From an uncultured Bacteroidales bacterium (GTDB lineage: Bacteria > Bacteroidota > Bacteroidia > Bacteroidales > P3), in NCBI GenBank assembly GCA_900321975.1, contig ONYC01000179.1, positions 1 through 39,592 of the forward strand: a DNA stretch of 39,592 nt, in the 5' to 3' direction. Position 1 is the stretch's first letter. Each line of letters starts with the position of its first letter. The position numbers were made by a program, and so were the translations under genes. Positions 1 through 39,592 of the stretch are shown in pieces. The notes beneath the pieces are model-generated. The model did no database searches. It was not told the DNA's origin and was given only the letters and a program-made list of their open reading frames with translations.

Positions 1-1
1 G

Positions 2-748
2 ACTCCTTCTTTCTTCGTAAACCCGCTCGACGCATACCATGGAGACCTTGGAATGTTCGAACCGAGCGACGTTGTAATGGCCATTTCATACAGCGGAATG
101 ACCGAAGAACTTCTGCGATTCCTGCCTTTGTTGCAACATCGCGGCATACCCATTATCGGGTTGAGCAGCAACCCACGTTCGCCGTTGGCACGTTTCTCGG
201 TGTGTCATCTCAATATCGCTGTCGACCATGAAGCCGACCCACTAGGGCTTGCACCTACCTCGTCAACCACAGCGACTCTGGCTATGGGCGACGCTTTGGC
301 TTGCGCACTCATCAAACGCCGCAACTTCAAAGAGAGTGACTTTGCCCAGTTCCACCCTGGCGGAAGCCTCGGGAAACGGCTACTTTCGCACGTGAAAGAC
401 TATATGGTAACCGCAGACCTGCCTTTTGTGGCTCCTGAAGACAAGGTAAGCGAAACCATTATTGAGATAAGCCGAGCAAAGCAAGGCATAGCCATAGTGC
501 TGGTCGAAGGCAAATTAGCCGGCATTATTACCGACGGAGATGTGCGTCGCGCTATGCAGAACCATCAGGAGCGGTTCTTCTCACTCACCGTGAACGACAT
601 TATGAGTCGCCACCCAAAAACCATATCCCCCGACGCCCAACTCTCCGAAGCCTCGGAAATAATGCGCCACAACAGCATCCACACACTCCTCGTAACCACC
701 CCCGAAAACACGGTCCTCGGCATCATCGACTCATTCAGCTGCTTATAA
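2..748 (+). CDS. kdsD: Arabinose-5-phosphate isomerase, KpsF/GutQ/KdsD family (SIS domain plus tandem CBS); 5' end cut by window edge
   Basis: The frame is open back to base 2 (..NPLDAYHGDLGMFEPSDVVMAISYSGMTEE..). SIS-type motifs GLAPTSSTT and HPGGSLGK are present. Two CBS-like segments follow (IAIVLVEGKLAGIITDGDVRR; HTLLVTTPENTVLGIIDS). Confidence 0.85.
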   Translation, partial: TPSFFVNPLDAYHGDLGMFEPSDVVMAISYSGMTEELLRFLPLLQHRGIPIIGLSSNPRSPLARFSVCHLNIAVDHEADPLGLAPTSSTTATLAMGDALACALIKRRNFKESDFAQFHPGGSLGKRLLSHVKDYMVTADLPFVAPEDKVSETIIEISRAKQGIAIVLVEGKLAGIITDGDVRRAMQNHQERFFSLTVNDIMSRHPKTISPDAQLSEASEIMRHNSIHTLLVTTPENTVLGIIDSFSCL

Positions 749-773
749 AAACTCAACAATAAAACATAAATAA

Positions 774-1466
774 ATGAAGAATATGTACACATTAATATTG
801 CTGTCGGGCGGCACCGGTTCGAGAATGCAAAACGCCGTTCCGAAACAATATCTGCTATTGGCAGGAAAACCTGTCATCATGCACATTCTCGACAGAGTTG
901 ACCGTCTTGAGATGGTTTCGGAAGTCATCGTGGTTTGCACTAAAGAATACGAATCCGCGATTGAATTGATGCTGAAACAATACTGCGTACAGAAACCAGT
1001 ACGTTTTGCACCTGCCGGACGTACCAGACAGGAATCAGTTCTTTCTGGGCTGTCGATGGTTCAAACCGACGATGTAATTGTTCATGAGGCAGCACGTCCA
1101 TTTGTCAAAGTAGAAGACTTCAGAAGATTGATAGATTGCGAAAGCAGGAACGCCATATTCGGTGCCCCGATTCCTTTTACTGTTGTCAAAGGGCACAAGA
1201 ATATTGAAGGCCTGCTTGAGCGTTCGGAACTAATCAACGTCCAACTACCACAAAAGTTTGAGACTGCACTATTGCAGGATGTTCACAATCGTGCTGTCAA
1301 CGACGGAAAGGAATTCACCGAAGATGCAAGCATGGTCTATTATTACCATCCTGAAGAGAGCATCGAAATATGCCTAGGTATGGACTATGACATTAAACTC
1401 ACCACCCGTACAGACATGCTACTTGGTGAAAAAATATACGATGATATTTTTAGAATGAGAAAATAG
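774..1466 (+). CDS. IspD/TarI-family sugar(alditol)-phosphate cytidylyltransferase
   Basis: N-terminal LLSGGTGSRM..PKQY, VHEAARPF, VQLPQKF, TEDAS and GMDYDIKLTTRTDM match the IspD/TarI signature blocks. The next gene starts 4 nt after the stop. Confidence 0.8.
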   Translation: MKNMYTLILLSGGTGSRMQNAVPKQYLLLAGKPVIMHILDRVDRLEMVSEVIVVCTKEYESAIELMLKQYCVQKPVRFAPAGRTRQESVLSGLSMVQTDDVIVHEAARPFVKVEDFRRLIDCESRNAIFGAPIPFTVVKGHKNIEGLLERSELINVQLPQKFETALLQDVHNRAVNDGKEFTEDASMVYYYHPEESIEICLGMDYDIKLTTRTDMLLGEKIYDDIFRMRK

Positions 1467-1470
1467 CCTT

Positions 1471-2184
1471 ATGACAACTTGTGTTATAACTGGTATCGGT
1501 GCAGGAATTGGCCGTGCCACTGCGATAGAACTCGCACGCAGGAATTATTATGATCGCTATGCATTGATTGGGCGCAACAAGACCGACATAGAACATACAC
1601 GTGATTTGATGGCCCAATACGTCCCAAAAGATGCTCTGAATGAATATTGGGCTGATTTGTCAAACACAGACGTCATACCGGCATTGGTCGAACAAATCAA
1701 CAATGAGCAGAGAAACATATCGGCTCTACTCAACATTGCCGGATACACAGACCCGCAGCCTCTGTTGACAACATCCATTGAAAGTTTCGAACTCACATAC
1801 CGTATTAACGTATTTGCACCATTTGTGCTTATGCGAGAGTGTGTGAAATATATGAGACAGAACGGCGGCAAAATCTTGAATGTCGCCTCCACTGCCGGCA
1901 TGACCCCACGTCCAGGGTGGTTAAGCTATGCATCTTCGAAAGCCGCACTTATCTCCATGTCGGAAACACTGACAGCAGAATTGGCAGAATATGGTATTAT
2001 GGTCTACTGCGTATCTCCGGGCAGATGTGCCACCAAGCTGCGTCGTCGCTTGGCTCCAGACGAAGACCCGACTACAATCATGCAACCAAACGAAGTGGCC
2101 GAGGTCGTTTGCAACCTCATTAACCCAGAAGAGCGTTGCCTCGATGGCCAAAATATCATCATCAGGAAGCAAATGAAGAAATAA
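1471..2184 (+). CDS. Short-chain dehydrogenase/reductase (SDR), candidate pentulose-5-phosphate reductase partner of the cytidylyltransferase
   Basis: It has the Rossmann motif TGIGAGIGRA, NVASTAG and the catalytic YASSKAAL (YxxxK). It is tightly packed between the IspD-like and TagF-like genes. Confidence 0.8.
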   Translation: MTTCVITGIGAGIGRATAIELARRNYYDRYALIGRNKTDIEHTRDLMAQYVPKDALNEYWADLSNTDVIPALVEQINNEQRNISALLNIAGYTDPQPLLTTSIESFELTYRINVFAPFVLMRECVKYMRQNGGKILNVASTAGMTPRPGWLSYASSKAALISMSETLTAELAEYGIMVYCVSPGRCATKLRRRLAPDEDPTTIMQPNEVAEVVCNLINPEERCLDGQNIIIRKQMKK

Positions 2185-2190
2185 ACAAAA

Positions 2191-3537
2191 ATGTCGCTGA
2201 TTGCAACTTTAAAAAAAATGAATGTGGAGTCTCCTCTATTGTATGAATTCCGCATTCTATTCCATTATCCAGATGTAATACGCACTCACGTCCCGTTCCT
2301 CTACCGCTGGTGGATCAAACAAAGTCGTAAAAGAACCATGATAGGCGCACAAAGCCTCCAAGGGAAGAAACGTATCGACGTTGCCTTCATCTTGGCCGTA
2401 CCTGGAACATGGAAACTCGACTATGTTTTCAAGACCATGCAGAAGAGTGATAAGTATCACCCCTATGTTGTAATTATCCCCTACACCGTCTTCAAAGACT
2501 ATTCTGAAGAAGAGAATGAAAAGACGATTCGCCGTACAGAAGAGTTTGTTAAAGACCGTGGATTCGAATATGTAATTCCGCGAGATGAGAAAACCGGGAA
2601 ATGGATTGACATCAAGAAAACCCTTAATCCAGATATCGTATTCTTTACATGTCCCTATAAGGACATGGAACGCAAATACCATGCCTACCATTTTGTTGAC
2701 AAACTGACCTGCTACGTGTCGTATGGTTTCACGTCAATGAAACTGTTTAAGAACAACTTTGACAAGTTGGCAATCAATATGGCCGGCTGTTATTTCTTAG
2801 AAACTCCTGTTCACAAACGTTTTGCCCAACAATACAGCCATGCACGTGGCCGCAACTGCTATGTTACAGGATATCCCGGCTGTGAGGTCTATCTCCGCGA
2901 CGATTATCTGCCCCAAGAGGTGTGGCGCCCTCAGGAGCACCCTAAAAAACGCATTATCTGGGCTCCCCACCATACCATCGACGGCACCTTTAGCGTCTCT
3001 ACTTTCCTCGACGTGTGCGACATAATGCTTGATATTGCCAACCGTTACTCCGACCGTGTACAATTTGCCTTCAAGCCACACCAACTCCTCAAATTCAAAC
3101 TAATAACAATATGGGGTGAGGAACGCACAAATAACTACTATCGCCAATGGGAACAGTTGCCCAACTGCCAACTAGAAGAAGGCGGCTACATCGACCTCTT
3201 CATCGGCTCCGACGCCATGATGCACGATAGTTGTAGTTTCACTACGGAATACCTTTACCAACGCAAACCAGTCATGTACTTGCTCAAAAATAACCCGCAG
3301 GACGTATTCAACGACTTCGGGATAATGTCGTTCGAGCAACACTATCCTGGCCGCACACGCGAAGACATTGAGCACTTCATCGAAGATGTTGTTCTCGCCG
3401 GCAACGACCCGATGAGGGAGGGTCGCGAGCATTTCTTCAAAGAATATCTTGGGCCGTATAAAGGCAAACTACCGTCGGAGAATATAATGCGTGTGATAGA
3501 AGACCTTATTGCGGGAAAAGACGAAAACGCACAATAA
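2191..3537 (+). CDS. CDP-glycerol/CDP-ribitol polyol-phosphate transferase, TagB/TagF family
   Basis: The C-terminal half has RIIWAPHHT (compare ..YAPT.R), FKPHQ (catalytic His region) and LFIGSDAMMHDSCSFTTEYLYQRKPVMYL (compare sD.LITDYSS..fdf....KP). The start could instead be the downstream Met at 2218. Confidence 0.7.
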   Translation: MSLIATLKKMNVESPLLYEFRILFHYPDVIRTHVPFLYRWWIKQSRKRTMIGAQSLQGKKRIDVAFILAVPGTWKLDYVFKTMQKSDKYHPYVVIIPYTVFKDYSEEENEKTIRRTEEFVKDRGFEYVIPRDEKTGKWIDIKKTLNPDIVFFTCPYKDMERKYHAYHFVDKLTCYVSYGFTSMKLFKNNFDKLAINMAGCYFLETPVHKRFAQQYSHARGRNCYVTGYPGCEVYLRDDYLPQEVWRPQEHPKKRIIWAPHHTIDGTFSVSTFLDVCDIMLDIANRYSDRVQFAFKPHQLLKFKLITIWGEERTNNYYRQWEQLPNCQLEEGGYIDLFIGSDAMMHDSCSFTTEYLYQRKPVMYLLKNNPQDVFNDFGIMSFEQHYPGRTREDIEHFIEDVVLAGNDPMREGREHFFKEYLGPYKGKLPSENIMRVIEDLIAGKDENAQ

Positions 3538-3766
3538 AATAGGAAAACTATATACCTTTTGACCTAAAATGTTGTTTTTTTTTGTGCATTTTTGACTCGA
3601 AAATTGCTCAAAAGATACTTGTTAGCTAGGCTTTGATAAGGTATCAATACAAAAACACAAAGAATAAATGCCTTATTGTAAGCGAGTTAATAAAACCAAC
3701 ACAACATTAGATAAAAGAAACTGAAGATTTGGTATACCGGTATACTCGTATATAGTTCTATAAAAA

Positions 3767-3789
3767 AGAGGAGCCGAAATGGCTCCTCT
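3767..3789. terminator. Bidirectional rho-independent terminator between convergent genes
   Basis: A 9-bp stem AGAGGAGCC/GGCTCCTCT with loop GAAAT is flanked by an A-run upstream and a T-run downstream. It abuts the stop of the minus-strand glycosyltransferase. Confidence 0.7.
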
Positions 3790-3791
3790 TT

Positions 3792-4886
3792 TTAGTCTTC
3801 CAGCACCACGCGGAATTTGTCGACCATGCGGGCGGAGGAATATTGATTCTCGAATATCTTACGACTGTAGGCGTTGAAACGGGGGCGGGGATGCTGACAG
3901 AAGTCGTTGATGGCATTCACAAACTCATCGGATGTCAGACAAGATGCACCGGCTTTATTATAGTCAAGTTCGTAGCCACTCCACGACTCAGGGGTACCGA
4001 TGATATTCTTGCCGTACATCAAGCTCTCGCAGGTCTTCACCTTCATGCCACTGCCTTTAAAAATGGGCAACACCATGATATCAGCAGCCTCAAATACCGA
4101 TTCTAAATCAGGCACATTGCTCAACACCTCGATATCGGGACGCATCCAGTCGGCCTCCTTGACCTTCTCCATACCCTTGCCTACTATCTGCATACGGATA
4201 TCCACTTTCGGAAGTACATTGCGCACAAACCACTCAATTCCTTCGACATTAGCGGGGAAAAACGAACCCAGGAACACGCACAACGGCCGTACGGCCGTAA
4301 GTTCCTCAGGATAGGAATCCTTTTGATAACGGTCGACAAAGGCTATAGGTATAAGTTGATCGGCATGACGACCATATCGGTTGAACAAATCTTCATCATC
4401 GCGCCTGGAGAGGGCTATGGTGCGGTCGGCAAATCGACAACTCCAACGGTCGTTACGGTCGGCACAATGTACCACAAGCCACCGCATTGGATTCAACTTA
4501 TTGGAATATTTGGCCGAAAAATAGACGCGTTCCACATTATGGAAGAAACAAACCACGCGGCCTTTATATCCAGTTTCTTTCAAGCGTTTGGCTATGATAC
4601 CGAACACCGAACGGTCGACAAAGACAACATCATACGCCTGTGCTTTACACACTATCTCGCGAACACGCTTCGGAGTGAGGCCGAAATAGTAGCCGAACGG
4701 CATATAGAGCACTCCCCGCACGTATTCCAACAATGTGCGATGATGAGCCTCGTCGTGGATAAAATAGGTATCCACGTTGCCCTCACCTACAATCTGCTGC
4801 AGCACATGGCGGTTCAACTCGCTGGCTTTCTCACCGCCCTCGGGCACCCCAAGGGTTTTCTTATAGCGTATGACCAGTATCTTCAT
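3792..4886 (-). CDS. Glycosyltransferase, GT1/GT4 (GT-B fold) family
   Basis: The C-terminal half (ADIMVLPIFKGSGMKVKTCESLMYGKNIIGT) fits the GT-B sugar-donor domain. Its start overlaps the upstream YfhO-like gene by 4 nt. Confidence 0.75.
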   Translation of the reverse strand: MKILVIRYKKTLGVPEGGEKASELNRHVLQQIVGEGNVDTYFIHDEAHHRTLLEYVRGVLYMPFGYYFGLTPKRVREIVCKAQAYDVVFVDRSVFGIIAKRLKETGYKGRVVCFFHNVERVYFSAKYSNKLNPMRWLVVHCADRNDRWSCRFADRTIALSRRDDEDLFNRYGRHADQLIPIAFVDRYQKDSYPEELTAVRPLCVFLGSFFPANVEGIEWFVRNVLPKVDIRMQIVGKGMEKVKEADWMRPDIEVLSNVPDLESVFEAADIMVLPIFKGSGMKVKTCESLMYGKNIIGTPESWSGYELDYNKAGASCLTSDEFVNAINDFCQHPRPRFNAYSRKIFENQYSSARMVDKFRVVLED

Positions 4887-7363
4887 TCTTTCTTCTTGCG
4901 ATAAACCATGAATATGGCGGCACCTATCAGCAATATCAGCACTACCGAACCAAGAATGGTAACCACATTCATCTTATGGAACAAAGGAGCTTCGTTCTTG
5001 AATTCAATCACGTGGTCGCCAGCGGGGATAACCATACCGCGAAGAATGTAGTTGACTCGGAAGTATTCGGCAGGCTTGCCGTCGATATAGGCGCGCCAGT
5101 CAGGTTCATAGTATATCTCGCTAAATACCGCTATCTGTTCGTCGCTGGTGTGGGAAGTATATTTCAGGTAGTCGGGATTGTAGGGCTTCTGGTGAACCAT
5201 CTCGATGTGGTCAGTGCTGTCGAGAACACTCTCATTTTCAGGTAGTGCAAACTCCTCGGTATTGATAACCGCTGTGGTGGCGGGGTTGAAATCGTTGAGA
5301 GCTAGTATCTCACCGTTGGCGTCGGTAACAGGCTTAACTTCCTGAACGAACCAGCAGTTGCCTAATGCGTCAGGGTTGCGCTGCACCTGACCACCCTGCA
5401 CCACCACATAACGGGCGTTGAGCATGTTGAGCACCTGCATATTGATATGGCGCGAGAAGTAGAAATCGATGATGTCCTGATAGCGGCGCATCTTCACGGC
5501 GCTGTAGCCACCAACCTGGTGGTGGAATGCGGCAGGCTTCGAATCGTTGAATGTATTGGTGGCAAGGTTGAGCACACGGTAGTCCTCGTCGCCGAACTGG
5601 GCCGCCAGCTGGTCGATATCATAATCCCACTGGTCGGGACGCAGTTTCAACTGCTGCTCGCTAACGTAGTTCTTCTCGTTGAGGTAACGGCGGTCGATAC
5701 CCCAGAGGTCAATAACAACAAGCACCATAAGCACAAGCGACACAACTGTAGCAAGGTTCTTTTGTTCTTTCTTTCCGCTGCGCCAGACGTAGAGCCACAA
5801 AGTGCCAAAGGCCAGCACCACAAAGAGCAGGCTGCGCCACGAGTCGGCGGTGAACAGGTGTTTACGGTCCTCGATGAAGACATTCTGTATCTGGTTCCAC
5901 TGGGCACCATACTGACCCGCCATCTGGCGGTCGGCGGCACCGCTATAGTCAAATCCACCGCTGACCAAGATGCCAACCAGGATTATGGCTGCCGTAATTC
6001 CACCGGAAATGTACAATGCCAACTGTTTGCTCTTCAACGGAACCTCCTTGTCGAACAATTGTTTCAAGCCCAGCATACCCAACAGCACCATTGTTACATT
6101 GGCCAACACAAGGCTCATACTGGGAGTGCGGAACTTGTTGTACATCGGCAGGTGGTTGAACAACCACTCGTTGAACGGCATCAAGTTGCGACCCCACGAC
6201 ATAACGATTGCCAATATCGTGGCCGCCAGCAGCCACCAGCGTTCCGGTCCTTTGACCAGAATGAGGCCCATGATAAACAAGAATATCACGATAGAACCGA
6301 AATAAACGGGACCGCTGGTGAAGGGCTGCTCGCCCCAATAGAGCGGCATACTCTGCTGATGAAATGCTTTGTAGGAAGCACTCTCGGTGCTCACCGGCTC
6401 GCTGCTGCCTCCTCCCATAGCACCTGGAACAAGCAGCGTATAGGTCTCCCCTACTCCATAGCTCCACGAGAAGGCATAGTCGATATCCAAACCGCTCTTC
6501 TTACCGCTAATTGAGGCGGGTTCGCCATCGTGGTAAAGGTCTTCGGGGGTAACGGTGATAGCGTTGCCGCCACGCATGGTATATTTGGCATACTGCTGGC
6601 TAACCATCAGAGCACGTGCGTTGCAGGCGAAAGCAAGTGCACAACCCAAAAGGAGCACACCGACGCCCCATGCAAGTTTCGGGAAGTATTTGTCCTTGAG
6701 GGAATAGATAAGATGGGCCACTCCCAACAGCACAGCACCGATAATGGTGTAATAGGTAATCTGTATGTGGTTGAAATTAAGCTGCAATGCGAGAGCGAGG
6801 GTAAACAAGATACCGCCCCAGAGCCAATCCTTACGCTTGTCTCTGCCCTCTTTCGGCTTGCGCATGCAAAGTATCATACCGGCAAAAATCGGCGCCATCA
6901 TAGCCATACACCAAGCTTTGGTGATATGGCCGGCTTCGACGATAATGATATTGTAGCTACCCAAGCCGAACGCTAACGCACCCAGCAATGAGAGCCACGG
7001 AGAGCATCCAATGACTAAAAGAGCCACATAGAAGCCTATCAGATAGAGGAAAAGCACACCCACACTGCGGCCGAGCCCAATAAATTCGAGGTTAACAAGT
7101 TTGCGCAACGGCGAAACGACGCTCTTCATCGGAGGGTTGCCGCCCACCTGATAGATAGGCATACCGCCGAACATCGAGCTGTTCCAAAGAGCATAGTCGC
7201 CGGTTTTCGCATGAAAATCCTTTGTTTCCTTAGCCATAGCCTCGAATTTCTGCGTATCACCCTGATACATCGCCTTCCCGCTCAAAACCGGCGAGAAGTA
7301 GATGCAAGCGACCGCAAACATGGCCACAATCAATCCTAAATGAATCCAAACATTCTTTTTCAT
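4883..7363 (-). CDS. Large polytopic membrane protein, YfhO-like (GT-C-like) family
   Basis: The 826-aa protein has many hydrophobic segments over ~550 aa, a soluble C-terminal domain and a final TM. The N-terminus (FSPVLSGKAMYQGDTQKF..WNSSMFGGMPIYQ) resembles Bacteroidota YfhO-family proteins. Confidence 0.6.
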   Translation of the reverse strand: MKKNVWIHLGLIVAMFAVACIYFSPVLSGKAMYQGDTQKFEAMAKETKDFHAKTGDYALWNSSMFGGMPIYQVGGNPPMKSVVSPLRKLVNLEFIGLGRSVGVLFLYLIGFYVALLVIGCSPWLSLLGALAFGLGSYNIIIVEAGHITKAWCMAMMAPIFAGMILCMRKPKEGRDKRKDWLWGGILFTLALALQLNFNHIQITYYTIIGAVLLGVAHLIYSLKDKYFPKLAWGVGVLLLGCALAFACNARALMVSQQYAKYTMRGGNAITVTPEDLYHDGEPASISGKKSGLDIDYAFSWSYGVGETYTLLVPGAMGGGSSEPVSTESASYKAFHQQSMPLYWGEQPFTSGPVYFGSIVIFLFIMGLILVKGPERWWLLAATILAIVMSWGRNLMPFNEWLFNHLPMYNKFRTPSMSLVLANVTMVLLGMLGLKQLFDKEVPLKSKQLALYISGGITAAIILVGILVSGGFDYSGAADRQMAGQYGAQWNQIQNVFIEDRKHLFTADSWRSLLFVVLAFGTLWLYVWRSGKKEQKNLATVVSLVLMVLVVIDLWGIDRRYLNEKNYVSEQQLKLRPDQWDYDIDQLAAQFGDEDYRVLNLATNTFNDSKPAAFHHQVGGYSAVKMRRYQDIIDFYFSRHINMQVLNMLNARYVVVQGGQVQRNPDALGNCWFVQEVKPVTDANGEILALNDFNPATTAVINTEEFALPENESVLDSTDHIEMVHQKPYNPDYLKYTSHTSDEQIAVFSEIYYEPDWRAYIDGKPAEYFRVNYILRGMVIPAGDHVIEFKNEAPLFHKMNVVTILGSVVLILLIGAAIFMVYRKKKE

Positions 7364-7386
7364 ATCTTCTTTTCTATTTTCATTCT

Positions 7387-9363
7387 TTATTTTTTCATCG
7401 TAGGATACTCGACGCGAACGTGATATATGCTCATCATCTTCTGCTTCAGTATCTGACGTATACGGGCAATATCGCCATAGGTCAGCGGGCTGTTGTCCAA
7501 CTGGCCGTCCTTCACCTTGCTGTCGATCAGGCGGTCGATCATCTGGTCGGTAGCCTCTTTGGTGTGCGCCTTAAGACTGCGACAGGCGGCTTCAACGGTA
7601 TCGACAATCATCACCACAGCCGTCTCGCGCGAATAGGGACGCGGACCCGGATAGCGGAAGAGGCTCACGTCGAAATTGCCGTCGGGATGGCGTTCAAGCT
7701 CTTTGGCGTAAAAATAGCCGGTATATGTGGTTCCGTGATGAGTCCGTATAAAGTCCTGCACTTCGGTGGGCAGATGGTAACGACGTGCCAAATCGAGACC
7801 GTCGGTCACATGACTGGTTATAATGCTGGCACTCTCAGCATAATCCAGTTCGTTGTGTGGGTTGAAGTCCGAGGTCTGATTCTCTGTAAAATAGATAGGA
7901 TTTTCAATCTTTCCGATATCATGATAGAGGGCGCCCACTTTGGCCAGCAAGGCGTTACCACCCAGTTCGCTCACCAGATCCTCGGCGATATTGGCCACCT
8001 GCATCGAATGTTGGAAGGTGCCAGGAGCACGCTTGCTGAGCTCGCGCAAGGCGGGGTGCCCAGTGCTCGAGAGTTCCATAAGCGTGAGGTTGGTGGTCAT
8101 ACCGAACAGTTTTTCAAACAAATAAATCAGCGGGTAGGCCATCAAGGTAAGCAGCGCGTTGAGGAAGAACATGAGATAGCGCTCGGGAGTGATAAGCAGC
8201 AGGTTGCTTTCCTGGCTCAGCACACCGAATGTGTAAATCAGCGAGTAGCTCAAGAAAATCACTACAGCCAGCACAAAGAACTGGCTGCGATGCTCCAGTT
8301 CACGGACTGCGATGATACTCATTATACCCGTAACCAACTGGTAGAAGATAAACTCGTACGAGTTCGGAACCAAGCTTGCAAGGATTATCACCGTGGTCAG
8401 GTGGATATAGAGGGCCACACGCATATCGAAAAAGACACGCATCAGGATTGGCACTATGCATATCGGGACCAGCAGCACCCAAGCATCGTTCACCCTCACC
8501 ACCAAGGCTGTAAATGCGGCGATGAGGATAATCACCACCAACACGAAGGTAACCTTGCGGTTGTCGCCCAGAATCGTATGGCGGGTATTGAGCAGGAACA
8601 GGTATAGTGCCGTCAGAGCCATTGCTGCAAGCATTATCTGACCGAGGAGCTGACCCAACAGACTGTAGTTGTCGGAGAAACGACGGTCGTTCTCTGCCTC
8701 AAGGCTGGCAATCACCTGGGCCTTCTCTTCCGTTACCTCTTCGCCACGGGCCACGATACGCTCTCCAGCAATCACCATAGTGCTGCTGTAGCTCACCTGC
8801 GACAGGCGGGAATCGAGTTCCAACGAAGTACGCGCCTCGTCGAGCACAATATTAGGCAGCAGCAAGCTGTCTCTGAGCATCGACGGCTCGAGGTCGGCGG
8901 CACTGATAAACTCGCGGGCGCGATGTTCGCTGCCCACATTGCCGTCGAGCAAGACTATGCTATGCTGAGAAAGGTCGGCCATACCGTCTGGCATGGCGAT
9001 ATAACCTATGCGGTAGACGCTGTCCATCTGACGGCGCAGCTGCTGCCGTTCGCCGGCAGGGACTTTGTTCAGGCGGGCATAGGCGGCCGTCCGGGCCGAA
9101 TCGTTCACCCGATAGTAGAGTATTGCCTTCTGGCACTCGGCTTCCTGCTCGTCTTTGATTTCGTCCTGCGACTTCATCACAGCGAAATCGAACGGTGCAG
9201 TGAGGTCGGCGTCTCTCCAGATAGCACCCACCTTGTAATCATAGTGCGTACCCTGCCGCGTGTGCGGGAAAATGACCACAATCAGGGTTGCCGTAACCAA
9301 CATGGCCAGCACCCTGTAAAGCAGTGTCAATCGGCGTATTGTACCTGATAAAATATTGCTCAT
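7387..9363 (-). CDS. 7TM-receptor HD-domain phosphohydrolase (PgpH/YqfF-like, HDIG)
   Basis: It has an N-terminal signal-anchor plus extracytoplasmic domain and a 7-TM block. The C-terminal HD domain carries HSMQVANIAE and GALYHDIGKIENPIYFTENQ. Confidence 0.8.
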   Translation of the reverse strand: MSNILSGTIRRLTLLYRVLAMLVTATLIVVIFPHTRQGTHYDYKVGAIWRDADLTAPFDFAVMKSQDEIKDEQEAECQKAILYYRVNDSARTAAYARLNKVPAGERQQLRRQMDSVYRIGYIAMPDGMADLSQHSIVLLDGNVGSEHRAREFISAADLEPSMLRDSLLLPNIVLDEARTSLELDSRLSQVSYSSTMVIAGERIVARGEEVTEEKAQVIASLEAENDRRFSDNYSLLGQLLGQIMLAAMALTALYLFLLNTRHTILGDNRKVTFVLVVIILIAAFTALVVRVNDAWVLLVPICIVPILMRVFFDMRVALYIHLTTVIILASLVPNSYEFIFYQLVTGIMSIIAVRELEHRSQFFVLAVVIFLSYSLIYTFGVLSQESNLLLITPERYLMFFLNALLTLMAYPLIYLFEKLFGMTTNLTLMELSSTGHPALRELSKRAPGTFQHSMQVANIAEDLVSELGGNALLAKVGALYHDIGKIENPIYFTENQTSDFNPHNELDYAESASIITSHVTDGLDLARRYHLPTEVQDFIRTHHGTTYTGYFYAKELERHPDGNFDVSLFRYPGPRPYSRETAVVMIVDTVEAACRSLKAHTKEATDQMIDRLIDSKVKDGQLDNSPLTYGDIARIRQILKQKMMSIYHVRVEYPTMKK

Positions 9364-9383
9364 ATCAACTCGATAATGAATTG

Positions 9384-9391
9384 CAAAGATA
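9384..9391 (-). promoter_or_regulatory. Bacteroidota -7 promoter box TATCTTTG (TAnnTTTG) for the PgpH-like operon
   Basis: The reverse complement of CAAAGATA is an exact TAnnTTTG match about 20 nt upstream of the ATG at 9363. Confidence 0.55.
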
Positions 9392-9476
9392 CATATTTTT
9401 TTAGAAACAAAACCAAAAATGAGAAAATCGGATTATGAGCAATAAAAATAAATTTTGCCGTACAAATAATTTAACG

Positions 9477-9484
9477 TATCTTTG
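9477..9484 (+). promoter_or_regulatory. Bacteroidota -7 promoter box TATCTTTG for the WG-repeat gene
   Basis: This is an exact TAnnTTTG match 28 nt upstream of the ATG at 9513. It faces away from the minus-strand box at 9384-9391. Confidence 0.55.
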
Positions 9485-9512
9485 CAGTTTGAAACACAAT
9501 ACACACCAAGCA

Positions 9513-10865
9513 ATGAAGAAAACGGCTATAATCCTCATTCTCGCAATGTTAGCCACCATTGGCGCTTCGGCACAGAAGCTCACTTACGAGAGCGCCACGC
9601 AGAGTTTCGGCTATAAAAACGACGACGGTTCATGGAAAATAGCGCCCCGCTACCAGCGTGCCGGCGAGTTCGAAGGCGGTGTCCGCCGCTGGGCTCCCGT
9701 GAAATTCGACGGCCATTGGGGATGCATCGATATCGACGGCAACATGGTATGCCGCAACCTCTTCCCTACCAAAGAGGTGGCCCAGGCCGCCGGCCATGAG
9801 TGGGAAATCATGTCCGAACCCGGCAAATGGGTCTACCCAGCCCGCAATGCCAGCGATGGCCGCTGGGGATTTGTCGACTATTACGGCCGTTGGAAATACC
9901 AGCCAATCTATGAGAAAGCCAATCCACACCAAGGACGCGACCCCAAAAGCTACGCATCTGTGCGCAAGGACGGACGCTGGGGTTGCATCGACGGACGCGG
10001 AGTAATGGTGTGCAACAACATCTTCCTCAGTGCCGAGCAGGCCGAAGAGGCCGGTGCCCAGTGGGCTATCGGCCGCAACTACTACACCTGGCGCGTGGCC
10101 GTCACCAACCCCAAGACTGGTCTCTGGGGATTCGTCGACTACCTCGGCCGCTGGGCAGTCCAACCTCTCTACACCGACAAGCGACCCTTCGGCGACGACA
10201 ACAACTACCCCTATACCCAAGTAGAGCAGGAAGGCCGTTGGGGCAATATCGACCGTAACGGCGCCATAATTTCCACCCCCATATTTTTCAAAGCCGAAGA
10301 TGCAGCCTATGCCTTGCAGCAGTTTGAGCATGGCCGCACCCTCGAAGGCTGGCGTCTGCCTGTGACCAACCCCGCCAGCGGTAAATGGGGCTGGGTCGAC
10401 TGGAGCGGCGAATGGCGTATCAAGCCCATCTACGAGGACGCCACCCGCTTCGCCAACGACACCGGCCTGTTCGCCACCGCCAAACTCGACGGCTACTGGA
10501 TGGCTATCAGCGACACCGGCGACGACCTCTCGCGCAACGTTTTCGTCCTAAGCATCGACGCATGGCATGCCGGCAACGAATGGGATACCGAACAGGAACT
10601 GGGCCACTGGCTCTGGCCTGTCCAGGAGCCCTCCACCGGTGCATGGGGATATGTCGACTATAAAGGCATGTATGTGATCCAGCCCACCCTCGAGGAGGCA
10701 ATGCCTTTCTCCTACGTCTGGAACAACCGCGTCGCCCCCGCCAAGATGGATGGCAAATGGGGTTGCATCGACCATACCGGACAATTCGTGGTGCATAACC
10801 AATACAACACGTCGGCCGAGGCACAAATCGCCGGCCGCCGCTGGGCCGAAGGACGCAAGTTCTGA
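9513..10865 (+). CDS. Secreted WG-repeat (KWG-type) protein
   Basis: The signal peptide MKKTAIILILAMLATIGASAQ begins at the internal Met. The ORF-track start at 9435 lies upstream of the promoter box. About eight recurring ..GRWG(C/F)(I/V)D..G..V.. units are present. Confidence 0.8.
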   Translation: MKKTAIILILAMLATIGASAQKLTYESATQSFGYKNDDGSWKIAPRYQRAGEFEGGVRRWAPVKFDGHWGCIDIDGNMVCRNLFPTKEVAQAAGHEWEIMSEPGKWVYPARNASDGRWGFVDYYGRWKYQPIYEKANPHQGRDPKSYASVRKDGRWGCIDGRGVMVCNNIFLSAEQAEEAGAQWAIGRNYYTWRVAVTNPKTGLWGFVDYLGRWAVQPLYTDKRPFGDDNNYPYTQVEQEGRWGNIDRNGAIISTPIFFKAEDAAYALQQFEHGRTLEGWRLPVTNPASGKWGWVDWSGEWRIKPIYEDATRFANDTGLFATAKLDGYWMAISDTGDDLSRNVFVLSIDAWHAGNEWDTEQELGHWLWPVQEPSTGAWGYVDYKGMYVIQPTLEEAMPFSYVWNNRVAPAKMDGKWGCIDHTGQFVVHNQYNTSAEAQIAGRRWAEGRKF

Positions 10866-10909
10866 CCACCGGAAACAAGCACCGTCAACTAACCACCGAA
10901 CACCAATTA

Positions 10910-12250
10910 ATGAAAACTCTTATCCATAATGCGACCATCGTCAACGAGGGTCGCATTTTTTTTGGCTCATTGCTGATCGACGGCGACCGTATAGCCGCAG
11001 TGTCTGAAAAGCACGACTTGTCGGATATGCCCGGCATTGCTGACAAATCCAACCTTACAACCGTAGATGCCACAGGGATGCTGCTCCTGCCCGGAGTGAT
11101 TGACACCCACGTGCATTTCCGCGACGGCGGACAATCAGAAAACCCGGCAGGCAACTTCGCAACTGAAAGCCACGCCGCACGTGCCGGTGGAGTAACGTCG
11201 GTTGTCGATATGCCCAACACCAATCCTCAGACCATAAGCCTTGAAAACCTCGAGCGCAAGGAGGCGCTTGCTGCACGCGACAGCGCTGTAAACTATGGCT
11301 TTATGCTCGGTGCGACGGCCGACAATATCGACCATCTGCTGGCCATCGAGCCGACCCGCTATGCAGCCATAAAGCTCTTTCTAGGCTCGTCGACCGGCAA
11401 TATGCTCCTCTCCGACCCCGATATGCTCGACCGCCTATTCCGCGACGCACGGAAACTGATTGTAGCCCACTGCGAAGAGGAGAGCGTGGTGCAAGCGAAC
11501 CTCAAGAATTACAAGCTTGAATACCAAGGCACCGACGGCGAGAACGCTTCGCTGCACCCAAAAATCCGTAACACCGAGGCCTGCTTCCTCAGCACCTACA
11601 AGGCTATCGAACGCGCACGCCGATACGGCACACGACTGCATATAGCGCATATCTCCACCGCCACCGAGCTCAGCCTCCTTTCGAATTTCGAGCTTGAGCG
11701 CAAGAACGTTACCGCCGAAGTAACGCCAAACCACCTGTTTTTCGACGACCGCGACTATCCCGAGCTGGGTAACCTTATCAAGTGCAACCCCGCCATCAAG
11801 AGTCCAGACGACCGGCTTGCCCTCTGGGCGGCTCTGGAGGACGGCCTTATCGACACCATCGCCACCGACCATGCACCCCACCCCCTCGAGGCCAAGCAAC
11901 GACCCTACTTCGATGCTCCGAGCGGCATTCCTTCCATCCAACATTCGCTGCAGATGATGCTCGAAGCCGCCCTGGACAATGACGAACTGCTGACCATGGC
12001 GGTCGGAAAGATGTGCCACAACCCGGCTCTGCTCTTCGGGATCAAGGAACGCGGATTCATCCGTCCCGGCTACAAGGCCGACCTGGTGCTGGTACGCACC
12101 GGCGTGGAGCAGCGCGTCACCAAGGAGAGCCTCCTCTACAAGTGCGGCTGGAGCCCCCTCGAAGGCCAGACATTCCACACCAGAATTGAACAGGTGTGGG
12201 TGAACGGTGCAACCGACGGCAAGGCCGAACCGCTGATTTTCACCAAATAA
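10910..12250 (+). CDS. pyrC: Dihydroorotase (amidohydrolase superfamily)
   Basis: It has the metal ligand motifs LLPGVIDTHVHFR and ATDHAPH, a GGVTSVVDMPNTNP block, and a typical length of 446 aa. Confidence 0.8.
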   Translation: MKTLIHNATIVNEGRIFFGSLLIDGDRIAAVSEKHDLSDMPGIADKSNLTTVDATGMLLLPGVIDTHVHFRDGGQSENPAGNFATESHAARAGGVTSVVDMPNTNPQTISLENLERKEALAARDSAVNYGFMLGATADNIDHLLAIEPTRYAAIKLFLGSSTGNMLLSDPDMLDRLFRDARKLIVAHCEEESVVQANLKNYKLEYQGTDGENASLHPKIRNTEACFLSTYKAIERARRYGTRLHIAHISTATELSLLSNFELERKNVTAEVTPNHLFFDDRDYPELGNLIKCNPAIKSPDDRLALWAALEDGLIDTIATDHAPHPLEAKQRPYFDAPSGIPSIQHSLQMMLEAALDNDELLTMAVGKMCHNPALLFGIKERGFIRPGYKADLVLVRTGVEQRVTKESLLYKCGWSPLEGQTFHTRIEQVWVNGATDGKAEPLIFTK

Positions 12251-12261
12251 ACCAGCACAAG

Positions 12262-12873
12262 ATGAGACTTTTGGTAGTCGACGACGAACAGGACCTTTGC
12301 GAAATACTGCGCTTCGACCTTGAATCCGAGGGTTTTGAGGTCGATACCGCCTCATCGGCCGAAGAGGCCCTTGGCATTCTTGCCACAGGAAGCTACGACC
12401 TCTACCTGCTCGACGTGATGATGGACCGCCTCTCAGGCTTCGACATGGCTCGGCAATTGCGCGACAAAGGCGACAACACCCCCATCATTTTCCTTACCGC
12501 CCGCGACACCCACGACGACCAGCTCGAGGGTTTCGGTGTGGGGGCCGACGACTATATCACAAAACCATTCGCGTTCGACACCGTGCTGGCACGCATACGT
12601 GCCGTCTTGCGCCGTGCCGAAGGCGTGAAACGAAAACCAGAAAACATCAAGACGCCCTCCCTTACCAAGAGAGAGCACCTTATCTACCAACTATTTACCA
12701 ATAATCCCGGCCGCTACTTCACACGCGAGGAGATACTGCATGCCGTATGGCCCGACGACACCTATGTGGGCGAACGCAGCGTGGATGTCCACATTGCCCG
12801 ACTTCGCAAAAAGCTCGGTGCCGAAGGTTCAAAGATATTAAACAAATCAGGATTTGGATATGGAATGGTCTGA
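12262..12873 (+). CDS. Response regulator, OmpR/PhoB-type winged-helix output
   Basis: The receiver domain has MRLLVVDDEQD, LLDVMMD and ADDYITKPF. The C-terminus has LTKRE...VW......RSVDVHIARLRKKLG. The start is taken at the internal Met just after the pyrC stop. Confidence 0.85.
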   Translation: MRLLVVDDEQDLCEILRFDLESEGFEVDTASSAEEALGILATGSYDLYLLDVMMDRLSGFDMARQLRDKGDNTPIIFLTARDTHDDQLEGFGVGADDYITKPFAFDTVLARIRAVLRRAEGVKRKPENIKTPSLTKREHLIYQLFTNNPGRYFTREEILHAVWPDDTYVGERSVDVHIARLRKKLGAEGSKILNKSGFGYGMV

Positions 12874-13708
12874 CTGGGCCGTATGGCTGCTGATTGCGGC
12901 CATAGCGGTGATATTGCTTCTCTACCTGCGCCTTGTGCGTAAAAACCGGCGTCTGCGCCAGTTGGCCGACGAGGCCAACCGCCTGCGCAAAGAGGCCACC
13001 GAGGAACAGCGCCGCAACCGCCAGCTCAAGCAGGAGATGACTTCGAACATAGCCCACGAGCTCAAGACCCCCGTGAGCTCTATCCGGGGTTACCTCGAGA
13101 TACTTCTCGGCAACCACGCCATCGACGAGGAGCGCCGCCGTCACTACCTCGAACGCTCCTACCGGCAGACCCTCCGCCTGTCGGATCTCATTCAGGACGT
13201 GTCGCTTATCAACAAAGCCGAAGAGAGCGCTGCCCTCTTCCCGAAAGAAAATATCGATGTCCACGCGATAGCCCAGGAGGCATTCGACGACCTTGCCGAC
13301 AAAGCAGCAGCAGCCGGCATCACCCTCGGAAACAATCTGCCCGCCGAGATGCCCATCAACGGCAACCGAGAACTTCTCTACGCCATATTCCGCAATCTGG
13401 CCGAAAACGCCGTAGCCTATGCCGGAGAAGGATGCCGCGTGGTTGTCGAAACCTACCGCACGGAGGGCAAGCCGGATACATACTATATCCACCTCTACGA
13501 CACCGGACGCGGAGTGCCCGACGCCGACCTTGCACGCCTGTTCGACCGCTTTGTGCGCATCGATTCGGGCCGCTCGCGACAGAACGGAGGCACCGGCCTC
13601 GGACTTTCCATCGTGAAGCACGCCGTCCTCTTCCACGGCGGCGAGATCTACGCCAAGAATCGGCCCGAAGGCGGCCTGGAATTCTTCTTTGCACTAAATA
13701 TCAAGTAA
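12854..13708 (+). CDS. Sensor histidine kinase (single TM, HisKA + HATPase_c)
   Basis: It has the H-box SNIAHELKTP, N-box NLAENAV, G1 DTGRGV and G2 GGTGLGLSIV. It overlaps the response-regulator gene by 20 nt. Confidence 0.85.
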   Translation: MDMEWSDWAVWLLIAAIAVILLLYLRLVRKNRRLRQLADEANRLRKEATEEQRRNRQLKQEMTSNIAHELKTPVSSIRGYLEILLGNHAIDEERRRHYLERSYRQTLRLSDLIQDVSLINKAEESAALFPKENIDVHAIAQEAFDDLADKAAAAGITLGNNLPAEMPINGNRELLYAIFRNLAENAVAYAGEGCRVVVETYRTEGKPDTYYIHLYDTGRGVPDADLARLFDRFVRIDSGRSRQNGGTGLGLSIVKHAVLFHGGEIYAKNRPEGGLEFFFALNIK

Positions 13709-13740
13709 TTAACACAGACACTCAATCTGTCTGATCCTGC

Positions 13741-13880
13741 CGTTCTTCGATAGTTCTTCGATCGTTCTTCGATTGTTTTTCGATTCGAATCGAAGAACAA
13801 TCGAAGAACGATCGAAGAACTATCGAAGAACGATCGAAGAACGGTGGTAGTTGATAGGTAGAAGATAGGGTGTTGATAGG
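13741..13880. repeat. Composite 11-bp-phased palindromic element, copy 1
   Basis: Positions 13741-13786 pair with 13787-13832: 46 bp with one T.G, centred on TTCGAA. GTTCTTCGA units start at 13742, 13753, 13764 and 13775. TCGAAGAAC units start at 13790, 13801, 13812, 13823 and 13834. GATAGG occurs at 13853, 13864 and 13875. Confidence 0.9.
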
Positions 13881-13985
13881 GTCCGGAAAGGCACTTTTGA
13901 AGAAAATTTTTATTTGCATACAATAAATAAAATCAAACCGAGTTATACTAAATTATAAAGCGAAACCAAAAAAATTATCACTGAT

Positions 13986-14735
13986 ATGAAGAAAATCTTT
14001 GCATTGGCAGCCACAGCGCTGATTTGCATGGGAGGCCTTATGGCCCAGAACACGTTCAAAGGCGTGGTGAAATACAAAGTGGAATCCACCGGCCAGGTGG
14101 CAATGACCATCCCCGAAGAGGCTGCGAAAGCCGAAATCAAGGTGTCGGGCAACGATATGTATACCAAGAGCCCCATCTTCTGCGGCGGCCTCACCGAGTG
14201 TGTTCTCATCCAGAACCTTACCCAGACTTCGTGTATGAACTACGGCCCCTATCTGAGCTATTTCCGCTCGCAGGACTTCGAGTTCACCTATCAGGGCGAC
14301 GGCAAACTGCTGCTCAAGCACACATATGAAGCCAGCGACTTCGACAGTGTGGACATCGTCGACACCGAAGCAGGCCACTTCTACTACGAGTATGTCGCCG
14401 GCGAGACCAAGGAGATTGCCGGCATGACGGCCAAAAAACTGATCCGCCACGCATACGACGACGACGGTGTGGACCACCCGATGGAAATGTGGTACAGCGA
14501 TGAAATCGGCCCGAAGATCAACATCCTTTTCAGCGGCATCAAAGGCATGCCCCTTGAGTGCACCATGGATGCCGGCGAAGGCAAGGCCATCACCTACACC
14601 GCCATCGAGATCGTCAAAGGCAAAGTGAAAGAAGCCGACTTCCTGCTGCCCGACGGCTACCAGGTGCTCAGCGAAGAGGAGCTCGACACCCTCGGGGAGG
14701 AGCTCAAAGAGGCATTCGAGCTGATGCAAGAATAG
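13986..14735 (+). CDS. Exported hypothetical protein
   Basis: It has the signal peptide MKKIFALAATALICMGGLMAQ, coding-like composition and an acidic C-terminus. I recognise no family with certainty. Confidence 0.7.
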   Translation: MKKIFALAATALICMGGLMAQNTFKGVVKYKVESTGQVAMTIPEEAAKAEIKVSGNDMYTKSPIFCGGLTECVLIQNLTQTSCMNYGPYLSYFRSQDFEFTYQGDGKLLLKHTYEASDFDSVDIVDTEAGHFYYEYVAGETKEIAGMTAKKLIRHAYDDDGVDHPMEMWYSDEIGPKINILFSGIKGMPLECTMDAGEGKAITYTAIEIVKGKVKEADFLLPDGYQVLSEEELDTLGEELKEAFELMQE

Positions 14736-14780
14736 CCAGCAGACAGTCATTCCAAAGAATAACACAATAAGCAACACAAC

Positions 14781-17336
14781 GTGGCTGCGTCGAAAAAGAA
14801 ACCAGCATCGAAATCCAAAGGCAAAACCGCATCGAAGAAGAATTCTTCGGGCGGCTTTGCCGCTTTCATAAAAAGCAAACGCTTCGCACATATCCGTGGA
14901 GCGTTCTACATTCTGTTCGCCCTCTTCCTGGTGATATCCCTGGTGGGCTACTACGCCACCGACGGCGGCGCCACAGGCCGCTGGCTGGGCAGCGCCGGGC
15001 AGGCGGTGGCCGAATTCTTCGCCATCAACCTCTTCGGCATCGGAAGCCTCGGTTTCGTGCTGCTGTTCTTCGTCTACGGCATGCGCCTGTGGGACAACCC
15101 GGTAATGCCGTGGTGGAAGACCTTCGGCGCCACCCTTTTCTGGATGCTCTGGTGCTCGCTGACATTGGGTTATATCGGCGGAGCATGGGTCAAAGACTCG
15201 GATTTCGAGCGCTTTGCAGGCATCGGCCTCCAGATGGCGGCCCCGCTGCACCAGTGGCTTCGCTGGTGGACCTTGGTGCTGCTGCTGTTTGTGGCGGTGC
15301 TTTTCATGGTGCTGGTACACAAAATGCAACTGCCAGAAGTCCATCTGCCCAAGGTGGACATGCAGAAAGCGGTGAAATCCGTCGAGCGAGGAATCGAACA
15401 GGTTACCACTGACCATACCGAGTCAGCCGACGCAAAGGCCAAGAACGACGGCCCTGTGATTGTGGACGATAACTGGATGAAGGGATACGAGGACACGCCC
15501 GCGGAAGAACCGGCGGCGGCCGACGACGACCCCGGTGCCGACTTCGACGACGAAGCCATGAAACTCTTCCACAGCAAGCCCACAGAGGTCGACGAACCGG
15601 AACCCGAACCCGAGCCTGCCGAAGAAGTCTCGTTCGATATCGACAAAGCATTCGAAATGGTCAACGCCCGTGCCCAAGGCACCGCCGAAACCACCGCCGA
15701 TGACGGCATCAACTTCACCATCGAAGAGTCGGGCGTACAGGACATCCCCGAACAGCCTGAACAACAGGAAGAACCCGAGGACGAGATGGAGCCCGACGAC
15801 TACCGTCAGCACTACGGCATCGACGAACCCTACGACCCGCACCTCGACCTGAAAGACTACCTGATGCCCGAGACCAACCTGCTCGAAGACTGGGAGGTGT
15901 CGAACGTCAAAGTGTCGAAAGAAGAGCTTATTGCCAACAAAGACCGTATCGTACAGACACTGCGTGACTACGGCATCGAGATTACCGACATCTCGGCCAC
16001 CCCGGGACCTACGGTAACCCTCTATAAGATAAAGCCTGCGCCCGGTGTGCGCATCAGCAAAATCAAGAACCTCGAGGACGACATAGCACTTTCGCTGGCA
16101 GCCCTCGGCATCCGTATCATAGCGCCGATACCCGGCGAAAGCAACGTCGGCATCGAGGTGCCGAACGCCAAGCCGCAGATTGTTTCGATGAAGACGATGC
16201 TTGAAAGCGAAGCCTTTACGAACGCCAAAGCCAAGATGGAGCTGCCCATCGCCTTCGGAAAGACCATCTCGAACGAATGTTTCGTGACCGATCTGGCCAA
16301 GATGCCCCACCTGCTGATGGCCGGTGCCACAGGTACCGGTAAGTCGGTGGGACTGAACGCCGTACTGGCATCGCTGCTCTATACCAAGCATCCGTCGGAG
16401 CTGAAACTGGTGCTAGTCGACCCGAAGAAAGTGGAATTCTCGCTCTATTCGGCTCTCGAGCGACACTATCTGGCCAAGATGCCCGACGAGGAAGAGGCGG
16501 TGATCACCGACGTAAAGAAGGTGGTCCGCACCCTCAACTCGCTCTGTATCGAAATGGACAGCCGCTACGACCTGCTGAAACAGGCCAAAGTGCGCAAGAT
16601 AACAGAATATAACGAGAAATTCTGCAAGCGGATGCTCAACCCCGAGAACGGACACCGCTTCCTGCCATATATCGTGGTGGTTATCGACGAGTTCGGCGAC
16701 CTGATCATGACCGCCGGCAAGGAGGTCGAACTGCCTATCGCACGTCTGGCACAGCTGGCTCGTGCCGTGGGTATCCACCTGATTATCGCCACCCAGCGTC
16801 CCACAACCAACATCATCACCGGAACTATCAAGGCAAACTTCCCTGCACGTGTGGCGTTCCGCGTCACTTCGGGCATCGACTCGAAGACCATCCTCGACAC
16901 CGGCGGAGCGCAACAGCTTATCGGTCGTGGCGATATGCTTATCTCGCTGGCCGGCAAGGATATGATACGCCTGCAGTGCGCCTTGATCGACACTCCGGAA
17001 ATCGAAAAACTGGTACGTTATATCGGCGACCAACGCGGCTATGCAGACGGTTTCATCCTGCCCGAATACCTCGACGAAAACGAAGAACCCAACAAAGAAT
17101 TCGACGCCAAGTCGAAGGACGAATATTTCAACGACGCAGCCCGTCTGGTGGTTGCATCGCAGTTCGGCAGCACATCGCTGCTGCAACGCAAGCTGCAACT
17201 GGGATACAACCGCGCCGGACGCATTATCGACCAACTGGAGGCCGCCGGCATCGTCGGCCCAAGCAACGGCTCGAAACCTCGCGACGTGCTGATCCACGAC
17301 GAGGTGAGCCTCGAAGAACTACTGAAATCATTATAG
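14781..17336 (+). CDS. ftsK: DNA translocase FtsK/SpoIIIE
   Basis: The start is GTG. An N-terminal 4-TM block is followed by an acidic Pro/Glu linker (EPEPEPEPAEE). Walker A is GATGTGKSV and Walker B is VVVIDEFGDL. The gamma winged helix is STSLLQRKLQLGYNRAGRIIDQLE. Confidence 0.95.
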   Translation: MAASKKKPASKSKGKTASKKNSSGGFAAFIKSKRFAHIRGAFYILFALFLVISLVGYYATDGGATGRWLGSAGQAVAEFFAINLFGIGSLGFVLLFFVYGMRLWDNPVMPWWKTFGATLFWMLWCSLTLGYIGGAWVKDSDFERFAGIGLQMAAPLHQWLRWWTLVLLLFVAVLFMVLVHKMQLPEVHLPKVDMQKAVKSVERGIEQVTTDHTESADAKAKNDGPVIVDDNWMKGYEDTPAEEPAAADDDPGADFDDEAMKLFHSKPTEVDEPEPEPEPAEEVSFDIDKAFEMVNARAQGTAETTADDGINFTIEESGVQDIPEQPEQQEEPEDEMEPDDYRQHYGIDEPYDPHLDLKDYLMPETNLLEDWEVSNVKVSKEELIANKDRIVQTLRDYGIEITDISATPGPTVTLYKIKPAPGVRISKIKNLEDDIALSLAALGIRIIAPIPGESNVGIEVPNAKPQIVSMKTMLESEAFTNAKAKMELPIAFGKTISNECFVTDLAKMPHLLMAGATGTGKSVGLNAVLASLLYTKHPSELKLVLVDPKKVEFSLYSALERHYLAKMPDEEEAVITDVKKVVRTLNSLCIEMDSRYDLLKQAKVRKITEYNEKFCKRMLNPENGHRFLPYIVVVIDEFGDLIMTAGKEVELPIARLAQLARAVGIHLIIATQRPTTNIITGTIKANFPARVAFRVTSGIDSKTILDTGGAQQLIGRGDMLISLAGKDMIRLQCALIDTPEIEKLVRYIGDQRGYADGFILPEYLDENEEPNKEFDAKSKDEYFNDAARLVVASQFGSTSLLQRKLQLGYNRAGRIIDQLEAAGIVGPSNGSKPRDVLIHDEVSLEELLKSL

Positions 17337-17339
17337 CTT

Positions 17340-17588
17340 ATGAAGCACAAAATCATAGCATTGACCGGAGCAGCCCTGCTTATCTTCACCTTGGCCGGAT
17401 GCTCGAAACAGAAAACCTGCCGCTGCTCGGTTCGCGGCACATCGACGGTGAGAATCATCAAAATCGACAAAGGCGAATGCACACAGCTGAGCCATCTGGA
17501 GTACCACTCCCCTCTCGACGAGCAGTTGGTCGATTCTCTGATTTGCACCGACTACGAGTTCCTTATTGATTCAATCTATAATGACTAA
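17340..17588 (+). CDS. Small Cys-rich lipoprotein (paralog 1)
   Basis: The lipobox LAGC is followed by SKQKTCRC, then IDKGEC and ICTDY. The gene starts 4 nt after the ftsK stop. Confidence 0.65.
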   Translation: MKHKIIALTGAALLIFTLAGCSKQKTCRCSVRGTSTVRIIKIDKGECTQLSHLEYHSPLDEQLVDSLICTDYEFLIDSIYND

Positions 17589-17592
17589 CGTT

Positions 17593-17847
17593 ATGGCCAA
17601 GAAGATATTACCCCTGGCAGCACTGATGCTGCTTACCCTCTGCTCATGCTCCAAGGAACGCCACTGCAAGTGTACCACCACCGATGTACCCGACGACGGG
17701 CTGCTCAAAGTGATGGTGATTGACCGCAGCCTCAAATGCGAGTCGATCACAGAAATGGGCTTCGAGCAAAAGATTGTGGACGAGAACGGTCAGACGCTTC
17801 AACGCGTTGACATGCACACCGTTTCGTGCCGCGACTACGCCGAGTAA
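17593..17847 (+). CDS. Small Cys-rich lipoprotein (paralog 2)
   Basis: MAKKILPLAALMLLTLCSC is followed by SKERHCKC, then IDRSLKC and SCRDY. The Cys spacing near the lipobox matches paralog 1. An alternative ATG lies at 17581. Confidence 0.65.
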   Translation: MAKKILPLAALMLLTLCSCSKERHCKCTTTDVPDDGLLKVMVIDRSLKCESITEMGFEQKIVDENGQTLQRVDMHTVSCRDYAE

Positions 17848-17853
17848 AGCATC

Positions 17854-18732
17854 GTGGACGACACACAGGGCATAGCGCGCAGAAAACACACAGCAGGCCT
17901 GGTGCTCAGGCTGTTGCTGGGTGTGGTGTTTGTGCTGTCGGCAGCGGCAAAACTATGGTCGATCGACCAGTTCGAGCTGTACGTGTTTTCGTATGGCTTT
18001 TTCTCTTTAAATCTGACATTTATCCTCGTCCGGCTCTGTATTGGGGCGGAACTTGCCTTGGGAGTGCTGATGCTTACCGGATGGCTGCGACACAACGTGC
18101 TTAAAGCCACATTGGCGCTGCTGTTTTTTTTCAGTCTTTTCCTCTGCTATGCAGCACTTATCGGCAGGGACGACTCATGCCAATGCTTCGGTCAGATGGC
18201 CGATATGCCACCTGCGGTATCGCTACTCAAAAACGCCATTCTGATAGCACTTACTCTGCTGTGTATCAAACTATCGAGAAAGAAAGAAACACGCCGGTCA
18301 CACATTTGGCTCGCAATAGCCGCCACAGCCGTATGCATGATAGTGCCATTCGTCGTGTCGGTACCCGACAATTGGATGTTCGGATCTGCTGAAGAACGAT
18401 ATAACAAAGAGGTGTTCGACGAGGTAATGAACAGGGAGCTAGCACCGCAGCAACCACGTGAGGGCCAGAAGATTATCGCTTTCGTGACCCCAGGGTGCCC
18501 CTACTGCCGGATGGCCCGCCAGAAACTCGATTATATCGTCAAGCGGAACCACCTTGCCGAAGAGAATGTCATATACGTCGAACCGATCGATATCGGCACC
18601 GATACTTTCCTGAAAATCACCTATGGAGCACGCCCACTGATACTTCTCACCGACAACGGCGAAGTGGCTATGACATTCCATTACCGCAATATCGACGAGA
18701 AAAAGATTGCGCAAGCCCTGAACCATCAATAA
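17854..18732 (+). CDS. MauE/DoxX-like membrane domain fused to a thioredoxin/glutaredoxin-like domain (CPYC)
   Basis: The start is GTG. Four or five TM segments carry a CQCFG motif. The C-terminal soluble domain has IIAFVTPGCPYCRMARQKL. Confidence 0.7.
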   Translation: MDDTQGIARRKHTAGLVLRLLLGVVFVLSAAAKLWSIDQFELYVFSYGFFSLNLTFILVRLCIGAELALGVLMLTGWLRHNVLKATLALLFFFSLFLCYAALIGRDDSCQCFGQMADMPPAVSLLKNAILIALTLLCIKLSRKKETRRSHIWLAIAATAVCMIVPFVVSVPDNWMFGSAEERYNKEVFDEVMNRELAPQQPREGQKIIAFVTPGCPYCRMARQKLDYIVKRNHLAEENVIYVEPIDIGTDTFLKITYGARPLILLTDNGEVAMTFHYRNIDEKKIAQALNHQ

Positions 18733-18815
18733 GTCACTGCGGCAGTTAGCCCGGTTTTATGATTTTTTAATATCCAAATTACGGCAATTTATTTTGTCGT
18801 TCCACCCTTTTTTCG

Positions 18816-18823
18816 TATCTTTG
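18816..18823 (+). promoter_or_regulatory. Bacteroidota -7 promoter box TATCTTTG upstream of the purF-like gene
   Basis: This is an exact TAnnTTTG match in an AT-rich intergenic region, about 83 nt upstream of the ATG at 18907. Confidence 0.5.
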
Positions 18824-18906
18824 CCAAGTTATTTATATATATAAATACGTGCAAGCATTTTTAAACCAATATATTATATTATCATCTTCTAAACAAAAAA
18901 ACAATT

Positions 18907-20313
18907 ATGAGCGGATTCTTTGGCGTAGTTAGTGAGCGCCCCTGCATCACCGATTTGTTCTACGGAACGGATTATCATTCGCATCTTGGCACCAAGCGTG
19001 CCGGTATGGCCACCTTCGACGGTGCCCAGGCCCACCAGAACATCCACAACATCCAGAACTCTCATTTCCGTCCGAAATTCATGAAGGATCTGGACGAGAT
19101 GAAAGGCAACGTCGGCATTGGCGTTATCAGCGACACCGAGGCACAGCCCGTAATGGTTAACTCGCACCTCGGCCGTTTTGCAATAGCCACAGTGTCGAAA
19201 ATCAACAATATCGATGAGCTGGAGCAGGATTGCCTGCAGAAGCACCAGCAATTCACCGACCTGAGTATCGGACGAACCAACCCCACTGAACTGGTTGCAT
19301 TGCAAATCACCCAGGGGAAAGACTTTGTTGAAGGCATCGAGAATGTCTACAACCGGGTGAAAGGCAGCTGCACAATGCTCATTCTCACTCCGACCGGCAT
19401 TATCGCCGCCCGCGACCGCTACGGCCGCACCCCGATAGTTATCGGCCGTCGCGGCAACGACTATGCTATCGCTTCGGAAAGCCACTCATATGTAAATCTC
19501 GGATATGAAACCTGCCGCTTTGTCGGTCCCGGCGAGATTGTAAGAGTTACAACCGAAGGCATCGAGGTGATGCGTCCCGCCGAGAAGAAGCTCCAAATAT
19601 GCTCATTCCTCTGGATATACTACGGATATCCATGCACCGAATATGAAGGTATCAATGCCGAAGAGGTAAGATACAACCTCGGCCGGCTGATGGGCCTGCG
19701 CGACGATGTTGCTGCCGACTTTGTAAGCCCAATCCCCGATTCGGGCATCGGCATGGCCCTTGGTTACAGCAACGGACGCCAGATACCCTACAAACGCGGA
19801 CTGTTGAAATACACTCCCACCTGGAGCCGCTCGTTCATGCCTGTGAACCAGGCCGACCGCGCTTTGGTGGCCAAAATGAAACTCATCCCCAGCCGCGCCA
19901 TGCTGCAAGGCAAAGAAGTGGTGTTCTGCGACGACTCGATTGTACGCGGCACTCAGTTGCGCGACAATGTGAAAATGCTCTACGACTACGGCGCCAAGAG
20001 CGTACATGTCCGCATCAGCTGCCCGCCGCTGGTGCACGGCTGCACATTCCTCAATTTCAGCGAATCGAAAACCGACCGCGAGCTCATTACACGCCGTGTA
20101 ATCGAGGAACTTGAGGGCGGAACCGTGCGTAACCTCGAGGCCTATCACGACGCATCCACTCCCGAATACGCCAAGATGGTGGAGGTGATACGGCGTCATG
20201 TCGGTGTTGATACACTTAAGTTTAATACCATCGACGACGTGTGCGAAGCCATCGGCCTGCCAAAAGACCATATTTGCACCCACTGCTTCGACAGCTCGTC
20301 GTACGGCGACTAA
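18907..20313 (+). CDS. Amidophosphoribosyltransferase-like protein (class II amidotransferase fold + PRTase domain), N-terminal Cys replaced by Ser
   Basis: The PRPP loop is VVFCDDSIVRGTQLR. Cys residues sit where PurF Fe-S ligands are expected (CSFLWIYYG, CPPLVHGC, CTHC). The N-terminus is MSGFFG rather than MCG. Confidence 0.75.
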   Translation: MSGFFGVVSERPCITDLFYGTDYHSHLGTKRAGMATFDGAQAHQNIHNIQNSHFRPKFMKDLDEMKGNVGIGVISDTEAQPVMVNSHLGRFAIATVSKINNIDELEQDCLQKHQQFTDLSIGRTNPTELVALQITQGKDFVEGIENVYNRVKGSCTMLILTPTGIIAARDRYGRTPIVIGRRGNDYAIASESHSYVNLGYETCRFVGPGEIVRVTTEGIEVMRPAEKKLQICSFLWIYYGYPCTEYEGINAEEVRYNLGRLMGLRDDVAADFVSPIPDSGIGMALGYSNGRQIPYKRGLLKYTPTWSRSFMPVNQADRALVAKMKLIPSRAMLQGKEVVFCDDSIVRGTQLRDNVKMLYDYGAKSVHVRISCPPLVHGCTFLNFSESKTDRELITRRVIEELEGGTVRNLEAYHDASTPEYAKMVEVIRRHVGVDTLKFNTIDDVCEAIGLPKDHICTHCFDSSSYGD

Positions 20314-20349
20314 AACAAAAAGCCACACTAACACGGAACAAAGAGATAC

Positions 20350-22161
20350 ATGAAACGCCTTGTACTTGCACTGCTGATGACACTTCCGATTGCATTGTGG
20401 GGTCAGAACCAAACCGGCCCCACGGTGCTTTCGGTAAAAGACATACTGAACAACTACGGTCTCGACACCTCATGGGTGGACGATACCGCCGGTGTCATGC
20501 AGTACCTTGGCGAACAACCACAGGACTATGTGGCGCTGACCAACCTATGTGTATCGATTCGCACCAAGGCTCAACGTGTTATCCAGTCTATAGAAAACGA
20601 CTATCAGTTCCGCGACAGCATCATCTGGATTGACTCCAATACTGTTCTCGCCGACTACCCGATATACGAATACCGCTTGCGCCGCCTAGCCGAGCTTATG
20701 GGACGTATGAGCATAAAGTACAGCCGGTTGGAGCAGCAACGCATCGAGGCCGAGAAAGAGGCCGCACGTCAGCGTGCCATCGAAGAGGCTCGTCGCCAGC
20801 AGGAAGAGCGTGACCGCACGGCCGACGAACTTCGTGCTAATATCGAACTGCACCACCGCGCTATCATCACCGCATGCGATGGCGCCGGGATAAGCAGCAA
20901 GAGCAAGCTGAAGGAACTGAAAGACCTCTACTACTCCTACCTGATGGTCTACAACAAATACGACCTCTCGGGCGGACATGCCACCAACGAAGGTATCTCA
21001 AAACTGGACGAGCTGAACTCGTTCCAGAACGACATGCTCGAGAACGTGCTGGGTCAAAACTCGCTGCCCAACCAGATCGACAACTTCAAGAACGTGCTGA
21101 AAGTGCGTTGCGAAGGCGGCAACAGCGACATCTACCGCAGCTACACCAAGGTGTTCAAACACACTTCAGTACCGGTTTCATTCGCCGATGTCAAGGAGTA
21201 TGAAGAATATGTGAACCGGATGCGCACCATCACGACCATACAGGCTCGATACCTGCAGACCATAGAGATGCGCGCCACAATAGCTTCCGGTAATGAAGCA
21301 ATAGCCTCCCGTTACGGTAAAAAATATCGCGACGTTGTAAGCGCCTACAAGGAGGTGCTCGCAACGGTGAACCAACTGCCGGCGTTTACCACCAATGCTG
21401 AAAGCATACTCTTCATTCAGAGCCTGGAAGATTTCATCGAAGCCCAACAGATCTACCTGGACGACTACTCGGCATTGGAAGACATCTCGTCGCGCAGCGA
21501 CAGCATTATCCGCGGAGCCCAAAGCCGTTTTCACGACATAGTGGATGCATACCGCAACATTGAAGGTTCGTTGAGGCCCATCCCCCAGTTCAGAGATGCT
21601 GAAGGAGCCTTGCTCTACGAGCAGCAACTGGAAGATGTGCGCAATGTGCAGCAATGCTATCTCAATGTCATAAAGAAGCGAGATATCATTGCCCACAACG
21701 AGGACACCCTTACCGGAGCCCGCAAATTGGACCGTATACTCTATAATGGATACCGCCTGCTTCGACGCCAAGTGGATTTGAGACCTCAGTTCACCAATGT
21801 CGAACGCGGCCGCAGTTTCCTCGACATGCTCAACCAACATATCGAGATGCAGCAGCTATGCCTGAATACAATACGCAAACTGCAGACCATCGAAACCAAC
21901 GAGAAATTCATCACCGACAAGGACAACCGCTACCGCAATATCTGCAAAGCATACCAACGCATACGCAAAGCCTACAACGGAGTGGACGAGATAACCAACA
22001 CCGAAGACCTGCGCCGATATAGCCGTCAGTGCGACTATATTCTCGAGATGCAAGAGGCTTTCATCAAAACGATGCGCGGCACAACAGCTGCAGAAAGCGA
22101 CAACAAACTGAAACGCGAGAACGACATTGAGAAAATACGCCTTGTAGTTGGACTAAAATAA
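20350..22161 (+). CDS. Secreted hypothetical protein with coiled-coil segment and five ~66-aa internal repeats
   Basis: The signal peptide is MKRLVLALLMTLPIALWGQ. A charged helical stretch reads EQQRIEAEKEAARQRAIEEARRQQEERDR. Repeats start near aa 261, 326, 393, 461 and 527. Confidence 0.75.
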   Translation: MKRLVLALLMTLPIALWGQNQTGPTVLSVKDILNNYGLDTSWVDDTAGVMQYLGEQPQDYVALTNLCVSIRTKAQRVIQSIENDYQFRDSIIWIDSNTVLADYPIYEYRLRRLAELMGRMSIKYSRLEQQRIEAEKEAARQRAIEEARRQQEERDRTADELRANIELHHRAIITACDGAGISSKSKLKELKDLYYSYLMVYNKYDLSGGHATNEGISKLDELNSFQNDMLENVLGQNSLPNQIDNFKNVLKVRCEGGNSDIYRSYTKVFKHTSVPVSFADVKEYEEYVNRMRTITTIQARYLQTIEMRATIASGNEAIASRYGKKYRDVVSAYKEVLATVNQLPAFTTNAESILFIQSLEDFIEAQQIYLDDYSALEDISSRSDSIIRGAQSRFHDIVDAYRNIEGSLRPIPQFRDAEGALLYEQQLEDVRNVQQCYLNVIKKRDIIAHNEDTLTGARKLDRILYNGYRLLRRQVDLRPQFTNVERGRSFLDMLNQHIEMQQLCLNTIRKLQTIETNEKFITDKDNRYRNICKAYQRIRKAYNGVDEITNTEDLRRYSRQCDYILEMQEAFIKTMRGTTAAESDNKLKRENDIEKIRLVVGLK

Positions 22162-22170
22162 GCGACCGAA

Positions 22171-22707
22171 ATGAACACCAGAGAAGAAATAGAGAGAGAA
22201 GCGGCAGCGTGCCGGACTCTGTTCGAGAAGAAAACCAGAGACTACGGTACCTCGTGGCGCATCATGCGCCTTCCGTCGTTGACCGACCAGATATTTATCA
22301 AAGCCAACCGTATACGCAGCATACAGGAAAGCGGCGAGAACCGCGTGGGCGACGACGTGAGGGGTGAGTTTGTTGCAATGGTCAACTATGCCATAATGGC
22401 TCTCATCCAGCAAGAGATGACCAATGACAATGAGCTGGAGCTACCACTCAAGAAAGCTCTCGAACTTTACGACAAGCACCTGAACAGCACGTTGGAATTG
22501 ATGCTCGACAAGAATCACGACTACGGTGAGGCTTGGCGCCAGATGCGCGTGAGTTCGATGGTAGATCTTATCCTTATGAAGATTCGCCGCATCAAACAAA
22601 TTGAAGACAACGACGGTAAAACAATTGCATCAGAGGGCGTGGAAGGCGGATATATGGATATCATCAACTACTCGCTGTTCTGCCTTGTAAGACTTAACGA
22701 AAATTAG
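22171..22707 (+). CDS. DUF1599-like protein (two tandem copies of the domain)
   Basis: The motif DYG.SWR..R..S..D.I..K..RI..I occurs twice (DYGTSWRIMRLPSLTDQIFIKANRIRSI and DYGEAWRQMRVSSMVDLILMKIRRIKQI). Confidence 0.7.
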   Translation: MNTREEIEREAAACRTLFEKKTRDYGTSWRIMRLPSLTDQIFIKANRIRSIQESGENRVGDDVRGEFVAMVNYAIMALIQQEMTNDNELELPLKKALELYDKHLNSTLELMLDKNHDYGEAWRQMRVSSMVDLILMKIRRIKQIEDNDGKTIASEGVEGGYMDIINYSLFCLVRLNEN

Positions 22708-22726
22708 AAACAAGAAAAACAAACAT

Positions 22727-23854
22727 ATGGTGAAAGATACGAAAACAAACTACACACTCAACATTGTTGCACGATGGGTGGTGGGACTTGTGTTCCTCTT
22801 CTCGTCGTTTGTCAAAGGCGTGGATCCCATGGGAACCACATTCAAGGTGCAGGAGTATATGACTGCATGGAGTATCGGCAGCATAACATTTGAATGGGCT
22901 CTGCCCTTGGCCGGATTCCTCTCCGTCGGACTGATTTGTGCCGAATTTGTAATTGGCATACTGCTTATTACCAACGCATATCGCCGTCTTTCAGCTTGGG
23001 GGTTGGCCGCAATGATGCTATTCTTCACAGTAACAACGCTGATTGACGCCATCACGAACAAGGTTACTGATTGCGGTTGCTTCGGTGATGCAATCAAGCT
23101 CACCAACTGGCAGACATTCTGGAAGAATATTGCACTCGACGTGCCGACAGTATGGATTGTGCTCACCCGCAACCTGCGCCGCAAGCGTCGCTTCGAACGC
23201 GACGGATTGATTTTCATTGCCGCAATCGCCGCAATGGTTATTTTCTCCATATACAACATCAAACACGAACCGGTTATCGACTTCCGTCCGTGGAAAATAG
23301 GCAATGTGATGATAGAGGAGCGTGAAGCCTTGAACCACATGACGATGGTTAACAACGAGACCGGAGAAGAGAAGACCATAGACTACCTCAACGGCCACTG
23401 GGACGAGGTCCCTGCCGAATATAAGGACTTCTCCAAATGGGAAATCATCAGTTCCACCAGCGACGAGCCGTTTGAAATCAAGGCTCCCGGCTTCACCATG
23501 ATGGATTTTGAGAACAACGACCACGCCACGGAGCTGCTGCCTGCCGAAGATGGTATGATTATTGTTACAGTCCATCATCTGGACAAGATTGACGAGAAAG
23601 GTGCCCGCGACATAAGCACCGCCCTCTCTCTGGCACAAGAGAACGAGTTACGCATAGTTATGCTAACCTCTGCCTTACCAGAAGAGGTGCAGACCTGGCT
23701 GTACCAGAACCACATTAGCGGCTTAGACCATCTGTTTGCGGACGCTACAGCCATCGAGACTATGATGCGTGGAAACCCTGGATTTATGTTTATTAAAGAC
23801 GCCACCGTCGTCGACAAAACAAGAAAAATCAGAGAACTGAAACTAGACAAGTAA
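22727..23854 (+). CDS. MauE/DoxX-like membrane protein with C-terminal thioredoxin-fold-like domain lacking CxxC (BT_3928-like)
   Basis: The N-terminus is VVGLVFLFSSFVKGVDPMG. A CGCFG motif is present. The C-terminal APGFTMMDFENND..IIVTVHH resembles the TlpA/AhpC fold with the CxxC position replaced. Confidence 0.7.
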   Translation: MVKDTKTNYTLNIVARWVVGLVFLFSSFVKGVDPMGTTFKVQEYMTAWSIGSITFEWALPLAGFLSVGLICAEFVIGILLITNAYRRLSAWGLAAMMLFFTVTTLIDAITNKVTDCGCFGDAIKLTNWQTFWKNIALDVPTVWIVLTRNLRRKRRFERDGLIFIAAIAAMVIFSIYNIKHEPVIDFRPWKIGNVMIEEREALNHMTMVNNETGEEKTIDYLNGHWDEVPAEYKDFSKWEIISSTSDEPFEIKAPGFTMMDFENNDHATELLPAEDGMIIVTVHHLDKIDEKGARDISTALSLAQENELRIVMLTSALPEEVQTWLYQNHISGLDHLFADATAIETMMRGNPGFMFIKDATVVDKTRKIRELKLDK

Positions 23855-23856
23855 TT

Positions 23857-24399
23857 ATGATACAAAGAATTCAAACTTTATGGCTCGCGTTAGCCATCTT
23901 GTGTATGGCACTATGCTTTGTTTCGCCATTGGCCAGTTACAAATTGAACGACCCCGCGTTGAACCAAACCACCGAGGCACAACTTGACCTTATCGCCAAA
24001 AGCAACCCGGAGATGCTCAACGAAATTGCCAATATGGAACCTGTGGTAACATTCAGCCAGAAAGACTCCGGTTTCAGTACATGGCCACTCATTACCCTTG
24101 CATGCCTAACTATTGCTATCGCCCTGATCAGCATATTCCTCTTTCACAACCGCATGCGCCAGATAAAGATCGTAATGGTTGGTTTTATGATTAACCTGGT
24201 CTACGCCTTTGTGGTCTTCTTCTGGGCCGTGGACAAATATGCCGATGTGGTCAAAAACTACATGCACCTGAACGACATATCCGTATCATGGAGCATAGGT
24301 TCGTACGCACCAATTGCGTCGCTTCTGTTCCTTTTCCTCGCCCAACGTGCCATCCGAAAGGACGAAGCCAAAGTACGTGCAGCCGACCGTCTTAGGTAA
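23857..24399 (+). CDS. Small polytopic membrane protein (DUF4293-like)
   Basis: The N-terminus is MIQRIQTLWLALAILCMALCF. There are four hydrophobic segments. The gene starts 3 nt after the upstream stop. Confidence 0.65.
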   Translation: MIQRIQTLWLALAILCMALCFVSPLASYKLNDPALNQTTEAQLDLIAKSNPEMLNEIANMEPVVTFSQKDSGFSTWPLITLACLTIAIALISIFLFHNRMRQIKIVMVGFMINLVYAFVVFFWAVDKYADVVKNYMHLNDISVSWSIGSYAPIASLLFLFLAQRAIRKDEAKVRAADRLR

Positions 24400-24417
24400 A
24401 ACAATTAAAATACCAAA

Positions 24418-24843
24418 GTGGATATCGAATTCCATAACACCGAGCAACTACCCGAAGTGGCGCACCAACTGCTGAATACATTCAGCGACGAGCGTTTTTT
24501 TGCCTTTTTCGGCAAGATGGGAGTTGGCAAAACCACACTGATAAAGGAATTATGTGCCGAACTTGGAGTAGAAGATAATGTGTGCAGCCCTACGTTTGCA
24601 ATCATTAACGAGTATTCTGACAGGGACGACGAACCTGTATATCACTTCGACTTCTACCGGATGAAATCACTGGCTGAAGCTTATGATATAGGCTATGAAG
24701 AATACTTCTACAGCGGGAACTACTGCTTCACAGAATGGACAGAGAAAATTGAAGAACTCCTTCCAGAACATTATGTCCGGATTGATATAACAGAGAGTAA
24801 CGGTATCAGACACCTTAGTGCAAATATAATTGAGAATGACTAA
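24418..24843 (+). CDS. tsaE: tRNA threonylcarbamoyladenosine (t6A) biosynthesis ATPase TsaE
   Basis: The start is GTG. The P-loop is FGKMGVGKTTLIKEL, followed by SPTFAIINEY and HFDFYR blocks. The length is 141 aa. Confidence 0.85.
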   Translation: MDIEFHNTEQLPEVAHQLLNTFSDERFFAFFGKMGVGKTTLIKELCAELGVEDNVCSPTFAIINEYSDRDDEPVYHFDFYRMKSLAEAYDIGYEEYFYSGNYCFTEWTEKIEELLPEHYVRIDITESNGIRHLSANIIEND

Positions 24844-25225
24844 AATCAACAATAATAAAGAATCCGAAGTGCTGGCCCGCCTTGCAGCACAGGCTTTGGA
24901 TGAGAAAAAAGGCGACGACGTCCGTATCTTGGACCTTCGCAAAGTACACGGAGCTCCGGCAGAATATTTTGTAATTGCCTCCGGTAATGTACCATCGCAC
25001 GTCAGTGCCCTGAGCGACACCGTGTTCGAGACAGTAAAGAAAGCCACCGGACTGAATCCACACAAGATTGAAGGCTACCAGAATGCAGAATGGATTCTGA
25101 TGGACTACTTCGATGTTGTCGTACACATTTTCCAGAAAGAGAAACGTGCGTTCTTCCGACTGGATGAATTATGGAGCGACGGTGAGGAAGTTGCAATAAC
25201 CAGCGACAAGACCGACAAACAATAA
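24836..25225 (+). CDS. rsfS: Ribosome silencing factor RsfS
   Basis: The sequence KKGDDVRILDLRKVHGAPAEYFVIASGNVPSHVSALSD...WILMDYFDVVVHIF is typical of RsfS/iojap. The ATG overlaps the tsaE stop by 8 nt. Confidence 0.85.
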   Translation: MTKINNNKESEVLARLAAQALDEKKGDDVRILDLRKVHGAPAEYFVIASGNVPSHVSALSDTVFETVKKATGLNPHKIEGYQNAEWILMDYFDVVVHIFQKEKRAFFRLDELWSDGEEVAITSDKTDKQ

Positions 25226-25234
25226 CTGACTATC

Positions 25235-27304
25235 ATGGCTGAACAGCAGAAACAACCATCGAGGCCGACGCCTCCCCCTAACAATAACCGGAACCGCAAA
25301 CCCAAGGGAATAAAGGTGATGAACATCATCTATATCGCCATACTTGTCGCTCTTGCAGTATCCTTCTTCAGTGGCGGCAACGCTTCATCAAAGCAGGCCA
25401 TCACCTGGGATCGACTGGAACCTATACTTGAGCGGCACGACTATGAGTCGATAACTGTCATAAACCAGGAAGTTGCCGAAATCCGAATGAAACGTGAGGC
25501 CGTGAAACGCGATACGGCAACATATCGCGACATTATCGGCCGTAATTTTTCAGGCGGACAAGGTGCTATTGGTTTTTACACCTACAACATCGGCAACTTC
25601 GAACACTTCGACAAGGAGCTTGCCATCGTCGAAGAACGTACAGGAGAACATATCAGTTACAATATCGAAAAGCGCAGCAACGCTTTGCGTGAACTCCTTG
25701 TCTGGTTCGGACCGCTGCTTATGTTGCTGCTTTTCTTCTGGCTTATGAGCTTTATTACCCGTCGCCAGATGGGTGGTGGAGACAATAGTGGTGGTTTCGG
25801 CGGCATTTTCGGAATTGGCCGTTCTACTGCCAAACAATATGATGCCACCAAGCAAAACAACGTAACATTCAAAGATGTAGCAGGGCTTGCAGGCGCCAAA
25901 GAGGAAGTGATGGAGGTTGTCGACTTTCTGAAGAATCCTAAGCGCTACACCGATCTCGGCGGCAAGATTCCCAAGGGCGTACTCCTAGTAGGCCCCCCGG
26001 GTACCGGAAAAACCCTCCTGGCCAAAGCTGTTGCCGGAGAAGCTGGTGTGCCCTTCTTCTCGATGTCCGGTTCCGACTTTGTCGAGATGTTTGTCGGCGT
26101 TGGTGCTTCCAGGGTGAGAGGTCTCTTTGATGAAGCCAAGAAAAAAGCCCCTTGCATCGTTTTTATCGACGAAATTGATGCCGTAGGCCGCGCTCGCGGA
26201 AAGAACGGTATCACTGGCAGCAACGACGAACGTGAAAGCACCCTCAATCAGCTCCTCACCGAGATGGACGGTTTCTCATCCACTACCAATGTAATAGTGC
26301 TGGCTGCCACCAACCGAGCCGACGTGCTCGACAAAGCCCTGTTGCGTGCCGGCCGCTTCGACCGACAAATCTACGTGGAATTGCCCGACCTCGAAGAGCG
26401 TAAGGCAATCTTCGCCGTCCACATGAAAAACCTTAAACTCAACAAGGACAAAAATGACGAGCAATACGTCGACCGCGCTTTCCTTGCCAAACAGACACCC
26501 GGATTCAGCGGAGCCGACATCGCCAACGTCTGCAACGAGGCTGCCCTCTGCGCCGCCCGCAAGAACAAGAAACAGATTGACAAGCAGGACTTCCTCGATG
26601 CTGTCGACCGCATTGTCGGTGGCTTGGAGAAACGTTCAAAAGTGCTTACTGACCAGGAGAAACATACCATTGCCTACCATGAATCCGGCCACGCCTCGGT
26701 CAGCTGGCTACTGCGCTGGGCCAACCCGCTGGTCAAAGTGACCATCGTACCACGAGGCAAAGCACTTGGTGCTGCATGGTATCTTCCCGAAGAGCGACAG
26801 ATCACCACCTACGAACAAATGTTCGACGAGATGACAAGCCTTATGGCCGGCCGCGCCTCTGAGGAGATTGTATATGGAAAGATAAGCACAGGTGCCCTGA
26901 ACGATATCGAACGCGCCACAAAGATGGCTCAGGCCCTTGTAACCTACTACGGAATGAGTCCCGAAGTGGGCAACATCAGCTTCTACGACTCCACTGGCCA
27001 AAGCGAATGGGGACTCACCAAACCTTTCAGCGAAAAGACAGCCGAGACCATCGACCGCGAGGTGAAACGTATGGTCGAGGAAGCTTACGCCAAAGCCAAA
27101 GAGTTATTACTGAGCCATCGTGAGCAACTTGACCAACTTGCCACACAGCTCTACGACAAGGAAGTGCTCTTCCGCGAAGATCTGGAGCGCATCTATGGTC
27201 CACGCCCTTGGGAAGCCACAAACCCCGAACCTACCGAGAACGTCGACGACAACGACGAACCTGAGAACACAGAAGACACCAACAAAGATTTCGAAGAACT
27301 ATGA
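25235..27304 (+). CDS. ftsH: ATP-dependent zinc metalloprotease FtsH
   Basis: Walker A is [23 protein letters not shown] and Walker B is IVFIDEIDA. The SRH region ends in RAGRFDR. The zinc site is HESGHA. Confidence 0.95.
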
Positions 27305-28149
27305 AAAACTTCTGGGTACGCGCTGCAAGCGCAGTGGTCTATGTAGCCCTGTTCATCGGATGCATCTACAGCGGCGACCTGCTGAAGAACCGCTTACTCG
27401 GCGGTATTATCTTCACCGCCTTCCTTCTTTTTGTAGCCTGTGGCTGCACTTTCGAATTTTTCCGTATTGTCGGCAAGCAGGGAGCCACCCCTTGCCGTCC
27501 ATTGGGCTATGCCTATACCGTGATAGCCCTGCTTTCGCTGACTGGTATTTCTGCCTTCAGCAGCAATATTGGCTACGCCATGTTCGGCATAGCCATGACC
27601 CTTCTCCCCGCCGCTTTCGGCCTCGCCGCGATTATCCAACTATGGAACCATAGCGAGCAACCCTTCCGCGATGCGGCATACACCATGGTTCCTATGCTTT
27701 ATGCCGCCATCCCCCTTGGATTGATGCCACTGCTGCACGTGAGTTACAATGTCTTGGTGATGGTGCTTATTATGGTCTGGATGAACGACAACGGCGCATA
27801 TATGGGCGGTTCGCTGCTTGGCAAGCACAAGATGTGGGAGCGCCATTCCCCGGGAAAGACATGGGAAGGCACTGCTATAGGTGTGCTTTTCACCCTGGCC
27901 ACAGCCATATTCGTCGGTCCGCTGTTCAATTCCGATATCGCGTGGTATCATTGGCTGGTGCTCGGTCTTATCTGCAGCGTAATCGACACTCTGGGCGACT
28001 TGGTCGAAAGCATGCTCAAGCGCTCTGTCGGCATGAAGGACAGCGGCAAGATAATGCCCGGCCATGGAGGCTTCCTCGACCGGTTCGACAGCCTTCTCAT
28101 CGCCACTCCCTTCGTATTTGTTTATCTTGCCCTTATCGTCCACGTATGA
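27301..28149 (+). CDS. cdsA: Phosphatidate cytidylyltransferase
   Basis: The signature is SMLKRSVGMKDSGKIMPGHGGFLDRFDS in a polytopic protein. Its ATG overlaps the ftsH stop as ATGA. Confidence 0.9.
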   Translation: MKNFWVRAASAVVYVALFIGCIYSGDLLKNRLLGGIIFTAFLLFVACGCTFEFFRIVGKQGATPCRPLGYAYTVIALLSLTGISAFSSNIGYAMFGIAMTLLPAAFGLAAIIQLWNHSEQPFRDAAYTMVPMLYAAIPLGLMPLLHVSYNVLVMVLIMVWMNDNGAYMGGSLLGKHKMWERHSPGKTWEGTAIGVLFTLATAIFVGPLFNSDIAWYHWLVLGLICSVIDTLGDLVESMLKRSVGMKDSGKIMPGHGGFLDRFDSLLIATPFVFVYLALIVHV

Positions 28150-28826
28150 CCATCGCCGACCAAATACTCTACGAGGACAACCACCTGCTGGCCATCAACA
28201 AATTGCCTGGCCAGATAACGCAGGGCGACAAGACAGGCGACCCCTGCCTGGCCGACCTCGTCAAAGAGTACATCAAGGTCCGCGACAACAAGCCCGGCCA
28301 GGTCTACTGCGGTGTCATCCATCGCCTCGACCGTCCGGTAAGTGGGGTTGTGCTGCTTGCGAAAACCTCCAAAGCACTGAGTCGTATGGTTGAGAAGGTG
28401 CGCACCCGCGATTTCGAGAAGCACTACTGGGCCGTTGTCCGCAACGCCCCGCCCAAGGAAGCCGACGTGCTTGAGAATTGGCTCATCAAGATCGAGGAAC
28501 GCAACAAAAGCTATGTAGTCTCCTCCGGGCGCCCCAATGCCAAACTGGCCCGCCTCGAATATCATACAGTTGCTGTCAGCGATGGCGGATACCACCTGCT
28601 CGACATAAATCTGCATACCGGCCGGCACCATCAGATCCGCTGCCAGCTGGCCAACATCGGATGTCCTATCAAGGGCGACCTCAAATATGGTGCACCTCGC
28701 AGCAACCCCGATGGTAGCATCACTCTCCACGCACACACAGTCAGCTTTGAGCATCCGGTCACCCACCTTCCAATAACCATTACCGCACCAAATATCGAAA
28801 TCGAAAAAATGTTCAATATAAAATGA
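28146..28826 (+). CDS. RluA-family pseudouridine synthase
   Basis: The catalytic motif is HRLDRPVSGVVLLAKT, with TGRHHQIRCQLA also present. The start is taken at the ATGA overlap with cdsA. The longer ORF-track start at 27834 lies inside cdsA. Confidence 0.85.
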   Translation: MTIADQILYEDNHLLAINKLPGQITQGDKTGDPCLADLVKEYIKVRDNKPGQVYCGVIHRLDRPVSGVVLLAKTSKALSRMVEKVRTRDFEKHYWAVVRNAPPKEADVLENWLIKIEERNKSYVVSSGRPNAKLARLEYHTVAVSDGGYHLLDINLHTGRHHQIRCQLANIGCPIKGDLKYGAPRSNPDGSITLHAHTVSFEHPVTHLPITITAPNIEIEKMFNIK

Positions 28827-31144
28827 AAAAGACACAAATCATTTTTGCCATACTTGCATTGGCAACAACCAACGTCTTTGCACAACGTGTCGACGAAGAC
28901 AATTTCTCACGTCTTCGTGTACACTACCAAACCGAGGACTTTACAATCAACAAGGCCATGGTCGACGGCGGCACCTATTGCACGCTCAACATCGGCGACT
29001 ATCTATCCGGCGGCGAGATCGGAGCCCCTGCCCTACCCCAGCTCGGTTCCATCATCGAGGTCCCCGTATGTAAAGGTTTTACCGTCAAAATCGAGAATGC
29101 AATCTTCGACACCGTGAGCCTCACACTGCCAGTGATGCCCATGCAGCCAAGCATCTGCAAGAGCGACACCAGGAAACACAGCCTTGTCATAGACAACAGC
29201 GTTTACTCTACCGATGGATTCGTCGGCAGTGAACTGGCCGAGGTGGAGTATATCGGCGTTGCCCGCGACCGTAATATCGCACGTCTGGTATTCTCGCCCG
29301 TCAAGGTGAACCCCGTACAAGGCAAGGCCGTCATATGCCGAAGCGCAGACATCACTGTCTATTATGAGGGCTCCGACGAAGCTGCGACCATCGACCTCTT
29401 CAGGCGCTACTACACTCCAGCCTACAGCATCGGTACCATACTCAACAACCTCCTCTCGCCCAAATATGTCTCCAACGCCACTCCGGTGCGTATGGCCGTG
29501 CTGACCCACAGCTCGCTGAAATGCAACAAGCTGGACGAATTCCTCTCGTGGAAGCGACAGCAGGGTCTCCGTGTAGATGTCTACTATATCGACGAAATTG
29601 GCATTCTCTCCACCGCCGCCATCGCTTCGATGCTTACCGATCTCTACACCAATGCCTCCGAGTCCAACCCCGCCCCCGCCTATCTTCTTATCATCGGCGA
29701 TGTGGCCCAGGTACCGGTCCATGCCAGCAAGATATCCGGTAGCAGCTATATCTATAACGACCACTACACCGACCTCTACTACAGCACATGGTCGAGCGGC
29801 GACAAGATCCCCGACTGTTACTACGGCCGCATCTCCGCCACCGATGTTTCCACCCTCAACAATATCCTCCACAAAACCCTCTACTACGAGCGCTACCAGT
29901 TCTCCGACGACAGCTATCTGGCCCGCGCTGCTCTCATCGCCGGCGTCGACCAATCGTGGGGCAACAACACCAACGACAACGCCTATACCTATGCCGACCC
30001 CGCAATGGATTATATCGCCTCGTTCTACGTAAACCACGCCAACGGCTACGATTCCGTTACCTATTATAAAAACCGCACAAGTTTCACCCCCAACAACATC
30101 CCCGTTACCGGAAGCTGCCGCTCATCCTCGACCGCCAACACCCTGCGCAACTACTACAACGACGGTGCTGGATGGATCAACTACAGTGCCCACGGCGACT
30201 GGAACGAATGGTCGATTCCGGAATTCAACGTGAGCCACGCCAACTCGATGTCCAACAACGGCATGCCTTCGTTTATGATTGGCAACTGCTGCCTCTCGAA
30301 CAAGTTCGACAAAGGGACCTGCCTCGGCGAAGCCCTTCTTCGCAAAGGCAGCAATGCCGGTGCCATCGGCTATATCGGCGGCTCTAACTACACCTACTGG
30401 AGCGAGGACTTCTACTGGGCCGTCGGCCTGCGCAACAATATCAGCGGCACAATGACCCCGACCTATAACTCCAACAACCTCGGCGCCTACGACCGCCTCT
30501 TCCACACCCACAACGAAGCCCTAAATACCACCGCCAACACCGCCGCCAAGATGATGTTCTACGGCAATATGGCCGTGCAGAGTTCCGGCAGCAGCTTCAC
30601 TCAGTACTATTGGGAAATTTACCATCTTATGGGCGACCCGACCCTCATGCCTTGGCTCGGCCGAGCCGAGGATCCTTACGTTGTGATCAACGATGCCGGC
30701 TCCGCCATCTATATCGGAACCATACGCGGCGCCTATGTGGCTGTGGTCGACCCCGACAACGAGATGAATGTAGTGGCCGCCACCTTCGCCGACGCCAGCG
30801 GCAACGCCACCCTCTCGGTACCTGCCGACCATTCGTCGATGATGCTTTCCGTTACCGTCCAGGGACACAAACCCTACCACTACCGCTTCAACAACCTCGG
30901 CATCGCCGATGCCAATATGGTCAATGCCGAAATATGGCCCAACCCTGCCATCGGCAGCTGCCAGGTGGCTTGCAAGGGTATGCAGAGCATCAGCATCACC
31001 AACAGCCTGGGTCAGACAGTTCGCACCATCGCCGCTCAAGGCGACAACACCACCATCGACCTGCAAGGCCTCGCCAACGGCATCTATATTCTCCGCATTG
31101 CCACCGAGCACGGTATCGCAACCAAGAAACTCATCGTCAGGTAA
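28823..31144 (+). CDS. Peptidase family C25 (gingipain-like cysteine protease) with T9SS C-terminal sorting domain
   Basis: It has a signal peptide and a propeptide-like N-terminus. The His region is NYSAHGDWNEW and the Cys region is FMIGNCCLS. The C-terminal WPNPA...GIYILRIATEHGIATKKLIVR fits a T9SS CTD. Confidence 0.85.
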   Translation: MKKTQIIFAILALATTNVFAQRVDEDNFSRLRVHYQTEDFTINKAMVDGGTYCTLNIGDYLSGGEIGAPALPQLGSIIEVPVCKGFTVKIENAIFDTVSLTLPVMPMQPSICKSDTRKHSLVIDNSVYSTDGFVGSELAEVEYIGVARDRNIARLVFSPVKVNPVQGKAVICRSADITVYYEGSDEAATIDLFRRYYTPAYSIGTILNNLLSPKYVSNATPVRMAVLTHSSLKCNKLDEFLSWKRQQGLRVDVYYIDEIGILSTAAIASMLTDLYTNASESNPAPAYLLIIGDVAQVPVHASKISGSSYIYNDHYTDLYYSTWSSGDKIPDCYYGRISATDVSTLNNILHKTLYYERYQFSDDSYLARAALIAGVDQSWGNNTNDNAYTYADPAMDYIASFYVNHANGYDSVTYYKNRTSFTPNNIPVTGSCRSSSTANTLRNYYNDGAGWINYSAHGDWNEWSIPEFNVSHANSMSNNGMPSFMIGNCCLSNKFDKGTCLGEALLRKGSNAGAIGYIGGSNYTYWSEDFYWAVGLRNNISGTMTPTYNSNNLGAYDRLFHTHNEALNTTANTAAKMMFYGNMAVQSSGSSFTQYYWEIYHLMGDPTLMPWLGRAEDPYVVINDAGSAIYIGTIRGAYVAVVDPDNEMNVVAATFADASGNATLSVPADHSSMMLSVTVQGHKPYHYRFNNLGIADANMVNAEIWPNPAIGSCQVACKGMQSISITNSLGQTVRTIAAQGDNTTIDLQGLANGIYILRIATEHGIATKKLIVR

Positions 31145-31161
31145 ACCTCCTGCATCATAAA

Positions 31162-31197
31162 AAGAAGCCCCGCGTCCGGATGGACGCGGGGCTTCTT
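31162..31197. terminator. Bidirectional rho-independent terminator
   Basis: A 16-bp stem AAGAAGCCCCGCGTCC/GGACGCGGGGCTTCTT with loop GGAT has an A-run before and a T-run after. It lies between convergent genes. Confidence 0.85.
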
Positions 31198-31230
31198 TTT
31201 ATATATAAAATAACCCTTAACCACTATGTC

Positions 31231-32631
31231 TTAATAACCAAGAATCTTCAGCATCGACTTGTAGCTCTGCTCCTTGGCGAAGAGTTTAGTGGTGTATTCG
31301 CCGTCGGCATCTTTGTCGATAATCACATGCTTGGGAGCGGGAATCAGGCAGTGCTGGATACCACCGTAACCACCGATGCTCTCCTGGTAGGCACCTGTGT
31401 GGAAGAATCCGATATAAAGAGGATCGTCCTTCTGCAACTTGGGCAGGAAGATGGCGTTGGCATGGGAATCGGCGTTGTAGTAATCCTCACTGTCACAGGT
31501 CAATCCACCAAGGAACACCCGCTGGTACTCGCTGTCCCAATGGTTGATCGGGAGCATGATGAAACGCTGGTTGATACCCCATGTGTCGGGAAGGGTGGTG
31601 ATGAAACTCGAGTCGATCATATACCACAACTCGCGGTCGTTCTGCTGCTTCTGGTCGAGGATGCTATAGAGTGTGGCGCCACTTTCGCCCACCGTGAAGC
31701 TTCCGAACTCGGTGAAGATGTCCGGCTCGTCGACACCGCGTTGGGTGCAGATGTTCTTTATCTGGGCAAGAATCTCCTCGGCCATATATTCATAGTCGTA
31801 GTTGGCTGCAAGACTCACTTTGCTCGGGAAGCCTCCGCCGATATTCAGCGAATCCAACTCGGGGCAGACGCGCTTCAGGTCGCAATACACATTCACGCAC
31901 TTTGCCAATTCGTTCCAGTAGTAGGCCGTGTCGCGGATACCCGTATTGATAAAGAAATGAAGCATCTTGAAGCGGAACTTCGGATTCGACTTCACCTGCT
32001 CTTCGTAGAAACTCACAATATCATTATATCGGATTCCCAATCGCGAAGTGTAGAAATCGAACTTAGGTTCCTCCTCAGAGGCAATCCGGATACCGAGATA
32101 CATCGGTTCTTTAGCCTCTTCGAGAGTGCTGTCGAGCGTGCGGAACTCGTTCTTGTTGTCGAGAACGGGTATCACATTATGGAACCCTTCGTTGAATATA
32201 TCAACGATATTTTCGATATACTGGTCTTTCTTAAAACCATTGCACACAATCACTTTATCCTTGTCGATCAGCCCCTGGGCATGCAGTTCCTGAATCAGAT
32301 TGATATCGAAAGCCGACGATGTCTCGAGGTTGATATCATTCTTCAGTGCCTCCTCTAGCACGAACGCAAAGTGACTGCTCTTGGTGCAGTAGCAATAATT
32401 GTAAGTACCCTTGTAGTCGGTCTTTGCGATAGCCACATTGAACAGACGCTTGGCGCGCTGGATCTGCGAACTTATCTTCGGCAAATATGTAATTTTCAAC
32501 GGAGTACCATATTGCTTGATAATCTCCATCAGCGGAATATCATGAAAGTAGAGCTCTCCGTCCTCGGTGCGGAATTCATCCTGCGGAAAATCGAACGTCT
32601 GGTCGATTAAGTCATAATACTTGTTTTTCAT
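31231..32631 (-). CDS. Type III PLP-dependent decarboxylase (Orn/DAP/Arg decarboxylase fold), likely the short Bacteroidota-type arginine decarboxylase
   Basis: The N-terminus is YGTPLKITYLP. The Lys region is YCYCTKSSHF, with NIGGGFP and a CDSEDY-type C-terminal block. It resembles the ~465-aa arginine decarboxylases annotated in Flavobacteriia, from memory. Confidence 0.65.
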   Translation of the reverse strand: MKNKYYDLIDQTFDFPQDEFRTEDGELYFHDIPLMEIIKQYGTPLKITYLPKISSQIQRAKRLFNVAIAKTDYKGTYNYCYCTKSSHFAFVLEEALKNDINLETSSAFDINLIQELHAQGLIDKDKVIVCNGFKKDQYIENIVDIFNEGFHNVIPVLDNKNEFRTLDSTLEEAKEPMYLGIRIASEEEPKFDFYTSRLGIRYNDIVSFYEEQVKSNPKFRFKMLHFFINTGIRDTAYYWNELAKCVNVYCDLKRVCPELDSLNIGGGFPSKVSLAANYDYEYMAEEILAQIKNICTQRGVDEPDIFTEFGSFTVGESGATLYSILDQKQQNDRELWYMIDSSFITTLPDTWGINQRFIMLPINHWDSEYQRVFLGGLTCDSEDYYNADSHANAIFLPKLQKDDPLYIGFFHTGAYQESIGGYGGIQHCLIPAPKHVIIDKDADGEYTTKLFAKEQSYKSMLKILGY

Positions 32632-32692
32632 AACAACCGATTTAGTTAGTTTACAATATTTTTACCAATCCGACCGACTCGGATTTGAAATG

Positions 32693-32700
32693 CAAATATA
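32693..32700 (-). promoter_or_regulatory. Bacteroidota -7 promoter box TATATTTG for the decarboxylase gene
   Basis: The reverse complement of CAAATATA is an exact TAnnTTTG match about 62 nt upstream of the ATG at 32631. Confidence 0.5.
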
Positions 32701-32897
32701 CAACTAAAACGATTAAATTACAAAAAAGTTTCAAAAATCACACACAAATATACAAAAACAATTCCGCCGGTGCCGAATGCGGACGTTGGTTTCATTTATT
32801 TTCAAGCGCCGCCGGTTCACGATTATCAACATTCGAAAAAACAAATAAGCCCGCTTCAAAAAGAAGACAAATACCTGTTTTTAACATCTCACCGCCT

Positions 32898-33039
32898 ATC
32901 GTTTTTCGATACATCTTCGATCGTTCTTCGATCGTTCTTCGATTCGAATCGAAGAACGATCGAAGAACAATCGAAGAACAATCGAAGAACGATCGAAGAA
33001 CGGTGGTAGTTGATAGGTAGAGGATAGGTAGTTGATACG
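32898..33039. repeat. Composite 11-bp-phased palindromic element, copy 2
   Basis: The TTCGAA centre is at 32943-32948. Positions 32898-32945 pair with 32946-32993, with the inner 23 bp perfect and the outer part carrying 4 mismatches plus 1 T.G. TCGAAGAAC starts at 32949, 32960, 32971, 32982 and 32993. GATAGG is at 33012 and 33023, and GATACG at 33034. Orientation and the 19-nt offset to the tail match copy 1. Confidence 0.9.
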
Positions 33040-33306
33040 TAGAATCAGGCAGTTGCGAAACCGCCAAAAACGTCGTTATTGCCCTCAAATGTCAAATAAT
33101 AGTTAAATTCTAACCCGGAATGTTAAAATTCCATCAACGCACAATCATTCCGAGTATCAAGACGGAAACGGACGGCTCCGCCAGAAACTGCACCTGCACA
33201 AACCACCAAGACCATTTTTTTGCCGGATGCTTAGAAGCACATATGTTATAAATCGAGAAGGTTTGTCGCACAATAAAATGGGAATTGCAGCGTTATTGCA
33301 TTTGTT

Positions 33307-33831
33307 ATGACGAAGACGATATACCTGGCCGCCGGATGCTTCTGGGGGGCGCAGCACTACCTGAAGCAGATTCGCGGCATTGTAAACACCACCACAGGGT
33401 TCGCCAATGGCGACGACCCGGAAAAGAACCCCACCTACGAGGAGGTCTACACCGACCAGACGGGCTACGCCGAGACGGTGATGGTGGAATACGATCCCGA
33501 GCGGCTTCCGCTGCGCAAGTTGCTGGAACTCTATTTCATGAGCATCGACCCCACGTCGGTGAACCAGCAGGGCGAGGACAGCGGAACACGCTACCGCACA
33601 GGCATCTACTATATCGACCAGGCCGACTACCCGACGATTATGGAAGTCTACCGCAACGTGCAGCACGGCTACAGCAGCCCGCTGGCCGTCGAAGTGGAGC
33701 CCTTGAAGGTCTTCCATCCGGCATCGGAGTACCACCAGGACTACCTGGAGAAGCACCCTGACGGCTACTGCCACCTGCCCGAGGCATTGTTCGAATTCGC
33801 CAGAAAATCAAATGCTGACAACCTATATTAA
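33307..33831 (+). CDS. msrA: Peptide-methionine (S)-S-oxide reductase
   Basis: It has the active-site motif YLAAGCFWG plus the conserved blocks TGYAETV, DPT and YHQDYL. Confidence 0.9.
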   Translation: MTKTIYLAAGCFWGAQHYLKQIRGIVNTTTGFANGDDPEKNPTYEEVYTDQTGYAETVMVEYDPERLPLRKLLELYFMSIDPTSVNQQGEDSGTRYRTGIYYIDQADYPTIMEVYRNVQHGYSSPLAVEVEPLKVFHPASEYHQDYLEKHPDGYCHLPEALFEFARKSNADNLY

Positions 33832-33874
33832 CAACCTAGAAGTTGCGCCCGACACGAACAAGGGTAAAAGAATC

Positions 33875-34399
33875 ATGAAAAAAGCATTATTGACTATCGC
33901 CATCGTTGCCGTTGCAACACTCTCGCTCACCGGCTGTGCCAAAGAACCCGACCTGAGCGGTTATGCCACCGTCGAACAGCTCAACGCATTACAGCAGCAG
34001 CTCGACAATATGGAGCAGACCAAACTCTATCAGTTCACCGTCACCTTCCCTGCCGTTACCGACGCATATTTCAGCGAGGTTCGCTACACCGGCCTCAGCG
34101 GAAAGCTGAGAAGATCTGATGCCCTTTTGCTTTACATGTCGTGGGACGGCGAATGGATGCAGATGCCGTTCTGCTACGGTAACAACACCCTCAACTATCT
34201 GCGTACCGACGACGGCATGATCGACTTCGCGTGGGGCCGCTCACTTTACCAGACCTTCACTCAAGAGGCCATGACCCCCACCATACGCGCAATTGTGATT
34301 CCTTCGCATGTCATCAATGCGAAAGCAATCGAAAAGCTCAGCTATGACGAGGCCCTGACTTTGGCCGGCCTCGCCGAGAGCGATATTACAGTCCTATAA
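33875..34399 (+). CDS. Hypothetical lipoprotein
   Basis: MKKALLTIAIVAVATLSLTGC provides a lipobox. The start is taken at the internal Met rather than ORF-track 33812. I recognise no family. Confidence 0.65.
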   Translation: MKKALLTIAIVAVATLSLTGCAKEPDLSGYATVEQLNALQQQLDNMEQTKLYQFTVTFPAVTDAYFSEVRYTGLSGKLRRSDALLLYMSWDGEWMQMPFCYGNNTLNYLRTDDGMIDFAWGRSLYQTFTQEAMTPTIRAIVIPSHVINAKAIEKLSYDEALTLAGLAESDITVL

Positions 34400-34431
34400 T
34401 CGCTAGTATCCAGAACGATAGACAAGCAGCA

Positions 34432-34469
34432 AAGGTCATCGTCGCGACGATGGCCTTTGTTATTTTTTC
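34432..34469 (+). terminator. Rho-independent terminator after the lipoprotein gene
   Basis: The stem AAGGTCATCGTCG/CGACGATGGCCTT (one G.U) is followed by TGTTATTTTTT. Confidence 0.65.
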
Positions 34470-34486
34470 TAAAAAAAGCATATTGT

Positions 34487-34519
34487 TTTGCTTGGATTGA
34501 AAAAAAGTGCGTATCTTTG
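34487..34519 (+). promoter_or_regulatory. Bacteroidota promoter (-33 TTTG and -7 TATCTTTG) driving tRNA-Leu
   Basis: TTTG at 34487-34490 and TATCTTTG at 34512-34519 are separated by 21 nt. No other promoter-like box lies before the tRNA. Confidence 0.6.
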
Positions 34520-34611
34520 CACCCGTTTTGCTCAGAGCGGACAAAGCGAGAGTTCTACATTTCCAACCCAATAAACCGAAATGATTCATTCGGATGATTC
34601 GGTTTGAGACA

Positions 34612-34693
34612 GCGGATATGGCGTAATTGGTAGCCGCGCAAGACTTAGGATCTTGTTCCGAGAGGAGTGGGGGTTCGAGCCCCCCTATCCGCA
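34612..34693 (+). tRNA. tRNA-Leu, anticodon UAG (type II, long variable arm)
   Basis: The acceptor stem is GCGGATA/TATCCGC. The anticodon stem is CAAGA/TCTTG with loop CTTAGGA. The variable arm is TTCCGAGAGGAGTG and the T-arm is GGGGG-TTCGAGC-CCCCC, with discriminator A. No CCA is encoded. The 3' end is +/-1 nt because I could not settle the C-run length by eye. Confidence 0.9.
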
Positions 34694-34701
34694 CAGATAA
34701 A

Positions 34702-36036
34702 ATGAAAAGCAAGAAGCTGATAACAGGAAGATTGGGCAATCCCGACGGCCTCCGCTACACCAGGCGGAGCGTCCTTCTTGTTCTCCATTTTTCACTTTTT
34801 ATTTTTTTATACGCGCAGGCGCAGGCGACATATATCGTTATCCCGATGGACGAAGTGCAGCAGAACCACCTGAAAGCCTACGGCGTGGCCTACTGGGCGC
34901 TGGAGCGCGAGGCCGAGGTCACGTGGCTGCTCAACTACCGGGGCGGCTCGTTCATGACCAAATATGCCGAAGGGCTGGAGCGCGAATGCAGACTGCGCGG
35001 CGTTACATGCGAGGTGATTGCCGACGGGCAGAGTTCGGCCATACTCAGCCATATCGCCGACCCGGCTGTGAACATGGACGCCGTGAGGCTGCAGAAAGCC
35101 CCGAAGATAGCGGTCTATTCGCCAAAGAACAAACTGCCGTGGGACGACGCCGTCACACTGGTGCTCACCTACGCCGAGATACCCTACGACGTGGTGTACG
35201 ACGAAGAGGTTATGGCCGGAGTGCTCCCCACCTACGACTGGCTGCACCTGCACCACGAAGACTTCACCGGCCAGTTCGGCAAATTCTGGGCAAACTACCG
35301 CAGCCAGCAATGGTATATCGAGGATGTTCGCCAGCAGGAGGCTATGGCTGCCAAGCTGGGCTTCAGCAAGGTGAGCCTTCTGAAGCTGGCCGTTGCCAAG
35401 AAAATACGCGACTTTGTGAGCGGCGGCGGATTCCTCTTCGCTATGTGCTCGGCTCCCGACAGCTACGACGTGGCCCTTGCCGCCGAAGGGGTGGACATCT
35501 GCGCCGAGATGTTCGACGGCGACCCCATGCAGCCCAATGCACAGGAGGCTTTGGACTTCAACCGCTGCTTCGCTTTCAAAGACTTCCGCATCAGCACGAA
35601 TCCCAGCGAATACGAAATATCGACCATCGACATCGACGACCGCAGCCGGACAAGGCTGGTGAACGAGAAGACCGACTTCTTCGTGCTCTTCGACTTCTCG
35701 GCCAAATGGGACTGGATACCCACCATGCTCACACAGAACCACAGCCGCGTGGTGCATGGTTTCATGGGGCAGACGACCGCCTTCCGCCGCGAGACGGTGA
35801 AAAGCGGATGCGTGATCCTGGCCGAGAACAAAGAGCTGGGCGAGGTGCGCTACCTTCATGGCGAATATGGCAAAGGGACCTGGACATTCCTCGGCGGGCA
35901 CGACCCCGAAGACTACCGCCACTTCGTAGGCGATCCGCCCACCGACCTTTCGCTCTATCCCAATTCGCCCGGATACCGGCTCATCCTCAACAACATACTT
36001 TTCCCAGCAGCAAAGAAAGAAAAACATAAAACCTGA
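34702..36036 (+). CDS. Exported hypothetical protein, possibly class-I glutamine-amidotransferase-like/ThuA-like fold
   Basis: The signal peptide is RRSVLLVLHFSLFIFLYAQAQA. GGGFLFAMCSAP is reminiscent of a nucleophile-elbow Cys. The start is the first ATG after the tRNA, since the ORF-track start at 34627 lies inside the tRNA. The function is uncertain. Confidence 0.7.
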   Translation: MKSKKLITGRLGNPDGLRYTRRSVLLVLHFSLFIFLYAQAQATYIVIPMDEVQQNHLKAYGVAYWALEREAEVTWLLNYRGGSFMTKYAEGLERECRLRGVTCEVIADGQSSAILSHIADPAVNMDAVRLQKAPKIAVYSPKNKLPWDDAVTLVLTYAEIPYDVVYDEEVMAGVLPTYDWLHLHHEDFTGQFGKFWANYRSQQWYIEDVRQQEAMAAKLGFSKVSLLKLAVAKKIRDFVSGGGFLFAMCSAPDSYDVALAAEGVDICAEMFDGDPMQPNAQEALDFNRCFAFKDFRISTNPSEYEISTIDIDDRSRTRLVNEKTDFFVLFDFSAKWDWIPTMLTQNHSRVVHGFMGQTTAFRRETVKSGCVILAENKELGEVRYLHGEYGKGTWTFLGGHDPEDYRHFVGDPPTDLSLYPNSPGYRLILNNILFPAAKKEKHKT

Positions 36037-36048
36037 TTTGGTAAGACC

Positions 36049-37338
36049 ATGATAAATTACAGACATATACTTGCCACAGCCCTGTTGGCGCTCGCGCCTC
36101 TGGCCTCCAATGCGCAACAGAACGGCGCATGGACCATCTACGACACCCGCACATCGGATATCGGCGGCAACAACATCGCCGCCATTGCCCCCGACCAGAA
36201 AGGGGTATGGGTAGGCACCTATCAGGGCCTCAGCCGCCTGAGCGGCGGCTCGTGGCTCGACTACTCGATGTTCAACGAGAAACTCAAAGACCAGTCTATC
36301 AACTGCTTGATGATGGACGAGCGCGGTGTGGTGTGGATCGGTACCGACGATTACGGTGTTATCGAGTTCGACGGCACCCATTGGACCGAACACAATGCCG
36401 AGACAAGAAGGCTGAAGATGAAGTTCGTCAAGGAGATAGTCAAAGACCAGGACGGCGTAGTATGGATTGGCGTGACGCTAGGCGGCATAGTGAGCTACGA
36501 CGGCTCTATGTGGGAGAAATACACCCCCGAGGATTGCGACCTTGTGAGCGACTTCATCCTCGACATAGCCGTCGACCGCGCCAACCGCAAATGGATCACC
36601 ACCAATGCCGGTGTAAGCGTGTTCAACGACCGCCGCTGGACCTCCTACACATCGCACGACAGCGGTCTGCCCGACGATATCGTCCCCGCCATCGCCATCG
36701 ACAAGAACAATGTCAAATGGTTCGGCACCCTCAATGGCCTGGCCAGTTTCGACGGCGAGAACTGGCAGGTGTGGAACACCCAGAACAGCCCGCTGCCGGC
36801 CAACCAGATCAACGACATAGATATCGACGAGGACGGCCTGCTGTGGATTGCCACCTCGAACGGCGCCGCCGTGTTCGACGGTGTCGACCGCTGGGCTGTG
36901 TTCACCTCGAAGAACAGCCCGCTGCCTACCGGCAACATCTATAAAGTGCGCAGCGATGCCCGCGGCAACCATTGGTTCGGCAACGATGCCCGCGGCCTAG
37001 CCAAACTCAGCGGCTTCCGTATGCCCGAGAAAGCGGCCTCGGCATCCCCCACCCCGCAGCAACCTACAGCCAGGCACAACAACACACCCGAGCCCGCAGA
37101 AGCCGGCAACGAAAATGTACGCATCAACCCTCACCTCGAGGAGGGATATGTCACCATCACCATCTCAAGCCCAACCGCAGTGGTCACCTTCACCAACAAG
37201 GACGGCAAGGTGGTGAAAACAATCCCCAGCTATAAGAACGGACAGAAAATCAACATCCGCAACATGGCCAAGGGCATGTACACCGTCGGTGTGAGAACAG
37301 CACGCGGAGAGAAGAAAATAAAATTCAACCTCAAATAA
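36049..37338 (+). CDS. Secreted seven-bladed Reg_prop-type beta-propeller protein with T9SS C-terminal sorting domain
   Basis: A signal peptide is followed by seven recurrences of (V/K)W(I/V/F)GT..G(L/V)..(F/L)(D/S)G..W. A Pro/Ala-rich linker leads to a C-terminal ~75-aa CTD-like segment (GMYTVGVRTARGEKKIKFNLK). Confidence 0.8.
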   Translation: MINYRHILATALLALAPLASNAQQNGAWTIYDTRTSDIGGNNIAAIAPDQKGVWVGTYQGLSRLSGGSWLDYSMFNEKLKDQSINCLMMDERGVVWIGTDDYGVIEFDGTHWTEHNAETRRLKMKFVKEIVKDQDGVVWIGVTLGGIVSYDGSMWEKYTPEDCDLVSDFILDIAVDRANRKWITTNAGVSVFNDRRWTSYTSHDSGLPDDIVPAIAIDKNNVKWFGTLNGLASFDGENWQVWNTQNSPLPANQINDIDIDEDGLLWIATSNGAAVFDGVDRWAVFTSKNSPLPTGNIYKVRSDARGNHWFGNDARGLAKLSGFRMPEKAASASPTPQQPTARHNNTPEPAEAGNENVRINPHLEEGYVTITISSPTAVVTFTNKDGKVVKTIPSYKNGQKINIRNMAKGMYTVGVRTARGEKKIKFNLK

Positions 37339-37344
37339 TCAGCA

Positions 37345-39387
37345 ATGAAAAAGATTGCCACAATCCTGTTTGCCATCCTGATGTCCACCGCATTGTGGGC
37401 ACAGCAGCTCGACCCCATCAAATGGAGCTACTCCGTCAAGGATATTTCGGCCACAGAATCAGAACTTGTGTTCACCGCCAAACTTGACGCCGGATGGCAC
37501 CTCTATTCCCAATACACCGATCCCATGGGGCCGATTGCCCTCGAATTCAATTTCAAGGAGAGCGAAGACTACCAGCGGATGGGAAAAGTCGTCGAGCCCA
37601 AGCCTGTCGAGGAGATGGACAACATCTTCAACTGCGTGGTCAAGTCGTTCAGCGGTACCGTAACCTTCAGGCAGAAGATCAAAAGACTATCGTATAAAGA
37701 TTTCGTGGTAAAGGGTACCGTCAGTTACCAGCTCTGCAACGACGGCAGCTGCATCGCACCTGAGGATCACGACTTCTCGTTCACCGTCTGCGGTGCCGAC
37801 ACACAGGTGGCAGCGGTTGCCAACCCTGAAGATACTACAGATACCGATACCGTAGCAGAGATTGATGAGATAACCGATTCCTCCGTAGACGATACAGAGG
37901 CCACCGCCCCACAAGATGAGGAGAAAGGTCAGAATCTACTTGTCATATTCCTGCTGGCCATCGGCGGCGGCATCCTGACGATGTTCACCCCCTGTGTCTT
38001 CCCGATGATACCGATGACCGTCAACTTCTTCATGCACGGCAGCGACAACAAGCGCAAGAACCGCCGACAGGCATGGTTCTTCGGCTTCTCGATTGTATTC
38101 ATCTTCGCCGTATTGGGAGCCATTCTGGCCCTCATCTTCGGCCCTGAGGCACTTTATTTCATCGGAACCCACTGGATACCCAACCTGCTGTTCTTCATCA
38201 TCTTCTTCGTATTCGCGCTGAGCTTCTTCGGCCTCTTTGAAATCAAGATGCCCGAGAAATGGATCAACTCGAGTGATGAGCAGGCCGACAAGGGCGGATT
38301 CCTCGCCCCCTTCTTTATCGCATTGACCACCGTGCTTGTCTCGTTCAGCTGCACCGGTCCCATCCTCGGCGCCGCTCTGGTGGGGCTCACCACCTCGAGC
38401 ACCGACCGCTGGGTGAGCCTCGTCACCATGCTGGGCTTCGGCATCGGCTTCGCAGCACCCTTCACCCTGCTGGCCATGTTCCCACAGGCACTCAAGAATA
38501 TGAAGAGCGGCTCGTGGCTGAACACCGTGAAGGTAAGTTTTGCATTCCTTGAGTTGGCCTTCGGATTGAAATTCCTGCAGATGGCCGACCTCTATTGCAA
38601 CTGGGGGCTTCTGCCTCGTGATATCTATCTGGCCCTGTGGATTGTCATCTTCGGCATGCTGGGATTCTACCTTCTTGGCAAACTACGATTCAAAGGCGAC
38701 GACGAAGTCAAGGAAATCGGCACCCTGCGCCTCTTCCTGGCAATCGCCGACCTAGCCTTTGTGGTGTGGATGATTCCCGGTCTCTGGGGTGCTCCTTTGA
38801 AAGGCCTCAGCGGATTCCTGCCCCCTCAGTCGAGCCAGGAGTTTGATATCGAACGTCTGGTATCCGAACAGGCTCATACCCCAAATGCCGCAACCATCCA
38901 TATCGGCAAACTGCCGGCCGACCGCAAATATGCCGACAAACTGCATGTGCCACTGGGCTTCGAGGCTTTCTTCGACCTTGACGAAGCAAAAGCTTACGCA
39001 CGCCAGCAGGACAAACCCGTATTCATAGACTTCACGGGCAAGACATGCGCCAACTGCCGCGAGATGGAGCATTACGTGTGGACCGACTCCGAGGTGAAGC
39101 GCCTACTGAACGACGAGTTCGTCATGGTGTCGCTCTATGCCGACGAGAACACCATCGAACTTCCCGAGAGCGAATGGATTACCGACGACAAAGGCCATGT
39201 GCTCAAAACACTCGGACGCAAGAACCTCAACTACCAAAAGACGGAATTCAACATGAACGCACAACCATATTACGTGATTGTGGATGCCGACGGCAAGGTG
39301 CTTACCGCCGAAAACTACAAGTATGACCGCGACGTGCAGAAATTCATCAACTGGCTCAACGAAGGTCTCAAGAATTACAAAAAATAA
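37345..39387 (+). CDS. dsbD: Thiol:disulfide interchange protein DsbD family (N-terminal DsbD-alpha, membrane core, C-terminal thioredoxin)
   Basis: The nDsbD-like motif is YQLCNDGSCIAP. The TM core has TPCVFPMIPMT and SFSCTGPILG. The C-terminal thioredoxin motif is FTGKTCANCREME. Confidence 0.9.
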   Translation: MKKIATILFAILMSTALWAQQLDPIKWSYSVKDISATESELVFTAKLDAGWHLYSQYTDPMGPIALEFNFKESEDYQRMGKVVEPKPVEEMDNIFNCVVKSFSGTVTFRQKIKRLSYKDFVVKGTVSYQLCNDGSCIAPEDHDFSFTVCGADTQVAAVANPEDTTDTDTVAEIDEITDSSVDDTEATAPQDEEKGQNLLVIFLLAIGGGILTMFTPCVFPMIPMTVNFFMHGSDNKRKNRRQAWFFGFSIVFIFAVLGAILALIFGPEALYFIGTHWIPNLLFFIIFFVFALSFFGLFEIKMPEKWINSSDEQADKGGFLAPFFIALTTVLVSFSCTGPILGAALVGLTTSSTDRWVSLVTMLGFGIGFAAPFTLLAMFPQALKNMKSGSWLNTVKVSFAFLELAFGLKFLQMADLYCNWGLLPRDIYLALWIVIFGMLGFYLLGKLRFKGDDEVKEIGTLRLFLAIADLAFVVWMIPGLWGAPLKGLSGFLPPQSSQEFDIERLVSEQAHTPNAATIHIGKLPADRKYADKLHVPLGFEAFFDLDEAKAYARQQDKPVFIDFTGKTCANCREMEHYVWTDSEVKRLLNDEFVMVSLYADENTIELPESEWITDDKGHVLKTLGRKNLNYQKTEFNMNAQPYYVIVDADGKVLTAENYKYDRDVQKFINWLNEGLKNYKK

Positions 39388-39399
39388 TCAACATAATCG

Positions 39400-39592
39400 A
39401 TGAAACGCATTATAACCAGCGTAATAACGCTTATTATTTTCAGCCTCAGCTGCATGACACAAACCATGTTGCCTGATGTCAGCCGCCGTGCCGCCGTCAA
39501 CTTCTGGAACAGCCACCGCACCGAGGCCAACAAGGCAATCGCCTTTGACGAGCCTGTACTCTACTCCATAGCCGAATTTCCAATGCTCCGCA
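39400..39592 (+). CDS. Putative lipoprotein, 3' end outside the window
   Basis: An ATG lies 12 nt after the dsbD stop. MKRIITSVITLIIFSLSC provides a lipobox and the frame is open to the window end. There is too little sequence for a family call. Confidence 0.5.
   Translation, partial: MKRIITSVITLIIFSLSCMTQTMLPDVSRRAAVNFWNSHRTEANKAIAFDEPVLYSIAEFPMLR

Follow-up and report, generated by a model that had tools for sequence, protein, structure and literature searches.

The window (the whole stretch of 39,592 nucleotides that was analysed) carries the gene order amidohydrolase, response regulator, histidine kinase, a gene encoding a protein of 249 amino acid residues, and FtsK, and a repeat element, referred to below as copy 1, lies within this group. 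The histidine-kinase ORF ends at 13708, which is where the original prediction had placed its stop, and the next gene, that of the 249-residue protein, starts at 13986. Copy 1 lies 33 nt past the kinase stop codon and separates this codon from the block of conserved sequence upstream of the next gene. The features of the locus are as follows, the outer limits of the element being taken from a comparison of the filled site with the empty sites of three relatives (L114, L127 and L128):

13715 to 13733, + strand: stem-loop CAGACA-N7-TGTCTG with a stem of 6 bp, in the stretch that separates the kinase stop from the element
13741 to 13898, + strand: copy 1, the whole inserted element (filled versus empty comparison)
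about 13734 to 13742 (left) and between 13882 and 13898 (right), + strand: the ends of copy 1 (filled versus empty comparison)
13742 to 13785, + strand: head arm, four 11-bp units GTTCTTCGATn, the fourth being GTTTTTCGATT, which gives a T.G wobble
13784 to 13789, no strand assigned: palindromic centre TTCGAA, the tip of the hairpin
13790 to 13842, + strand: tail-side arm, five perfect TCGAAGAAC units, the fifth unpaired
13843 to 13881, + strand: tail, GGTGG and then the three units of the second type, 11 bp each (TAGTTGATAGG / TAGAAGATAGG / GTGTTGATAGG)
13882 to 13898, + strand: possible terminal segment (TCCGGAAAGGCACTTTTG), whose membership in the element is uncertain
13899 to 13985, + strand: the 249-aa gene's own upstream region (GAAGAAAATTTTT ... 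ACAATAAATAAA ... GAGTTATACTAAA)

Direct reading of copy 1 placed GTTCTTCGA units at 13742, 13753 and 13764, a fourth head-arm unit with one T for C (GTTTTTCGA) at 13775, the palindrome centre TTCGAA at 13784-13789, TCGAAGAAC units at 13790, 13801, 13812, 13823 and 13834, and GATAGG at 13853, 13864 and 13875. The positions given for units, centre and GATAGG motifs in the original prediction were thus correct to the base, and the 11-bp register, the inverted arrays, the unpaired extra unit on the right and the second type of unit in the tail were likewise borne out. It had also been stated that the GATAGG units keep the same 11-bp phase; this holds in the sense that no spacer breaks the period, and the phrase carries no further information. 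Three abutting period-11 arrays were reported by Tandem Repeats Finder, at 13742-13785 (4.0 copies), 13789-13843 (5.0 copies, 93%) and 13846-13880 (3.2 copies). A repeat search returned the palindrome arms 13741-13786 and 13787-13832, each of 46 nt, lying 0 nt apart and 98% complementary, in agreement with the arms and the single T.G pair previously found by hand. The 9-mer TCGAAGAAC occurred 19 times in the window, as compared with 0.25 expected, and none of 100 shuffles reached this count; 15 of the 19 occurrences fell in copy 1 and in a second copy (copy 2) described below.

The stem of copy 1 comprises 46 bp per arm (92 nt) in a whole element of about 158 bp. The predicted folding energies of the hairpin as RNA were -75.7 and -70.7 kcal/mol for the two strands (z about -12), and that of the hairpin as DNA was -51.1 kcal/mol. 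Negatively supercoiled DNA has a helical repeat near this 11-bp period; relative to the 10.5-bp repeat of relaxed B-DNA, the period gives an excess of about 17 degrees per unit. Given this excess, the units would face the same side over three or four repeats only, unless the DNA is underwound.

When the window was compared with the three relatives that share its gene order, the spacer between the kinase and the next gene was found to be 277 bp in the window, where the element is present, and 98 bp in L114 and 143 bp in L127 and L128, where it is absent. The downstream protein of these relatives is 85-86% identical to that of the window. Sequence common to all of them runs from GAAGAAAATTTTT (window 13899) through ACAATAAATAAA to the start codon, so that the extra DNA of the window corresponds to about 13741-13898. 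The right end first assigned to the element, at 13880, does not stand: because the sequence shared with the element-free relatives resumes only at about 13899, the element extends further and its right end lies between 13882 and 13898. The segment 13882-13898 weakly resembles the ...GAATCAGGCAGTTGCGA end of copy 2, and the similarity between the two copies stops at about 13900. The upstream block 13899-13985 is kept in the relatives without the element and is outside it; the stem-loop at 13715-13733 is missing in these relatives.

Judged from these comparisons of sequence, copy 1 is an insertion, since three relatives with the same gene order do not have it. A relative at 92% identity also has no element upstream of the 249-aa gene, and there the upstream neighbour is a different one. 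No convincing target-site duplication was found at copy 1, where the empty sites are too diverged (85-86% protein identity) to place the ends at the level of the base, and no sharp terminal inverted repeat could be defined in this element, which is a nested palindrome. The window belongs to an uncultured Bacteroidales of the rumen; the element at the copy 1 locus was identical in seven independent assemblies, and three further contigs break off inside the hairpin.

Copy 2 lies in the same window and in the same orientation as copy 1:

32898 to 33060, + strand: copy 2, about 91% identical to copy 1 over the core
32901 to 32942, + strand: degenerate head arm
32943 to 32948: centre TTCGAA
32949 to 33001, + strand: tail-side arm, five perfect units
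33002 to 33039, + strand: tail, GGTGG and three units, then TAGAATCAG

The flanks of copy 2 are unrelated to those of copy 1. It sits between the two genes of a divergent pair, a PLP-dependent decarboxylase (- strand) and msrA (+ strand), and no two-component system was found near it. Its orthologue in a sister strain (L119/L120), with flanks about 97% identical, has six tail-side units instead of five and differs by several substitutions, clustered in the arrays; between copy 2 of the window and L119, a C-G pair is replaced by T-A in one case. No empty site was found for copy 2, given that the sister strain carries the element and that the next relative (L122) differs in gene order. Compensatory change between the arms was considered as a general rule and rejected: the variable spacer base of the units is complementary between the arms in copy 1, as had been predicted, but several C/G spacers of copy 2 mismatch, and those of other copies often do so.

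The original prediction had proposed a pattern search for further copies, and this search was productive. A genome scan with two adjacent units as the query, covering one genome per species, gave at least 81 loci. Among the matches listed, 55 loci belonged to Bacteroidales bacterium RGIG5008, a MAG from roe-deer rumen, and at least 57 copies with distinct flanks were found in this MAG, in 434.6 kb on 17 contigs. Further copies were present, among the matches listed, in about ten other ruminant Bacteroidales or Prevotella MAGs (sheep, red-deer, yak, goat, cattle and other). The hairpin-tail junction of the window's own subtype was found at 19 further loci in one metagenome assembly, all of them with different flanks. 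In the sequence examined, the density was about one copy per 10-40 kb. Four matches outside Bacteroidota (Chitinophagaceae, Cohnella, Limisphaerales and Chloroflexia) were direct-only arrays of a similar 11-mer with no inverted arm, and on this sequence pattern they were treated as chance microsatellites. A scan of viral contigs with two units gave one match, which had two units only, lay inside an apparent coding sequence and was rejected as not being the element; BLAST searches against phages and plasmids gave no match.

Comparison of the copies revealed a modular build. A copy in RGIG5008 consists of a short flank ending in CCGTCT and four GTTCTTCGATT units on the left, a 5-nt A+T-rich loop followed by four AATCGAAGAAC units in the middle, and a one-sided tail of about 95 nt with the arrangement AGACGGTGTTGAYATTGCCTTGATGC-(8)-GCTGGTTTTCAG-(4)-ATACAA-(about 17)-TAA-(5)-CTGTAAATCAG. 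In the window subtype (19 metagenome loci), the hairpin is centred on TTCGAA and comprises between one and four units in the head arm and between one and six in the tail-side arm; L098 has one unit pair only. The tail of this subtype consists of GGTGG and two to five TAG[TA][TA]GATAGG units, often ending in ...GAATCAG, and an incomplete mirror image of the tail (CCGTATCAACACCGGCC) is often present in the left flank. In other MAGs the GTTCTTCGATn hairpin is retained, with 11-bp tail units that differ, for example CTTGCCAAACC. In RGIG5008, a second family was observed, with a hairpin made of AGTAGGAGTTG units, which are close to the tail unit of the window, and with the same distal motif block as the first family. 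These differing tail units, together with the shared distal block, indicate that the parts behave as modules. Most copies are one-tailed; tail units or the distal block were mirrored on both sides in L104, L109 and L056. No conserved RNA fold was detected in the tail (RNAalifold, -2.8 kcal/mol), and covariation of a CTG-N5-CAG mini-stem was no better than in shuffles, which indicates that the tail is conserved as sequence motifs.

The spread of the family bears directly on two functions suggested in the original prediction, a site for an OmpR/PhoB-type regulator and a centromere like parC. Tandem 11-bp direct repeats do adjoin a response regulator and kinase pair and ftsK in the window, as would be expected of a local cis-regulatory array for the adjacent response regulator or of a parC-like partition site. 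However, the relatives keep the response regulator and the kinase without the element, copy 2 is found without a two-component system, and dozens of copies lie next to unrelated genes, the neighbours being ordinary housekeeping genes. The setting is chromosomal with no par genes, and the unit is near-identical in all copies, unlike regulon sites. In view of the dispersed copies, the absence of the element from relatives that keep both regulatory genes and the context of copy 2, both suggestions fail, and the probability left to them is negligible. Copy 1 does not serve the adjacent genes as a regulatory site. A composite transposon was also considered, in L006, and was rejected; the genes between its two copies are aroB, a U32 peptidase gene and smpB.

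Genomic placement was analysed with genes called on the fetched loci by a simple codon-usage caller of our own, which is crude but gave the same genes in the window as the public annotation. Coding sequence makes up 89% of the RGIG5008 DNA examined, yet every copy there with usable context reads as intergenic. For eight copies an apparent overlap with a called ORF was recorded; in seven cases the overlap falls in the stretch by which a longest-ORF call is extended on its 5' side, and in the remaining case (L023) it falls at the 3' end of a weak ORF. These overlaps are read as gene-caller artefacts. Spacer types were counted for the 41 oriented RGIG5008 copies, among the matches listed, that had a called gene on both sides. 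Divergent spacers held 14 copies (32% of intergenic length), tandem spacers 23 (54%) and convergent spacers 4 (14%), in proportion to intergenic length. In the tandem spacers, the two orientations were represented 13 and 10 times, and in RGIG5008 no association of element orientation with GC skew or gene strand was found. Gene 5' ends were present on the tail side in 27 of the 41 copies and on the head side in 24, as compared with about 59% expected. According to this distribution, the element is tolerated anywhere between genes, and the pattern is unlike that of terminators or REPs. It had been foreseen in the original prediction that many copies without positional preference would make the element a generic structural repeat, and this is the situation in RGIG5008, which points to a REP-like or MITE-like class.

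The same counts weigh on the idea that the hairpin of about 92 nt acts in RNA, by terminating transcripts of the kinase operon, by stabilising their 3' ends or by serving as a target of RNase III. Its predicted stability is very high on either strand, and the position of copy 1 shortly (33 nt) after the stop codon would suit such a role; an RNA hairpin or a cruciform, both raised previously, is physically possible. The distribution does not point there, however, given that one third of the RGIG5008 copies occupy divergent spacers, in which transcript ends are not expected, that no enrichment at gene 3' ends was found in RGIG5008, and that copy 2 lies between divergently transcribed genes. Neither strand has a T-run after the stem, which together with the lack of 3'-end enrichment sets the element apart from intrinsic terminators, and a terminator scan gave a spurious internal site only. 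Mismatches of the head arm are inherited and uncompensated. At the gathering thresholds of Rfam, tRNA-Leu was the only match in the window, and at permissive E-values the element matched only generic miRNA-precursor hairpins, on both strands and below threshold. A function as an RNA element is therefore regarded as highly improbable.

A different lean was observed in the window subtype, in which 26 of 32 flanking gene ends were 5' ends (a small sample with crude gene calls). A 5' end was presented by 16 of the 17 tail-side genes, all four fully resolved tandem cases had the head towards a 3' end and the tail towards a 5' end, and seven of the 11 fully resolved copies were in divergent spacers. 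At no fewer than six loci (L095, L097, L098, L099, L105 and L108), TTTG...TAnnTTTG, the canonical Bacteroidetes promoter, was found 40-70 nt past the tail. These observations hint at a preference for positions upstream of promoters, and they are a lead rather than a result, because the numbers are small and the larger RGIG5008 family has no such bias. As a promoter-upstream module, the element, placed tail first, would insulate promoters from read-through by means of its hairpin or would offer phased activator sites. The orientation counts, the promoters past the tail and the fact that copy 1 abuts the conserved block upstream of the next gene are all consistent with such a module. On the other hand, RGIG5008 lacks the bias on either side of the element, the sample is small and its gene calls are crude, the upstream block of the downstream gene is kept in relatives without the element, and no promoter consensus was seen by eye within the element, so that this explanation is considered very unlikely.

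To compare the two arms, all copies were oriented by their tails. The tail-side arm is the well-conserved arm in the family. In RGIG5008, mismatches to the consensus per 43 nt amounted to 0.79 in the tail-side arm and 3.06 in the head arm (p = 3e-5), and in the window subtype 42 perfect units were counted on the tail side versus 28 in the head arm (p = 0.001); copies within one genome are related rather than independent, and both p-values are thus optimistic. Exact matches to the consensus were found for the tail-side arm in 39 of 48 RGIG5008 copies and for the head arm in 9 of 48. Head-arm variants such as GATGTCCGATT recur in many copies and are inherited without compensation on the other arm, and linked variants define subfamilies, the GATGTCCGATT variant being linked to NNAAA loops. 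Recurrent head-arm variants that are linked to loops indicate that the family grew by copying from a small number of sources. The near-invariant tail-side arm and the uncompensated head variants indicate that the sequence of the tail-side direct array is preserved, and not the pairing as such.

Conservation of this kind could also be expected of a host architectural element, in which phased 11-mers would serve as a platform for a nucleoid-associated or topology protein, acting at the level of DNA and independently of the direction of transcription; such an element may first have spread as a mobile one. Precedents are the enterobacterial REP and BIME elements, to which gyrase, IHF and Pol I bind. 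Genomes that differ in GC content and in tail units share an unchanged GTTCTTCGAT unit, it is the sequence of the tail-side array and not its pairing that is conserved, and the period of 11 is strict in both unit types and near the helical repeat of negatively supercoiled DNA. The second RGIG5008 family, with another 11-mer and the same distal block, and the independence of position from orientation and intergenic type fit this idea as well. Nevertheless, copy 1 is missing in close relatives and is thus dispensable at its locus, the unit number and the head arm vary freely, and a subfamily structure is the outcome expected of amplification from master copies. An architectural role is on balance unlikely.

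Comparison with known systems places the element among dispersed repeats, and does not assign it to a described family. The plasmid R1 parC has two blocks of five 11-bp iterons, and the pMV158 dso has three 11-bp direct repeats bound by RepB. Abutting tandem 11-bp units in blocks of four or five are a common feature of these sites and the element, but the plasmid sites are single-copy direct repeats beside par or rep genes, whereas here dozens of chromosomal inverted arrays were found. The element is not of the CRISPR type, as its arrays are inverted and no spacers separate their units. Palindromic repeats of the dispersed kind have, to our knowledge, been studied extensively in Proteobacteria, pneumococci and Neisseria, and very little in Bacteroidales.

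REPs are high-copy extragenic palindromes, GTAG- or CGTC-tagged, most of which lie downstream of a gene, in spacers whose genes are convergent or co-directional (PMC3733652). The element resembles REPs and BIMEs in being high-copy, extragenic, palindromic and lineage-specific, in having several sequence types per genome, and in its possible DNA or RNA hairpins. GTAG just 3' of the window-subtype hairpin (GGTGGTAG) and CGTC just 5' of the hairpin in RGIG5008 (CCGTCT) recall the REP tags, a likeness of four bases that may be due to chance. A REP, however, is a single imperfect palindrome of 20-40 bp, while the hairpin here is about 90-100 nt with four or five 11-mers per arm and is followed by a tail of 40-95 nt. 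The placement downstream of genes that is typical of REPs was not found for the RGIG5008 copies, and the RAYT (Y1 transposase) gene with which REPs are associated was not seen in the 434.6 kb around them.

Bacterial MITEs include Correia, ERIC/IRU, RUP, Nezha and others (reviewed in PMC10969869). With these the element shares a length of about 150-200 bp, its non-coding, multi-copy and intergenic nature, the folding back of the whole element, a presence that differs between relatives, subfamilies, and assemblies that break at the copies. No target-site duplication, defined terminal inverted repeats or related IS was found in the loci examined. Unlike MITEs, the element has a body composed throughout of inverted arrays of short tandem units, and it is asymmetric in that it bears a single long tail. 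Closest to it in kind among described repeats, and the only comparable Bacteroidales case found, is BrickBuilt of Porphyromonas gingivalis, which has 23-nt direct repeats (1 to 22.8 units) in 19 copies, all intergenic (PMC4596501). BrickBuilt has a leader and a tail of up to about 300 nt, occurs in one species only and showed promoter activity when tested (PMC4596501). Both are modular and intergenic Bacteroidales repeats that contain leader or tail parts and, internally, a tandem array whose unit number varies, but 23-nt direct repeats contrast with inverted 11-mer arrays, and there is no sequence relation between them.

Literature searches with unit dimers gave no match, and searches of the REP, MITE and Bacteroidales literature returned only general papers and BrickBuilt. 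A 2024 census of 81,380 anonymous Bacteroidota MITEs may include the family unnamed. The original prediction had recognised no described REP, BIME, MITE or CRISPR class in the element, and this assessment holds, with no match in Rfam, the literature or BLAST. The family is apparently undescribed, a dispersed intergenic palindromic repeat that is unusual in its modular build from 11-mers throughout and in its conserved tail-side array.

Copy 1 is thus probably one copy of a lineage-restricted, non-coding, non-autonomous family, REP-like or MITE-like, whose copies have become dispersed between the genes of rumen Bacteroidales. In such copies, inverted arrays of 11-bp GTTCTTCGATn units form the hairpin, an array of the second 11-bp type (nAGTTGATAGG-like) lies on one side of it and, in some lineages, a distal block of about 50 nt of conserved motifs comes after this second array. 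The copies may derive from a few master copies through a trans-acting DNA-binding enzyme that reads the tail-side 11-mers, a protein suggested by the asymmetry of the arms. No transposase-like or recurrent ORFs were found near copies in the 434.6 kb around the at least 57 RGIG5008 copies; MAGs tend to lose genes such as autonomous partners. Slipped-strand mispairing, by which the arrays would gain and lose units, is the simplest account of the changes in unit number. Copy 1 would then be a passenger between the kinase stop codon and the promoter of the next gene, and a stable hairpin in a read-through transcript would be a by-product and not the reason for the element's existence.

Two observations run against this reading. 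The unit and the tail-side arm are near-invariant in sequence across base compositions, which could mean host selection for a binding site instead of selfish spread. The 5'-end lean of the window subtype and the promoters past its tail hint at a preference for sites upstream of promoters, which is not predicted by a purely neutral model. A possible, if doubtful, reading is that the 11-mers are true iterons, namely a recognition code for a dedicated putative protein (a transposase, an HUH-type nuclease or a chromosome organiser). We would propose only tentatively that the family represents a new 'iteron-built' class, in which unit types A (GTTCTTCGATn) and B (nAGTTGATAGG-like) and the distal block are swapped as modules. 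In the same reading, and with similarly low confidence, the tail-side direct array might be the functional core and the inverted arm its fold-back copy.

The family breaks short-read assemblies, creates spurious ORFs across intergenic DNA and can be mistaken for a local regulatory site, and its subfamilies, together with the variation in unit number, could serve as strain markers in rumen metagenomes. If a unit-reading protein exists, the family would amount to a natural modular DNA-recognition system, and it could point to the enzyme that mobilises such repeats, a question that CGTC-type REPs and many MITEs raise as well.

A small stem-loop, CAGACA-N7-TGTCTG (window 13715-13733), was found directly 3' of the kinase stop codon. 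It was not present in the element-free relatives (L114, L127 and L128, in which the gene order is that of the window and copy 1 is missing), and it may either belong to the insertion, as its outer left part, or be what remains of a native terminator. In the species of the window, assemblies are fragmented by the repeat: three independent short-read assemblies (contig starts L087, L088 and L091) stop inside or just past the copy 1 hairpin. ORFs of 65-111 aa were found running through copies 1 and 2:

window 13648-13923, minus strand, ORF through copy 1
window 13722-13919, minus strand, ORF through copy 1
window 32685-33020, plus strand, ORF through copy 2

These ORFs are artefacts, open only because the units are free of stop codons in some frames; similar artefact ORFs stretch gene calls into the elements of RGIG5008, the copy-rich roe-deer rumen MAG. 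A tRNA-Leu gene (anticodon TAG; window 34612-34694) is overlapped by the mechanical ORF 34627-36036, and the true start of the downstream gene must therefore lie further right, as it likewise does in the public gene calls of the sister strain (L119/L120).

A motif, GC(A/G)CAATAAA(TAAA), often preceded by a T-run, was observed recurrently about 40-100 nt 5' of start codons, both in the window (13918-13931 and 33268-33278) and at many RGIG5008 loci (e.g., L030, L036, L080, L027 and L069). It is conserved across species upstream of the 249-aa gene. These genomes also carry the canonical Bacteroidetes -7 box, TAnnTTTG, from which the motif differs. The motif could be an alternative promoter or a leader element.

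Alongside the main family, RGIG5008 holds a second dispersed family, with copies at the following loci:

L003:806-860
L024:7482-7533
L037:7040-7094

Its shorter hairpin is built from 11-bp units, AGTAGGAGTTG, close to the tail unit of the window, TAGTTGATAGG, and is followed by the distal motif block common to the main family (CTGATTTRCAG ... ATTACA ... CTGGTTATCAG), which suggests that the modules are interchangeable.

Direct-only arrays (3-6.5 copies, inverted arm absent) of nearly the same 11-mer (AATCGAAGAAC / AATCGAGGAAC) were observed in unrelated phyla and, because of the database size, were provisionally taken as chance microsatellites:

L035:4883-4954, Limisphaerales MAG
L062:4437-4467, Chloroflexia MAG
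L019:63-104, Chitinophagaceae MAG

In other species, different 11-bp tandem arrays occupy the spacer upstream of the orthologous 249-aa gene:

L115:2811-2846 and L116:2811-2846, GAGTCATCAGG x3.3, with an 8-bp stem-loop and GTTTTAAG ahead of it
L117 about 2790-2830 (L117/L118), GGCAATAGAGA x2

These arrays may belong, as additional members, to a superfamily of 11-mer repeats; alternatively, they may mark this spacer as a hot spot.
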